Virus record (IMG/VR): IMGVR_UViG_3300037458_001078
Location: 1-47,785 of that record
Direction: 5' to 3' (one strand)
Length of the DNA stretch: 47,785 bases
DNA from: a virus
Taxonomy: Duplodnaviria; Caudoviricetes
Made by a program: the position numbers and the translations under genes
The notes under the pieces: generated by a model
Told to the model about the DNA's origin: nothing
What the model saw: only the letters and a program-made list of their open reading frames with translations
The model's database searches: none
In this document: piece after piece, positions 1-47,785 of the stretch
Layout of the letters: every line of letters starts with the position of its first letter
Position numbering within the stretch: the stretch's first letter is position 1

Positions 1-82
1 CGGGGGAGGAGTTGACCTCCGCTGGGTTCCCGGACGGTCCTGGAGGGGTTCCAGGGCTCTCGTCCCCCGAAACAAAAACGCC
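1..82. repeat. Terminal overlap identical to 47704-47785 (circular assembly overlap; also identical to 1790-1871)
   Basis: Direct sequence identity of the first and last 82 nt. Confidence 0.95.
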
Positions 83-102
83 CCGGCTGGAGAGCCGGGG
101 CG
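70..102 (-). terminator. Rho-independent terminator
   Basis: 10-bp stem CGCCCCGGCT/AGCCGGGGCG, 4-nt loop, followed on the minus strand by TTTTTGTTT, just downstream of the stop at 121. Confidence 0.85.
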
Positions 103-120
103 CGAGAGCGAGCAGGCGGA

Positions 121-411
121 TTAGTACACCTGGACAAAACCCAATTTTAGGAGGAGCGCCACCGGGCACTGGGCCAGAAGGGCCATCTCCTGCTCGTTGA
201 AATTGCCGTACTTGGAGTAGTGGCTTTCCATCTCACCGACGCAGACGTGAACACCTTGGCCGTCAAGGAGCACCACGCGCTCTTCGTTGTCCACCGTCAG
301 GGTGAGAATGAAGGGAGCCGAGCCGTCAAAGAACCGCTCGCAGCCGGACCAGCATTCCCAGTCCGAGGAGTCGAACCGGCGAGGAGTGAGGGAGGTAGTA
401 ACAGTTTTCAT
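121..411 (-). CDS. Small early protein, paralog of 1062-1325
   Basis: ATG supplied by the promoter-leader cassette; shares TPRxF-S-DW-W-RF-DGSAP, LDxxG and EMAxLxQCP-LL-GF motifs with 1062-1325. Confidence 0.8.
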   Translation of the reverse strand: MKTVTTSLTPRRFDSSDWECWSGCERFFDGSAPFILTLTVDNEERVVLLDGQGVHVCVGEMESHYSKYGNFNEQEMALLAQCPVALLLKLGFVQVY

Positions 412-519
412 TTTCCGTATTCTAGTTTTTGGTTTTCGTTTCGCAGTCCCCGGTCATCGGGAACGGGGATACTATGGCTGAGACCGGGAGAAAGGTAAAG
501 TATTATTTTCAACTATTTT
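409..519 (-). promoter_or_regulatory. Promoter-leader cassette copy 1
   Basis: AT-rich UP-like tract, TTTACC-17 nt-CATAGT (or TAGTAT), TCCCCG..CGGGGA hairpin, A-rich leader ending in ATG; repeated 7 times. Confidence 0.8.
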
Positions 520-561
520 TGGGACGGTCCAGGAGGACTCCCGGACGCCGGGACGAGGGAA

Positions 562-657
562 CCGGCTCCCCGTCCTCCAGGGGTCCGCTGGACGGCTTTC
601 GGGAGCCGGGGGAGGAGTTGACCTCCGCTGGGTTCCCGGACGGTCCTGGAGGGGTTC
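562..657. repeat. Dispersed structured repeat A (intergenic)
   Basis: Matches core CCGTCCTCCAGGGGTCCGCTGGACGGCTTT(T/C)GGGAGCCGGGGGAGGAGTTGACCTCCGCTGGGTTCCCGGACGGTCC. Confidence 0.95.
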
Positions 658-722
658 TAAGGAAACCAAGCGGGAGGGAGCCTCAACCCCGCCGTGCGTC
701 GGCCACATGCAGCTGCCTACAC

Positions 723-884
723 TTAGGACACGTTCTCGCGGTTGGTTGCCTTCTTTACGAGCTCGGCCGCTGTGGTCTGATATACGCCATACTCCAGCGA
801 CCGAAGCCCGATGTGAGCCTTCTCGAGTTCACCCGGCGCCAGGTGTTCAACGTGAGACCGGAGCCGGGTCCAGGCTTCCTGCAT
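723..884 (-). CDS. Hypothetical small protein
   Basis: ORF from internal ATG (MQEAW...) following the 847-1068 gene; start uncertain. Confidence 0.4.
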   Translation of the reverse strand: MQEAWTRLRSHVEHLAPGELEKAHIGLRSLEYGVYQTTAAELVKKATNRENVS

Positions 885-1068
885 TCGCGCCGTCCACAGC
901 TTGGAGTCTTCGGAGCTCTTGCAGAGCTTTCTCCGCCTCGTCCCGCCAAAGGGGACCACTAACGGGTTTCCACCAAAACCAGGAACGCCGTTCAATCCGG
1001 TACTGAAGTCTCCCGGTGTAGGTGATGGTGTGGAATTGAATTCTGTAGGGTGCGTTTGTAGTTAGCAT
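847..1068 (-). CDS. Hypothetical small early protein
   Basis: Overlaps the stop of 1062-1325; YRIERRSWFWWK motif typical of small phage proteins. Confidence 0.65.
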   Translation of the reverse strand: MLTTNAPYRIQFHTITYTGRLQYRIERRSWFWWKPVSGPLWRDEAEKALQELRRLQAVDGANAGSLDPAPVSR

Positions 1069-1325
1069 AGACTTTCAAATCCAATGTGTTCCAGAAGGGA
1101 ATTAGGGCATTGGGAAAGGTAGGCCATCTCAACCTGGTCAAAGACCCCAGTCATTCCATAGCACGCGAAATATCCCAGCGACTTCTCGCGGATGTAGATT
1201 CCGTTAGCGTCCAGGACAGTGACCCGGCTCTTCGTCTTCACAATAAGCGGGGCAGAACCGTCCGCGAACCGAACAAAGTCGGGCCAGCGTTTCCAATCCG
1301 CGGACGTGAACGGGCGGGGTGTCAT
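1062..1325 (-). CDS. Small early protein, paralog of 121-411
   Basis: ATGA coupling to the upstream gene; motif similarity to 121-411. Confidence 0.8.
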   Translation of the reverse strand: MTPRPFTSADWKRWPDFVRFADGSAPLIVKTKSRVTVLDANGIYIREKSLGYFACYGMTGVFDQVEMAYLSQCPNSLLEHIGFESLC

Positions 1326-1594
1326 GCGATTTCCACGGTTTGGGATTCACCGACACAGAGGGTGCGAGCGGCAGCCAGCACCGAACCGTTTACGACAGAG
1401 ACCGGAGTGACTAAGACGTAGCGGTTTCCGTTCATCGAATCAATCGCCTGGGCGCGGATGGCGGACAACTTTCCAGACCCATCGAACGCTACCCTCACCT
1501 CCAAGGCCGACCCGTCCGCCCAGTATGGGAAGGATGACATGACCGTGAAAATCTCAGCCGTTTCACGCCGCACCGTTAGGGTTTTGGTTTTCAT
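1322..1594 (-). CDS. Hypothetical early protein
   Basis: Start MKTKTL at 1594 is the ATG of promoter cassette 2. Confidence 0.75.
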   Translation of the reverse strand: MKTKTLTVRRETAEIFTVMSSFPYWADGSALEVRVAFDGSGKLSAIRAQAIDSMNGNRYVLVTPVSVVNGSVLAAARTLCVGESQTVEIA

Positions 1595-1703
1595 ATTTCC
1601 GTATTCTAGTTTTTGGTTTTCGTTTCGCAGTCCCCGGTCATCGGGAACGGGGATACTATGGCTGAGACCGGGAGAAAGGTAAAGTATTATTTTCAACTAT
1701 TTT
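1592..1703 (-). promoter_or_regulatory. Promoter-leader cassette copy 2
   Basis: Near-identical to 409-519. Confidence 0.8.
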
Positions 1704-1744
1704 AGGACGGTCCTGGAGGACTCCCGGACGCCGGGACGAGGGAA

Positions 1745-1848
1745 CCGGCTCCCCGTCCTCCAGGGGTCCGCTGGACGGCTTTCGGGAGCCGGGGGAGGAG
1801 TTGACCTCCGCTGGGTTCCCGGACGGTCCTGGAGGGGTTCCAGGGCTC
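1745..1848. repeat. Dispersed structured repeat A (intergenic)
   Basis: Identity to other copies. Confidence 0.95.
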
Positions 1849-1858
1849 TCGTCCCCCG

Positions 1859-1891
1859 AAACAAAAACGCCCCGGCTGGAGAGCCGGGGCG
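1859..1891 (-). terminator. Rho-independent terminator (identical to 70-102)
   Basis: Same 10-bp stem and U-tract, downstream of the stop at 1910. Confidence 0.85.
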
Positions 1892-1909
1892 CGAGAGCGA
1901 GCAGGCGGA

Positions 1910-2755
1910 TTAGTAGCCGCGAACGTTGCGGACAGTCACCACGTTCTCGAACGTTGCGCAGAGCACCGCGAGTTCCGTGGTCGTAAGCGGCTTAAACGCA
2001 TAGTCCCGGTCGGCCGGGATAGAGAACCCGAATTGACCGCCCTCGGAGCCATAGTAGAGACCGGTCACCGAGTTCTTGGCGAAATAGGTAGTCTCCGGGA
2101 GCGTCTTCAAAAGGGACTCCATCTCGTCGCGCTGACGAACCACCAGCTCCGCAATCTTGGCGAGGGAGTCCATTGAGTACGGCACCCCTTTGTAAGTAAC
2201 CGTACCATTCGTGTTTGGGAAAACGTTCATCAGGCCAAGCGGGGCGAGGACGGCCTTATTCTCTTCGGCCCAAACGAGGCGGGCAGCTTCCCGGTCCTTT
2301 TGCTCCTGCTTGGCATGCTCCTTCTTGTCCTCCTCCGACCGGAGGGTGGCGAGCTTGTCGAAGATCTTGTCCGCGAAGTCCGCATTCAGGGGAAACGCCG
2401 CCTCGCCCTTGGCCGGCTTGAAGGTGCACCACTTAGTCCCGGCGATGAACTTGAGGGAGGTCACTCGACCATAGCTTGAGTCTGAATAGAGCCCCACCCG
2501 ACCAAACGAAGTGTAGGCGAAGGCCGAGTAGGAGTTGACGTAAACCTCTGGGGTCATACCGTGCTTTTTGAGGATCTCCACGAGCGACGCCCTCAGGTCC
2601 ACCTGAATCGTTTGGCGAAGAGCCTCCTGCGCTTCCTGCTGGCGGATGCAATCCGTAGGCGCCCACTCGTTCATCAATCCCGCTTCAATTTCCGCCTTGT
2701 GGGTCAGGTTATACGCCGCGCAGTCAGCCGAACTTTTATCAACGATGATTTTCAT
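1910..2755 (-). CDS. Hypothetical early protein (281 aa)
   Basis: ORF lies between promoter cassette 3 and a terminator. Confidence 0.85.
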   Translation of the reverse strand: MKIIVDKSSADCAAYNLTHKAEIEAGLMNEWAPTDCIRQQEAQEALRQTIQVDLRASLVEILKKHGMTPEVYVNSYSAFAYTSFGRVGLYSDSSYGRVTSLKFIAGTKWCTFKPAKGEAAFPLNADFADKIFDKLATLRSEEDKKEHAKQEQKDREAARLVWAEENKAVLAPLGLMNVFPNTNGTVTYKGVPYSMDSLAKIAELVVRQRDEMESLLKTLPETTYFAKNSVTGLYYGSEGGQFGFSIPADRDYAFKPLTTTELAVLCATFENVVTVRNVRGY

Positions 2756-2870
2756 ATTTTCCGTATTCTAGTTTTTGGTTTTTCGTTTTCGCAGTCCCCG
2801 GTCATCGGGAACGGGGATACTATGGCTGAGACCGGGGGAAAGGTAAAGTATTATTTTCAACTATTTTTTT
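2753..2870 (-). promoter_or_regulatory. Promoter-leader cassette copy 3
   Basis: Near-identical to 409-519. Confidence 0.8.
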
Positions 2871-2988
2871 GGGACGGTCCAGGGGCTTCCAGACACCGCC
2901 TTGTCCTGTTCAGTTACAACGTCTGGGGTTATCGGGAGTACCGTGTTGCTGTTCCCTTTCCAGACACAGCGCCAGTCATCGCAAACCA

Positions 2989-3111
2989 GCCGAACAGGGC
3001 GCTGCTGCGAATCCGCGCCCCGCTTGACGGCTCGGATGCAGCAGGTTCTATTATGGTTTCGGGGCTTTCAAAGTCTCGGTCGGCGCGGATCGGTGAGCTT
3101 CCGCGTTCGGC
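2989..3111 (+). mobile_element. attC-like site 1
   Basis: R'' GCCGAAC, L'' GCTGCTGC, stem ATCCGCGCC/GGCGCGGAT, L' GGTGAGC, R' GTTCGGC. Confidence 0.8.
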
Positions 3112-3320
3112 GCAACTGGTTCAACCGCTTCCCCGCCGAACACGTCTTCCCAGATTTCAGCGTGTCTCTCGCAGAACCGATGGCCGATGACCGCATCACG
3201 CTTGACTGCCGGGCGTCCGCATGGCGTGCCATAGCAGTCCATGATCCAGCCGCAATGCGCCGAACCAGGCGCTTCAGCCAACGGGCTGGGCAGTTCACTT
3301 TTGGGTGTATCCATAGTCAT
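3051..3320 (-). CDS. Cassette protein, Cys/His-rich (putative Zn-binding)
   Basis: Starts in the attC2 loop (ATGA-coupled) and ends in the attC1 loop; C..C..PCGRPA..FCERH pattern. Confidence 0.7.
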   Translation of the reverse strand: MTMDTPKSELPSPLAEAPGSAHCGWIMDCYGTPCGRPAVKRDAVIGHRFCERHAEIWEDVFGGEAVEPVAPNAEAHRSAPTETLKAPKP

Positions 3321-3356
3321 GGGTGCCCAGCCCGTTGCTGAGCTTGGTTGTTCTGC
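3259..3356 (+). mobile_element. attC-like site 2
   Basis: R'' GCCGAAC, L'' GCTTCAGC, stem CAACGGGCTGGGCA/TGCCCAGCCCGTTG, L' GCTGAGC, R' GTTCTGC. Confidence 0.85.
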
Positions 3357-3511
3357 CGCCGGGCGGAGCGCTTCTTCTTTCCGCGCTTCTTGCCCTTGGG
3401 CCATCCGCCTAGCTTCGCGTTATCACGCGCTGCTTGCGCCTTCGCAGGCGTCGAGATGCTTCCGAGCATCGCGGCGGCATTGATGGGTTTTCCGCAGTGT
3501 GGGCAGTTCAT
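3317..3511 (-). CDS. Small basic protein, probable DNA-binding regulator
   Basis: CPHCGK knuckle plus AAAMLG..AKAQAARDNAKLGGWPK basic motif; ATGA-coupled at both ends. Confidence 0.7.
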   Translation of the reverse strand: MNCPHCGKPINAAAMLGSISTPAKAQAARDNAKLGGWPKGKKRGKKKRSARRQNNQAQQRAGHP

Positions 3512-3765
3512 CGCTTGCATACCTTTTCCCACACTTCGCGCATGATTTTCAGGTTTCCGGCTTCTGCCACGTCTATCAGTTCGCGGGCCTTCTCAACCAA
3601 ATCGAGACGGACGGCCAGCGCACCTTTGCCGTATGTTTTTGTCCCGTGTTCCTCCATGTGTTCACATTCGCGTTCGCACAGAGTTGCCAGCACTCCAGCC
3701 ACGTCACTGAGGGATTGCTGATTCCACTCGGCTTCACTTGGGTCTCCGTATTCACGTAGATTCAT
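3508..3765 (-). CDS. Hypothetical cassette protein
   Basis: ATGA-coupled ORF inside cassette 3. Confidence 0.7.
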   Translation of the reverse strand: MNLREYGDPSEAEWNQQSLSDVAGVLATLCERECEHMEEHGTKTYGKGALAVRLDLVEKARELIDVAEAGNLKIMREVWEKVCKR

Positions 3766-3953
3766 GATGCCACCGTGAGTTTGATTGTTTTTCCGTCAAA
3801 GCTGGCGATATGGCGGAACAGCATTGATTCACCACTGTCCAGTGCGAACCCGTCGCGCTCTACGTCATTCACGCGGCCTTCCGCGATTTCGTCGTTGTAT
3901 TTGTTCAGCACCGTCACCGTCATCCCGACTTCGATTTCGTATTTCGTTTTCAT
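3762..3953 (-). CDS. Hypothetical small beta-rich cassette protein
   Basis: ATG at 3953 lies 6 nt downstream of a -10 box. Confidence 0.7.
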   Translation of the reverse strand: MKTKYEIEVGMTVTVLNKYNDEIAEGRVNDVERDGFALDSGESMLFRHIASFDGKTIKLTVAS

Positions 3954-4087
3954 GGCGCTATCATATACCCATCGCTGGGTATTGCAAGCACTATTTTCAC
4001 TTTTCTTCCGATTGTTTGTAAGTCGTTGACCGGACGGCAGAACCACCGCATGGAGCTAACCGCCGATTGCGCCTCAGGCGAGTTCAT
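3950..4087 (-). CDS. 45-aa bridging ORF (MNSPEAQSAV...YMIAP)
   Basis: Translated by hand; ATGA overlaps at both ends; starts in the attC3 loop. Confidence 0.45.
   Translation of the reverse strand: MNSPEAQSAVSSMRWFCRPVNDLQTIGRKVKIVLAIPSDGYMIAP
3960..3987 (-). promoter_or_regulatory. Sigma70-type leaderless promoter with a palindromic operator in the spacer
   Basis: TTGCAA-16 nt-TATGAT-6 nt-ATG; ATACCCA-N4-TGGGTAT at 3965-3982. Confidence 0.7.
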
Positions 4088-4126
4088 GGCGTTTTTGTCG
4101 GCGGTAGCTCATGCGGAGCGTTCGGC
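4037..4126 (+). mobile_element. attC-like site 3
   Basis: R'' GCAGAAC, GCATGGAGCTAACCGCCGA pairs with TCGGCGGTAGCTCATGC leaving two extrahelical bases, R' GTTCGGC. Confidence 0.85.
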
Positions 4127-4383
4127 GGGTAGTAGCGCAGCCGTGCTTTGACTGCGAACGCCCCACGTTTCATGGCGTCTTCTATTTCTTCGCGTCCGGG
4201 CCAGCCGAGCGCGATGCGCCATGCGTCGGCCTCGGTAGTCAGGTCGCTTCCGGTGACGATGTGGCCGTGAGGAAACACTACTGCCCACATATCGCGGTAG
4301 ATCGCCGAACAAGGCGATGGAGACGAACAGCCGCCCCGCGAGTCAGGCAAATCGGGCGTCGGGATGGGGCGGCTGTCGCTCAT
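4084..4383 (-). CDS. Hypothetical cassette protein
   Basis: ATG in the attC4 arm one nt after the upstream TAA; stop in the attC3 loop. Confidence 0.7.
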   Translation of the reverse strand: MSDSRPIPTPDLPDSRGGCSSPSPCSAIYRDMWAVVFPHGHIVTGSDLTTEADAWRIALGWPGREEIEDAMKRGAFAVKARLRYYPPNAPHELPPTKTP

Positions 4384-4397
4384 CTTAATCGTTCGGT
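4304..4397 (+). mobile_element. attC-like site 4
   Basis: R'' GCCGAAC, GATGGAGACGAACAGCCGCCCC / GGGGCGGCTGTCGCTCATC, R' GTTCGGT. Confidence 0.85.
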
Positions 4398-4666
4398 GGA
4401 AAAGCCTCACTTAGCAATTGCTCCATTCCGCGCCGAAGGTTTCCGAGTCTGGTTGCCCTGCCGTCACGCATTGGCCACAGGTTGCAGGCGAACACTAAGT
4501 CTTCGAGGTCTTGCTTCGAGAGTAGTGCCGCCACACCGCCATCTTCGAGCGCGGTCAGCAGTTTGTGTTCTATCACATCGCGGGTTGTCCGTTCCACCGA
4601 ACAAGGCGCTGGAGACGAACCGGCGGATCGCTGGTCTTCGTTTGGATTTCTGCGTGTTGTAGCCAT
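4385..4666 (-). CDS. Hypothetical cassette protein
   Basis: Start in the attC5 loop, stop inside the attC4 right arm. Confidence 0.7.
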   Translation of the reverse strand: MATTRRNPNEDQRSAGSSPAPCSVERTTRDVIEHKLLTALEDGGVAALLSKQDLEDLVFACNLWPMRDGRATRLGNLRRGMEQLLSEAFPPND

Positions 4667-4703
4667 AGGTTATTCGCGCCGGTCGCTCAGCTTGTCGTTC
4701 GGC
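4596..4703 (+). mobile_element. attC-like site 5
   Basis: R'' ACCGAAC, GCTGGAGACGAACCGGCG / CGCCGGTCGCTCAGC, R' GTTCGGC. Confidence 0.85.
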
Positions 4704-5014
4704 GGATACATCATGCGATGCTGGCGTTCGAGAGATTCACCGAGGCAGTCTCGGAAGTTCTTCCATTCGGTTTCTTTGCCATCGCGCTCGGATATTTGCC
4801 ACGCCGAGCGGCACAGGTCGTTTGCATCTACCAGCGCCGTCGCGAGCCTGCGGAGCGCAAAGGCTGCGTCCATCAGAGGCTTGCCGTAGGCTGCTTCGCC
4901 ATTGTCAGCATGTTGGAGCGCGGACATTTCGAGTTGGTCAGCGAGTTCCATTTCCGCCGAACAAGGGCGCTGCACCGAATCCGCGCCCCGCTTTGCGTTT
5001 GATGTCTTGCTCAT
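4670..5014 (-). CDS. Hypothetical cassette protein (first gene of the array)
   Basis: MSKTSN start at 5014 in the remnant loop of attC6; stop in the attC5 loop. Confidence 0.7.
   Translation of the reverse strand: MSKTSNAKRGADSVQRPCSAEMELADQLEMSALQHADNGEAAYGKPLMDAAFALRRLATALVDANDLCRSAWQISERDGKETEWKNFRDCLGESLERQHRMMYPPNDKLSDRRE
4956..4993 (+). mobile_element. Truncated attC-like site 6 (left arm only)
   Basis: GCCGAACAAGGGCGCTGCACCGAATCCGCGCCCCGCTT, very similar to the left arm of site 1; right arm absent, promoter cassette 4 lies just beyond. Confidence 0.7.
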
Positions 5015-5046
5015 ATTCCACTGTCCACCATCCGGCTGGCACTCTC

Positions 5047-5137
5047 GGTTTTCGTTTTCGCAGTCCCCGGTCATCGGGAACGGGGATACTATGGCTGAGA
5101 CCGGGGGAAAAGTAAAGTATTAGGTTCAACTATTTTT
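5047..5137 (-). promoter_or_regulatory. Promoter cassette copy 4 (diverged, lacks the 3' leader/ATG), facing the attC array
   Basis: Shared core GCAGTCCCCGGTCATCGGGAACGGGGATACTATGGCTGAGACCGGG. Confidence 0.75.
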
Positions 5138-5372
5138 GGGCGGACTATTTTCGGGCGACTTTAGATCGGCAAACCGGTCTCATGAACTTAGCGATCGCGC
5201 GGACCCCGCACACTGATCCTGCCTCGGGAAAAGATTCCTTACCCCTCCCCCGGTACGGGGATGTGCACCCCGCTCTCACAGAGGTCCGCGGGACAACTAT
5301 TTTAGGCACACTACAGCCTGACATCGCCGCCGAGAGGACACCTCCAAACGCCCCCAGACGCCCCTATCCCGA

Positions 5373-5888
5373 ACGCGTGAATTTCACGCGTCAGTCCATC
5401 GCCTCGTTTTATCAACACAAACCCTAACTCGTACTCAAATTCTCAGCAACTTTAACGGTATTTTAAGACCATCGGCTCTCCTTTAACGCAATTCCCAAGG
5501 ACTTCCATTCCGCGATTACTCTGTCGTCTTGTTACATCATGGTAATGCCCAGTAGGGGTGGGGCAAACCCTATATTCTACTACTCCCGCTTAACTCACTT
5601 AACCTAAAAAAGTTGATTCCCCCGGCTTGATCGGCTTTTTAGCGACTTAACCTCAAAAAGTGCTAAACCCCTACACCTGCTAGGCCACGCTTAACGTACT
5701 CGACATCAGACCCCTTTTTTCGGCCGTCCAGCCTCCAGCCAAAACCTGGAGCGCCCTTCTGAGGTTAAGTACGTTAAGTACGTTAAGCGTGGCCTAGCAG
5801 GTGTAGGGGTTTAGGAGTCGGCCTAAACGGCTGAGGTTAAGCCGCCTAAGCCGAGGTTAAGCCGAGGCTACGCGTGAAATTCACGCGT
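5373..5888. other. Noncoding inverted-repeat region: candidate origin or packaging/genome-end site
   Basis: Palindromes ACGCGTGAA-N-TTCACGCGT at 5373-5391 and 5870-5888; perfect 38-bp inverted repeat at 5663-5700/5777-5814; many CTTAAC/GTTAAG motifs. Confidence 0.6.
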
Positions 5889-5932
5889 TTCTTCTTTCCG
5901 CCCCGGTCAACTTCACCCCGCCCAGGCTCCCG

Positions 5933-6019
5933 TCCTGGACCGTCCGGGAACCCGGCGGAGGTCAACTCCTCCCCCAGCTCCCAAAAGCCGTCCAGCGGAC
6001 CCCTGGAGGACGGGAAACC
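5933..6019. repeat. Repeat A, inverted orientation, abutting the terL stop
   Basis: Reverse complement of the repeat A core. Confidence 0.9.
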
Positions 6020-7870
6020 CTACTCCGTAATCAGCCCAAGGCTAGCCGCAACGGCGCACTGAATCATCTCGCAGTCACGAAGATGGTCCGGCCAGTCCTT
6101 AACCCGCTTCTCCCAGTGACCGGTGGTCTCGTTCCGCACCTCTGCGGCGTTGTGGTGCTGGTAGTCTTCGGTGTTGGCTGAGTCGGAGATCGTCCACTGC
6201 CACCCGCCCTCCCCAGCGCGCATAGCGTGCATCAAGTCTTTGAAATAGTCGGACACGAAATCCAGTCGGTTCATGCTGGCGAGATTACGCAGCCCGTTGT
6301 TTGGGTTCGCGTCAATGGGCGCGAACCTCCAGGGCACTATCGCGCCGGACTCGTTCTTCCATTCCCGCTTCGGAGTCCCCCCAACAGGCAGCCACCCCAG
6401 GTAAAGCGCGGTCCCCTGTCCCCCGTCGGGCTCGATGATGTCAGAGTGTAGGGCACAGCGACGCACAACCTCGTGCGTATTCCACCGGGTGTCCAGCGCA
6501 ACGCACTCATTTGCTATACCGTGCCGCATCTGGAACTGTTCAATGTCCTGCCAGGAGTTAAAGCTGCCCGACTCAATGCCGTGACAGCGTAGGTGGGCCC
6601 AGGCGCGCAACACCCACCAGAAATGGGGTGCGCGTTGTTGTGGGTCAATAGTCAGCAGCTTCGTCCACTCGTTGGTGACCTCAACCGTTATCCCGCGAGC
6701 CACAGTTGTAGTAATCTCGACTCGGTCCTGGGACCGATAGGGCTCGGCCAGCTCCCCGTTGATAAAGCCCTGGGCCCCCTGGAGACTGTTTTTGGCAGAT
6801 AGGAATTTTACGGCGAGCCGGCCAAACGTAGTTTGCGGCGAAGACGCCCACATGGAAGGGAGATGCCGCACAACAAAAGTGGATGTGTCCCCCGGCTCCA
6901 CGGGCACCCAGGTCGGACGCCCTGAGGTGGATATGATGCTGCGCAGCGTGGGGAGCCATTTTCCGTTGCGGCACATCACGGTCTTCATGGACTCAAGGAG
7001 ATGCCCCTGGCAGAACGGACACACCAGGTGGGCGGTGCGTTCCACCTTCGCCATGTCCCAGCTACCGTTGTCCCGTTTGGCCGAGGGGTCCCACTCCACG
7101 AAGGCTTCGTAACCCTGAACTGGGAACGTGGTGTATTTCCGGGACCAGGCCGGCACAACTAGCTGGTGGCAGTGGACGCAGGGTCCAAAGTAGCGATACA
7201 GAATGCCCCGACGCGCCTGCTGCCAGATAAGACCATTCTCGAGCGTTGGCGTGCTAGTCTTCCAACGCTGTGGGTAGGTCATGTTCTTGGTCCGCTGTTC
7301 GGCAAGGTCCACAGCGTCCGCCTCCCGCCTCCCGCCTCGGTCAAACTTGTCCACCTCGTCCAGGATAACCCGGCGACACGGCTGGGACGCAAGGTTGGCG
7401 GCGGAATTGCTGCCGACGAAGTTAAAGCTCGCAGCGCCCAGGATCTGGGTGGCACTGGCAAAGTCATGCCGGTCCGCCCCCTCGGGGATTAGATCTCGGG
7501 TGGGCCCAGAGGCGCGTAACAGGGGGAGCCACCGCTGGCGGGAGAACTTGCGGGCGAGGTCGATGTTGGGCATGACCCACAGGAAGCCGCACGGGTCGTT
7601 GACGGCACAGAACGCCGCCCCGCCCATGAGTGTTCCGGTCTTCTTCGTCTGGCTGCCCCAGACCAGCACCTCATCCGTGATGTTGGTGGATGCGAAATCG
7701 TCTAGCGGCGCAACAACGTATTCGCACCCGGCTGTGCGGAAGGGTCCATGGTTGTCGGTCTCATCGAACACTAGGTTCTCCACGCACCACTTGGAGGGCA
7801 GCTTGGTGTTCCTGGGCGCCAGCCCCGAGGCTATCCACTCGCGGAGCTGGTTGATGTGGTACGGTGTCAC
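6020..7870 (-). CDS. terL: Terminase large subunit (lambda GpA family)
   Basis: WGSQTKKT Walker A-like, RRVILDEVDK Walker B, STPT, CxxC pairs, DHLRDCE nuclease motif; GTG start at 7870 by GTGA coupling. Confidence 0.92.
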   Translation of the reverse strand: MTPYHINQLREWIASGLAPRNTKLPSKWCVENLVFDETDNHGPFRTAGCEYVVAPLDDFASTNITDEVLVWGSQTKKTGTLMGGAAFCAVNDPCGFLWVMPNIDLARKFSRQRWLPLLRASGPTRDLIPEGADRHDFASATQILGAASFNFVGSNSAANLASQPCRRVILDEVDKFDRGGRREADAVDLAEQRTKNMTYPQRWKTSTPTLENGLIWQQARRGILYRYFGPCVHCHQLVVPAWSRKYTTFPVQGYEAFVEWDPSAKRDNGSWDMAKVERTAHLVCPFCQGHLLESMKTVMCRNGKWLPTLRSIISTSGRPTWVPVEPGDTSTFVVRHLPSMWASSPQTTFGRLAVKFLSAKNSLQGAQGFINGELAEPYRSQDRVEITTTVARGITVEVTNEWTKLLTIDPQQRAPHFWWVLRAWAHLRCHGIESGSFNSWQDIEQFQMRHGIANECVALDTRWNTHEVVRRCALHSDIIEPDGGQGTALYLGWLPVGGTPKREWKNESGAIVPWRFAPIDANPNNGLRNLASMNRLDFVSDYFKDLMHAMRAGEGGWQWTISDSANTEDYQHHNAAEVRNETTGHWEKRVKDWPDHLRDCEMIQCAVAASLGLITE

Positions 7871-8136
7871 GGGAGGTAGGGGTTGACGTCCGCCGGGAGA
7901 ACCTCCCCGAACACGACCAGGCCTTGGAGCAGGGTGTCCTTGAGCTCCACCGTGCCGTCCGAAGACAGCAGGTGGCACGAGCACACGTGTCCGCGCCTGA
8001 GCCACACTCGCGCAACATCCCTGGGCCGAAACTCCCACCGGACCACCACGGCTCCGGCGGGAAGGTTGGTGGGCGGTTCGGGGGCGGTTCTGGGGATCCC
8101 GAATACGTAGGGGCGAGAACAGATTGCTGTTGCCAT
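7867..8136 (-). CDS. Hypothetical protein
   Basis: ORF whose stop overlaps the terL start. Confidence 0.6.
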   Translation of the reverse strand: MATAICSRPYVFGIPRTAPEPPTNLPAGAVVVRWEFRPRDVARVWLRRGHVCSCHLLSSDGTVELKDTLLQGLVVFGEVLPADVNPYLP

Positions 8137-8187
8137 AGGGTTACTTTGTTGTCTTGGACCGGGGTAGGAAGCTCCGAGCGAGGTCTT

Positions 8188-8427
8188 TCATGCCTTCAAA
8201 ATTCCGCTGGCCGCGTTGTGCCAGGCGTCCGTTGTTCCGATCCCACGCCCCAGCTCCTTCCCCCCTTTGTCGAGGATGACATACACAGGGAGGGTCATCC
8301 CGTAAAGGATGCCGACATCGCGAGTTCGGAACGGCTTGGCGGACGGGTGCCGCCGGAGAACAGCAGCGCGTGCCCCGGTGGCGCCCAGGATGATGTGTGG
8401 GTTAAGATTCTTTTCCATAGAGCACAT
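8188..8427 (-). CDS. Hypothetical protein
   Basis: Tiled ORF; ELGRG.....AW..AA motif common in small phage proteins. Confidence 0.6.
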   Translation of the reverse strand: MCSMEKNLNPHIILGATGARAAVLRRHPSAKPFRTRDVGILYGMTLPVYVILDKGGKELGRGIGTTDAWHNAASGILKA

Positions 8428-8572
8428 GGTAGATGAAGCCCAGCACGAGCACGCCGAGGCATAAATTTCCCCACCCTTCGCGGAGGAGGACGTGTGGCGA
8501 CATATACCAGGTTAGCTTGGTAAAGATTGCGATGCCCAGGACTAGGAGCATGATGCGGAGAAGGTGTTTCAT
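8402..8572 (-). CDS. Small two-TM membrane protein
   Basis: MKHLLRIMLLVLGIAIF and NLCLGVLVLGFIY hydrophobic segments. Confidence 0.6.
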   Translation of the reverse strand: MKHLLRIMLLVLGIAIFTKLTWYMSPHVLLREGWGNLCLGVLVLGFIYHVLYGKES

Positions 8573-8585
8573 GCACAGCATAGCC

Positions 8586-9026
8586 TTAGATAAGAGGGTA
8601 CGAGAAGTAGATGATGCCCTTCGTCCCGGGGGCACCGACGGTAGCGCCTGGCGTATTGTAGGCAAGGTTGGAGGCGCGGTCGAAAGGGAGGCCCAGCGCG
8701 ACGAGGAGCTTGAAGGTGGCGGTCGGACCTTCTCCGTGATAGCCCCAGCTGCAGCCGCGGAAGGTCAGGGTCCCGTACTCCCCGTGGACCTGGACTTGGA
8801 ACCATCCGTCCCCCTGCCCGCCACATTTTCCAACCACGTAAAGTGGCTTGCCGATTTTTGGGTGGTGAAGGAAAAACTCCCCGAGCACCTTTCGGCTAAG
8901 GTGTGAGCCAAGGAACCGATATTTCAACGGGCGGATGGTGACGGCTGGGAACTTGGCGGAAACGTCCAGCGCCTGCTGCAGCTGCGCGGTTTCGGGAGTA
9001 AGATACACAGTCGAATCAGTTTTCAT
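8586..9026 (-). CDS. Hypothetical protein
   Basis: ATG from promoter cassette 5; GCSWGYHGEGP motif. Confidence 0.75.
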   Translation of the reverse strand: MKTDSTVYLTPETAQLQQALDVSAKFPAVTIRPLKYRFLGSHLSRKVLGEFFLHHPKIGKPLYVVGKCGGQGDGWFQVQVHGEYGTLTFRGCSWGYHGEGPTATFKLLVALGLPFDRASNLAYNTPGATVGAPGTKGIIYFSYPLI

Positions 9027-9127
9027 TTTCCGTATTCTAGTTTTTGGTTTTCGTTTCGCAGTCCCCGGTCATCGGGAACGGGGATACTATGGCTGAGACC
9101 GGGAGAAAGGTAAAGTATTAGTTTCAA
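9024..9127 (-). promoter_or_regulatory. Promoter-leader cassette copy 5 (between terS and terL)
   Basis: Near-identical to 409-519. Confidence 0.8.
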
Positions 9128-9627
9128 TTTTCTTCTGGGTCGGGTGGAACCCCTGGGATCTTGCTGGTAAAATCGAAGTCCCTGCAACATTGTAGAGACC
9201 GGTCGCAGTACTCCGACAGAATAGCGCGAGCGTGTTCGGGATCGGCGGGATTTACGTGCGGCGCCAACGCCAGTGCGCCCAGGAATTGTTGACGCACCAT
9301 GGACAACACCAGGTTCAGCGCAGCCTGGACCTCGCTGGTGGGGATGAGCTTTCGCTCTAGCTCGTCAGCCTCGGCTTCCTTGATGCGGCGCACAGCCCGT
9401 TCTTTTTCTGCGCGCTCGACAAGATAGTCCACGGACTGGGACACCTTTTTTCCGCCGTGGTTGGTGGCAAGCCACTCCAGGAACGGCAGGAGCTTAACAG
9501 TGCCATCCTTGTTGAACGCAGGACACCCGGCGTGCTTCAGTGACCGTAGGTAGGGATACGACAGCCCGGTGAGCGAGGCCATCTGCCGGATGCCTGAGAA
9601 GGTAGTGGGGAGAGTGTCGGTGGGCAT
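9124..9627 (-). CDS. terS: Terminase small subunit (Nu1-like)
   Basis: N-terminal HTH with GCP motif, coiled coil ERAEKERA..ELERKLIP..EV typical of Nu1-like proteins; upstream of GpA-type terL. Confidence 0.75.
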   Translation of the reverse strand: MPTDTLPTTFSGIRQMASLTGLSYPYLRSLKHAGCPAFNKDGTVKLLPFLEWLATNHGGKKVSQSVDYLVERAEKERAVRRIKEAEADELERKLIPTSEVQAALNLVLSMVRQQFLGALALAPHVNPADPEHARAILSEYCDRSLQCCRDFDFTSKIPGVPPDPEEN

Positions 9628-9629
9628 GG

Positions 9630-12011
9630 TTACATGGGGGGCTGTTCTTCAGCTGGCAGTTCTTTCAAGGGGAGTTCCGGGGTCGTAAAGTCTGAAATTC
9701 CAAACTGCGAAACCCAGTGTTCGCGGCATACATCAAGCGGAGGCATCCACCAATAGTAGATACGCCGCGTAACCTCGTTGGTCCACCCCGGCTCCACCCC
9801 AGGCACCCGAACCACCCCTAGCGCCTGGGTCGCACAGATGCCAGGGCACATTCGCCGCATAAATTTTCCCAGCGTGGTCTCATTAGCTCTTCGGCCCAGG
9901 GTGGCTATTCTTCGCATATACCCGACGTAATCCTCCAGCAGGTCAAACTTAGCCACCTTCTCCGGCCACTCATCCACGTGGGACAGGTCATCTAGCAGAC
10001 GACCGGACTGTAGTTTTCGGTACCACCATTCCTCTTCTGGGGTAAGGCTCAGCAGCTTCTGTTCCTTGAGAGCGGGGGTCTGCGGAACGACCCGAACCTG
10101 GAATCCCTCGAGGGGGTGGTTCAGCAGCTGGTATAACAGAGCCGAGGCTCCCTCGTGGGCCATCTGGTCCACGAGGGCTGCGAAGTAGGCATGGTTTTGC
10201 TTGTGCGTTGGGGCCACGTCTAACACGAAGAACCGACGCTCGTCCGCGCCCGCTGGCACCACCCAGTCGCTGTTGCTGGCAAGAATAACGTGGGTGAAAT
10301 TGGGTCCCGTCTCAACGTCCACACCCTTGTGCTCAATTGTGAGCTGCTCTTCGGTGATCAGCGTCTTCAGCACGCTCTCGTGCTTTTTGTCTCCGGCGTA
10401 AAAGGCCTCGTCGCCAAACAGAACTACGACGTCTCGCAGGTGTGCGTTGAAGGAGCCCACCAGGTGTTTGGGGTCGCTGACCTGGATGAAGTGGCGCCCG
10501 AAGAGAGACCCGAACTGCTTGGCAAAAATAGACTTCCCTACCCCGCGTCCGCCCCGCAACACCACGCCCACCTGCCCAGGGCTGTCGGGGTGCTGTACGG
10601 CCATGGCCATCCAACCAATCAGGTAGTTGTAGTAGTCGTCGTTGCCGCTGCAAATGTTCTCCCGGACGTGGGTCAGGAATAGCCCACAGTCTCCTGGTCG
10701 TGGAGTGACAGCGAACCCTTTCCATAGGTTGTAGGCACCGGGGACGATCCTTCCGGGCGCAAAGACGATTGTGTTGAACTGTCTGCGCAGCGGGTGCTTG
10801 AGCCACCAGCGCCCCACCGGAACACTAATGGGCCGACCCTCCTTGTCCTTGCCGATCTCGATAGTCTTGTTGAGGTGCCGATTGTTGAAGTCTTCGAAGG
10901 TCTGCCGGGACAGACGGGACCGGCGCAACACAGGGTCTTCCACCTCCTCAATGACGCGGCACTTACCGCCCGTGTTTCCGATCACGGCGAACTGTTCGTT
11001 GAGCTTTCGTAGCCAGGGGTCAATGACCTCCTCATGGGCACGCTCAATCTGGCGCATGGCGTAACGGTTCGCCGAGGCTCCGGTCTCGAGGACACTTGCG
11101 CTGATGCCGAACCCTGGGTCCGTAATGACCGAGTAGATGACCTCGTCCGGCACGTTGCACCGAATCAGGTTGCACACTACGTCAAACAGCCAGGCTGACC
11201 GGCTATCGTCACCCGGCTTTATCTCGTCGGGGTATTTACCCTGGACGATGATGACTAGGATGCGGTCGGGAACGTTCCAGTGCTTTAGGTCCTCCACGCT
11301 TTCCAGGCGCTTGACCGAGTCAAAGGAGGGCTTGTCCTCGCCGTCGTTGGAAAACCCTCCAGTACCCGTCTGGAGGAGCGGGGCAGGGGTGAACTGGGAG
11401 AGCGGGTAAACCCGGTCCAGGTGCATCTCTATGACCTGGGCCAGGACCGGGGTCCGACCCGCCTTACGCTTCTTCGCGTTGGGCAGGTTCATGGTGCCCG
11501 GGAGGCGCATGATCCGGTCAATGTTGTGGCAGGCATCGGCGCCAAACACAGCCTCCAGCTGTTGGTTGTAACGGGCTGCCTCCTCCGCCCGGACCAGGTC
11601 TCCGTTGATTTCGATGGGCTCCACCAGACGCCAGAAGGCCTGGTACCCGCCACCCGAAAACACGATGACCGAGGGACGAGCTATTCCGCCGGGAGGGAAG
11701 CGGAAGAGGCCTAGAATTCGTGCCTGCTCCTGGGTCAGGTCGGCTCCGGGCCGAGGGTCAATATCTACGTGGAGGTAACAGACTCTGGCAATATCAGTGC
11801 GTTCTGCCTTGCGTGTGACCGGGCGAATGACCGGGTTGACGTGCCAATAAAGGTTGTTGCGGTGGTTGTTGTGGTCTAGCCACCGCACCAGTAGATCCTG
11901 GTCCCGCGGAAAGAACGTTTGGGTGTCCAGGGACTTGCAGTCTGGGGAGATGGCAGTTAGGGCCCAGGGTCCGTGGGGATAGACTGCCCCAAGAAATTCG
12001 AGGGGCGTCAT
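9630..12011 (-). CDS. Primase-helicase (RepB-type primase plus SF3/DUF5906-like NTPase)
   Basis: VDID, FSGGGYQAFWRL, DRIMRLPGT; Walker A GGRGVGKS, FGDEA, ASN, DERRF. Confidence 0.9.
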   Translation of the reverse strand: MTPLEFLGAVYPHGPWALTAISPDCKSLDTQTFFPRDQDLLVRWLDHNNHRNNLYWHVNPVIRPVTRKAERTDIARVCYLHVDIDPRPGADLTQEQARILGLFRFPPGGIARPSVIVFSGGGYQAFWRLVEPIEINGDLVRAEEAARYNQQLEAVFGADACHNIDRIMRLPGTMNLPNAKKRKAGRTPVLAQVIEMHLDRVYPLSQFTPAPLLQTGTGGFSNDGEDKPSFDSVKRLESVEDLKHWNVPDRILVIIVQGKYPDEIKPGDDSRSAWLFDVVCNLIRCNVPDEVIYSVITDPGFGISASVLETGASANRYAMRQIERAHEEVIDPWLRKLNEQFAVIGNTGGKCRVIEEVEDPVLRRSRLSRQTFEDFNNRHLNKTIEIGKDKEGRPISVPVGRWWLKHPLRRQFNTIVFAPGRIVPGAYNLWKGFAVTPRPGDCGLFLTHVRENICSGNDDYYNYLIGWMAMAVQHPDSPGQVGVVLRGGRGVGKSIFAKQFGSLFGRHFIQVSDPKHLVGSFNAHLRDVVVLFGDEAFYAGDKKHESVLKTLITEEQLTIEHKGVDVETGPNFTHVILASNSDWVVPAGADERRFFVLDVAPTHKQNHAYFAALVDQMAHEGASALLYQLLNHPLEGFQVRVVPQTPALKEQKLLSLTPEEEWWYRKLQSGRLLDDLSHVDEWPEKVAKFDLLEDYVGYMRRIATLGRRANETTLGKFMRRMCPGICATQALGVVRVPGVEPGWTNEVTRRIYYWWMPPLDVCREHWVSQFGISDFTTPELPLKELPAEEQPPM

Positions 12012-12331
12012 ACGCCATGACGCATCCAGAATTCAACTAGCTGGCGACACGGAGCGAGTCCACGCTCCATACGGTTCACCCACAATCGGGTACAGCCCAG
12101 GCGGTCGGCGACATTGCGCTGCGTCAGGGAATTACGTAGTCGGAGCAGAACGCAGCGTTCGTTCATGGTGGGCGTCACGGACTTGATCTTTCTTGGCAGC
12201 GCCAGCTTGTCCTGTTCGTACATGGCTATTGTGCGCCAGCTCACACCCCACCGTTTGGCCAGCGCACCCTGGGTTAGCCGTTGCCTGGTTCGCCAGAGAC
12301 GTAAATTTTCTCCGTTAGTTATCTTAAACAT
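12008..12331 (-). CDS. Tandem Xre/Cro-type HTH transcriptional regulator
   Basis: Two LTQ..LA/VA..(W/L)G(V/C)..(Y/M)E HTH repeats. Confidence 0.85.
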   Translation of the reverse strand: MFKITNGENLRLWRTRQRLTQGALAKRWGVSWRTIAMYEQDKLALPRKIKSVTPTMNERCVLLRLRNSLTQRNVADRLGCTRLWVNRMERGLAPCRQLVEFWMRHGV

Positions 12332-12714
12332 GGGATTAATTCTTCGGATGATGGAGGTTTGGCCCAGCACCGCTGGGCCAGCTTATACAAAAGGTTTCTT
12401 GGAACCCGCCCCACGTGGGCAGATGCAGTTAGCCCGTCGAACAACAGCCACTCCCGGTGCACGCAGAGTAGCAGGCGCGCATTGCCCCTGTGGGTGGAGC
12501 GTTTCAACAGCCAAACCCGCTGCTGTGGTGTGAAGTGGTCTATGTGCACCACCGTCTCTTTTCTGGCGGGCCAGTCTGGGAGCCACTTTAACTCAAGCCA
12601 GCCTTCAACGAAATTAACATCCGGCGTACCGGGATACACCGGGTTTTCTACGGATATTGCATCTAAGGACCGTAGTAGATGGATTACCCGTTGTCGCATG
12701 TTCTGTTCACTCAT
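12319..12714 (-). CDS. PD-(D/E)xK nuclease / Holliday junction resolvase-like protein
   Basis: SE..., GTPDV, WLELK, Q..W motifs. Confidence 0.8.
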   Translation of the reverse strand: MSEQNMRQRVIHLLRSLDAISVENPVYPGTPDVNFVEGWLELKWLPDWPARKETVVHIDHFTPQQRVWLLKRSTHRGNARLLLCVHREWLLFDGLTASAHVGRVPRNLLYKLAQRCWAKPPSSEELIPCLR

Positions 12715-13219
12715 CAGGCTGCGCGAAAAGTATAGCCTTACAGCGGTTGAATTCAAGCCAAAAATTTTCGGATCCTGGCGGAAACGGGATCTCGTTGACG
12801 AGGTGTTCTAGTTTCTCTGAGTACGCACGCTCAAGAGCGTAGTATGCCTCCCGGTCCTTGAAGGACAGACGTTCTTCAGAGAAGAACGGAACGAACGAGC
12901 GTCGGCTGTTTTCGCTCGTCGTAATTGCGCGGATGTTCCACCGATGGTAGCCCAGCCCACTCTCGATGCGATCAACCTGGAGGGAATACTTGGAAGACCC
13001 GCTGAGCTTGTGGTAGTCTGTCTTAAGGCAGAACTCCCGGAACTCCTCCCGCGTCAGGGTGAAGGGTTTTCCTCGCGCACGAGCGTGCGACCGCAGCTTG
13101 TTATATGCCCAGGTGATGGGGTGGCTCTGCTTGAACCGTCGGGTCCGGCACCGGGGGCAGTAGGGAGACTTGGCGTTCCGGGCCACGTAACCCCGACAAT
13201 ACTTAGTGCGGCATTTCAT
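12707..13219 (-). CDS. HNH-like endonuclease with N-terminal Cys cluster
   Basis: VDRIESGLGYHRWNI....EN motif; CxxxxC/CPRC. Confidence 0.7.
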   Translation of the reverse strand: MKCRTKYCRGYVARNAKSPYCPRCRTRRFKQSHPITWAYNKLRSHARARGKPFTLTREEFREFCLKTDYHKLSGSSKYSLQVDRIESGLGYHRWNIRAITTSENSRRSFVPFFSEERLSFKDREAYYALERAYSEKLEHLVNEIPFPPGSENFWLEFNRCKAILFAQPDE

Positions 13220-13637
13220 ACAGATCGATGTCGATACGGGCTTCGTCAAACAACGATTGAGTCATGGCGTAGTCCAGGATGGACGTGCTAGGCGCACCGA
13301 GCACGGATACTACTCGCTGGATCCGAGCTTGAATCAAAAAAGAGGCACATCGAGAGCACGGAATTACCGGCCAGGTGTAGGCAGTCAGCCCCTCTTCCCG
13401 CCCGTTCAGAAAGAGCAGCGCATTCTCTTCGGCATGCAAGATGAGCTTGTGCTTTAGGCTTCGATTTTGCAACCGAAGCTCGGTGTCGGCAATTCCCTGC
13501 GGTAAGCCGTTGAAGCCCACGCTGGCGATGGTCTTATTCTTCCGAACAAGAACGCACCCCACCTTGGTGGTAGGGTCTTTGGACCAGGTGGACACCAGCT
13601 TGGCGAGTTCAAGAAACCGTTTGTCCCAGGAGTTCAT
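13203..13637 (-). CDS. dCMP deaminase
   Basis: SKDP..KVG, GFNG.P.G, HAEENA, PCSRC. Confidence 0.93.
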   Translation of the reverse strand: MNSWDKRFLELAKLVSTWSKDPTTKVGCVLVRKNKTIASVGFNGLPQGIADTELRLQNRSLKHKLILHAEENALLFLNGREEGLTAYTWPVIPCSRCASFLIQARIQRVVSVLGAPSTSILDYAMTQSLFDEARIDIDLYEMPH

Positions 13638-13864
13638 AGGAGTTGGTATTCGACAATTCGGCACTTCCGGACAGTGTCATAGCGGTCGGTGATCCGCACA
13701 ATGTTGTGGCCCTGTTTTTGCAGTCGCTTTATTCGAGCCTGGAACGCTCCAGAACTACCCCAGCCCATTGACTTCTGAAGGAGCTCGTAAGCCCGATGGG
13801 GGTTTCGGTCTTGTAGGATTTCTAGAAGCCGTTCGCAATCTTTCCGTATTTGGCTAGTCGTCAT
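13634..13864 (-). CDS. Small winged-HTH-like protein
   Basis: ARIKRLQKQGHNI...EYQL pattern. Confidence 0.6.
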   Translation of the reverse strand: MTTSQIRKDCERLLEILQDRNPHRAYELLQKSMGWGSSGAFQARIKRLQKQGHNIVRITDRYDTVRKCRIVEYQLL

Positions 13865-13926
13865 TTCAATTTCTCTGTTTCATTGTCTGCATCCCCACGG
13901 GCTCCAGGAAACCGGGACGGGGGACG

Positions 13927-14014
13927 CCGATTTCCGTCCTCCAGGGGTCCGCTGGACGGCTTTTGGGAGCCGGGGGAGGAGTTGCCCTCCGCTGGGTTCC
14001 CGGACGGTCCAGGA
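13927..14014. repeat. Repeat A (intergenic, downstream of polA)
   Basis: Identity to other copies. Confidence 0.9.
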
Positions 14015-14043
14015 CGGCTCCTGGAAACTGTAGCCTTCAGTCT

Positions 14044-15906
14044 TCATTCCACCTCCCCCCAGCTTGGGCCAACCTCCACATCAACCTGGCTTGGAACTTC
14101 CAGGTCAACGCACGTTCTCATACACTCCGCGACCCCTTCCGCCTCCTCCCGGGAGACCACCGTTAAGTCAAGCTCGTCGTGGACCTGCAGCTGTAACCGA
14201 TACCCAGCCTTGTCAACCGCTACCATGGCTGCCTTAGTCTGGTCAGCACTACTTCCCTGGATAAGCCGGTTTAGGGCCTTGTGGGTCCAGTCGAAATTCC
14301 CCTCGGGGTCTTTTGGGAAGTGGCAGCGACGACCTAGAAGGGTGACGATAAATCCACGGCGGGAAGCCAGGTCAGTGCACTTTCGTGCGAGCTCTCGGAT
14401 AAATGGAGCATGGGAATTGAACTTGTCAATGACCGCCTGTCCCTCGTCGCCAGCCACGCGAATGTTTCGACCGTTCCGTTCAATAATTTTGGTAGGAAGC
14501 CCAAGCTCGTCACAGAGCTTTGCACCACCCATTCCGTAACACATGCCAAGGTAGAGGTTCTTTGCCTGTTTTCTGGGCAGCCCAGTAAGCTCCGCCATCA
14601 TCTGGTGGTTGTCCGTAAGCGGGTCATTCCGATAGCGTTCAGCGGCAACATTCGCCCTGGTGCAGCGAGACTTTACGGCGTAGTGCGTTGTCATTCGAGG
14701 TTCTTGCTGTGAGTAGTCCGCGCTGGCCCACAAACCGCCGTCGTCAGGAACATAGATGCTCCTCCACTGTTTTGCAAACTCGTCTCTTGCCGGCTGCTGT
14801 TGGAAGTTCGGGTGTTCACAAGATAACCTTCCGTACCGTGCACCCTTGACACCCTGCCCGTCGTCTCCTTCTCGCGCGAGCTGGTTGAAGATGCAATGAA
14901 TCCTTCCGCGGGTCAGATGCTGCCGGATAGACTTTGCGAACGTTGTCCGCAGCTTATTTACCTTCCGTGCCCAGGCTAGGTGCTCTGCGACCGGGTGGTC
15001 TATTGTGTCAAGGAAGTCCGCGTCAATCTTGGGCTTTCCAGTGGCCGTCCGCCCCGGCTTGACCCCAATGCTGGACAGGACGGAGTTGATGATCTTGTTG
15101 GCCCAGACGGCTCCGACGGGAACTGTAATTCCCGTCATCCGGTGAACTTCGGCAAGAGCCTTTCCTTCCTCCTGCAAGGACCACTGCTCAATTTGCTCCA
15201 GCCTGCTCTGGTTTACGGCTACGCCCCGGTTCCGCATCTTTGCAAGAACGGGTAAGACCTCGCACTCGAGACCCCAGATCCTAGTTAGGTTGTTCTTCTC
15301 CAGCTCTCGTTCCTGGAGCCGAAGAATCTGAAGCGGGAGCCGAACGTCCTGCAGGGCATATGGAGCCACGAACCGCCCAGGGATCAAGGCCATCCCCCGC
15401 TTGGGGTCAGCGTCGTACCACTCGGCTGCATCCCGGAGCAAAGTCTCGTCTTTTCCGCTAAGCCCAAACCGGAGGGCAATGTTCTGCAGGGAGTAGCTTT
15501 CGTGCAGCTCGTAAATAAGTGGGTCCGCAATCTGGACATCCCGGTAGGAAGCCTTGTGGAAAAAGATTCCTGCTTCAACTAGGTAGTCCAGGTCGTAATT
15601 TAGGTTAGCCCCAACGATGTCCCCCGCAAAGGTCTTGGCCTGGTCCTTGAAGTAAGACAACACAGCCTCTCGCGGAAGGTTGTCTTCGGCGTGTCGGATT
15701 GGAAGATAATGGGCGGGTCCGTCCTCGAGGGCGAACCCGATTCCCGCGATGAACCCGTTTCGGCGAGGGCCAGGGCCAAGCTCCTTGATGTCGGGGTCGT
15801 GCGTTTCGATGTCGATGCACACTCGGCGGGCGTTGTCCCACGAGGGGAGGTCCCCCAGCTTGGGCGCAACCCAGGTGGACGTAGGCTTGAAGAGGGGGAT
15901 TTGCAT
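14044..15906 (-). CDS. polA: Family A DNA polymerase with 3'-5' exonuclease domain
   Basis: DIET, N..YD and YA..D exonuclease motifs; ADYSQQEPR, R..AK....G..YG, QVHDEL. Confidence 0.95.
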   Translation of the reverse strand: MQIPLFKPTSTWVAPKLGDLPSWDNARRVCIDIETHDPDIKELGPGPRRNGFIAGIGFALEDGPAHYLPIRHAEDNLPREAVLSYFKDQAKTFAGDIVGANLNYDLDYLVEAGIFFHKASYRDVQIADPLIYELHESYSLQNIALRFGLSGKDETLLRDAAEWYDADPKRGMALIPGRFVAPYALQDVRLPLQILRLQERELEKNNLTRIWGLECEVLPVLAKMRNRGVAVNQSRLEQIEQWSLQEEGKALAEVHRMTGITVPVGAVWANKIINSVLSSIGVKPGRTATGKPKIDADFLDTIDHPVAEHLAWARKVNKLRTTFAKSIRQHLTRGRIHCIFNQLAREGDDGQGVKGARYGRLSCEHPNFQQQPARDEFAKQWRSIYVPDDGGLWASADYSQQEPRMTTHYAVKSRCTRANVAAERYRNDPLTDNHQMMAELTGLPRKQAKNLYLGMCYGMGGAKLCDELGLPTKIIERNGRNIRVAGDEGQAVIDKFNSHAPFIRELARKCTDLASRRGFIVTLLGRRCHFPKDPEGNFDWTHKALNRLIQGSSADQTKAAMVAVDKAGYRLQLQVHDELDLTVVSREEAEGVAECMRTCVDLEVPSQVDVEVGPSWGEVE

Positions 15907-15907
15907 G

Positions 15908-16342
15908 CTAGGGGAGCAGGTTCCTGCACGCGGCATGGGCGGTTTCCATGTCTGCGAAGTCCTCGCTAGAAAACCGAGCACCACAGACGCACAGGTAGTC
16001 CGTTCCGACATCCGCGAATTGCGGGTGGTTTGCCAACTTCTTAGCCGTGAACCACTCCGTTGGCCTTACCGGATCCAGTAACTCAGACTCCACCAGCAAC
16101 AGGTAGCGGCGGAGGTCTCGAAGGTCGTCCAGGATTCCCTCCTCCCGCTGGTCCCGTTTCGCAGCCTCGAAGATGTTGTAGCCCACCCGCGAGACCTGCT
16201 CTTCCAGTCGGTCCCACTTTCGAGCCAGCATCATGAAGGCTCCGACGCCGCCTCGTTTCTTCCAACTCCCGCCGTACTCTCTGTCTTTTTCCAGGAGCAC
16301 AGCAACGTCGTTTGCACAGATGTATTCAAGCTTCTCTTTCAT
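15908..16342 (-). CDS. Nucleotide-modification-associated domain (Nmad1-like) protein
   Basis: K..EYGGSWKKRGG.G..MMLARKWDRL...DL..Y; located in the modification cluster. Confidence 0.7.
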   Translation of the reverse strand: MKEKLEYICANDVAVLLEKDREYGGSWKKRGGVGAFMMLARKWDRLEEQVSRVGYNIFEAAKRDQREEGILDDLRDLRRYLLLVESELLDPVRPTEWFTAKKLANHPQFADVGTDYLCVCGARFSSEDFADMETAHAACRNLLP

Positions 16343-16568
16343 GTAGTTTTTGTTCTGCGTGTTTTATTTCTTCGGCTGTCAAGTCAACTGGCGCTCCCGT
16401 GTCCGCGAGAACCGCGTATTCCAGGGTAGCCGTTTCCCCCAGGATGGGATCCTGCAAGGCGCCAAACTTGTCGAGAGAACCACGTTCTGCGGGTTCCACG
16501 TAGAAGGTGGTTTCGACGGAAACGGTGACACCCTTCCGGACGATGGTGTGGTTTACCGTTCGAAGCAT
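16326..16568 (-). CDS. Hypothetical protein
   Basis: Tiled ORF overlapping both neighbours. Confidence 0.6.
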   Translation of the reverse strand: MLRTVNHTIVRKGVTVSVETTFYVEPAERGSLDKFGALQDPILGETATLEYAVLADTGAPVDLTAEEIKHAEQKLHEREA

Positions 16569-16849
16569 ACCTTGACAAAGAGCCAGACGGCCAGGTAGAG
16601 AAGGTTCACCGCCAGGACCCCAAACAACAGCCCGTAAAAGATAGCGGGCAGGTAGTCTGGGGTTGGCGGGACCGGGGCAGGGGAAGCCGATTTCCCGTCC
16701 TCCAGAGGTCCGCTGGACGGCTTTTGGGAGCCGGGGGAGGACTTGATCTTCACCGGGGGAACCGGACGCTTTGAATTAGCGGGCGGCGTTGCGGCGTTCC
16801 CCTGCGGGGAATCCCAGCCGCCTAGTCTTTGGTAATCTTTGTTAGTCAT
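16553..16849 (-). CDS. Small membrane protein containing a partial in-frame repeat A (16671-16747)
   Basis: C-terminal TM helix; [17 protein letters not shown]. Confidence 0.6.
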   Translation of the reverse strand: MTNKDYQRLGGWDSPQGNAATPPANSKRPVPPVKIKSSPGSQKPSSGPLEDGKSASPAPVPPTPDYLPAIFYGLLFGVLAVNLLYLAVWLFVKVCFER

Positions 16850-16949
16850 CGTGACAAGTGTTGTTCTGGCGGTCGCTCATCTTGATTTGTTATGTGGCCT
16901 CGATTTCACCTCGCCCAAGGCATCTGTCGCATCGGGACAGGCACGGCTT

Positions 16950-17453
16950 TCAAGCCTCACCCGCATCGCACACCTCCGTGACCAGGTGGCGGATTTCGGG
17001 GTCGAGCTGCTTCTCGTGCTTCTTGAACCAGTTCCGCAGGTTCTCCATGACCTCCTGCCCCAGCGGAACGGGCTGCTCGCTGGCCCAGTACAGAAGTTCT
17101 AGCTTGTCCACCTGTTCGACCAGCCAGAGTTCGGCCTGCGTGAGCGCATTCCGGAGGTTCCGAATTGGAATCCCCGCGCTCTCAAGCGCATGCTCCTGGG
17201 CGGACTTGTAGGCCACCCGAAGGTCCTCGTTGGCCCAACCGGCAGTGCAGGGAAGGTCGCCCACCCACCGTTCCCCGAAGTCGTGGAACAGGAGGTAGAT
17301 GATCACCTGCCGCCGAACGTTGGGCTGAATGGAGAGCAGCAACATCAACGCATCGAACGTGTGCTTTCCAACGCTGTAGCTTCCGACGTGAGGTTGCGTG
17401 TGGCAACGCTCCACATGGCTGCACCGACGAAACATCTTAATGGTTTGGTTCAT
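16950..17453 (-). CDS. HD-domain phosphohydrolase (YfbR-like 5'-deoxynucleotidase)
   Basis: V.R.H..SVGKH, HDFGE..VGDLP, DKLE. Confidence 0.85.
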   Translation of the reverse strand: MNQTIKMFRRCSHVERCHTQPHVGSYSVGKHTFDALMLLLSIQPNVRRQVIIYLLFHDFGERWVGDLPCTAGWANEDLRVAYKSAQEHALESAGIPIRNLRNALTQAELWLVEQVDKLELLYWASEQPVPLGQEVMENLRNWFKKHEKQLDPEIRHLVTEVCDAGEA

Positions 17454-18447
17454 AGGAGACTCCGTCATCTGAAGCTCGTTGTTGTTTCTTGAGACGTCGC
17501 TCGAGCCAGGCGACTCCTGCGGCAGCCCAGTCGGAGGCTGCGACCCGTGATCTACAGAACTCGATTGCGGCTTCCAGGCCGTGTGTTTTTCGCATCATGT
17601 AGGCCTCGTGCATTGGGTCTGCGATGTAGTGAAGAAACCACGCGGTTGGCGTTTCCGCCGACCCAGACAACCAGGTCTCAATCTGCTTTAACGGGAGATG
17701 CCCCAGCGGGCGGGTGACGACCTCCTCCAGAGCGTAGGGACAGGACGCCCCAATCTGGGCGGGAAGGACCTCCACCTGACTTAGGGTGTTCTTGTAGATG
17801 TGAAGGTTGTTTGTGAAGTGATAATACCGCCCCAGGGGGACAGACAGCTCGGTGGCAATCCACTCCATCAGCACAGAAAAGTGCACGCAGTTCGCACCGA
17901 GGGCACCCCAAACCAGGTCGTTACTCCGATTGCACACCGTCATGTCGAGCTGACCCTCATGGTTGAGCGCGAAATAGACATGGGTGTTGCAGGGGAGGTC
18001 TTTTGACTGCTGGTGGAGGAGGTCTTCTCGCGGGTCCCACATGCCAAGAACGGCGCGACGGCTGTCCTTGTCTCTTCCCAAGACCTCGACGATCTCGGCT
18101 AACTGGTCCACCCCGAAGTGGCGCCGCCACCGGTTCCCGTAGGCAGCGTTGAACCGAATGCCGTCGTCCGAAAATGACGCCATCCGAGCAACGTATTGCG
18201 TGAGGGAGGCCACATCGTTTTTACCAGCCAGCATCCACAGGGATTCGTAGAGGTGGAAGAACGGGTTGGCATCCCGCTCCGGCCAAAACACCACACGCTC
18301 CCACGGGTTGGTGTATTGCAACAGCACCGGCCCAGGGAGCTGAAGGACATCCCCGTTCCTGGATGGGCGCTCCACGCCGCACTTGAGAACGTGGTTCACC
18401 GCGATGGGCAGCATCTCGTGAGGATTTCTTGCAGTAAGTAAGGTCAT
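17437..18447 (-). CDS. Thymidylate-synthase-family dUMP hydroxymethylase
   Basis: DLPCN catalytic Cys; NRSND..WG..GAN with the dUMP-type Asn; NNLHIY; adjacent to 5-hmdU DNA kinase. Confidence 0.85.
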   Translation of the reverse strand: MTLLTARNPHEMLPIAVNHVLKCGVERPSRNGDVLQLPGPVLLQYTNPWERVVFWPERDANPFFHLYESLWMLAGKNDVASLTQYVARMASFSDDGIRFNAAYGNRWRRHFGVDQLAEIVEVLGRDKDSRRAVLGMWDPREDLLHQQSKDLPCNTHVYFALNHEGQLDMTVCNRSNDLVWGALGANCVHFSVLMEWIATELSVPLGRYYHFTNNLHIYKNTLSQVEVLPAQIGASCPYALEEVVTRPLGHLPLKQIETWLSGSAETPTAWFLHYIADPMHEAYMMRKTHGLEAAIEFCRSRVAASDWAAAGVAWLERRLKKQQRASDDGVSYEPNH

Positions 18448-19313
18448 GTTGCAGGCTTGAAGACTTGTTTTGGGCGACCTTCGCCCAGACGGACACGTTC
18501 GTATTTGTCAAACTCGCAGAGCGTGTGCTCCACGGTTCGCATATCCCAGATCGGCCACTCTGCAGGCCAGGCATCCTCGGAACAAAAGCTCGCGTCCAGG
18601 ATATGCCGCATGTGCTCGCACATGGCTGCCTGTTGGGTGGGAGAATTGCGAAACCTTCCGAGCTTACCGTCCAGGACTCGGCTAAGTCCACGGGCAGCGC
18701 CAGGACCGGCGTTCGCCCAGGTCATCTTGTCCTCGTAAGGGAACAGGTAACTCAGGTCCGTGACCACCTCGTAGCTCATGAACGACCCAATGTAGGGAAA
18801 GGTGCACAGCCACTGATGTTGGTCCTGCAGCCGTTCGTAATGGCGGTAGCCTTCTTGGCGCGACCACTTTTGGAGCGGGTGGAGGATCTGGTCCAGTCCC
18901 TTGATCTTGTTGACACCGAACGGGGTTCGGATCATGTAGGCTCCGGTAACCACCTTGCCGCCCTGCTGGCGCACGGTAGTCAGCGCACGCTTCATGGCGC
19001 GACTATCCCACCCGTCGTTGAGCAGGATGTCCTTGACGGCCGACAGGGTATCGATCCGGTTGATGAACCGTGCAGCTACCGTGATCGGGAGCAGCCTCCA
19101 GTCCACAACGGCGTCGTCGTCAGGCACCAACGGCTTCAGCAGGTTTTGCAGAATCCACTGGGTAACCTTGTCATCGGTGCGGAACACGTTACAGAACCGG
19201 TACTTCTTAAGGATCGGATCTGGCGTCCAGGGGAAGGGTTTTCCCTCAAGTCGCAGCAGGTAAACCCGGTAGCGTTCCCGTGCGTAGGCAAAGAAATCGG
19301 CAAGGTGTTTCAT
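18444..19313 (-). CDS. 5-hmdU DNA kinase (aGPT-Pplase1 / 5-HMUDK)
   Basis: ER..Y..R..G...PWT.DPIL..YRFCNV.R.DD; GPGAARGL; EHTLCEFDKYER. Confidence 0.88.
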   Translation of the reverse strand: MKHLADFFAYARERYRVYLLRLEGKPFPWTPDPILKKYRFCNVFRTDDKVTQWILQNLLKPLVPDDDAVVDWRLLPITVAARFINRIDTLSAVKDILLNDGWDSRAMKRALTTVRQQGGKVVTGAYMIRTPFGVNKIKGLDQILHPLQKWSRQEGYRHYERLQDQHQWLCTFPYIGSFMSYEVVTDLSYLFPYEDKMTWANAGPGAARGLSRVLDGKLGRFRNSPTQQAAMCEHMRHILDASFCSEDAWPAEWPIWDMRTVEHTLCEFDKYERVRLGEGRPKQVFKPAT

Positions 19314-19873
19314 AGGCCGAGCAGTTCTTTGACCTTCGCCAGCGCCTCTTCCCGACTCAGGCTATAGCGCACCACGCCAGGAGCCTCGTTCTGCAGACGC
19401 ACCATAGTGCGCGTCACCTGCCCATACTTACCTCGGGTGTTCTCGGGGTCAACGGGCGTCTCCACGCCACGCGCCTTGCGGCGCAGATTGATGCTGTCCA
19501 CGCAGACGTCAATCGGAGTGGTCAGGGCAATGACATGGGTCTCCCCCACCTCGGGGAGCTTGGCCGTGCGGGAAACCTCAACGCCAATCAGCAGACCCTC
19601 AAACAGCACGTCCCCCTCCTGGGCATGGTGGCGAACCATGTCGAAGATTCCAGTGGTGCCCGTGCTGATGGTGTCCGTGCCGCCACAAGCCGTCTCGTAA
19701 TGGCCGATCACAAATAGAGGCTTCTTCCCAGGAGCGGAGAGCTTGTAGCACAGGGGTCGTTTCCGACCCGGCATGAAGATCGCAGTGCATTCCGGGTAAC
19801 AGTCCATGACGGCACGGACTAGGGTGCTTTTACCGGACCCTGAGGTGCCGCGAATGTTGATGATTTTGTTCAT
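19310..19873 (-). CDS. P-loop kinase associated with thymidine hypermodification
   Basis: IRGTSGSGKST, GHY...CGGTD, LFEG. Confidence 0.8.
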   Translation of the reverse strand: MNKIINIRGTSGSGKSTLVRAVMDCYPECTAIFMPGRKRPLCYKLSAPGKKPLFVIGHYETACGGTDTISTGTTGIFDMVRHHAQEGDVLFEGLLIGVEVSRTAKLPEVGETHVIALTTPIDVCVDSINLRRKARGVETPVDPENTRGKYGQVTRTMVRLQNEAPGVVRYSLSREEALAKVKELLGL

Positions 19874-20100
19874 AGCTTTGTTATTGTTTCGTGTGTGATG
19901 TTTAGGACCAGACGAAAGTCGGAGAGACGCACACCAGATAGGGCTATGGTCGCACCAACCTTCAAAAGAACTTCCCCTTCCGTAACGCTTTCTACCAGCC
20001 GCACCGCCTTGGAGACCCCGTCCATGAAGACCAGGTTGCCGTTGAGTTCCGCTGCCTTCGCAGCGGCGCGACGCAAAAGTAGAATCTCAGGCCTAACCAC
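19870..20100 (-). CDS. Hypothetical protein
   Basis: Coupled ORF within the modification operon. Confidence 0.6.
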   Translation of the reverse strand: MVRPEILLLRRAAAKAAELNGNLVFMDGVSKAVRLVESVTEGEVLLKVGATIALSGVRLSDFRLVLNITHETITKL

Positions 20101-21823
20101 GGTTGATGACCTCCATCATAAAGGACTTCAACGAGTGGCGACCCTGGAGCACCGCGTCAACCGCCCGGTAGGCTTCCCGAAGGCTCACTTTATTCTGCAG
20201 CGCATACAGCAGCACGCAGAAATACACAGATCGGGTTCGGCCTGCCTCGCACAAGACCAGCACCCGGCTGCCCGGGATCGTCGCTAGGTGGTTAACCACA
20301 AAGTGCGCGAGCTGTTGGATGTCCGGCTCCAGCATACCACGTGAATCGGGTCGCGGGATATAGTGGTAGGTCACGCCCCAGCATTCCGAGAAATCATGGT
20401 CAAGTTTCGACCAGAAGTTCACCACCATGGTAATGCCGTGGCGTTGAAAGAATTCGCGTTTATCCTCGAGAGACCAGCTGAGGATCTGGCCACGCTGCAG
20501 GATAGTCGGGGTGATTACGTTCACCCCGCCGCGACGAGCCGGTTTCCCGTCCTCCAGAGGTCCGCTGGACGGCTTTTGGGAGCCGGGGGAGGAGTTGACC
20601 TCCGCTGGGTTCCCGGACGGTCCTGGAGGGGTTCCAGGGCTCCCGGACGCCGGTTTCGGGCCCACCGGGGCAGGGGAAGCCGGTTTCCCGTCCTCCAGAG
20701 GTCCGCTGGACGGCTTTTGGGAGCCGGGGGAGGAGTTGACCTCCGCTGGGTTCCCGGACGCATCGTTACGGGGAACCGGGTTGGCCCAACAGTTCTGACT
20801 GAGGGTCATGTTGTAGTCATACAGCAGGTCCGACCACACATAGCCATGGTCGCGCAACAGCGGGGTTAGATCCCAGCGCGTACCACACCAACGGTCCTGG
20901 TGTTCGCCCAGAACGGGGGCGGGAAACAGACTGGCCCGAGCCTTCCAGAAGTCAGCCTCGGAGAAGTCTGAATTCGCCAACAAGGGTGCCGTCTTCTTCA
21001 ACAGCAACGGCTCCTGGTCGATAGTCCATCCCACATACTGCCGGCGGTCCTCAAACGCATCACGGTATTCACAGAGCATGGCTGCGAAGATGTAGAAGGT
21101 GCACCCTGGCACCTCCGCAGCAATCCGACGCGCCATCTCAGAGGCCAGCTCGTTCGTTCGCTCCGACGCATCCCGTGTATCCGTGAGGTAGGTGTCCGCG
21201 TTGGCTGGGTCCAGATACACCAGACACTTTCTCGGAGACCACGCACCCATGGCGCGGATGTCATACAGCTCTGCGGGAATGCCCACAAAACGGCGGAGTC
21301 CTTCGACCACCCGGATGCTGATGTACCGACCAAAGAACTGCACAGCGGTCACTTCCTCCCACACGGCATCGTAGTAGGCGGTTCGGCTTTTGTCCCGAGG
21401 CAGCTCTCGGATTCGCTGGTATCCGTTCCGCAGGAAGTCCACGTAGGAACGCAGGCAGGTCACGTAGTTCTCCACAGAACGCACACAGCGGCGTTCTCGG
21501 CGGGTGCCCGCCAGGATGCCCGGCCAGTTCTTCCGCACCCAGGCTTCCATGGGGGCGAAGTCCTGCAACACCGCCTCGGCAGAGAACTTGCTCCAGCAGG
21601 CAGCCCCAACCGCAAATGCGTAGGGGATCGCGTAGCACCCAATCCGCCACACCGTCTCCAGCTCGGAGCAGTTGTCAGATTTGGCAACGTGGCCCACCAT
21701 CTGCAGGTGTGGACTGGGCTCGGACACCTGGAGCTTCTTGCGGGTGAAGTCAACGAACTTCTCCCAGTGCCATTCCGCGGGGTGCTCCGAAATCCCGTCG
21801 GGGAGTGTGTGGTGCTCAGGCAT
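20093..21823 (-). CDS. aGPT-Pplase2/amino acid:DNA transferase-like domain fused to a DSP/PTP-type phosphatase via a repeat-A linker
   Basis: RRERR, FFGRY, LCEY..YVG motifs of the HhH-glycosylase-like transferase; C-terminal [12 protein letters not shown] (CX5R). Confidence 0.7.
20539..20760. repeat. Two tandem in-frame copies of repeat A (141-nt period)
   Basis: [26 protein letters not shown] occurs twice in the protein. Confidence 0.95.
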
Positions 21824-22898
21824 TGTCTTGGATGAAGTTCTCAACCGCCAGGCGACACTCGCTGTCACGAAACTGCTGTGGCGGTGTCTTAAAGAAGTAA
21901 CTGCTGGGCCCCGTGATGGCACCGGAAAGTCCCCGGTCCAGGGCCAGTTTGGCGCAACGGATGGCGTCAATCACCACCCCGGCGCTGTTTGGGCTGTCCC
22001 ACACCTCTAGGTGGGCAGTCACCAAGAGTGGCACATTCCCAAATGTGGTACCCTCAATTCGGATCTCGCAGAACTTGCGATCCCGCAGAAACGGAATGTG
22101 GTCGGAGGGACCCACATGGACATTCTCCTCCGGAACTGGGTAGGGGAGCATGCTGGTCACCGCCCCGGTCTTACTGACCTTCTTGGACTCCAGACGTTCC
22201 CGCTCCAGCATGTTGAGGAAGTCCGTGTTGCCGCCGAAATTGAGCTGGTAGGTGCGATCTACGCGCACCCCACGGTCGGCGAAAAGTGTGGCCAGCGTAC
22301 GGTGCACAATAGTGGCGCCAACCTGGGACTTGATATCATCGCCCAGGACGGGGACGCTGGCTTGCGAAAACCGTTTCTGCCAGTACGGGCTGCTGGCGAT
22401 AAACACCGGGATGCAGTTGACCAGCGCGCATTCCGCAGCCAGGATCTGCTCCACATACCACTTGGTGGCCATCTCGCTCCCGACGGGCAGATAGTTGACC
22501 ACCACGTCCACATGGTGGTCTCGGAGAGCCTGCGTGATGTCTGCGGTTTCCCCCGGTGCGATGGGGATCAACGGCTCGCAATACTTCCCGACTCCATCGT
22601 GGCGCATGCCCCGGATCACGGGTGCGCCCAGGAGGGGCACGTTGGGCTCAAAGACCAGCGTGTTGTTGGGCTGTGCGAAGATGGCCTCGCTGACATCTCG
22701 CCCGACCTTGCGGCCGTCAATGTCAATGCCGAGCACCACCTCGATGTCCTGGATGGCGTAGCCACCGAGAACGTTGTGCATCAAACCGGGGACGCGTTCG
22801 TCCTTCTCGGTAATGTCCTTGTAGAAGGTCAGGCCTTGCACAAGGGAGGAGGCACAATTCCCAACCCCGAGAATTGCGAGCCGAAGTTTCTTTTTCAT
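21816..22898 (-). CDS. ino1: myo-inositol-1-phosphate synthase
   Basis: [67 protein letters not shown]. Confidence 0.95.
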
Positions 22899-22934
22899 AG
22901 ACGTGTGATTTTGGTTGCTGTTGTGTTCGTAAAC

Positions 22935-23414
22935 TCAGTCCACAAAGGCGAAGATTTTGTCGCCGTCTTGGCGCAGGCCGTAGCCGTGCCAGGAGTTGCT
23001 GTTGAGGATGTGGTGGCGGAGCTTCTCCGCGTATTCAGGCACCTCCTTCTTGAGCTCCTCGAGGGTGGCTCCCTTCAGCATCGCCGTGATCAGACGCCCA
23101 CGCGGGCTAGTGGTGCGAAACGGGCGCTGCGTGGCCAGCGGCTTGCGGTTGAAGATATTGGCCTCCTTCTCAGCCTTCTCGGCCTTGCTCTCGGCCTTGC
23201 TCTCGGCCTTGCTCTCGGCCTTGCTCTCGGCCTTGCTCTCGGCCTTGCTCTCTGCGATCTTCTTCGCAGTCTCCTGAGCCTGAAGGATGCGCTTGATGGC
23301 GACGTCCTTGGAGGGGAACTTCTTGACGGTCTCACCGGTGAGGTCGTTGTAGATGGCGGTCAACTCCGCACCGGTCTTTTGGAAGAGGTCCGCCGCACTG
23401 TAGGTCGTATTCAT
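22935..23414 (-). CDS. Lys/Ala/Glu-rich putative DNA-binding protein
   Basis: Start MNTTYS at 23414; (AESK)6 linker between two small domains. Confidence 0.7.
   Translation of the reverse strand: MNTTYSAADLFQKTGAELTAIYNDLTGETVKKFPSKDVAIKRILQAQETAKKIAESKAESKAESKAESKAESKAESKAEKAEKEANIFNRKPLATQRPFRTTSPRGRLITAMLKGATLEELKKEVPEYAEKLRHHILNSNSWHGYGLRQDGDKIFAFVD
23181..23252. repeat. 12-bp tandem repeat x6 (GGCCTTGCTCTC) encoding AESK
   Basis: Direct reading. Confidence 0.95.
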
Positions 23415-23514
23415 AGTCGTGATCTTGATTTTGTTTGTTTCTTTTCGGGCGTCGTTACCCGCCACGCCCGGTTCGGGTCGGCCGAACCGGGCGACGCGGA
23501 TCACGAATTCTGAC

Positions 23515-23703
23515 TCAGGTATTTGGAGAACGCGGCACGAATGCTTTTGCCGTCACGGGTCTCCTTCGTGGCGAGGAGGTAGGCCTCCTTAACACGCGAA
23601 CTGGCGCTGTGCAGGGACAGCCGTCGGAGTGGACGAGGGTGGTGTTGAGAAGGGATGCTGTCGGGGGGAGGGCGCGATGAGTAAGGATTTCAGGCGTTTT
23701 CAT
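23515..23703 (-). CDS. Small basic protein
   Basis: ATG from promoter cassette 6. Confidence 0.55.
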   Translation of the reverse strand: MKTPEILTHRALPPTASLLNTTLVHSDGCPCTAPVRVLRRPTSSPRRRPVTAKAFVPRSPNT

Positions 23704-23813
23704 TTTCAATATTCTAGTTTTTGGTTTTTCGTTTCGCAGTCCCCGGTCATCGGGAACGGGGATACTATGGCTGAGACCGGGAGAAAGGTAAAGTATTATT
23801 TTCAACTATTTTT
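23701..23813 (-). promoter_or_regulatory. Promoter-leader cassette copy 6 (heads the ino1/modification operon)
   Basis: Near-identical to 409-519. Confidence 0.8.
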
Positions 23814-24041
23814 GGGTGGCCTAATCTTCTTGTCAGGCGAGGCAATTCTCAGCGCCGCATTCAGAAGGGTTGCCGCAACCTCCGCAGAATACTCGTTGTT
23901 CGTGTCGGAGTGGAGAATGCTTTGGCATTCCGCATGCAGGAGCTGCCGCTGCTCCGCCGATAGCCTGCCTACGATTCGCAGGGCTTCGGGAAGTAGGGTT
24001 GTTCGTGCGAGGTGTTTTAGGTGGCTGATCGCGGGGCTCAT
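23802..24041 (-). CDS. Hypothetical protein
   Basis: ATGA-coupled to the helicase stop. Confidence 0.6.
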   Translation of the reverse strand: MSPAISHLKHLARTTLLPEALRIVGRLSAEQRQLLHAECQSILHSDTNNEYSAEVAATLLNAALRIASPDKKIRPPKNS

Positions 24042-25402
24042 TGTTGAATAATAGTTAGCTGTTTTGAGGCTCGTGTGATGGCTGTGTAAAGCCATGAATT
24101 TGCGGCCACTCCGAACGAGGCGCTTTCGTCCACCACCAGAACCCGTTCCCACTGGCTACCCTGGGACTTGTGGCAGGTTAGTGCGTAGCCGTAGTCAAAC
24201 GATTCTAGCTTTCCGGCGCTCCACCAGGGCGCCTCCTGGCCCAGAAAGGGGTGGGCGCTGGCCGTGCATGTGACCGGCTGTCCCTCGTCCGAGTTGAGGC
24301 TCAGAAACACCTCCGATTCTGTGTGGCTGGTGGACTCCACCACCGTGAACAATTCCCCGTTGAGGATGCCAAGTTTGTGGTTGTTGCGAAGACACACCAA
24401 CCGCTCGCCACTCTGGGGGAGGGGCGTGGTGTGCCCAAGGACGTAGTGGCGAAACGATGCGTTAATCTTCTGACGTGTCGCATTCCGGCCAACAATGATC
24501 TGGTCCGCCTTCTCCGCATAGGGTCGCAGCCGTGTTCCCTTATGGAGCACCTCGCTCGCGCCGTAACGCCCCGGCGAAAGTGGGGATCCACTACGCACCG
24601 CTGTGGCTAACTGAACGATCGGGTTGTCCTCCGCCTGGCGGTGAATCTGCGTTAACATGAAGTCGGGTTGTGCATCTGTGAAAAAGCCACCTCCGCGAAC
24701 AGGCGGCAATTGCGCCGGGTCGCCCAGCGCGATCACGGGCACCCCGAATAAAAGTAGGTCGTGGCCCATTTGAGCGTCTACCATCGAACACTCGTCAATT
24801 ACCACTAGCGCCGCATCCCGTACTGGGCTGTCCGGGTTCAGGTGGAAGCACGGCTTGGACACCCGTTTCCCCTCCTCATGGATCAACCGCTGTAGCTGGG
24901 CCACACGGACGGGGTCCGGAGAAGGTTCCTGTAGCAGCTGGGTCAACTGACCCTCCAATTCCTGTAGGGTTTTGTGACATCGCCCAGAGGGGACGTAGAT
25001 CAGCCGGTGTAGTGTGGTCGCACCGGGGCACCCGTGCTGGCGCATGACGAGGGCTGCCTTACCCGTGTAGGCCGCAAACCACACAGGGCCATCCACCGCC
25101 TCGGCGAATTCTCGAGCCAGGGTGGTCTTGCCAGTACCAGCGTACCCAAAGAGGCGGAACACCGGGCAGTCCTTTTTGCGAAACCAGTTGTGAACCTGCG
25201 TCAACGCCGCCTCCTGCTGGGCAGTTCGCTGGACCCTGCTGCGAGGAGCCGGTTTTTCGTCCTCCCGGGGTCCGCTGGACGGCTTTTGGGAGCCGGGGGA
25301 GGAGTTTCTCTCCGCCGGGTTCCCGGACGGTCCAGACGGTCCAGGAGAACCTCGGGAGGGGGAGCCCTCCCGAGGTTGTGTTACTTTTGGCAGATGGATC
25401 AC
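24038..25402 (-). CDS. RecD/Dda-like SF1B helicase with N-terminal in-frame repeat A
   Basis: GYAGTGKTT, IDECSMV, GDPAQLPPV, YALTCHKSQGSQW. Confidence 0.9.
   Translation of the reverse strand: MIHLPKVTQPREGSPSRGSPGPSGPSGNPAERNSSPGSQKPSSGPREDEKPAPRSRVQRTAQQEAALTQVHNWFRKKDCPVFRLFGYAGTGKTTLAREFAEAVDGPVWFAAYTGKAALVMRQHGCPGATTLHRLIYVPSGRCHKTLQELEGQLTQLLQEPSPDPVRVAQLQRLIHEEGKRVSKPCFHLNPDSPVRDAALVVIDECSMVDAQMGHDLLLFGVPVIALGDPAQLPPVRGGGFFTDAQPDFMLTQIHRQAEDNPIVQLATAVRSGSPLSPGRYGASEVLHKGTRLRPYAEKADQIIVGRNATRQKINASFRHYVLGHTTPLPQSGERLVCLRNNHKLGILNGELFTVVESTSHTESEVFLSLNSDEGQPVTCTASAHPFLGQEAPWWSAGKLESFDYGYALTCHKSQGSQWERVLVVDESASFGVAANSWLYTAITRASKQLTIIQQ
25249..25345. repeat. Repeat A, in frame in the helicase N-terminus
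   Basis: [27 protein letters not shown]. Confidence 0.9.
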
Positions 25403-26229
25403 TGCGGGTTCCAGTCCGGATCGGTCGGAGCCGTTTCCTCCGCCGCAGCGGGAACAGAGGAAACCCGGTTGGTGCTGACCAGGTCGCGCAGTTCTCGCGC
25501 TGCCAGATAAGCGCTGGAGGTGGGTTCGAGCAGGCTCTTGGACATGTCCCCCTTGGCGGGATCGAACTTAATGTTGTAGAACGTGCCCTTGGGGTTCTTG
25601 TCCTCAAACGTGGTGACCCGCACCAGGTGGGCGTAGAGCGGGGGACGCACGCGCTGTCCGCTCGGGGTCTTGACCTGGAACATGGACACACGAGTCATCC
25701 ACCGTTTGTACTGCCCAATCTTGGTCTTGGTACACGCAATGACAACAGGACCCGTCGGCTCGCTAGAGGCGTCCAATTGTACCGCGTACACGTAGAAGGT
25801 CTCCACCAGCTCGTTCCCCTCGGGCGTGGTGTATTGCCCAAACTGGGGGGAGCTTGCGCGAGCCTTCACGACCACGGGACTGGTGGGTTCGTGCACACCG
25901 AGGAATCCCCCGCCCTTCGCCTTGGGCAGCCACTCCACATAGAGATGGCGAGTGGTTGCGGGGACGATGTCCACCGCAGGCAGACAGTCATCGGTTACGC
26001 TGTTGTGCAACAGCCCCGGTTGGGCAGCTTCGAGACTGCGAACAATCGGGGAGTTGTCCTGTAACACAGCCAGCCACGGCAGACTGACGTCCGCCGGGGA
26101 CTGGTGTTCGAATCCTGCGCCCATATCTGCGCCGTAATCGGCGACAGGCACGAGTGCAGTGGTGGGTTGCGTGGATTGTGTCTCCGGTGTTGCGGGAGAC
26201 TGCGCGGTACTCTTTTTCATACTAGGCAT
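25399..26229 (-). CDS. Putative single-stranded DNA-binding/replication accessory protein
   Basis: GAGFE....D..LP.L..LQ..SP family seen next to phage helicases; acidic C-terminal tail. Confidence 0.55.
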   Translation of the reverse strand: MPSMKKSTAQSPATPETQSTQPTTALVPVADYGADMGAGFEHQSPADVSLPWLAVLQDNSPIVRSLEAAQPGLLHNSVTDDCLPAVDIVPATTRHLYVEWLPKAKGGGFLGVHEPTSPVVVKARASSPQFGQYTTPEGNELVETFYVYAVQLDASSEPTGPVVIACTKTKIGQYKRWMTRVSMFQVKTPSGQRVRPPLYAHLVRVTTFEDKNPKGTFYNIKFDPAKGDMSKSLLEPTSSAYLAARELRDLVSTNRVSSVPAAAEETAPTDPDWNPQ

Positions 26230-26296
26230 TTACTGGCAGGGTTGCATTATCGTTCCCCTGGTGAACGTCTATTCATGCCGATTTCCCAACATAGGG

Positions 26297-26818
26297 TTAG
26301 GCACGAACAGAAATCTTGCTGACCCGTTTACGGAACACGTTGAACAATTCCAGCGGAACGTCAACGCCCTCCTTCAACTTCTCAGAGACAAAGGCAGACA
26401 ACGTGCGGGGATGCACGGTGCGTTTCTCAGCGACCACGAGCTTCCGTTTCCGACGGGCGAGGTCTCGCACAAACTTCCGCGCCCAGTCCTCCTCGTCGCG
26501 CTGGAAGGTAATGGTGAAATTGCGCTTCACCAGATTGCCGTAATTGTGGGTGTCCAGCCACTCAATGGCGGGCACGTTAGTTGCCTCCGAAATGGACGCG
26601 AAGATGTTCTCGTCCAGCCTGACCTTTAACCCGGTGCTGGTGGTGAACTCGCTAACCCCAACCTCGTCCATGAGCGCAGGAATGTCTTCTTCGGCGATGA
26701 TGCGCAACTGGTTTTCCAGCTCCTCAACCCGTGCTTGTGCGGCTGCCAGTTGGTGTTCGTATTCTCGTTGTTGCTGAGCCATCTCAGACAACCGTTTTAG
26801 TGCGTCGGTATTTTCCAT
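26297..26818 (-). CDS. Conserved replication-module protein
   Basis: Coiled coil plus IP.LM.E.G and VHP.TL.AFV.E motifs. Confidence 0.7.
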   Translation of the reverse strand: MENTDALKRLSEMAQQQREYEHQLAAAQARVEELENQLRIIAEEDIPALMDEVGVSEFTTSTGLKVRLDENIFASISEATNVPAIEWLDTHNYGNLVKRNFTITFQRDEEDWARKFVRDLARRKRKLVVAEKRTVHPRTLSAFVSEKLKEGVDVPLELFNVFRKRVSKISVRA

Positions 26819-26844
26819 ATGTGTTCTGTGTTGTGCGTTATGTG

Positions 26845-27267
26845 CTACGGCTGATACGTGCCGTCGCCAGAATTCAAGGCTTCCTGGATGGACTCAGGTA
26901 GTCCGGTGTCATCCGGGTTCTCGTAGCCTAGTGCCTCCGACAAGTCTGCCTCCACGACCACGTATTCCTTCGACCGGGAGGACCACTGAAGCATGCGCAG
27001 CTTCGGGCAGTAGGAGGCGGCGATTGCCGTCGCCCACCCAATGAGGCAGGGGTTGCCCAACAGGAGGAGGTAGTCATCGCTGGTGAACGCAGACAGCTTT
27101 CTGCTGAGTTCGGCAATGACGGACTCAGGATTAAAGGGACCAGCGGTGGGGCTGAGCAACGGAACGAGCCTTCCGTACCGCTCCGCTGAGGCAGTGTTGA
27201 ACTTGGGCACAAGGTCGCCAGCGGCATTTGCCTTGTACTGGTGCTGAATTAAATACACGGTACTCAT
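26845..27267 (-). CDS. Conserved hypothetical protein
   Basis: AERYG.L, DYLLLLGNP motifs; tiled between replication genes. Confidence 0.7.
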   Translation of the reverse strand: MSTVYLIQHQYKANAAGDLVPKFNTASAERYGRLVPLLSPTAGPFNPESVIAELSRKLSAFTSDDYLLLLGNPCLIGWATAIAASYCPKLRMLQWSSRSKEYVVVEADLSEALGYENPDDTGLPESIQEALNSGDGTYQP

Positions 27268-27270
27268 GTG

Positions 27271-28731
27271 TTATGATTTGTGTTGGAGCCAGCTCCGGAC
27301 CTCGTCACCGAGAGCGGAGTCAGCAATTTGCTTTTTCTCGACTAGGCGCTTGACGATATGTTCGTCCACAGTTCCTTCCGCAATTAAATCTACGTAGGTC
27401 ACGGGGTGTTTTTGCCCAGGACGGTGGGCGCGATCCTCGGATTGCAGCCGGTCCACGAGTCGGAAAGTGGTGTTGTAGTAGATCACCAGCGTGGCCTGAA
27501 CTAGTGTTAGGCCCTCGGTCATACTCAGGTTGGCCACGAACCACTTCCGGCGTCCCGCAATAAAATCTGCCTTGGCCCTAGCACGGTCGTCATCCGACAC
27601 CTGCCCATCGTACCGGGCAGCCTGGTCGCCCAGGGCGGTAACAATCTGGTCGATGTCCTCCGTGTACTTCGCCCAGATAATCCCTTGCCCAGCGAAGTCC
27701 TGGGTAAGGTCGAGCAGCAGCTCTAGTCTCGGGTTGGGCGTGGCCAGGACCCGCTTGGACGCATCCTCACCGGTGGCGATGAACCCAGCTGTGACCTGTT
27801 GCAGACGGATCAACCGGGTCAACACCAGAGGCGCAAGGACCACTTCTCCGGAAGAGAGAAGCGCTAGGAACTCTTCGCACAGCTGGTTGTAAACACGCCA
27901 CTGCTCTGCGGACATTTGGAAGTAGCGGGTCGTATACAGCTTTGGTGGCAGGTCGAACACATCCGTCTTCAAGACCCGGCTAGCGTGCCCGCTGAGGATG
28001 GTCTCGAGCTGATCAATGTTCTGGTAGCCTACCACCTTGGCAAAGTCTCGGCGCACCCCGCCCGCCCAGGTAAACCCTTTCTCGAAGAGACCGAAGTGGT
28101 ATTTGAAGAGGACGAAACTGTCAAGTCCGTATTGACGCCAGAATTCCACATTGAGGAATTTCATCTGCGTGTATACGTCAAATGGACCGTTCCCGATCGG
28201 GGTGCCTGTCAAGATCCGGCGGTAAGTCGCCCGCTTCCCCAGGGCCAACAACGCCATGGTCCGCTTGGCGCTCGGGGACTTGATCCGGTGTGACTCATCC
28301 AACACCATCATCGTAGGACCCCGAGCCAGAAAACGTTCTGCTAGCTTGCGACCCGCCTTGGTAACGATGCCGTCGTACGTCATCGCTAAGATTCGGAATC
28401 CGTCAGGCTGCAACATCAGGGCTTCTAGCTCACGCCCCGCTCGGGTGTTCGCCTTCGCAGAATAGTGCAACCCCATCACAGGGAGCGGCCCATGCCAGTG
28501 GGCGGGCACCTCGTCGCTAAGCCAGTTGCGGTGCACCCCGTTCGGCGCCACCACCAGAAGTCCAGTGATCTTCTGCCGATCACGCAACCACCGAGCCGTG
28601 TCTAGGATTGGCTTAGTCTTACCAGCACCCTGTTCCCAAAACAAGCCACGGGACACCTGCTCGCGAGTAGCTAAAAACTCGTCCAGCTGATGCTTGAAGG
28701 GTTGGGTCTTGAATTGGAAATCAGGGTGCAT
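27271..28731 (-). CDS. SNF2-family helicase
   Basis: EQGAGKT, LDESH.IK, LTGTP, QSEDRAHR.GQ. Confidence 0.92.
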   Translation of the reverse strand: MHPDFQFKTQPFKHQLDEFLATREQVSRGLFWEQGAGKTKPILDTARWLRDRQKITGLLVVAPNGVHRNWLSDEVPAHWHGPLPVMGLHYSAKANTRAGRELEALMLQPDGFRILAMTYDGIVTKAGRKLAERFLARGPTMMVLDESHRIKSPSAKRTMALLALGKRATYRRILTGTPIGNGPFDVYTQMKFLNVEFWRQYGLDSFVLFKYHFGLFEKGFTWAGGVRRDFAKVVGYQNIDQLETILSGHASRVLKTDVFDLPPKLYTTRYFQMSAEQWRVYNQLCEEFLALLSSGEVVLAPLVLTRLIRLQQVTAGFIATGEDASKRVLATPNPRLELLLDLTQDFAGQGIIWAKYTEDIDQIVTALGDQAARYDGQVSDDDRARAKADFIAGRRKWFVANLSMTEGLTLVQATLVIYYNTTFRLVDRLQSEDRAHRPGQKHPVTYVDLIAEGTVDEHIVKRLVEKKQIADSALGDEVRSWLQHKS

Positions 28732-28741
28732 GGTGAAACTC

Positions 28742-29506
28742 CTAGCTTAGCAACGCAGTGGGTCCGCGGCCGATCTCAGCCTTCCCACCAGGGAGCCGGA
28801 TCTTGTGCCCGTCGCGCTGACCGTCCTGGCGTCCACCGGTGAGGACTCGGCTGTCAGCGGTTGCGCGTGCGCTCTTGAGACGCATATTTCTCTCCATCCA
28901 CGCGGCCACCTCGTCACCACGTTTCTTGATTCTCTGCAAGGCGCGGTTGACGCACATCAGCGCCTGTGGATTGTGCTCCTGTGCATGTTGGGCATGCTTG
29001 AACGTCTGGGCCTGACTCTCCCGCAGGCGCATGCACACGCTGTCCACAACACCCAGGCAATATGCCCGCACATAGGCACCCGAGTGTCCCCGTGCGGCTT
29101 CGACACGGAGCTTCTCCACCTGGCCAATCAGGTAGGCGTAAAGGTAGCGCACCGTGTTGACATCCGAGGGACGCCCCACGACGCAGATCTCCGTGCGCAA
29201 GTCACCTCGGCGAAAGTAGACTAGGCATTGATTCAGCTTGGCGATGCAGGAGGCCAGGGTCAGGGACCACCGGCTTTTCCAGTTCCGGACAGATTCCAGG
29301 GGATCATTGCCGAAATTTTGGATCGGCTCGTTTTCCTCGGGTCCCTCCGTGGCATCAGCGTTCAGGTTGATGCCGCTCACATCGAGCTTGTACTCGTCAA
29401 CCAACTGCTGGGCTTTAGCAGCCGCCAGCGCAGATTCGTGTTCGTTGGCACTCTCTGCCAACTTGAGGCACAATAGTGCTTTACGAAGAGCTTCAGCGTG
29501 GGTCAT
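28742..29506 (-). CDS. DUF2786-like protein
   Basis: LKLAESANEHESALAAAKAQQL N-terminal motif. Confidence 0.75.
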   Translation of the reverse strand: MTHAEALRKALLCLKLAESANEHESALAAAKAQQLVDEYKLDVSGINLNADATEGPEENEPIQNFGNDPLESVRNWKSRWSLTLASCIAKLNQCLVYFRRGDLRTEICVVGRPSDVNTVRYLYAYLIGQVEKLRVEAARGHSGAYVRAYCLGVVDSVCMRLRESQAQTFKHAQHAQEHNPQALMCVNRALQRIKKRGDEVAAWMERNMRLKSARATADSRVLTGGRQDGQRDGHKIRLPGGKAEIGRGPTALLS

Positions 29507-29617
29507 ATGTTCCGTATTCTAATTTTGGTTTTTCGTTTTCGCAGTCCCCGGTCATCGGGAACGGGGATACTATGGCTGAGACCGGGAGAAAGGTAAAGTA
29601 TTATTTTCAACTATTTT
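29504..29617 (-). promoter_or_regulatory. Promoter-leader cassette copy 7 (heads the replication operon)
   Basis: Near-identical to 409-519. Confidence 0.8.
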
Positions 29618-29623
29618 GGAGGA

Positions 29624-29703
29624 CCCTCCTGGACCGTCCGGAAACCCGGCGGAGGTCAAGTTCGCCCCGGCTCCCAAAAGCCGTCCAGCGGACCTCCAGA
29701 GGG
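29624..29703. repeat. Repeat A, inverted and degenerate
   Basis: Reverse-complement similarity to the core. Confidence 0.85.
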
Positions 29704-29743
29704 CGGCGCAGGGCTTTCCTGCGCCGCCCCTAAACCGACGTGT

Positions 29744-30250
29744 TTATCGCGACCGGAGATACTGCCGGATGGCGTCGGAGACCGGGGAGACATCCGTTGG
29801 CCCAGCACGAGGGACCGGCTGCCAGGCAGCTTCTGATCCCGACGAGGCGGGACCAGCTGTCTTGTCAACCGCCGACTTTAGAGCCAGCGATACCAGGTCG
29901 AGGTACGTCATAACCTGGGTCGAACTCTGGCTCGTTAGGATGGCGCTATAAGCCAGCATCGACCCCGCCCAGACGAGGCGAGCTTCTCCGGCGGACAGCC
30001 CGCCGTTTGGGAGGCTTGTGAGTGCAGCCTCCAGCGCCTCGGCCGAGGGCGGTTTGTCCGCCTTGGAGAACTCCGAAAAGACGCTCGCCACCAGCCCAAT
30101 GTAGGGACGGGCGTCCGGGTTGTTGTGGATGGCAGCAATCGCTGCCTGTTCGATGGCTACCGGGATTACCGGTGTGGCGAATCTCATCGCCTGGCATCCG
30201 ACGAGGGCCAGGGAGAGCGTTAGGACTGCTAGGGCGTGTTTTGTTTTCAT
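29744..30250 (-). CDS. Lipoprotein (last late gene; possible lysis or exclusion role)
   Basis: MKTKHALAVLTLSLALVG-C lipobox. Confidence 0.7.
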   Translation of the reverse strand: MKTKHALAVLTLSLALVGCQAMRFATPVIPVAIEQAAIAAIHNNPDARPYIGLVASVFSEFSKADKPPSAEALEAALTSLPNGGLSAGEARLVWAGSMLAYSAILTSQSSTQVMTYLDLVSLALKSAVDKTAGPASSGSEAAWQPVPRAGPTDVSPVSDAIRQYLRSR

Positions 30251-30361
30251 AGGAGTGTGTAAAAGAGCCAGAGCACGCTTACGGCCATTGCCCCCAGCGT
30301 TGCTAAGAGCAGGAGCCGAACCTTTCGAGCAATGCGGTAAATGTCTTTAGCGGTGTGGCAG

Positions 30362-30754
30362 TTATTCATGGTTCTTGGCGATTGCTCGTTGTTGAACTTC
30401 TCGGCGGAGCTGCTCGTTTTCACGTTCCAGCCGTTCCAACTCTTTCGCGAGCCGATTCAGTATTTCGGATACTCGGATCAGAGCCTCCGTAGCCCGGACC
30501 AGTGTCTCGGTGTTGATCTTAATGGTCTCCACCAGAATCTTTACCAGCTCCGAGTGGGAAGACTGAAGCCAGCGAAGAAGAAGAGCACACGCTGTCAGCA
30601 GAATTCCAACCGGAAGTCCAACCTTCTCGACGAAGAAGGAAAACGATTCCCCCGACACGGGAGACGCTTCTGACAATATGTAGAACACTCCCACGGGTAT
30701 GAGCCCAAGAGCTGTTCCAGTCAAGAATCCAGCGATGCTGAAGAGTAGGTTCAT
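30362..30754 (-). CDS. Membrane protein with coiled-coil tail (holin-like candidate)
   Basis: Two hydrophobic segments then a coiled coil; located after the tail fibre genes. Confidence 0.55.
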   Translation of the reverse strand: MNLLFSIAGFLTGTALGLIPVGVFYILSEASPVSGESFSFFVEKVGLPVGILLTACALLLRWLQSSHSELVKILVETIKINTETLVRATEALIRVSEILNRLAKELERLERENEQLRREVQQRAIAKNHE

Positions 30755-30804
30755 TTTAATTTGGTTCGTGTCTGATAAAGAAGGCCGGGAATTGCCCCGG
30801 CCCA

Positions 30805-31638
30805 TCATGGGTTTCCGCTTGTTCCGGCTCCACCATTGTAGAGACTCGAAATATCTGCTGAAGTCAACGCCACATCATACACGCGCACGTCGTCAATCGT
30901 GCCATACAGGCGCGTGGAGGCTCCGCCATACATCATCTGCATCGGAACTGATTGAGCGCCTGTGCCCTTGGTCCCGACACTGAATGTGGAACCTGCTGCA
31001 ACGCCATCCCAATACCATTGCCCCGAAGTGCCATTGCACGTCACGGCAATGTGGTGCCACGCAGAATTCGTCCAATAAGCAGGGGACTCAGTGTTGATCG
31101 TGTAGTTTCCAGCAGACCCATAGAACACCAGCAAAGCAACGCGATTGGTGTTAGCGGCGGTTAGCAAACTACCGTAGGACAACGCGAAGCCCTTGCTGCT
31201 TGAACTGGTAGTGTTCCCCAAAATCCCTTGGGCCGTATGTAGGCTTCCAGGGTGAATTCTAGCCCAAAACGCAATCGTAAACACTGCGTTGGTGTGAATG
31301 AACGCGCAGTAGTTCGTGCTATTGGCTGAACCGCTGGCGATGTCATAAATGTAGGCTTGGTTTCCTGAGCCATGAAGAGCCTTTCCAACTACCCCATTTG
31401 TCCACACCGGAGCAGGACTGCCGGCAAAATACCCCGGCATTGAAACAGTCTGCGCATAGTTCGTGATCGTGGTGCCGGTGTTTTCATCCATCTTCCACCA
31501 GCATTTCAAACCGGCTATTGTTGTGCTAGTTGGCGCAACTCTATTGGCGCCAGCCAATCGCCCAGGCGGGAAGGCATGCTGGCCTGTCGCGCTAAAACAA
31601 ATTGCGACAATGGCGAATAAGCAAATAAACAGTCTCAT
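30805..31638 (-). CDS. LamG/concanavalin-A-like domain protein with signal peptide
   Basis: WWKMDE..G, FTIAFW, WHHIAVT, GTIDDVRVYD.AL; N-terminal MRLFICLFAIVAICFSA. Confidence 0.85.
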   Translation of the reverse strand: MRLFICLFAIVAICFSATGQHAFPPGRLAGANRVAPTSTTIAGLKCWWKMDENTGTTITNYAQTVSMPGYFAGSPAPVWTNGVVGKALHGSGNQAYIYDIASGSANSTNYCAFIHTNAVFTIAFWARIHPGSLHTAQGILGNTTSSSSKGFALSYGSLLTAANTNRVALLVFYGSAGNYTINTESPAYWTNSAWHHIAVTCNGTSGQWYWDGVAAGSTFSVGTKGTGAQSVPMQMMYGGASTRLYGTIDDVRVYDVALTSADISSLYNGGAGTSGNP

Positions 31639-31642
31639 GGAA

Positions 31643-34600
31643 TTAGTTATTAGGCGGTTGTAGACAAACTGCAACATTCGTAGCACCAACGCCGTAGGAT
31701 GCCGTTGTAAAAATCCAACATCCATTCGACGCACCCAAAGTCACGCCATTGGTTGTGAACGGACCCATTCTAGTCCATCCAGACGGGAAAGAAAAAGTGA
31801 ACGCATTATTGGTTGCTTTCAAGAGAAACTCCCGCCAGACATAGGACGACAGTTGATTGGTGGCATGTAGCCAATTGACTGAATTGGTCAATGTAATCGC
31901 GGATGCCGGTATGCTGAGGTCAAGTATTGCATTTGACGTTGAACCAGATACGCGACCCATAGCAGTTGAAACTTGAACAGTGATATTGGTAGCCTGGATG
32001 TTTGTAAGCGCCTCACCACTTCCGCGAAAGTATTTGGCCGTAATCCTTGACCCTGATTCAAATATCACCCTATTTTCAGCATCATCCCCAGCTGCTCTTA
32101 GTGTCAAGGAATCAGATGCCTCAAAAATTGACGGAAGCGAACCACTGCTATCACGCATTGTAAAGGTGCTTCCAGACAAGATATTGTTGCTGACTATGAG
32201 ATCAGAGCCAGCGAATTGGAAGCCGTTAGTTGCCGCAAACATCATTGCGCCCTTTGTGTTATTTGTCACAATGTCTGTTCTTGGGGCACTAACAATCATC
32301 GCTCCAGGACCAGCCACAGCAGAGGCACCGATAGCAATTCCATAGCCAGCGATCACGTTGTTGCTATTGCCATAAGCAAACACATTGTAGCCAAACACAT
32401 GGTCGAACGCGCCGTTTGCTGTGCTAGCATGACCAATAGCATGAGCGTAGTTAGCCCCAGCGGTAGAATAGTGGCCAATCACTGAGCTTCCAGCAGTGCC
32501 TCGGTTGACTGCGCCAACGCCAATGGAGATAGGCAAGCCAAGAGATACCGACGAGTCGGTTTGACGCACATACTGCTCGCCACCAGAAATTCCAAGGCCA
32601 GACAATGAGTTTTGTGCAAATCTGGCCATACCCAAAGATGTTTTATAGCCGGTTCCAGTATCGCCGTATGCACCCGCCGAATACACCATCAAAATTGTGC
32701 CGTCGGACAATTCCACAGCAGTAGATGACCCAACGTTACCCGGAACTGTAGCTGCGTAAGTCCACCAATTTGCCTGCCCATTGGTTCCCGGCGTTGTGCC
32801 ATACATCGGCCTAAGTTGTAACTGCAAGCCGTTGGTTAACCACTGGTTAGTGCATGTGGCCACACGAATGCCGTATTGAAAACCATCTCCCAGTAATATG
32901 GTTCCGCCACGACGGAATCGGACAAACGCAGGCTCTTCAAAATACGTGCCCCCGTATTGGTTGAAGTGCGTTACGTCATTCGTCGTTGTTGCCAGCTTTG
33001 TCCAGTTAGTCAAATCAGTGCTGACCGCAGGCGCGATAGACCATGTTCCATTACCGCCAATGCAATACCACATCACGTAATTGGATGGATTGACCATTGT
33101 AACAGTGGGGGCATACAACCCTTGGATGTAGGTGCCATTTGTCTCCCACGTCTGAGTAATGGGCACGAGTGGCGCTCCACCATTCACCCACGTATAGCTT
33201 GCTGGATTGCTCCAATCAGTGCCAGCCAACGCAATTTTGGCTCCAATGCTCATCAGGCCGTTATGCGGGCCATCCATTGCATAGAGCGCCAAAATCCCAA
33301 AAACCCACAAGTTGCTGTTCGCGTCAATGACCGGGAATGGAGATGTTATGGCGCACGTTGGCGCGTATGGAGTCTCATTGGTGGCTGCAATAATCCCCTT
33401 CGACTGCCACGAGTATCCTTGGTTGGTAGAAGTCATCAGCCAACACTGGCCGTAAGCCAGAGCGTTTTCGCCGTTCAACGGAAAGCCGGTGTAGAAGCAA
33501 TACAAAGTTCCGTTGTGCTCAACCATCCCAGGGTCACGCGCACCCTGATAATGTCCAGCAATGTTCGTTCTGTGCATGATTGGCGATGGCGAATCATACA
33601 GCAATTGCCAACCAGAGTATCCGCCCCAAACGCCAGACGCCGGATAGAAGCCATTTGTATTCGCGCTGGCAGCCTCCGCCGAGGTCGCCAACCGCAGCCA
33701 TTGGCCGTTGGTCCCGCCGGCATGTGCAACGCCGTTTTGATTGACAGAGAATCGTGGATAGGGCTGCTGGACATTCCAGTTTGTAGTTGTTCCCAGATGC
33801 AGCCCTTGGAGGTTGGCTGTGCCGGGCACGTAGTTCTCAATGGACTCACCGATAGCAATAGCGTTGTTGGTATAAGAGGCAGCACCCGACCCGACAGCCA
33901 CGCCGCCACGCGCACGCGCTTTGGCAGCGTAACCCACCGCCACGCTGTTGCTCGCCTCGGCACTCATGCCTACCGCTACACCCCGGTTTGTTCCCCACGC
34001 ATTCAACCCCACAGCAACGGTGTTCGTGAATGCCTGCGAACCAGCGCCAACAGATACGTCATTTTGATTGCCGAAACCTTGGACAACGACGGAATTCAGG
34101 TAGCCTGTTTTGTAGCTGCCAACCACAGCAGACTGGCTTCCTGCGTGCGCATTGGTCCCGATTTGAATGAAGCCGCTTGCACCATACAGGCTTTGAGTGT
34201 TGGTTCTCAGAATCCAATCGCCGATGGCATTGGTAGGAACAGCAACATCACCAGTGGCCGAAAACACAGGAACTCCATTGCTGAGTGAAATAGATATTCC
34301 CGTTCCAGGCATGAAATTAAAGTTGGTGATACTCCAGCCATCTCCTTCAAATGACCCCATAAAGCTAATTGGCCGATTGGAGTCACCGTATATAGCAGGC
34401 TGATCATCGCTGAATTTAATAGAATTGATGAACCTAACTCCCTCAGACGCATCACGATATACCACCGGAAACAGTTCAGATGCATCTTCAATTTCAGCCA
34501 ATGGCGTTCTAACTACGTTGGTCCCGACGGCATTGGTCGCCGCCGTTTGGGCTATGTTGGTGGATTGGGAGAACGTCGTGTACTGAGCCGCAATCTGCGA

Positions 34601-34969
34601 CGCTGTCAGGAACGAGGAGGAATTGAAAGACGACGGCGTCCATCGCATTAGGTCGTATGCCTCCAGCATAGACGCTGAATTGGTCACCGTCAGGTAGCCC
34701 ACCTGGGTCGCCGAAAACGTGACCTGGTAATCCCCCGGCTCCATCGTGTTAGTAACCACCCCGTTGACCGGGGTAAGGCGCACCGGATTTCCGGCGACAA
34801 TGTAGGACCCCGTTCCCGGAGCGGGGAGGGAGATTCCCTGGACAGAAAAGGACGAGGTGAAGGGTTGTCCAGTAATCTGTCGGACATCAAACCGAACCTC
34901 CGTCGAGGAGGCGCACAAACAGGCCAGCCAGAAAACCAGTAAGGTGGAGAACGTACGGGTGGAGCGCAT
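31643..34969 (-). CDS. Tail fibre/adhesin-like protein: YadA-like head repeats plus a five-bladed beta-propeller glycosidase-like domain, with signal peptide
   Basis: Repeated VAVG..A.A; RDP, SPF, APT and EEP blade motifs with TSTN.G.SW / STDL.NW; hydrophobic N-terminus. Confidence 0.7.
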   Translation of the reverse strand: MRSTRTFSTLLVFWLACLCASSTEVRFDVRQITGQPFTSSFSVQGISLPAPGTGSYIVAGNPVRLTPVNGVVTNTMEPGDYQVTFSATQVGYLTVTNSASMLEAYDLMRWTPSSFNSSSFLTASQIAAQYTTFSQSTNIAQTAATNAVGTNVVRTPLAEIEDASELFPVVYRDASEGVRFINSIKFSDDQPAIYGDSNRPISFMGSFEGDGWSITNFNFMPGTGISISLSNGVPVFSATGDVAVPTNAIGDWILRTNTQSLYGASGFIQIGTNAHAGSQSAVVGSYKTGYLNSVVVQGFGNQNDVSVGAGSQAFTNTVAVGLNAWGTNRGVAVGMSAEASNSVAVGYAAKARARGGVAVGSGAASYTNNAIAIGESIENYVPGTANLQGLHLGTTTNWNVQQPYPRFSVNQNGVAHAGGTNGQWLRLATSAEAASANTNGFYPASGVWGGYSGWQLLYDSPSPIMHRTNIAGHYQGARDPGMVEHNGTLYCFYTGFPLNGENALAYGQCWLMTSTNQGYSWQSKGIIAATNETPYAPTCAITSPFPVIDANSNLWVFGILALYAMDGPHNGLMSIGAKIALAGTDWSNPASYTWVNGGAPLVPITQTWETNGTYIQGLYAPTVTMVNPSNYVMWYCIGGNGTWSIAPAVSTDLTNWTKLATTTNDVTHFNQYGGTYFEEPAFVRFRRGGTILLGDGFQYGIRVATCTNQWLTNGLQLQLRPMYGTTPGTNGQANWWTYAATVPGNVGSSTAVELSDGTILMVYSAGAYGDTGTGYKTSLGMARFAQNSLSGLGISGGEQYVRQTDSSVSLGLPISIGVGAVNRGTAGSSVIGHYSTAGANYAHAIGHASTANGAFDHVFGYNVFAYGNSNNVIAGYGIAIGASAVAGPGAMIVSAPRTDIVTNNTKGAMMFAATNGFQFAGSDLIVSNNILSGSTFTMRDSSGSLPSIFEASDSLTLRAAGDDAENRVIFESGSRITAKYFRGSGEALTNIQATNITVQVSTAMGRVSGSTSNAILDLSIPASAITLTNSVNWLHATNQLSSYVWREFLLKATNNAFTFSFPSGWTRMGPFTTNGVTLGASNGCWIFTTASYGVGATNVAVCLQPPNN

Positions 34970-35004
34970 AGAAATAGCTTTACTTTGAATTCAAAAAAAG
35001 TCAA
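34970..35004 (-). promoter_or_regulatory. Putative leaderless sigma70 promoter for the fibre gene
   Basis: TTGACT-17 nt-AAAGCT-6 nt-ATG; TTTGAATTCAAA palindrome in the spacer. Confidence 0.5.
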
Positions 35005-35011
35005 GAAAACT

Positions 35012-35422
35012 TTAATTCGCCAGCTCCCGCAACACCGGTTTCCCGTCCTCCAGGGGTCCGTTGGACGGCTTTTGGGAGCCGGGGGAGGAGTTGACCTCCG
35101 CTGGGTTCCCGGACGGTCCTGGAGGGGTTCCAGGGCTCCCAGACACCAGCCTCCCTGGAGGTGGGTACGGATACCGACGATTCAACTTCTGGCGCCGTTG
35201 GGGGCATTTACACTCTCGGCCAAACGTCTTCTTGTGCCACCGGCTGTAAGCCTCACTTCGCTCCGGTCCGATCAACCAATAAACGGTGTCCCCAACTCCA
35301 ACGTCCTCCGGATTACGGAACTGAGAAACCACACGAGCCCATATGGGCCACACCGGGTTCTTCCCCCTCTTTGCGACAACGGGTCTCCGCTCGAGCCCAA
35401 GAACAAAACGCGGGAGTTTCAT
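35012..35422 (-). CDS. Small Cys-containing tail-region protein with C-terminal repeat A extension
   Basis: GVGDTV...CKC..R..KLN..YPY motif followed by the repeat peptide. Confidence 0.65.
   Translation of the reverse strand: MKLPRFVLGLERRPVVAKRGKNPVWPIWARVVSQFRNPEDVGVGDTVYWLIGPERSEAYSRWHKKTFGRECKCPQRRQKLNRRYPYPPPGRLVSGSPGTPPGPSGNPAEVNSSPGSQKPSNGPLEDGKPVLRELAN
35035..35140. repeat. Repeat A, in frame
   Basis: [36 protein letters not shown]. Confidence 0.95.
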
Positions 35423-35423
35423 G

Positions 35424-36815
35424 TTAGCTTTCCGTTACAATTCCCCAGTCAAGACCAGCCCCATCAAGCACATCTGGCGACACGTAATCAGTCCCTGTTG
35501 GCCTTGTCTCGCAATCCACCCCAGAACCAAGAGAGTCCGTGTACTGATTGCTGTGGGTCTGCTCCTGGCAGCAACGAGTCCAAGTTGACGTTCGCCCAAG
35601 TAGGGTCTTCGTCAAAACCACGTACCCGATGCTCTCCTCGGGCCCATAGCCTCCGGCTTCGTCAAACCACCGACGCTGCGCACGAAGGCCAGACTCCAGA
35701 AAGTCTTCGACCACGCTCATCGAAAATGGTGTGTCCTGTGTGCAGTCGGGCGCATCCACAATCACTACATCCGCGATGTCCTCCTCGTTCGTTGACTCCA
35801 CACAGTCCAACGTATGGGCGGTTTCCGAGCAGTCTGTGAACGCGGCGCCATCGCTCAGTCCAAAGCCCATCAGCATGGCCTCGCCGTCTGCTAGCGCGTG
35901 GGCCAGCGTATAGGGGTCGGAGAGCGTTACCGCGTAAGTAACGACAATCGTTGCGGCCGCCTTGTCAGAGTTGTCCCCAACAACAAAGGTTCCTGTCAGG
36001 CCGTCCTCTGAAATGACCGTATCGTCGTCGTAGAGAATAAGACCCCCAGTGGAAAGCGCCTCCAACGACCGAAGCAATGCGGTCAAGGCAACGTTCTCTC
36101 CGTTAGCATCGTTCGCATCATAGCCCGACGGGAGCGCCGGGCACGGGCATCCCTCCATCGGGGTCGTCGGGGTCAGGCTTGCAAGCGCTGGTTCAACCAG
36201 GTCAACCAGGTCCTCGTCCACCGCGCAGTTGCAATCCGTCACCTTGTTCTGTGTTTGCTCCACAAGAACACTGTCGGTCAGGCACACGCTATCGCACGTG
36301 AGCTTGTGGTAGGCCGGTGGGTAGCCTGGCTTACACCTGAATCCAACCAGCTCGTGGACGGGGAACCACAGCCGAATTGTCCCGTAACGGTTCCCGACTT
36401 GAACCGGCGTCCCTGGGGGATGCCACTCCCCGTCTTCCGTGAGCGTTGTAAGCGCCTGTTCTAACGTCGCCGTAAACGTCGTCGTGGTCCACGTCCAGTT
36501 CGCAGGGCTTCCGTCGTCGTGGTTATAGGCCGTAACGTAGCTGCTACTTCCGAGAGGATACTCGAACGAACCGATGCTATAGTCCCCGCCAGACGGGGTG
36601 TAGGTGGAATCAATGGCCCTCGTCCCCGCATATTGCTCGCGGAGTTCAACAGTAAGCTCCACCGCAATGCGCCGGTACTTGGTCGTATAGACACCAGTGG
36701 AAGGGTTAGCATTCAGCGGCAGAAAACCCGCCCACCGCTTTACCGCCGTCACCCGCAAACCCGCACACAAGCCCAGGTCACGGTTGCAACAGTTGCAATT
36801 GCCTAGGTTTCCCAT
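35424..36815 (-). CDS. Acidic Cys/Thr-rich tail tip or virion protein
   Basis: Position after tape measure and tail genes; CNCC N-terminus. Confidence 0.6.
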   Translation of the reverse strand: MGNLGNCNCCNRDLGLCAGLRVTAVKRWAGFLPLNANPSTGVYTTKYRRIAVELTVELREQYAGTRAIDSTYTPSGGDYSIGSFEYPLGSSSYVTAYNHDDGSPANWTWTTTTFTATLEQALTTLTEDGEWHPPGTPVQVGNRYGTIRLWFPVHELVGFRCKPGYPPAYHKLTCDSVCLTDSVLVEQTQNKVTDCNCAVDEDLVDLVEPALASLTPTTPMEGCPCPALPSGYDANDANGENVALTALLRSLEALSTGGLILYDDDTVISEDGLTGTFVVGDNSDKAAATIVVTYAVTLSDPYTLAHALADGEAMLMGFGLSDGAAFTDCSETAHTLDCVESTNEEDIADVVIVDAPDCTQDTPFSMSVVEDFLESGLRAQRRWFDEAGGYGPEESIGYVVLTKTLLGRTSTWTRCCQEQTHSNQYTDSLGSGVDCETRPTGTDYVSPDVLDGAGLDWGIVTES

Positions 36816-36818
36816 ACC

Positions 36819-37367
36819 CTATGCGAGGCCAATGTTCCCGGTCAGCGCAACAGGTACCCGAAACACCGTCTCTTCTACGCCATAGCAGTAGTCTAGCGTA
36901 ACGCTCCAGATTCGGGGCGGGATATTGAGGTCAATATAGCCTACATCAACGTCATCCACCTCAACCCCCGTGTAGTTCACCTGGGCCACGACCAGATAGT
37001 CTCCCTCCGTGTATGCCGGGGCTACCGCTGGAGCAGCGTGTGGCCACTCCTCCGGCGTCGTTGGCGCTGTTCGAAGCCAGTGGGGTATGGCGACCAGGAT
37101 GTCAGAACCGACAGAATCTCCCGCCGAGTCCACTCGCCGAACCGTCACGTAGTTGCTTGCGAGGTCGTCAACATCTGTGATCTTTGCTATGAAGAACTGG
37201 GAATCGAAGGGCAGGGTCTTCGGGAAGTCAACAACCAGGGTTGTTCCACTAGGGGTTCTCGTGAGCCGGCCACCGATGACGTTGATTAGTGTTACGGAGT
37301 TTATCTCCTGGACAACACGCTTTAGGAACACCGCCAGCTTGGAATCCCCGGTGGGTTCTCGGATCAT
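36819..37367 (-). CDS. Tail-associated protein
   Basis: ATGA-coupled; RLTRTPSGT motif; synteny. Confidence 0.6.
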   Translation of the reverse strand: MIREPTGDSKLAVFLKRVVQEINSVTLINVIGGRLTRTPSGTTLVVDFPKTLPFDSQFFIAKITDVDDLASNYVTVRRVDSAGDSVGSDILVAIPHWLRTAPTTPEEWPHAAPAVAPAYTEGDYLVVAQVNYTGVEVDDVDVGYIDLNIPPRIWSVTLDYCYGVEETVFRVPVALTGNIGLA

Positions 37368-38143
37368 AGGAGAGCACCTCCTGGCAGGATGTCCTTCGCC
37401 CACAGGCCAAACTCGTACTCGATGGAAACTTCCCGCTTCGAGTTCGTCATCCGGAGTGTGGGCATCTGTTTCCACCAACCGTACGTCATGTCAATTCCGC
37501 TGCGACTAACGTCCCCGGTTGGGAAGATGTCCAACGGAACGTAGAAGTTCGGCGGAACCCGCTCGAGCCTGTGCATGGAGGCTTGCGAAAACACCCTTCC
37601 GTGGTTCTGGAAGAGGAGCCTCGAGGCTATGCGAATTGGGATGTAGGAGGAACACTTCAACACCGGAGCAGACACGGGGTAATACTCCACGCCAGCCTTC
37701 AGAAGATTGAAGACCTTTAGACATTCCGTTGAATTATGGGTGAACTCGGGCGGTTCCTGCGGGGGGAGCTTCTCAGACAGCTTGGTGGTGATGTCCGTGA
37801 TGTCTTCCGGGGTCAGAGAATTCACCAGCGTGCAGTCAGACTCCAACAACTTTTTCTGGGTTCTCGAAGCCCCAAGCTCCCAAACGGTATTCTCCTCCGA
37901 AGAAGACCCCGTTCCCCCATCATCCCCGGCTTCTGTCGCCAACGTCCACAATGTTCCCGCCTGCTGGGACAGGGTGTAGCCAACTCCCTGCGCCCGTAAG
38001 AGCGCCGCAATGGTCTGGAGCCGCTCGAGGGTTCCTCGCCAGGTTTGGGTCAGCGTTCCACCCCGGACCGGAGACCACTTATAGGACTGTGGCTGTTCAA
38101 CCGGTCCCTTAGTTCCAAGCATGGTCACACTCATACTAGTCAA
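37364..38143 (-). CDS. Distal tail/hub-like protein
   Basis: Immediately downstream of the tape measure gene. Confidence 0.55.
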   Translation of the reverse strand: MTSMSVTMLGTKGPVEQPQSYKWSPVRGGTLTQTWRGTLERLQTIAALLRAQGVGYTLSQQAGTLWTLATEAGDDGGTGSSSEENTVWELGASRTQKKLLESDCTLVNSLTPEDITDITTKLSEKLPPQEPPEFTHNSTECLKVFNLLKAGVEYYPVSAPVLKCSSYIPIRIASRLLFQNHGRVFSQASMHRLERVPPNFYVPLDIFPTGDVSRSGIDMTYGWWKQMPTLRMTNSKREVSIEYEFGLWAKDILPGGALL

Positions 38144-39401
38144 GCCCCAAATCGTCAGTCAATTTATCAGACAATCCCGCGATCCCATCGTTGATCTCCG
38201 ACAACAGCCGGTTCGTTTCCTCCCCGATTTGTTCCAGAGCATTGCGTCCAGAGCCCAGGAAGTTGCCGACCCGGACCAACTCATCGGCGTCCGACTTGAA
38301 TTTCTTCCCCGCGTCCCTCTTCTCTTCAATGCCATCAAATCCTGGCAACGAACTCATCGCCTTCCGGCGGGCATTCTTGGCGGCAACATCGTCCTTCAGC
38401 CCTTGAATCATGGCCTGCCAGGCGGTTGTTTCAGAGTCGTGTACTTCGCCGGCCGAGGCATAGTCGAACTTCTTTCCCGACAGTGCCCAGTCGCCGAGAA
38501 AGCCTCCAAAAAGGGAGATCATCTTGTCCTTCTGGGCATCCCACGCATCGCTCGTTGTGTCCGCACCGAAGATGTTACCTGCCATATCGGCAGCGTAGTT
38601 CGGAAGAAACCGAAGAGCACCCTTCACCCAGTCTTCCGTGCCCCACTCCGAAGTCCCCGCCCCGAGGAACCCGCTGTTGGCCTTCAGTTTTCCGACCATC
38701 CGAACAATCCCCTCGATGGTCCAGATGATGGCGGGTGCCAAGTTGGCCCGAAGGACAGTTGAGAGAACCGTAAATTCGTCCCCTATCATGTCGAGTTGCT
38801 CAACAACCTCCTCCGAAACCACAGCACCAACCTTCCGTGCCTCCTGCGCCTTGTTTAAGGCACCGTCAGCAAAGGCTCCCGCCAGTTTCCCACCTGTCCT
38901 CACACCAAGTTTAGCAAGAGACGCCGTCAGTGCCTGGGTGTTTCCGGTCTCAAATGCCTTCCCGATCTGCGCGAGCATTGGCTCCGCTCGTCCCTTCAAC
39001 ATGTCTAGCTCAATTCCGAAGCTAGCTCGGAAGACCTCCCGGATTTCCTCCCCACGTTTTCCACCCTTTAGGGCCGTGACTCGCGCCTTGTTCAGTTTCT
39101 CCGTAAACTTAGCAAGATCCTCCATCGAGGCACCACTCTGTTTTAGCCCGTAGTCCATCTCCTGTAGCCACTCCGTAGAAACGCCCAGAGACGTCGCGAC
39201 ATCGGTGAGAGAACCCGCCCAATCGATGGTTGACTTTACGGCTGCGGTGATTGATCCAACAGCAAATGCCCCGGCAATGGCCGAACGGAGGTTGGCAAAC
39301 GGGGCGCCAGCAAGGCGGTTGATCTTCCCTTCAAAGCGATCTAGCGTGACGAACGCTCCTGAGCCATCGACTTTTAGCTTAACTATGAGGTCCTTAGCCA
39401 T
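38136..39401 (-). CDS. Tape measure protein (short, 421 aa)
   Basis: L.VKL.VDGS N-terminus, LGVSTEWLQ motif, Ala/Gly-rich helical composition. Confidence 0.8.
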   Translation of the reverse strand: MAKDLIVKLKVDGSGAFVTLDRFEGKINRLAGAPFANLRSAIAGAFAVGSITAAVKSTIDWAGSLTDVATSLGVSTEWLQEMDYGLKQSGASMEDLAKFTEKLNKARVTALKGGKRGEEIREVFRASFGIELDMLKGRAEPMLAQIGKAFETGNTQALTASLAKLGVRTGGKLAGAFADGALNKAQEARKVGAVVSEEVVEQLDMIGDEFTVLSTVLRANLAPAIIWTIEGIVRMVGKLKANSGFLGAGTSEWGTEDWVKGALRFLPNYAADMAGNIFGADTTSDAWDAQKDKMISLFGGFLGDWALSGKKFDYASAGEVHDSETTAWQAMIQGLKDDVAAKNARRKAMSSLPGFDGIEEKRDAGKKFKSDADELVRVGNFLGSGRNALEQIGEETNRLLSEINDGIAGLSDKLTDDLGLD

Positions 39402-39402
39402 A

Positions 39403-40272
39403 TTACCCCCAAGTACCTACGCCCCAGCGGGGCGGTTTCCCGTCCTCCAGAGGTCCGCTGGACGGCTTTCGGGAGCCGGGGGAGGAGTTTCCCTCCGCCG
39501 GGTTCCCGGACGGTCCTGGAGGGGTTCCAGGGCTCCCGGACGCCGGTTTCGGGCCCACCGGGGCAGGGGAAGCCGGTTTTTCGTCCTCCAGGGGTCCGCT
39601 GGACGGGTTTTTAGGGTCCCGGGAGGAGTTTCCCTCCGCCCCCAGGTCGGGTTCCGTCTGCGCAATCTCCTCCTCCGTCATAAAAGAGATGGCTCCAAGG
39701 TGTTCCGCCTTGCGGAAGAAATGGATCATCGCCTCGCGGAAGGGCATTTCCAGCGCCTCATCCCGGGTAAAACCCGAGTTCGTAAGGGTGAGGACCACGT
39801 TCTGAGCCCAGTCGCCGCCCGTCTCCTTCGGTTCCTTGTCGAACCAGACTCGGGGCATCTCCGTTGACTCCTTGATATACCGCAACAGTAGGTCAACTTT
39901 CTCCCCCAGGTCAAAGTTCCCCACCTTCTTGGCCCACTGGTACACAGCGTATCGGGCCGTGTCGTACCCCAACACCCGTTTCGGCGTAAGACCAAGGACG
40001 TAGGAGATGTATGCCCAGGGGTAGCGCCAAAACGAAAGGGACTCCGCGGAATCCAGGAACTCGGAGAATTCCTTGAACCCCATGGAGCACACTAACGACA
40101 TCAGGACAACATCGTCTCGAGTAGCAACCCCGCTCTCGTCCCGGACGAAAGCACAGTCCAGCCGCTGGAGCCAGATGTAGTGGCCCAACGAGAGCGGGCG
40201 GAGCCTTCGCCCCAACACCACGTAGGGTGTTGGGAGAATGGCCTCGACGAAACTATTGGGGTTGGTCCTCAA
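39403..40272 (-). CDS. Tail assembly chaperone-like protein with C-terminal repeat A extension
   Basis: Between tail tube and tape measure; LRPLSLGH and EALEMP motifs. Confidence 0.6.
   Translation of the reverse strand: MRTNPNSFVEAILPTPYVVLGRRLRPLSLGHYIWLQRLDCAFVRDESGVATRDDVVLMSLVCSMGFKEFSEFLDSAESLSFWRYPWAYISYVLGLTPKRVLGYDTARYAVYQWAKKVGNFDLGEKVDLLLRYIKESTEMPRVWFDKEPKETGGDWAQNVVLTLTNSGFTRDEALEMPFREAMIHFFRKAEHLGAISFMTEEEIAQTEPDLGAEGNSSRDPKNPSSGPLEDEKPASPAPVGPKPASGSPGTPPGPSGNPAEGNSSPGSRKPSSGPLEDGKPPRWGVGTWG
39433..39640. repeat. Two tandem in-frame copies of repeat A (141-nt period)
   Basis: Same 141-nt unit as 20539-20680. Confidence 0.95.
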
Positions 40273-40688
40273 CTGGCAGCAGCGGTAATGCCTGCATGCG
40301 CTTCGAGAGCCAGCGTGATTTTGGCCGCGTTGTTCGAACCCTTGGTAATCTTCGGCTCACCGACGACCACCCAGTTCGTCTTCACGAGGGCTGGTAGGTT
40401 CTCACACGCCGTGATGACGACGAGGGTTCCAACATCGGGAATCGTTGTATTCGAGATTGCGTTCGCCTTCGTGGATCCCTTGGGAACATACTCCAGGGAC
40501 GCTTTCTCCCCGGGATTGTAGAACGTCCGGTTCACAAGGGCACCTTCCCCGTCACGAACCTGCTCCTCGTCTGCGCTCTTCGAGTAATCCGAAGACTGCA
40601 GGAACATTTTTCCGGTGAGGAGAGACGACGCAATTCCGTCAGTTCCTGCGAACCCGAAATTGACAGCGGCACCAAGTTGCGTAGGCAT
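40269..40688 (-). CDS. Probable tail tube protein
   Basis: Size, composition and position before the chaperone and tape measure. Confidence 0.6.
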   Translation of the reverse strand: MPTQLGAAVNFGFAGTDGIASSLLTGKMFLQSSDYSKSADEEQVRDGEGALVNRTFYNPGEKASLEYVPKGSTKANAISNTTIPDVGTLVVITACENLPALVKTNWVVVGEPKITKGSNNAAKITLALEAHAGITAAAS

Positions 40689-40704
40689 GAGTTAAGTCCT
40701 TTCG

Positions 40705-41073
40705 TTATGGTTCCGTTACAATGAATGACACCCAACACGCAGAACCATTTGCGCGAAGGTAAATCGTTGTGGTCCCAGCCGGGCAGGGGACATACGTCCC
40801 GTCCTGTGCCTCGAGCTTGGCAAACTTGTTCGTCCCACCAGAGTCCCACGCCAGCTCGACGTAGTTAGTTTCATCCTCGTTGTAGAACGCCGCTCGTTCA
40901 ATGGACGACAGGGACACGACCGACAGCGCCTGCCAGGAGCCGGTGGCAACTTGTTGGCGGGAGGAGTGGGCACGGCCAGTCAGGTCTCCGACGAACTGAC
41001 CACGAAGCTGCAAGGCGTGGCCGGCCGAGGGCTGAATAACCAACTCGAAGGATGCTCGTTTTTCGTTTGCCAT
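40705..41073 (-). CDS. Putative virion protein
   Basis: Structural operon; N.D.TNYVEL motif. Confidence 0.55.
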   Translation of the reverse strand: MANEKRASFELVIQPSAGHALQLRGQFVGDLTGRAHSSRQQVATGSWQALSVVSLSSIERAAFYNEDETNYVELAWDSGGTNKFAKLEAQDGTYVPCPAGTTTIYLRANGSACWVSFIVTEP

Positions 41074-41076
41074 AGG

Positions 41077-41577
41077 TCAGACCTCACACTTTGCCAAGAA
41101 GCTCAAATCGTAGCTAAACATGCCGCTGTCCCAGTTCGTAATGACGCCACCCGTGTGGGTAAGTGCCCGAACCGTTTCATCGGCTCCAACAGAAGTGACC
41201 AGCTGGACGACACCCTCCAAAAACTCATACAGAGTTTCGGTCGTTCCATCGGGAAGGAGTATTTCCCCGTTAGGCAGCAGCGCCTCCGTATCGCCCAGGG
41301 GGAGGGAGTCCATCACAAACTTGTTCGGGTGCATGTAGAACCGGATGGCCACGTCCGCGGACTGGAGCGTAGTTGCCCCTTCAATCTCAGACACCTCCTG
41401 GGCTAGCGGGGTCCACCCAAAGATGGGTTGTACCGCTAGACAGAATCCAACCGTTGACAAGAGGTCGTCAATCCTCGAGTCTCCGTATCCGTAGTCAACA
41501 AAGCTAACCACCCCGCCAACGTTCCCGTTGAGAAGCGCCGAGTGGACAGCCGGAAGGACTTCGTGTAGCTTAAGCAT
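41077..41577 (-). CDS. Putative tail terminator/completion protein
   Basis: Synteny; acidic. Confidence 0.5.
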   Translation of the reverse strand: MLKLHEVLPAVHSALLNGNVGGVVSFVDYGYGDSRIDDLLSTVGFCLAVQPIFGWTPLAQEVSEIEGATTLQSADVAIRFYMHPNKFVMDSLPLGDTEALLPNGEILLPDGTTETLYEFLEGVVQLVTSVGADETVRALTHTGGVITNWDSGMFSYDLSFLAKCEV

Positions 41578-42256
41578 TGATCCACTCCTTCTCCATGCGC
41601 TGAGCGATGTAGGCCAACATGTCCCGCTCGCGGTCTCGGAATGCCTGATCGATCGCAGCCGCTCCCTTCTGCGTTTCAAGTCCGCGGACTGCTCCCGCAG
41701 ACAACTTAGAAAGCTCGGCCGACCACGTCATCAAGAACGCAGACCCCTGGGCGTCGGTCTTCAACCCAGCCGTCGAAAGGGTCTCTCCAGTCTGGCGCGA
41801 CACCACGCGAGCCAGCCCTGAAATCTGTCCAGCAAACCGGGCGGAAAATGCGAGAAAGCCACGCGCCCGTTCCCGGTATCGGAGCTCCAGCTTCGCCATC
41901 ATCTCATACAACGCATCACCGGTGTCCCAGCCGTTCGCCCGAAGAGACGCAAGCTCCTTCCGAAGCCGTCGGTCCCGCTGGGAGTTTTTCGGGGGAGCTT
42001 TGGCTAGGGTTGAGATAGAACCCTGCTGAATACTCTGCCGAATGCGGAGACCCTCCCCTCGGCGAAAGGCAGCCATCCGGTCCGTCGTAACCGAACCCGG
42101 CTCCGGAGCAATTTCTCGAAGACGGCGGGCGATATCAAAAGACAGCTTCCGGCCCTGGAGCAGCAGGGCATCTTGCACGCTCCGGCCATCTTTCCTACAC
42201 CACGCACGAATGAACGTGCGGAGGGTCTGGCTGAACTGTTCGTGGTTAGAGGTCAC
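41570..42256 (-). CDS. Putative neck/tail completion protein
   Basis: Basic protein; synteny; GTGA coupling. Confidence 0.5.
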   Translation of the reverse strand: MTSNHEQFSQTLRTFIRAWCRKDGRSVQDALLLQGRKLSFDIARRLREIAPEPGSVTTDRMAAFRRGEGLRIRQSIQQGSISTLAKAPPKNSQRDRRLRKELASLRANGWDTGDALYEMMAKLELRYRERARGFLAFSARFAGQISGLARVVSRQTGETLSTAGLKTDAQGSAFLMTWSAELSKLSAGAVRGLETQKGAAAIDQAFRDRERDMLAYIAQRMEKEWINA

Positions 42257-42573
42257 AGCTTTTTGCAGTAAGCTACCCAGTTTTGACCGATGTCCTCAAC
42301 GTGACTCACCAGATACTGCACGTTATCCACACCCTGCAGCAAAGACCCAACAACCACATTGGTGTTCCGGAGAAACTCCAAGACCGCAGCTCCCCGACGA
42401 CCGTAGTTGACCTTGGACCGGTCCAGCTTCTTTAGCTCTGCCTCGCCTCGGACATGCGTAACTATGCACCTAACAGGCGAGGCTGCGGCATTTACAAACC
42501 GCAGGTCCTCCCCCGCGACGGACAGCAGCGTCTCGAAGGAGGACCTGAGGATGATGTTGGACGGAATGCTCAC
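42253..42573 (-). CDS. Putative head closure/head-tail joining protein
   Basis: About 106 aa, beta-rich; synteny. Confidence 0.5.
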   Translation of the reverse strand: MSIPSNIILRSSFETLLSVAGEDLRFVNAAASPVRCIVTHVRGEAELKKLDRSKVNYGRRGAAVLEFLRNTNVVVGSLLQGVDNVQYLVSHVEDIGQNWVAYCKKL

Positions 42574-43046
42574 CGACCGTAGAGGAGACGAAGTCCCACC
42601 GTCACCGTAGCGTTCGTAAGAGACGAACTCGCCGACGCGTTGGTGACGTAGTGGATTTTCGTGTAGGCACCAAACGCAACAGGGATGTTTGTGCCCCAGC
42701 TTCCGGTCACCCCAGCATTGGTACTAGGAGGCGTCCAGATGACCGTGCGGTAAGGCGACTCCCAGGTCTGCCCATCAATGGAGTGGGAGTAAACAATCCG
42801 GAGGGACGGTTCCCCCGCCGCTGTTGCGCTCGCGACGCCAGACACTTGGACGTCAAACGACGTCACCTTCCGGGTGTCAATCGTCGCCGTGGTGTTCAAG
42901 TTGACAGCGGAGTTCGTCAGAATCCCGGAGCTGAGCAACGTGATAGGCGCATAGGTAGCGCCCGGTTGAGCCTGGGCGGGCGAAGCCAACGCCAGGGTTA
43001 CGACAATGACCCCGAGGGCCATGAGTTTGAGTGTGAGTGTTTTCAT
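42570..43046 (-). CDS. Signal-peptide-bearing protein in the head operon (decoration-like)
   Basis: [27 protein letters not shown] classical Sec signal. Confidence 0.7.
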
Positions 43047-43088
43047 ACGAGTGTTGTGTGTTTGTTTCTTCGCGACGACCGTCGCAAA

Positions 43089-43358
43089 TTACTTCTTGGC
43101 CTCTTCCTTCTTGGCCTCTTCCTTCTTGGCCTCTTCCTTCTTCGGAGGGGGAGGCGGAATGTGCCGGGCAGCCTTGAGAGCCATCCGCTCCAGCGGAAAC
43201 ACCGCCAGGAAGCCTGGACCCTTGTCAGGGAACTTGACCTTGGCTTCACCCACGAGGCGAAGCTGCTCCGCAAAGAGGACCTCGGGACCATGGACGATGA
43301 CCGGAGTCCCGTTGAGTTGTGGGCTAGTAAAGCCCAGGGTAACAGAGAATTTATTCAT
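43089..43358 (-). CDS. Small capsid-adjacent protein with (KKEEA)n tail
   Basis: Follows the capsid gene; 15-bp tandem repeats. Confidence 0.65.
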
Positions 43359-43382
43359 AGTATTGAAAGCGGGACCAGGGTT

Positions 43383-43414
43383 GGACCCGCCCGCCCATCA
43401 CAACGGGCGGGTCC
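43383..43414 (-). promoter_or_regulatory. GC-rich hairpin downstream of the capsid gene (mRNA stabiliser/attenuator)
   Basis: 11-bp stem GGACCCGCCCG/CGGGCGGGTCC with no U-tract. Confidence 0.5.
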
Positions 43415-43433
43415 GTTCCCTGAACCCACCAAT

Positions 43434-45665
43434 TTAGTTGGCCTTCAAGAAGATGCCTGCGGTCGTGTCGAGCTTGGCGGCGCCAAACATCGCATCGAAC
43501 GAGCACCACATGGCACGAGACGCCGTGCTGAACCACAGATACACGGCGAACGACAGACCCACCTCGGGGACTTCCGCGGTGGACTCGTTGAGAATCCCGC
43601 CTGGGATTTGCTGCCCCACCTGGGGCGGAGTGAGCGGGAGACCCGCAACAGCGCCGAGCGCCTGGCGGTGGCAGGCGAACCCGCGACAGCCAGCCCCAGC
43701 CCCGGACCACTCCGTGTTAAGGTGGAGACCGTCCCACCCATAGTTCCGGACGATATCGTCAGACCCGTTGCGGACACCCGTCTGGAACATCGTCGGCACA
43801 TTGAGGAGCTGAGCGATGAACTCACCATCCAACATGGCGTGGCGTTCATCGGCCTTCTTGAGAGCACCCCACAAGAGCGCCATGTCAGACCACCCGAAGG
43901 CTCCCGGCGGAGTAATGTAGCTTCCACCGTTGTAGTTGGCGAAGTTGGCCTCAGTGATGTCCGCCGTGGCAACCTGGATGAGCTTGTTGGCGAACGCCGC
44001 CATATTCACGCGAACAAGGTCCTCCATCCGAAGACCGCTGTTGAGGTCATCGTTGCTGACGTGGAATGGTTGCGTGTACTGGTTGACAGCAATCGGAGCG
44101 TTGGTAACCACCGAATTCCCAGACTCGAAGTTCGTCGCGTTGGTCTGGGTCGTACTGCCACCCGTCACCTTCTTGACCTGACCGGTGGAGCGGGGCTTGT
44201 AGCGATCCGTGCTGAAGTCGCGAGTGAATGCCTTGAGAGCGGCCAGGCGATTCTGCAGCGGGGTCACCGCACCTTCAATCAAGAAGGCTGTCACCAGCGT
44301 GCTGCTGTAAGTGTTGGCGGCAACCGGAGAAGCGCCACCCATGCGGGCAGCGTACGGATTGACGATGCGATTCTCACCGCGAGCATCGCGAACCAGGGCG
44401 TCCTGGATGAGTTCGTTCCAGTCGCGAGTGAGACGAGAGAACCGTTCACCCTTCGGGAGCTTGAAGATGGGCTCCAGCGGGGACTCCGCACCCAGGGTCA
44501 CGACGGTTCCGCTGACCACGGGGGCAGCCAAGGCGGGCTGGCGCTGACGGAGCGTGCCCAACACCGTCTCGTCGTTGAGAGCGGCACTGACCAGGAACGT
44601 ACGCTCAGGCTTGGTCACCCGACCCTCGGCGATAAGGCCATCAATGGCACCCTCCACCTCCCGACGACGAATCGCCTGGAGCGCAGCGGAGAGCTGCTGA
44701 ATCTGGCCGGTCAGGTCCACCTGGGGAGCCGCAGCCACCGGGGGAGCCTGGGGGACCACAGCCACCGGGGGAGCCGGGGGAGCAACCTTCTGTTTGTTGA
44801 ACGCGGTGGATAGCGCTGCAAGGATTTGCTCTTCGCTTGCATCGTCACCGATGGTAACGCCCATAGCACGAAGCTGGGCGATCAGTTTGGTCTTATCCAT
44901 AATGTGTTGACTGTTGTTTGTTGAGCTCCTTGCAGGAGCGTTGCTGGCACCACCACGCAGCGATGCCAAATTCTTGTAGCGGCTTGCGAACACCCTCGAG
45001 GGAGTAAGCCCAATCGGTGTTTCGCATTCATCGGAGTCGCCTTCATCCGCCAGGCCGAAGGTCACTGCCTCCGTTCCGCGATACCAGGTTTCGCTCTTCA
45101 TCGCCCGCCGAATTTCGGGCAGGTCCTTCCCGGTCTTCGCGGCATAAATCTCCGCCAACATTTCATCATGCTCTTCCAGCATGTAGGCCTGCTGTCGCAT
45201 CACGTCCGCGTCCCCCTGGGCGAAAGTCCACGCATTGTGGATCATCCATATGGCCGACCGCGGACTAACAACCTTACCGGCTGCGAGCGGGATGACAGAG
45301 GCGATGGAGACAGCGTAACCATCAATGACCGCAACACAGTCCGCTCGCCGTTCCCGGATGGCGTTATACATGGCGAGGCCATCCATAATGGAGCCACCTT
45401 CCGAGTTGACGCGGACCTCAAACTTTGTTCCTTGTGGGATGACTTGAAGGGCATTGCAGAACTCCTTGCTGGTAATACCATTTTCGTCGAAAAAGCTACC
45501 CCCAATCTGTCCGTGTAGGTAAAGCCTGGCCGGGACCGCATCGTCCTCCGCACACACAAGCTCGAGACGATTATTCTGTGCCTGCGCGTCCTTCCCAAGT
45601 TCACGGACTGCATCCGCCGAAGGCTTGGCCGGACGGTCAACGAACTTCTGGTTAAGTAATTTCAT
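43434..45665 (-). CDS. ClpP-type head maturation protease-scaffold-major capsid fusion
   Basis: VNSEGGS, DGYAVSIASVI, MIHNAW protease motifs; Pro/Ala-rich scaffold; C-terminal capsid-like domain. Confidence 0.88.
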   Translation of the reverse strand: MKLLNQKFVDRPAKPSADAVRELGKDAQAQNNRLELVCAEDDAVPARLYLHGQIGGSFFDENGITSKEFCNALQVIPQGTKFEVRVNSEGGSIMDGLAMYNAIRERRADCVAVIDGYAVSIASVIPLAAGKVVSPRSAIWMIHNAWTFAQGDADVMRQQAYMLEEHDEMLAEIYAAKTGKDLPEIRRAMKSETWYRGTEAVTFGLADEGDSDECETPIGLTPSRVFASRYKNLASLRGGASNAPARSSTNNSQHIMDKTKLIAQLRAMGVTIGDDASEEQILAALSTAFNKQKVAPPAPPVAVVPQAPPVAAAPQVDLTGQIQQLSAALQAIRRREVEGAIDGLIAEGRVTKPERTFLVSAALNDETVLGTLRQRQPALAAPVVSGTVVTLGAESPLEPIFKLPKGERFSRLTRDWNELIQDALVRDARGENRIVNPYAARMGGASPVAANTYSSTLVTAFLIEGAVTPLQNRLAALKAFTRDFSTDRYKPRSTGQVKKVTGGSTTQTNATNFESGNSVVTNAPIAVNQYTQPFHVSNDDLNSGLRMEDLVRVNMAAFANKLIQVATADITEANFANYNGGSYITPPGAFGWSDMALLWGALKKADERHAMLDGEFIAQLLNVPTMFQTGVRNGSDDIVRNYGWDGLHLNTEWSGAGAGCRGFACHRQALGAVAGLPLTPPQVGQQIPGGILNESTAEVPEVGLSFAVYLWFSTASRAMWCSFDAMFGAAKLDTTAGIFLKAN

Positions 45666-45701
45666 GTGCTCAAAAGATACACGGATTTTTCAAAATGGAA
45701 A
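45666..45701 (-). promoter_or_regulatory. Putative near-leaderless promoter for the protease-capsid gene
   Basis: TTTCCA-16 nt-TATCTT-8 nt-ATG in an AT-rich intergenic gap. Confidence 0.4.
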
Positions 45702-45706
45702 GTAAT

Positions 45707-47221
45707 TCACACACCCTCCATGACGGTAGCCGGGGAGGTGTTCGATGGCGCCCCCACAGAAAACTGCACCTTTTTGAAGATCCCCTCCACCGGAATCCCA
45801 AACTCTTTCGCCAAGTCTTCTGCAAACTTGTAGGATTCCGCCGCTTGCCGAAACTGCTCCCTGTAGTCTTGCTGGCGTTCTGCAAACACATCCTGGTAGG
45901 TCAAGGTCCCAAGCTCCAATTCTGTCCTTAGCGCCGAGGCATTCCTGCCAACATCAACATTCGGAGAACGCGGGGGACGAACCACCGTCTTCTGATAGTC
46001 CTCAGGAAAATCCCCGTCCATGGACCGGTCATAATTTCGAGCCCACTCCCCGTGCCAATTGTAGATTGAGAGCAGACCCTTCTTAACCACCTCAAAGTTA
46101 GTGCGAAATCCGTTGGCACAAATATCCAGGTCTGCTCTGGTCACCGTTCCCTGGAGGGAGTAGGGTGCCACCATCAACTTGGGGATATTGTAGGCAGCAC
46201 AAATCTGGCTAAGCAGCAAATCGGTGAACCCCGTTTCGGCTACTGTTGGACGATCCCCGGGAAACTGCTCGATCTTCTCCCCCGTCCGGGCATAGATCGT
46301 TGACCCTCCCGACAACTGTTCGTAATATCGCGGACGATCCGTCATGTCCGACTGCGGCACGGTTGACGGCGTGCCCACCCCCAGCCGACTCTTGCGAAGA
46401 TCAGAGAACGACTTCTCACCAGCGTTATTGTACACCACGTTTGCAATAGTGGCAATCCGACGAGCCACTTTCACCTGCATCAGCTGGAGGTCCTGAAAAT
46501 CATGGAGAAGATTCAACGCGGAAAATCCCTCCGGGATCCCGCGGAGCATTCCCGGCCGACGGCACTTATAGATGTGCGTAACAAACCGGGCATCAACTCG
46601 AATGAACCGGGTTCCGCCCAGGAGAGGGCGAGCCAGAATTGAAAACGCGGAGACGTCACTGTCAACAAACCAATAGGCCAGCCGCTCCCCGGTCACCGGG
46701 TCCAATTCAACCCCGTCCACAATCTGGTCGTACACAGACCCAGCGACCGACTTTGGTGGAGTCAGGCAACGATGACCCTCCAAGGTTTGAATGCGGGGCT
46801 GGTTCTTTACCAACGTCCGAAGGATAAACACCTCCCCGTCGTCAAACAACGCACCCGCCCAATTCTGCTGCTCCTCAACCAACGTCAAGCCAGAGGAGAC
46901 CGAGGGGCAACAAGACCATCGATCCCAATTCGCAGCGCGAGAAACATTCCACAGCTCCTCGCTGGAATTCGGCACTATTGTCAGACCGTTGGGACCGACT
47001 GTGTACTGGATAAACAACGACCGAAGCTTTTGGACTATCGGCGAGTTATTCACCCAATAGCGATGACGCCGAACAAGCTCTAGCCGATCCCCTGCGCTGA
47101 TGTCAAACCTGGCATCTTGGACAGCCGCGCTGAGAATGCTCCGATCCGGGTACGGTGACTGGGTCGCCTCGTATTTTCCGAGGAGCCTCCGTGCGAGAAA
47201 ATTTCGGATGCCCTTAAACAT
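45707..47221 (-). CDS. Portal protein (lambda family)
   Basis: N.P......YTVGPNG, DGEVF, IVDGVE.D, RPGMLRGIP motifs. Confidence 0.88.
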   Translation of the reverse strand: MFKGIRNFLARRLLGKYEATQSPYPDRSILSAAVQDARFDISAGDRLELVRRHRYWVNNSPIVQKLRSLFIQYTVGPNGLTIVPNSSEELWNVSRAANWDRWSCCPSVSSGLTLVEEQQNWAGALFDDGEVFILRTLVKNQPRIQTLEGHRCLTPPKSVAGSVYDQIVDGVELDPVTGERLAYWFVDSDVSAFSILARPLLGGTRFIRVDARFVTHIYKCRRPGMLRGIPEGFSALNLLHDFQDLQLMQVKVARRIATIANVVYNNAGEKSFSDLRKSRLGVGTPSTVPQSDMTDRPRYYEQLSGGSTIYARTGEKIEQFPGDRPTVAETGFTDLLLSQICAAYNIPKLMVAPYSLQGTVTRADLDICANGFRTNFEVVKKGLLSIYNWHGEWARNYDRSMDGDFPEDYQKTVVRPPRSPNVDVGRNASALRTELELGTLTYQDVFAERQQDYREQFRQAAESYKFAEDLAKEFGIPVEGIFKKVQFSVGAPSNTSPATVMEGV

Positions 47222-47622
47222 CAGAACGCAAATTCCCGAAGAGTTGAATAGTCGCCGTCCGTAACTCCCACCGACTGCATGGCCTCGTGGTCCAGCATAT
47301 ACGCCAACAGCTGCGCATCCGTCGGGGAACCCTCCACCTGGCTCTTGACGTATTCGTAGAGGTCAATCAGAAAACTGATTAGTCCCGCGAGAGACTCGTG
47401 GCTTAGAGCACCCGCCTGGGCGGGGGCGGCAAATGTGTAGGACTGACCGTTCGCAGATGCCGACAAAATAACGCCGCCTTCGGTGGACAGAATCCGCGCA
47501 GTGCCGAGGTCTAGCAACAGCTCACCGATGGTCTTGCCCGCCTCCTCCGCTCGTTTCGCAACAGAGCGCAAGAACATTCGACGGTAGGCTGATCCGGGAA
47601 GCATTGACACAACCCCACCCAT
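47221..47622 (-). CDS. Head-tail adaptor (gpW-like) candidate
   Basis: Directly upstream of the portal gene; SASANGQSYTF motif; start 47622 or 47604, preceded by TTGACG. Confidence 0.55.
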   Translation of the reverse strand: MGGVVSMLPGSAYRRMFLRSVAKRAEEAGKTIGELLLDLGTARILSTEGGVILSASANGQSYTFAAPAQAGALSHESLAGLISFLIDLYEYVKSQVEGSPTDAQLLAYMLDHEAMQSVGVTDGDYSTLREFAF

Positions 47623-47658
47623 ACGTTTGTTTTCTCCCTCGTCAAGTTTTATTTTACC

Positions 47659-47763
47659 CCGGCTCCCCGTCCTCCAGGGGTCCGCTGGACGGCTTTCGGG
47701 AGCCGGGGGAGGAGTTGACCTCCGCTGGGTTCCCGGACGGTCCTGGAGGGGTTCCAGGGCTCT
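47659..47763. repeat. Repeat A (same copy as the start of the window)
   Basis: Identity to 1745-1848. Confidence 0.95.
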
Positions 47764-47785
47764 CGTCCCCCGAAACAAAAACGCC

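What the first reader, a model, noticed from the sequence alone, without database searches (positions are those of the whole stretch)
2989..5014. Phage-borne attC cassette array without an integrase
Seen in sequence: five complete attC-like hairpins and one half-site (2989, 3259, 4037, 4304, 4596, 4956), all in one orientation, with R''-L''-loop-L'-R' architecture and extrahelical bases. Each R'' flank is the reverse complement of the R' flank of the preceding site, and over this length not of its own: GTTCGGCGCA/TGCGCCGAAC, GTTCTGCCG/CGGCAGAAC, GTTCGGCG/CGCCGAAC, GTTCGGTGGAA/TTCCACCGAAC, GTTCGGCGGA/TCCGCCGAAC. Established knowledge: this is the footprint left when circular cassettes integrate at G|TT through an IntI tyrosine recombinase. 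No intI or other recombinase is recognisable in the genome. Inference: the phage uses a host integron integrase to acquire and shuffle early genes.
Basis: partly seen in the sequence, partly recalled or inferred. Interest (0 to 1): 0.92.

Follow-up and report, generated by a model that had tools for sequence, protein, structure and literature searches.

The report
Reversed integron cassettes in a phage
This phage carries five integron-type DNA hairpins with its small genes facing backwards between them, each hairpin holding the stop of one gene and usually the start of the next, and the same gene units sit beside other neighbours in other phage-like DNA, so they are likely swapped by an integron enzyme the phage does not encode.

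Summary
Observation confirmed. A covariance model built only from bacterial attC sites hits exactly the five full sites, all on +, and nothing else in 47.8 kb. The flank pairing is the best of 120 permutations, but bacterial cassettes show it too, so it is the ordinary cassette footprint. No tyrosine recombinase was found. Integrase-less attC clusters in phages are already published (PMC9892861).

Each attC supplies the stop of one gene and, at 4 of 5 sites, the next start codon. Homologues keep the gene body between the two R boxes and change neighbour at G|TT. One related phage record has the same layout with its own IntI. The published phage I checked (TJE1) has normal polarity, and I found no paper on the reversed layout. 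This scan has noted it in at least 12 other genomes.

Not shown: current shuffling in this phage, or that the host (rather than a co-infecting phage) supplies IntI. Both end sites are damaged. Verdict: new variant of a known kind.

The parts
5047..5139 (-). Copy of a repeated promoter/leader unit (7 copies in the genome), predicted early promoter reading into the array; here the usual leader end is replaced by attC-derived sequence
   Evidence: promoter function inferred from position before genes, not tested
4956..5025 (+). attC half-site 6: R'', spacer, L'' and loop; right arm (L', R') missing. Holds the start codon of ORF5
   Evidence: 80% like the left half of a complete site in L007 and L010; no covariance hit
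4670..5014 (-). ORF5, 114 aa; cassette body 4697-4962; stop inside site 5
4596..4703 (+). attC site 5; bottom strand reads stop TAA, 3 nt, ATG
   Evidence: covariance model E 1.2e-6
4385..4666 (-). ORF4, 93 aa, predicted three-helix body; cassette body 4391-4602
4304..4397 (+). attC site 4; bottom strand reads TAA-G-ATG
   Evidence: covariance model E 7.4e-9
4084..4383 (-). ORF3, 99 aa; predicted fold confined to residues 28-84; cassette body 4120-4310
4037..4126 (+). attC site 3; ATGA start/stop overlap
   Evidence: covariance model E 1e-8
3350..4043 (-). Cassette 2 body: 45-aa ORF from site 3 (3950-4087), internal sigma-70-like promoter (3987-3960), ORFs of 63 aa (3762-3953), 85 aa (3508-3765) and 67 aa (3317-3520, CxxC and basic tail)
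   Evidence: Pfam zinc-ribbon hits below cut-off
3259..3356 (+). attC site 2; ATGA start/stop overlap
   Evidence: covariance model E 4.9e-6
3051..3320 (-). ORF1, 89 aa, Cys/His pattern; cassette body 3105-3265
2989..3111 (+). attC site 1, weakest: L boxes pair 5 of 7; holds the stop of ORF1 but no following ATG
   Evidence: covariance model E 1.1e-5
2880..2988 (.). Remnant left of site 1; no matching R' and no attI recognised
   Evidence: read by eye

Best explanation
The region is an array of five attC-type sites whose genes lie on the opposite strand from normal integron cassettes, and it was likely built by IntI recombination at G|TT using an integrase likely supplied from outside this phage. 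Shown: the sites, their polarity, the antisense genes, the stop inside every neighbouring attC in one fixed frame, a start codon within 6 nt of that stop at 4 of 5 sites, and homologous cassettes with other neighbours breaking at G|TT. Inferred: a phage early promoter at the far end transcribes the array; each attC acts as a stop-start connector, so any cassette order would give a translationally coupled operon; the integrase comes from an integron-bearing host, probably Verrucomicrobia, or from a co-infecting IntI-bearing phage; the cassettes are phage accessory genes traded among unrelated phages. In this phage the array is probably partly fixed, because the promoter-side site has lost its crossover arm and site 1 is decaying; the inner cassettes would still be excisable.
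For: Covariance model from bacterial sites: 5 of 5 full sites, all +. Polarity control by longest ORF: bacterial cassettes 24 sense, 1 antisense, 10 unclear of 35; window 3 antisense, 2 unclear of 5, the two unclear ones settled as antisense by homologue alignments; other phage-type loci 20 antisense, 6 sense, 8 unclear of 34. ATG within -4..+8 of the in-frame stop: 4 of 5 in the window, 22 of 34 in other phage-type loci, 4 of 35 bacterial. Homologue proteins are conserved between the R''-coded and R'-coded residues and diverge after PN. In 4 loci with ORF4 in an array, DNA identity ends at the R' crossover and the neighbour differs each time. An estuary contig starts matching at 3350, the G of GTT, preceded by another attC right arm. 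Among protein pairs at least 90% identical in the body, 11 of 49 share the leader (own attC) and 1 of 44 the tail (neighbour's attC), as G|TT crossover predicts (pairs not independent). L010 carries ORF4 beside a SU10/P22-like portal, a different portal type from this phage's. The Verrucomicrobia bin G001 has the same attC family and two IntI genes over cut-off. Phage record G003 has the reversed array next to IntI.
Against: No excised or rearranged form in three DNA runs: 2839-5078 is one unitig in two of them, and no joint lies at G|TT (contigs drop rare forms, and these runs may be the source sample). No close relative of this phage was found to compare order. The own-attC loop also differs between homologues of one gene (17 leader families in 24 ORF4 proteins), which G|TT crossover alone does not explain. 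Eight ORF4 homologue loci lack the R' box and any attC hit, so the gene also lives outside cassettes. The comparison loci were picked through ORF4 or a site pattern and most are short contigs with no phage marker. The host is inferred from attC likeness only. No recombination assay.
Confidence: 0.72

Rival explanations
1. Block capture and domestication: the array was assembled elsewhere, in an IntI-bearing phage such as G003 or in a host, entered this phage in one piece by phage recombination behind a promoter unit, and no longer meets an integrase. The attC sites persist as coupling sequences.
For: Half-site 6 is fused to the promoter leader without its right arm; site 1 is decayed; no attI is recognisable; no rearranged form seen; attC-less homologues with R''-like relics exist; the genome has repeated promoter units and a dispersed repeat that could mediate block exchange.
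Against: Sites 2-5 keep full R, L and extrahelical anatomy and exact 8-11 nt cassette ends. It shares the IntI origin with the best explanation and differs only in when and where recombination happened.
Confidence: 0.2
2. Mirror polarity: the sites recombine on the other strand, at R'', so the mobile unit is a gene followed by the site holding its stop, as in normal cassettes seen from the phage's sense strand.
For: Leaders also vary widely among homologues; one wastewater contig leaves the ORF4 match at 4608, just after R'' and spacer; top-strand recombination at R'' exists (PMC5027507, passages).
Against: Tails are shared by 1 of 44 close pairs against 11 of 49 for leaders; DNA identity runs on through R'', spacer and L'' but stops sharply at R'; extrahelical bases are placed as in bacterial sites; in G003 intI lies at the canonical end.
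Confidence: 0.06
3. Integrase-independent modules: the hairpins are intergenic repeats or terminators shuffled by phage homologous recombination, and the attC likeness is incidental.
For: Phage early regions are mosaic (own knowledge); this genome has other repeat-bounded gene units.
Against: A model of bacterial attC sites scores all five; the same site family occurs in bacterial arrays and next to IntI in G003; the terminator scan gives 3 hits against 3.8 expected by chance; breakpoints fall at G|TT.
Confidence: 0.02

Closest known systems
[quoted passage not shown] 2023, PMC9892861 (read: abstract, methods, results and conclusion, parts 1-4 of 7, and supplement passages)
   Same: attC cluster in a phage with no intI; small genes between sites; that paper showed 5 of 6 phage sites recombine with attI1 under IntI1.
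   Different: In TJE1, their main example, genes lie on the top strand (tested here). Here the genes are antisense, start inside their own attC, stop in the neighbour's, and sit behind a phage promoter-like unit at the opposite end. I did not test their other 16 CALINs.
Bacterial integron cassette arrays (sedentary chromosomal integrons; here the Verrucomicrobia bin G001)
   Same: Same attC family and anatomy, same cassette-end complementarity, same crossover at G|TT.
   Different: Bacterial cassettes are sense to the top strand (24 sense, 1 antisense, 10 unclear of 35) and rarely carry a stop-start pair in the attC (4 of 35). Inverted insertion via the top strand (PMC5027507, passages) flips site and gene together, whereas here all sites keep one orientation and only the genes are reversed.
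attI1 ORF-11 translational coupling in class 1 integrons (review PMC8876359, passages)
   Same: A reading frame crosses the recombination point and takes its stop from the neighbouring cassette, coupling translation.
   Different: Known for attI1 and the first cassette on the top strand; here it is built into every attC on the bottom strand.
Repeat-bounded mobile promoter modules of phage hyperplastic regions, such as T4-type PeSL elements (recalled, no call)
   Same: The array sits inside one of several repeated promoter units.
   Different: Those are thought to shuffle by homologous recombination between repeats; the units here are bounded by attC crossover points.

Membership tests
attC site | R''-spacer-L''-loop-L'-spacer-R' with AAC/GTT core | tested here: met
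   5 sites; R boxes are GCCGAAC/GTTCGGC-type as in the G001 arrays
attC site | Extrahelical bases on the L'' arm, defining top and bottom strand | tested here: met
   alignments; site 1 pairs only 5 of 7 in L
attC site | Bottom strand folds into the recombinogenic hairpin | tested here: inconclusive
   L stems form in sites 2-5; the minimum-energy fold of site 1 is not the canonical hairpin; top strands fold as well or slightly better at 4 of 5 sites
attC site | Recombined by IntI at G|TT | not testable with these tools
   indirect only: breakpoints at G|TT in homologues
CALIN | At least two attC sites in a cluster | tested here: met
   5 sites in 1.7 kb; own model, not IntegronFinder
CALIN | No integron integrase nearby | tested here: met
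   record rated 75% complete by CheckV though classed as terminally repeated
Canonical integron gene cassette | R'' flank complementary to the cassette's own start | tested here: met
   1 of 120 permutations
Canonical integron gene cassette | Gene on the top strand, upstream of its attC | tested here: not met
   all cassette ORFs with homologue support are on the bottom strand
Complete integron | intI plus attI plus Pc upstream of the array | tested here: not met
   none in this phage; intI and an attI-like stretch are present in G003

The most novel reading that the evidence does not exclude
Phages run a parallel integron economy: a pool of back-to-front cassettes whose attC sites double as stop-start connectors, silent from a host Pc promoter but expressed from phage promoters, traded among unrelated phages by host or phage-borne IntI. 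The reversal would also put the recombining strand on the coding strand, favouring hairpin extrusion in the phage. The repeated replacement of a gene's own attC loop would make these arrays a place where cassette genesis, an open question, can be traced.
Probability: 0.45. Interest if true: 0.88.

Novelty: new variant of a known kind. Interest (0 to 1): 0.68.

Why it matters
Integrons are treated as bacterial devices with one fixed gene polarity, and phage-borne attC clusters have been read as passengers. A reversed layout with built-in translational coupling, shared among unrelated phages and in one record joined to a phage IntI, would mean phages adapted the system for their own accessory genes. 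It gives concrete sites, cassettes and two integrases to assay, and gene families in which the attachment of attC sites to genes can be followed.

Tried and rejected
Rfam: 4 weak matches, all below gathering score and none in the array. Named phages: no DNA match to the array in 50,697 records; best terminase matches under 30% identical. Close relatives: only a 27-kb contig identical to this phage that stops at 5198, short of the array; promoter pattern in metagenome contigs gave 0; ORF4 and ORF5 alignments found nothing in viral contigs and ORF3 found 3 loci with no attC hit. ORF4 in 0 of 401 genomes of the G001 phylum (no positive control). Cassette gene function: no PHROGs family, only sub-threshold Pfam hits, no fold match at E<=0.001 for ORF3 or ORF4, Atlas scores 0.80 or less. 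RNA-library contigs cover parts of the array in three laid runs but cannot show transcription or strand. The joint 3284-4682 has a 23-nt side, is not at G|TT, and is read as another organism's attC. The weak PHROGs transposase hit at 22935-23504 (E 7e-4) is rejected: the same ORF hits low-complexity TolA models. L006's large protein had no Pfam, PHROGs or PDB match, so its phage status is unconfirmed. Rows left out: 28 of 59 ORF4 hits (the weakest), 1 of 28 non-self ORF3 hits, 3 of 10 non-self ORF1 hits (long repetitive proteins), 2 cassette pairs whose site ends could not be placed, 16 of 20 ORF4 loci in the DNA alignment. Literature searches for the reversed layout found no such paper; the library lacks most subscription papers.

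Full report
Setting. The window is a whole 47,785-base virus record classed as terminally repeated and rated 75% complete. It encodes terminase, portal, DNA polymerase, primase, helicases and base-modification enzymes, nearly all on the minus strand, and no integrase. The best holders of the array are wetland runs that may be the source sample. No named phage is close.

The observation. Five full sites and one left half are at the stated places. To test them independently I collected attC sites from a Verrucomicrobia genome bin (G001, 16 sites) and from contig L029 (5 sites). Those loci were reached with a pattern from site 5, but the two sites that matched that pattern were left out of the alignment. 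The resulting model gives exactly five hits in the window, E 7.4e-9 to 1.1e-5, all on +, none further up to E=1. A separate anatomy scan finds 4 sites against 0.09 in shuffles. The flank complementarity is real (10, 9, 8, 11, 10 nt; best of 120 permutations), but 35 bacterial cassettes show it equally (mean 8.6), so it marks ordinary cassettes and does not say where they were assembled. Site 1 is weak in its L box, and site 6 lacks its right arm.

The extrahelical bases make + the top strand, yet the genes are on minus. The polarity call is sound: on the same definition bacterial cassettes are sense in 24 of 35, antisense in 1, unclear in 10. In the window the longest-ORF test gives 3 antisense and 2 unclear, and homologue alignments support the minus-strand ORF for both unclear cases. 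All five last ORFs cross R' in the same frame, with AAC as a codon, and stop inside the neighbouring attC. At sites 2 and 3 stop and start overlap as ATGA; at sites 4 and 5 they are 1 and 3 nt apart; site 1 has no start. This pairing occurs at 22 of 34 junctions in other phage-type loci and 4 of 35 bacterial ones. Predicted structures fit: the ORF3 fold is confined to residues 28-84 and the attC-coded leaders of ORF3 and ORF4 are low-confidence. A repeated promoter-like unit at 5047-5139 points into the array from the top-strand downstream end, with its leader replaced by the truncated site 6.

Evidence of movement. Homologues of ORF1, 3, 4 and 5 keep the body between the residues coded by R'' and R' and diverge after PN. 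Of 20 metagenome loci with an ORF4 match, four with flanking sites were aligned: identity ends at the R' crossover in all four, each with another neighbour. L010 lies beside a SU10/P22-like portal, so an unrelated phage carries the cassette. In an independent estuary run a 2,507-base contig begins matching at 3350, the G of GTT of cassette 2, behind a different attC arm. Close protein pairs share the leader more often than the tail, 11 of 49 against 1 of 44 (pairs not independent), the direction expected if crossover is at R' as usual. Against this: no rearranged form was seen in this phage's own samples, no close relative was found, eight ORF4 loci have no R' box or attC, and leaders vary far more than a G|TT-only model allows (17 families in 24 ORF4 proteins). 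On the R'' side identity runs through the spacer and L'' before it breaks; one wastewater contig breaks at 4608. A second process must replace attC loops; I cannot say which.

Source of the integrase. G001 has the same attC family and two IntI genes over the curated cut-off, so a Verrucomicrobia host with an integron is plausible, though the host is not shown and ORF4 was not found in 401 genomes of that phylum. Virus record G003, found through a site-4/5 pattern, has the reversed array next to its own IntI (280.5 bits, cut-off 265; 41% identical to a G001 IntI), at the canonical end, with an attI-like stretch and a first cassette whose ends are complementary over 10 nt. The enzyme can therefore be phage-borne in this family, and this phage may be an integrase-less derivative or recipient.

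Mechanism. Shown: anatomy, polarity, coupling layout, breakpoints. Inferred: IntI folds and cuts the bottom strand at R' (PMC5027507, passages), inserting and excising units made of a gene body plus the attC that holds its start; the neighbour's attC supplies the stop, so order can change without breaking translation. Why reversed is untested. Two ideas: the genes would be silent from a host Pc; and the recombining strand becomes the coding strand, which for co-directional replication is the lagging-strand template, where attC folding is favoured (recalled; PMC5371416 seen only as a listing).

Comparison with print. Qi et al. 2023 found 17 integrase-less attC clusters in 10,705 phages and showed IntI1 recombination for 5 of 6 sites; a review treats such clusters as users of an integrase in trans (PMC11389934, passages). 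The headline of the finding is therefore known. Their TJE1 array has normal polarity when I test it. Eight searches found no description of the reversed layout; the library lacks most subscription papers, and I read only passages of the Qi supplement. This scan's own notes list the reversed layout in at least 12 other genomes; they agree with my reading, which I had stated before the look-up, and are not independent support.

Verdict. Real, an integrase-less attC cluster by every feature I could test, but not made of canonical cassettes. New variant of a known kind; interest 0.68. Cargo function is unknown and activity in this phage is unproven.

Noticed in passing
G003:C1:16128-23151 (L002, L037, L038): A 56.8-kb virus record with IntI over the TIGR02249 cut-off, a short AT-rich attI-like stretch, and at least 13 attC-like sites with mostly antisense genes, including two DNA methyltransferases. 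The cassette genes read towards and co-oriented with intI. A second integrase and one more attC at the record's left end suggest a prophage.
   Followed up: partly
window 412-522, 1596-1706, 2758-2868, 5047-5139, 9027-9127, 23704-23815, 29510-29617: Seven near-identical copies of a 110-base promoter/leader unit, each directly before a gene on the minus strand; four lie in tandem modules in the first 5.2 kb.
   Followed up: partly
window, 14 places such as 564-657, 1747-1846, 5920-6014, 20546-20640, 47661-47760: A dispersed repeat of about 100 bases, 83-100% identical, in both orientations. The 82-base terminal overlap of the record lies inside it, so the terminal-repeat call may come from this element.
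   Followed up: partly
window 5663-5814: Perfect 38-base inverted repeat with TTAAC-rich surroundings in a gene-free stretch; possible origin or processing site.
   Followed up: no
window 17437-22898: Base-modification cluster: thymidylate synthase family, 5-hmdU DNA kinase helical domain, amino acid:DNA transferase fused to a phosphatase-like domain, and an inositol-phosphate synthase.
   Followed up: no
L029:337-753 and L028:2961-3322: Phage-type attC sites with a stop-start pair, and one antisense cassette, inside otherwise normal bacterial arrays; a hint of exchange between the two pools. L029 is labelled Klebsiella but its sites match the Verrucomicrobia family and its bin has no IntI over cut-off.
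   Followed up: partly
window 3350-4043 against runs X12 and X13: Cassette 2 looks like a family with a shared internal promoter and end gene but an exchangeable middle gene (3517-3761 replaced by 204 other bases in one contig).
   Followed up: partly

Follow-up and report, generated by a model that had tools for sequence, protein, structure and literature searches.

Integron cassettes are generally presented as self-contained, promoterless genes lying upstream of their attC site. The canonical cassettes and attC sites described in PMC5027507 and PMC4889954 share several features with the phage array reported here, including the R''-L''-loop-L'-R' hairpin with extra bases on one arm, the arrangement as a direct-repeat array, the G|TT crossover and the attC type, which in our array is Planctomycetota-like; IntI cuts the bottom strand within the R' AAC (PMC5027507). 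The phage CALINs of Qi et al. 2023 (PMC9892861) are likewise clusters of attC sites without intI in a phage genome, and the bottom strands of other phage attC sites were shown there to recombine with attI1. Here, we describe an array from a Caudoviricetes record (IMGVR_UViG_3300037458_001078; the window is the whole stretch analysed, 47,785 nucleotides), in which the genes run opposite to the attC sites and cross them in one frame. Judging from the sequence, it is most probably an integrase-less array of phage-type integron cassettes, exchanged by IntI at G|TT and kept in frame by selection for coupling.

The attC array and its flanks

The array comprises five attC sites on the top strand (2989-4703) and a cut sixth (a half site) from 4956, in a phage without an integrase; a first-pass annotation, made from the sequence alone, had placed its beginning at 3051, whereas it really begins at 2989.

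2989..3111, + strand: attC1, 123 nt, crossover G|TT at 3105, weakest site of the array; contains the stop of the gene at 3320-3051 and no next start
3259..3356, + strand: attC2, crossover 3350, ATGA at 3317-3320, 64.9 bits
4037..4126, + strand: attC3, crossover 4120, ATGA at 4084-4087, 39.9 bits
4304..4397, + strand: attC4, crossover 4391, TAA-G-ATG at 4381-4387, 45.7 bits
4596..4703, + strand: attC5, crossover 4697, TAA-CCT-ATG at 4664-4672, 42.9 bits
4956..5046, + strand: attC6 remnant, with R'', left arm and loop kept and the D1 repeat in place of the right arm and R'

All five sites have R''/R' core boxes (AAC/GTT) closing an imperfect hairpin with L boxes, and in 5/5 the left arm is the longer, the extrahelical bases on the R''/L'' arm giving the site its strand polarity. 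With a covariance model built from 50 bacterial attC sites, four of the five scored 39.9-64.9 bits on the + strand against a maximum of 16.5 on the - strand (a margin of about 29-48 bits where both strands scored), and attC1 (2989-3111) reached only 11.5 bits (E 0.94), with an arm score of 18. The attC6 remnant has 93% likeness to the left arm of attC1. A right-arm-only attC pattern was dropped, as it gave mostly chance matches. The attC type fits Planctomycetota arrays, in a bacterial set that was pattern-selected. With five same-strand sites in 1.7 kb and no intI, the array is a CALIN (at least two same-strand attC within 3-4 kb, no intI). No PF00589 match, and no tyrosine recombinase, was found in the record (completeness estimate 75%), nor was there an integrase among its 58 ORFs when compared with PHROGs, so that the element lacks the intI of a complete integron.

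The following elements flank the array or lie within it:

2743..2867, - strand: copy of the 125-nt D1 leader repeat, bounding the downstream end of the array and preceding the next gene
2870..2988, no strand: cassette remnant without a gene, judged from the sequence and translations
3960..3987, - strand: sigma-70-like promoter match, TTGCAA-16-TATGAT, inside cassette 2
5047..5136, - strand: cut copy of D1, in a position to drive the array's minus strand

D1 has seven cores in the genome, and four of five copies examined end directly at the ATG of a minus-strand gene, which suggests a promoter role; the consensus promoter scan did not call the copy at 5047..5136 on the minus strand. The same scan found two matches against 0.8 expected in shuffles, a result that is weak alone. 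Part of 2870..2988 may be a decayed attC arm; by eye, this segment does not resemble the intI-adjacent sites compared with it, and no attI was seen.

Genes and junctions

Eight minus-strand ORFs form an unbroken chain through the array.

3051..3320, - strand: gene of cassette 1, encoding a Cys/His-rich 89-aa protein; starts in attC2 and runs through attC1 as P-N
3317..3511, - strand: cassette 2, last gene, encoding a basic 64-aa protein with CxxC at its start; runs through attC2 as Q-N
3508..3765, - strand: middle gene of cassette 2, 85 aa, with an ATGA overlap at each end
3762..3953, - strand: first gene of cassette 2, 63 aa, starting just past the promoter-like site
3950..4087, - strand: leader ORF, 45 codons, running between the attC3 ATGA and the one belonging to the gene at 3953
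4084..4383, - strand: cassette 3 gene, 99 aa, conserved family; starts in attC4 and runs through attC3 as P-N
4385..4666, - strand: gene of cassette 4, 93 aa; begins in attC5 and ends P-N-D in attC4
4670..5014, - strand: gene of cassette 5, 114 aa, from a conserved family; begins in the cut attC6 and runs through attC5 as P-N

As the first-pass annotation had stated, the genes run opposite to the attC sites and read through them, the R' AAC is read in frame as Asn at 5/5 G|TT crossovers (by chance in one named frame, p 0.004 for a share of 1/3 and p 0.046 under the codon-usage null), and the stop codon of 5/5 genes lies beyond the crossover, inside the neighbour's attC. In canonical cassettes the ORF is encoded by the attC top strand, lies 5' of its own attC and is complete between two crossovers; here, the genes are on the bottom strand and all five stops are past the crossover. 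A stop and an open ATG stand at most 8 nt apart in 4/5 attC sites, compared with 6-9% per site in shuffled attC interiors. The four junction starts named earlier have exactly the motifs given for them, but the ATG at 4087 opens merely the 45-codon leader ORF, which has no Pfam match and is likely a spacer peptide rather than a protein. Cassette 2 (770 bp) holds, besides this leader ORF, three further genes and its own promoter-like site, and its first gene (3762..3953) may have a leaderless start. In a related contig, other DNA takes the place of its middle gene.

No cassette ORF has a passing match in PHROGs or Pfam, neither of which gave a function for any cassette protein; the cassette 4 protein, the sole one searched against the ESM Atlas, had no match there, the cassette 1 homologue search returned only the protein itself among two candidates, and blastn against annotated phages found nothing. 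The lack of PHROG and Pfam matches would fit an ordinary captured bacterial CALIN, in which the true genes would be plus-strand ones or missing altogether and the minus ORFs would be shadows in GC-rich DNA, as would the long plus ORFs at 4111-4662, 4482-4889 and 4565-5002, one of which is the longest in its cassette. However, the minus frame of the cassette 3 gene shows 125 synonymous and 78 non-synonymous changes and 0 stop changes, compared with 18 stops in the best plus frame; the protein families are conserved in the minus frame, every annotated phage gene is on the minus strand, and the seven junctions of the chain have gaps of only -4 to +3. This reading is very improbable and largely refuted, and the coding strand is the minus one, as the first-pass annotation required. 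Substitutions were synonymous in 6/7 cases in the last, 5/8 in the first and 4/4 in the middle gene of cassette 2, the plus shadow frame of the middle gene being equally so. Over a wider set, 48/58 viral cassettes have their longest ORF on the bottom strand and 73/96 bacterial cassettes on the top strand; by longest ATG ORF, one of four cassettes of the studied stretch is called on the plus strand.

One RNA contig spans 3050-3304, in the cassette 1 gene; the RNA contigs cover the array partially and are unstranded, so that strand and level are unreadable from them and gaps are uninformative. In two source runs the array is one 2240-nt contig with a single cassette order and no reordered copies seen. 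A joint of 3284-4682 in two source runs was not accepted as excision, one side having only 23 letters, and small shares in other habitats were left out of the evidence.

One frame across phage arrays

The one-frame crossing rule is common to many other phages and absent in bacteria. Across 131 viral sites, kept only at an arm-pairing finder score of at least 16.5 and a strand margin of at least 1.5, which misses decayed and short sites, the Asn frame is used by 97 of 102 read-through genes and another frame by 5, compared with 47/153 in bacterial arrays of the same attC type; the frame conservation at the AAC that the first-pass annotation proposed to check thus holds in a larger set. Two related isolate-derived records (a long homogeneous array), with 26 sites at six loci, were set apart from these counts, and their sites show no clear lock (12/8/6); the simple count with them included is 111/146.

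An Asn-frame stop is found inside the attC at 125/131 viral sites, compared with 79/131 for each other frame and 82/211 in bacteria. At 60 of 71 measurable viral sites the stop lies at most 8 nt from the next ATG, in 41 cases as ATGA, and the same gap test gives 11/71 and 4/71 for the other two frames. That any cassette order keeps the frame follows from the geometry, and did so in 25/25 in-silico pairings; the claim that each attC is a coupler was too strong, since attC1 has no start, the outgoing frame lacks an ATG at 21/98 phage sites and the gap exceeds 8 nt at 11/71 viral sites.

Such a bias could also be the footprint of cassette birth, whereby IntI recombines an attC into an AAC near the 3' end of a phage gene, mostly an Asn codon, and coupling is unselected. 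Short GWT sites in genomes serve as targets for cassette insertion by IntI1 (10.1101/2022.09.11.507474), some homologues lack PN or attC, and the AAC is in frame in 283/522 cases in the core genes of this phage. Codon usage, tested as the cause of the lock, nevertheless falls short of the observed Asn-frame share (95% against a null of 54%, p 2e-20, with sites that are not independent). The share remains high with one site per cluster (48/57, p 1.5e-6), although clustering by shared 60-mers (64 to 61) did not merge all loci of one contig, so that the p-values overstate independence, and the footprint leaves the 125 Asn-frame stops and the 41 ATGA junctions unexplained. We regard it as quite improbable; cassette birth may still have decided which frame was adopted as the convention.

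Homologues, tails and breakpoints

Three array genes have homologues whose tails differ after the Asn, protein conservation stopping at PN, and the proposed check for one core with different post-Asn tails was thereby passed. The cassette 5 family counts nine proteins including itself, all with cores ending in YPPN and 9/9 with distinct tails, and no viral locus was found for it; the cassette 3 family counts 29 including itself, of which 20 have cores ending in PN, with 20/20 tails distinct. Several of the 29 viral loci related to the last gene of cassette 2 have other post-Asn tails. Among the homologues, P0018-P0020 are three near-identical proteins with three different tails. The earlier idea that a protein's tail depends on its neighbour stands insofar as the same core carries different tails, but 26/131 incoming genes stop at or before the crossover and so have no neighbour-derived tail. 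The tails are likely neutral by-products.

An integrase would not be needed if the attC arms were homology linkers, through which phage homologous recombination swaps genes and the frame is a by-product of shared arms. This genome has no integrase and IntI exceeds the cut-off in only 3/36 related records, and Qi et al. raise off-target homologous or illegitimate recombination for the uptake of phage CALINs (PMC9892861). In addition, the N-terminal heads of the cassette 3 homologues vary as well as their tails and do not track core identity (rho -0.09), which bottom-strand exchange alone leaves unexplained; overall, core identity predicts neither head nor tail identity in these homologues. Against this, likeness ends at G|TT and not within the arm: the DNA flanks of six homologues diverge there, and the match to a foreign contig starts exactly at 3350, the attC2 crossover, with a different arm before it. 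Among near-identical cores the shared fraction of first tail residues is 0.11, not above that among distant cores (0.14), the polarity of the extrahelical bases is preserved, and the lock is confined to R', with none at the R'' box, where no exchange is expected (31/43/39). Homology linkers are, on balance, unlikely, if slightly less so than the birth footprint. An attC is callable by the arm-pairing finder at only 1/12 homologue loci of the cassette 3 gene and at few of the 29 loci of the last gene of cassette 2, so that many copies have decayed or were never cassettes.

Proposed mechanism and its implications

In the model that we favour, the observed layout, in which a gene on the attC bottom strand starts in its own attC, crosses as Asn and stops in its neighbour's attC, arose by cassette exchange. 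An integron integrase from outside, presumably IntI, likely swapped cassettes at G|TT, and selection likely holds one shared frame because the stop of an incoming gene would then adjoin a resident start, so that translation would stay coupled. The block would have been joined once to the repeated leader of the phage by non-integrase recombination, which would explain why attC6 is cut and no attI is left. The shared frame would thus likely let an integron enzyme reshuffle genes while leaving the predicted chain of coupled translation intact. Taken as a whole, the interpretation given in the first-pass annotation is partly supported.

We also suggest, more tentatively and leaning somewhat against it, that phages use an integron dialect of their own and are a source of new cassettes: IntI would cut the Asn codon near the end of an ordinary phage gene, an attC would be re-fitted in front, and a community-wide frame convention would allow any cassette to plug into any operon. 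If so, a gene family's free-standing and cassette forms would represent its states before and after cassette genesis. Families with both forms, such as the cassette 3 family and methyltransferases, make the origin of cassettes testable by phylogeny and by recombination assay.

The layout places the recombination point inside the coding sequence, with the frame fixed over many genomes, and the lock would be a rule set by translation upon a DNA recombination site. It accounts for recurring phage proteins whose likeness ends at 'PN' and whose tails differ, and predicts that such cassettes are silent behind the Pc of a bacterial integron and expressed in a phage operon.

Comparison with known systems

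We found no published description of a reversed, frame-locked cassette layout in the literature searched, and the portions of PMC13323075 and PMC11511950 consulted do not describe it. The consulted text of Qi et al. 2023 (PMC9892861) is silent on gene strand relative to attC, frame and coupling, and contains neither 'opposite' nor 'antisense'. The TJE1 array tested in that study is canonical, unlike the present one, and its ctTUS972 array, with three low-scoring sites, appears reversed in layout, a point that passes without comment in the text consulted.

A closer functional parallel is ORF-11/ORF-18 of attI1 in class 1 integrons (PMC8876359), whose frame spans the crossover, takes the partner's stop and couples translation of the next gene. 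ORF-11 is a single peptide of 11 residues on the top strand at attI (PMC8876359), whereas the phage array involves whole genes, most attC junctions, the bottom strand and one frame across phages, with coupling predicted from the geometry. In inverted-integrase integrons (PMC4889954), intI and the cassette genes are co-directed, as in the related IntI-bearing phage records, and it is intI that is flipped relative to attC (PMC4889954). In contrast, the four phage records with an IntI-like gene keep the canonical attC polarity to intI, and the genes are flipped, running towards intI. Compared with canonical cassettes, the phage-array genes occupy the bottom strand, each beginning in its own attC and ending in that of its neighbour, and the unit has no stop codon of its own and a frame fixed at the crossover; the frame-locked reversed array is a new variant of integron cassettes.

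attC sites and coding strand of the array

The array consists of five attC sites and the remnant of a sixth, listed below with their outer boxes R' and R''. The plus strand is taken as the top strand for the five, since the extra bases sit on the left arm in each.

attC sites of the window
2989-3111, plus: attC1, R' at 3105; 11.5 bits only
3259-3356, plus: attC2, R' at 3350
4037-4126, plus: attC3, R' at 4120
4304-4397, plus: attC4, R' at 4391
4596-4703, plus: attC5, R' at 4697
4956-5046, plus: attC6 remnant; R'', left arm and loop retained, a cut copy of the 125-nt leader repeat in place of the right arm

A covariance model of attC, trained on 50 bacterial sites out of 79 selected, gives four window sites 39.9-64.9 bits on the plus strand and at most 16.5 on the minus strand. 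The cargo of the bacterial reference sites supports their polarity: of 96 cassettes, 73 have the longest ORF on the top strand and 17 on the bottom strand, and 6 have none. Judged by sequence, the element is a CALIN (an attC cluster without an integrase gene, intI) with genuine-looking attC sites.

Eight minus-strand ORFs follow one another in a chain from 5014 down to 3051; one gap between neighbours is +3, one is +1 and the other five are -4. Five of them cross an R', and in all five, as the first-pass annotation had described, the gene is antisense to attC, AAC is read as Asn and the stop lies within that attC. Coding on the plus strand, the alternative, is disfavoured by substitutions: against eight homologous loci, 125 changes in the called frame of the cassette 3 gene (4084-4383) are synonymous, 78 are non-synonymous and none involves a stop codon, and the counts in the best plus-strand frame are 110, 82 and 18. 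Synonymous shares in the three cassette 2 genes are 6/7, 4/4 and 5/8. Two results speak against minus-strand coding: the longest ATG ORF is on the plus strand in one of four complete cassettes, and PHROG and Pfam searches gave no match over the cut-off for any cassette protein; nevertheless, by its substitution pattern, the coding strand of the array is the minus strand. The ORF from the ATG at 4087 has 45 codons only. A promoter-like site is internal to cassette 2 (3351-4120), making it a three-gene module with such a site of its own, and its middle gene is exchanged for 204 other bases in one related contig.

The shared frame at the crossover

The survey drew on 316 viral loci (four pattern scans) and 156 bacterial loci (one scan), all searched with a single arm-pairing finder. 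Score, strand-margin, flank and duplicate filters retained 131 viral sites (64 loci) and 211 bacterial sites, with 26 sites of two related isolate-derived records kept apart from the viral set. The Asn frame is the longest bottom-strand frame over R' at 99 of 120 viral sites (11 more lack any frame), at 48 of 57 when one site per cluster is counted, at 54 of 171 bacterial sites (40 more lack any frame) and at 12 of the 26 sites kept apart. Frame conservation, proposed in the first-pass annotation, is borne out among the main incoming genes at the 131 viral sites: 97 cross as Asn against 5 in other frames, a further 26 end without passing the crossover, and a gene is lacking at 3 sites. In bacterial arrays 47 of 153 use the Asn frame, and codon usage leads to an expectation of about 54% (283/522). 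Outgoing frames at viral R'' are 31/43/39; bottom-strand exchange is not expected at R''. When loci were chosen by protein likeness instead of attC pattern, 29 of them yielded 6 good sites. Every one of these is antisense to the gene; the crossing is as Asn at 3, the stop comes earlier at 2, and 1 is without a gene. Of 18 viral genes ending short of R', 7 (raw count) have a -4 start/stop overlap in the Asn frame, leading into a tiny peptide that bridges the crossover.

Stops, starts and predicted coupling

The Asn-frame stop lies within attC at 125 of 131 viral sites; either other frame gives 79 of 131, and the bacterial count is 82 of 211. Stop-start geometry was assessed at 98 viral sites where the Asn frame is long and the flank sufficient; 6 lack an outgoing frame and 21 lack an ATG for it. 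Among the remaining 71, stop and ATG are at most 8 nt apart in 60, as ATGA in 41; stops of the two non-Asn frames come this close at 11 and 4 sites, and shuffled window attC interiors give equal geometry in 6-9% per site. The geometry is thus consistent with attC acting as a translational coupler, but not at every site: the earlier interpretation is supported at the sequence level and was overstated in being extended to each site.

Tails, heads and breakpoints

Differing tails after the crossover Asn on one core, which the first-pass annotation had predicted, are found in both families compared. All nine proteins of the cassette 5 family (that of the window included) close the core with YPPN and carry nine distinct tails; in the cassette 3 family, PN ends the core in 20 of 29 proteins, with 20 distinct tails, and among the 9 without PN one is shortened and one is alike in the head only. 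Three proteins (P0018-P0020) have different tails on near-identical heads and cores. DNA flanks of six homologues diverge from the window at the crossover G|TT, and an estuary contig matches cassette 2 from base 3350, with a different arm ahead of the match. No relative of the cassette 1 gene was found. Of 12 loci with a homologue of the cassette 3 gene, just one retains a callable attC, which points to decay or non-cassette forms being common.

Cassette 3 heads also vary, without correlation to core identity. Several unrelated attC-derived heads occur on one core (P0010-P0034, homologues of 4084-4383), and the head of the window protein recurs on a different core in P0038; R'' may be another point of attC replacement. 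Two further cassette families each show three different tails: one (L003:3384, L006:4000, L010:4638), presumably a DNA methyltransferase, and a second (L022:2927, L450:3497, L471:5012) that is DNA methyltransferase-like.

Proposed mechanism and origin of the block

Bottom-strand cleavage by the integrase IntI occurs, according to the accessible text of PMC5027507, in the AAC of R'. Because the genes lie on the cleaved strand, the cut splits a codon (AA from the cassette, C from the neighbour), and any newcomer in the Asn frame would thereby take over the tail and stop already in place, together with the distance from stop to start. The Asn frame is kept in 25 of 25 in-silico cassette pairings, which is true by construction. 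The shared frame would be a self-reinforcing convention, probably under selection for termination beside the next start. We consider this frame-locked exchange with coupled termination a probable mechanism.

The integrase would be supplied by the host or by a different phage. IntI exceeds the NCBIfam cut-off in 3 of 36 related records and falls slightly below it in a fourth; in these four, listed here, intI lies downstream of the cassette genes and shares their strand.

IntI-like genes in related records (locus coordinates)
2271-3182, minus: L471
1530-2510, minus: L423
5972-6922, plus: L311
377-1348, minus: L321

An AAC just ahead of intI, in a putative attI, is again Asn in all four, and this frame ends in ATGA on the intI start in two. 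Past the crossover of a cassette 3 homologue, L474 has 13 nt in common with the intI-adjacent site of L321; attI instead of attC may thus be the source of some tails.

The window record has direct terminal repeats and an estimated completeness of 75%; its terminase, portal, primase, DNA polymerase and thymidylate synthase genes all have minus orientation. A search for a tyrosine recombinase gave no hit in it (PF00589 match in 0/1 versus 14/14 control genomes). Three wetland DNA runs contain 99% of sampled words of the array region and are its possible source. In two source runs the array is one 2240-nt contig, with no alternative cassette order seen. Portions of the array, the attC3 junction among them, are also present in unstranded RNA contigs of three metatranscriptomes.

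Since attC6 is cut inside an arm, an integrase probably played no part in joining the block to the leader repeat. This repeat, with a hairpin-like stretch inside, has seven cores (443, 1627, 2791, 5060, 9058, 23736, 29541); 4 of 5 copies examined run up to the ATG of a gene on the minus strand, and longer 126-146-nt repeats lie beside it (1-126, 517-662, 1700-1915). The non-coding stretch ahead of terL holds a perfect 38-bp inverted repeat (5662-5815) and 20-nt palindromes (5372-5391/5870-5889), possibly an origin or packaging region.

Comparison with known systems

Phage CALINs have been published (PMC9892861); 'opposite' and 'antisense' are absent from the accessible text, and its figures may show arrow directions. 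Its tested TJE1 array has a canonical layout, unlike the window array, and its ctTUS972 array is apparently reversed like the window array, with low site scores. In the published phage CALIN of MW202573 (1860-3738), apparently reversed, the crossover is read as Asn in two annotated genes, and one gene ends in the R' box, at low site scores (11.5-14.5). Cassette insertion at short genome sites has been reported, as far as the available text goes (10.1101/2022.09.11.507474). Reversed, frame-locked phage cassettes were not found in literature mostly outside subscription journals, including the available portions of PMC4889954, PMC11511950 and PMC13323075. Closest in mechanism is ORF-11 of attI1, described in the accessible part of PMC8876359 as a crossover-spanning peptide whose stop is supplied by the incoming cassette. 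As they depart from two defining features of canonical cassettes, the window units would represent a new variant.
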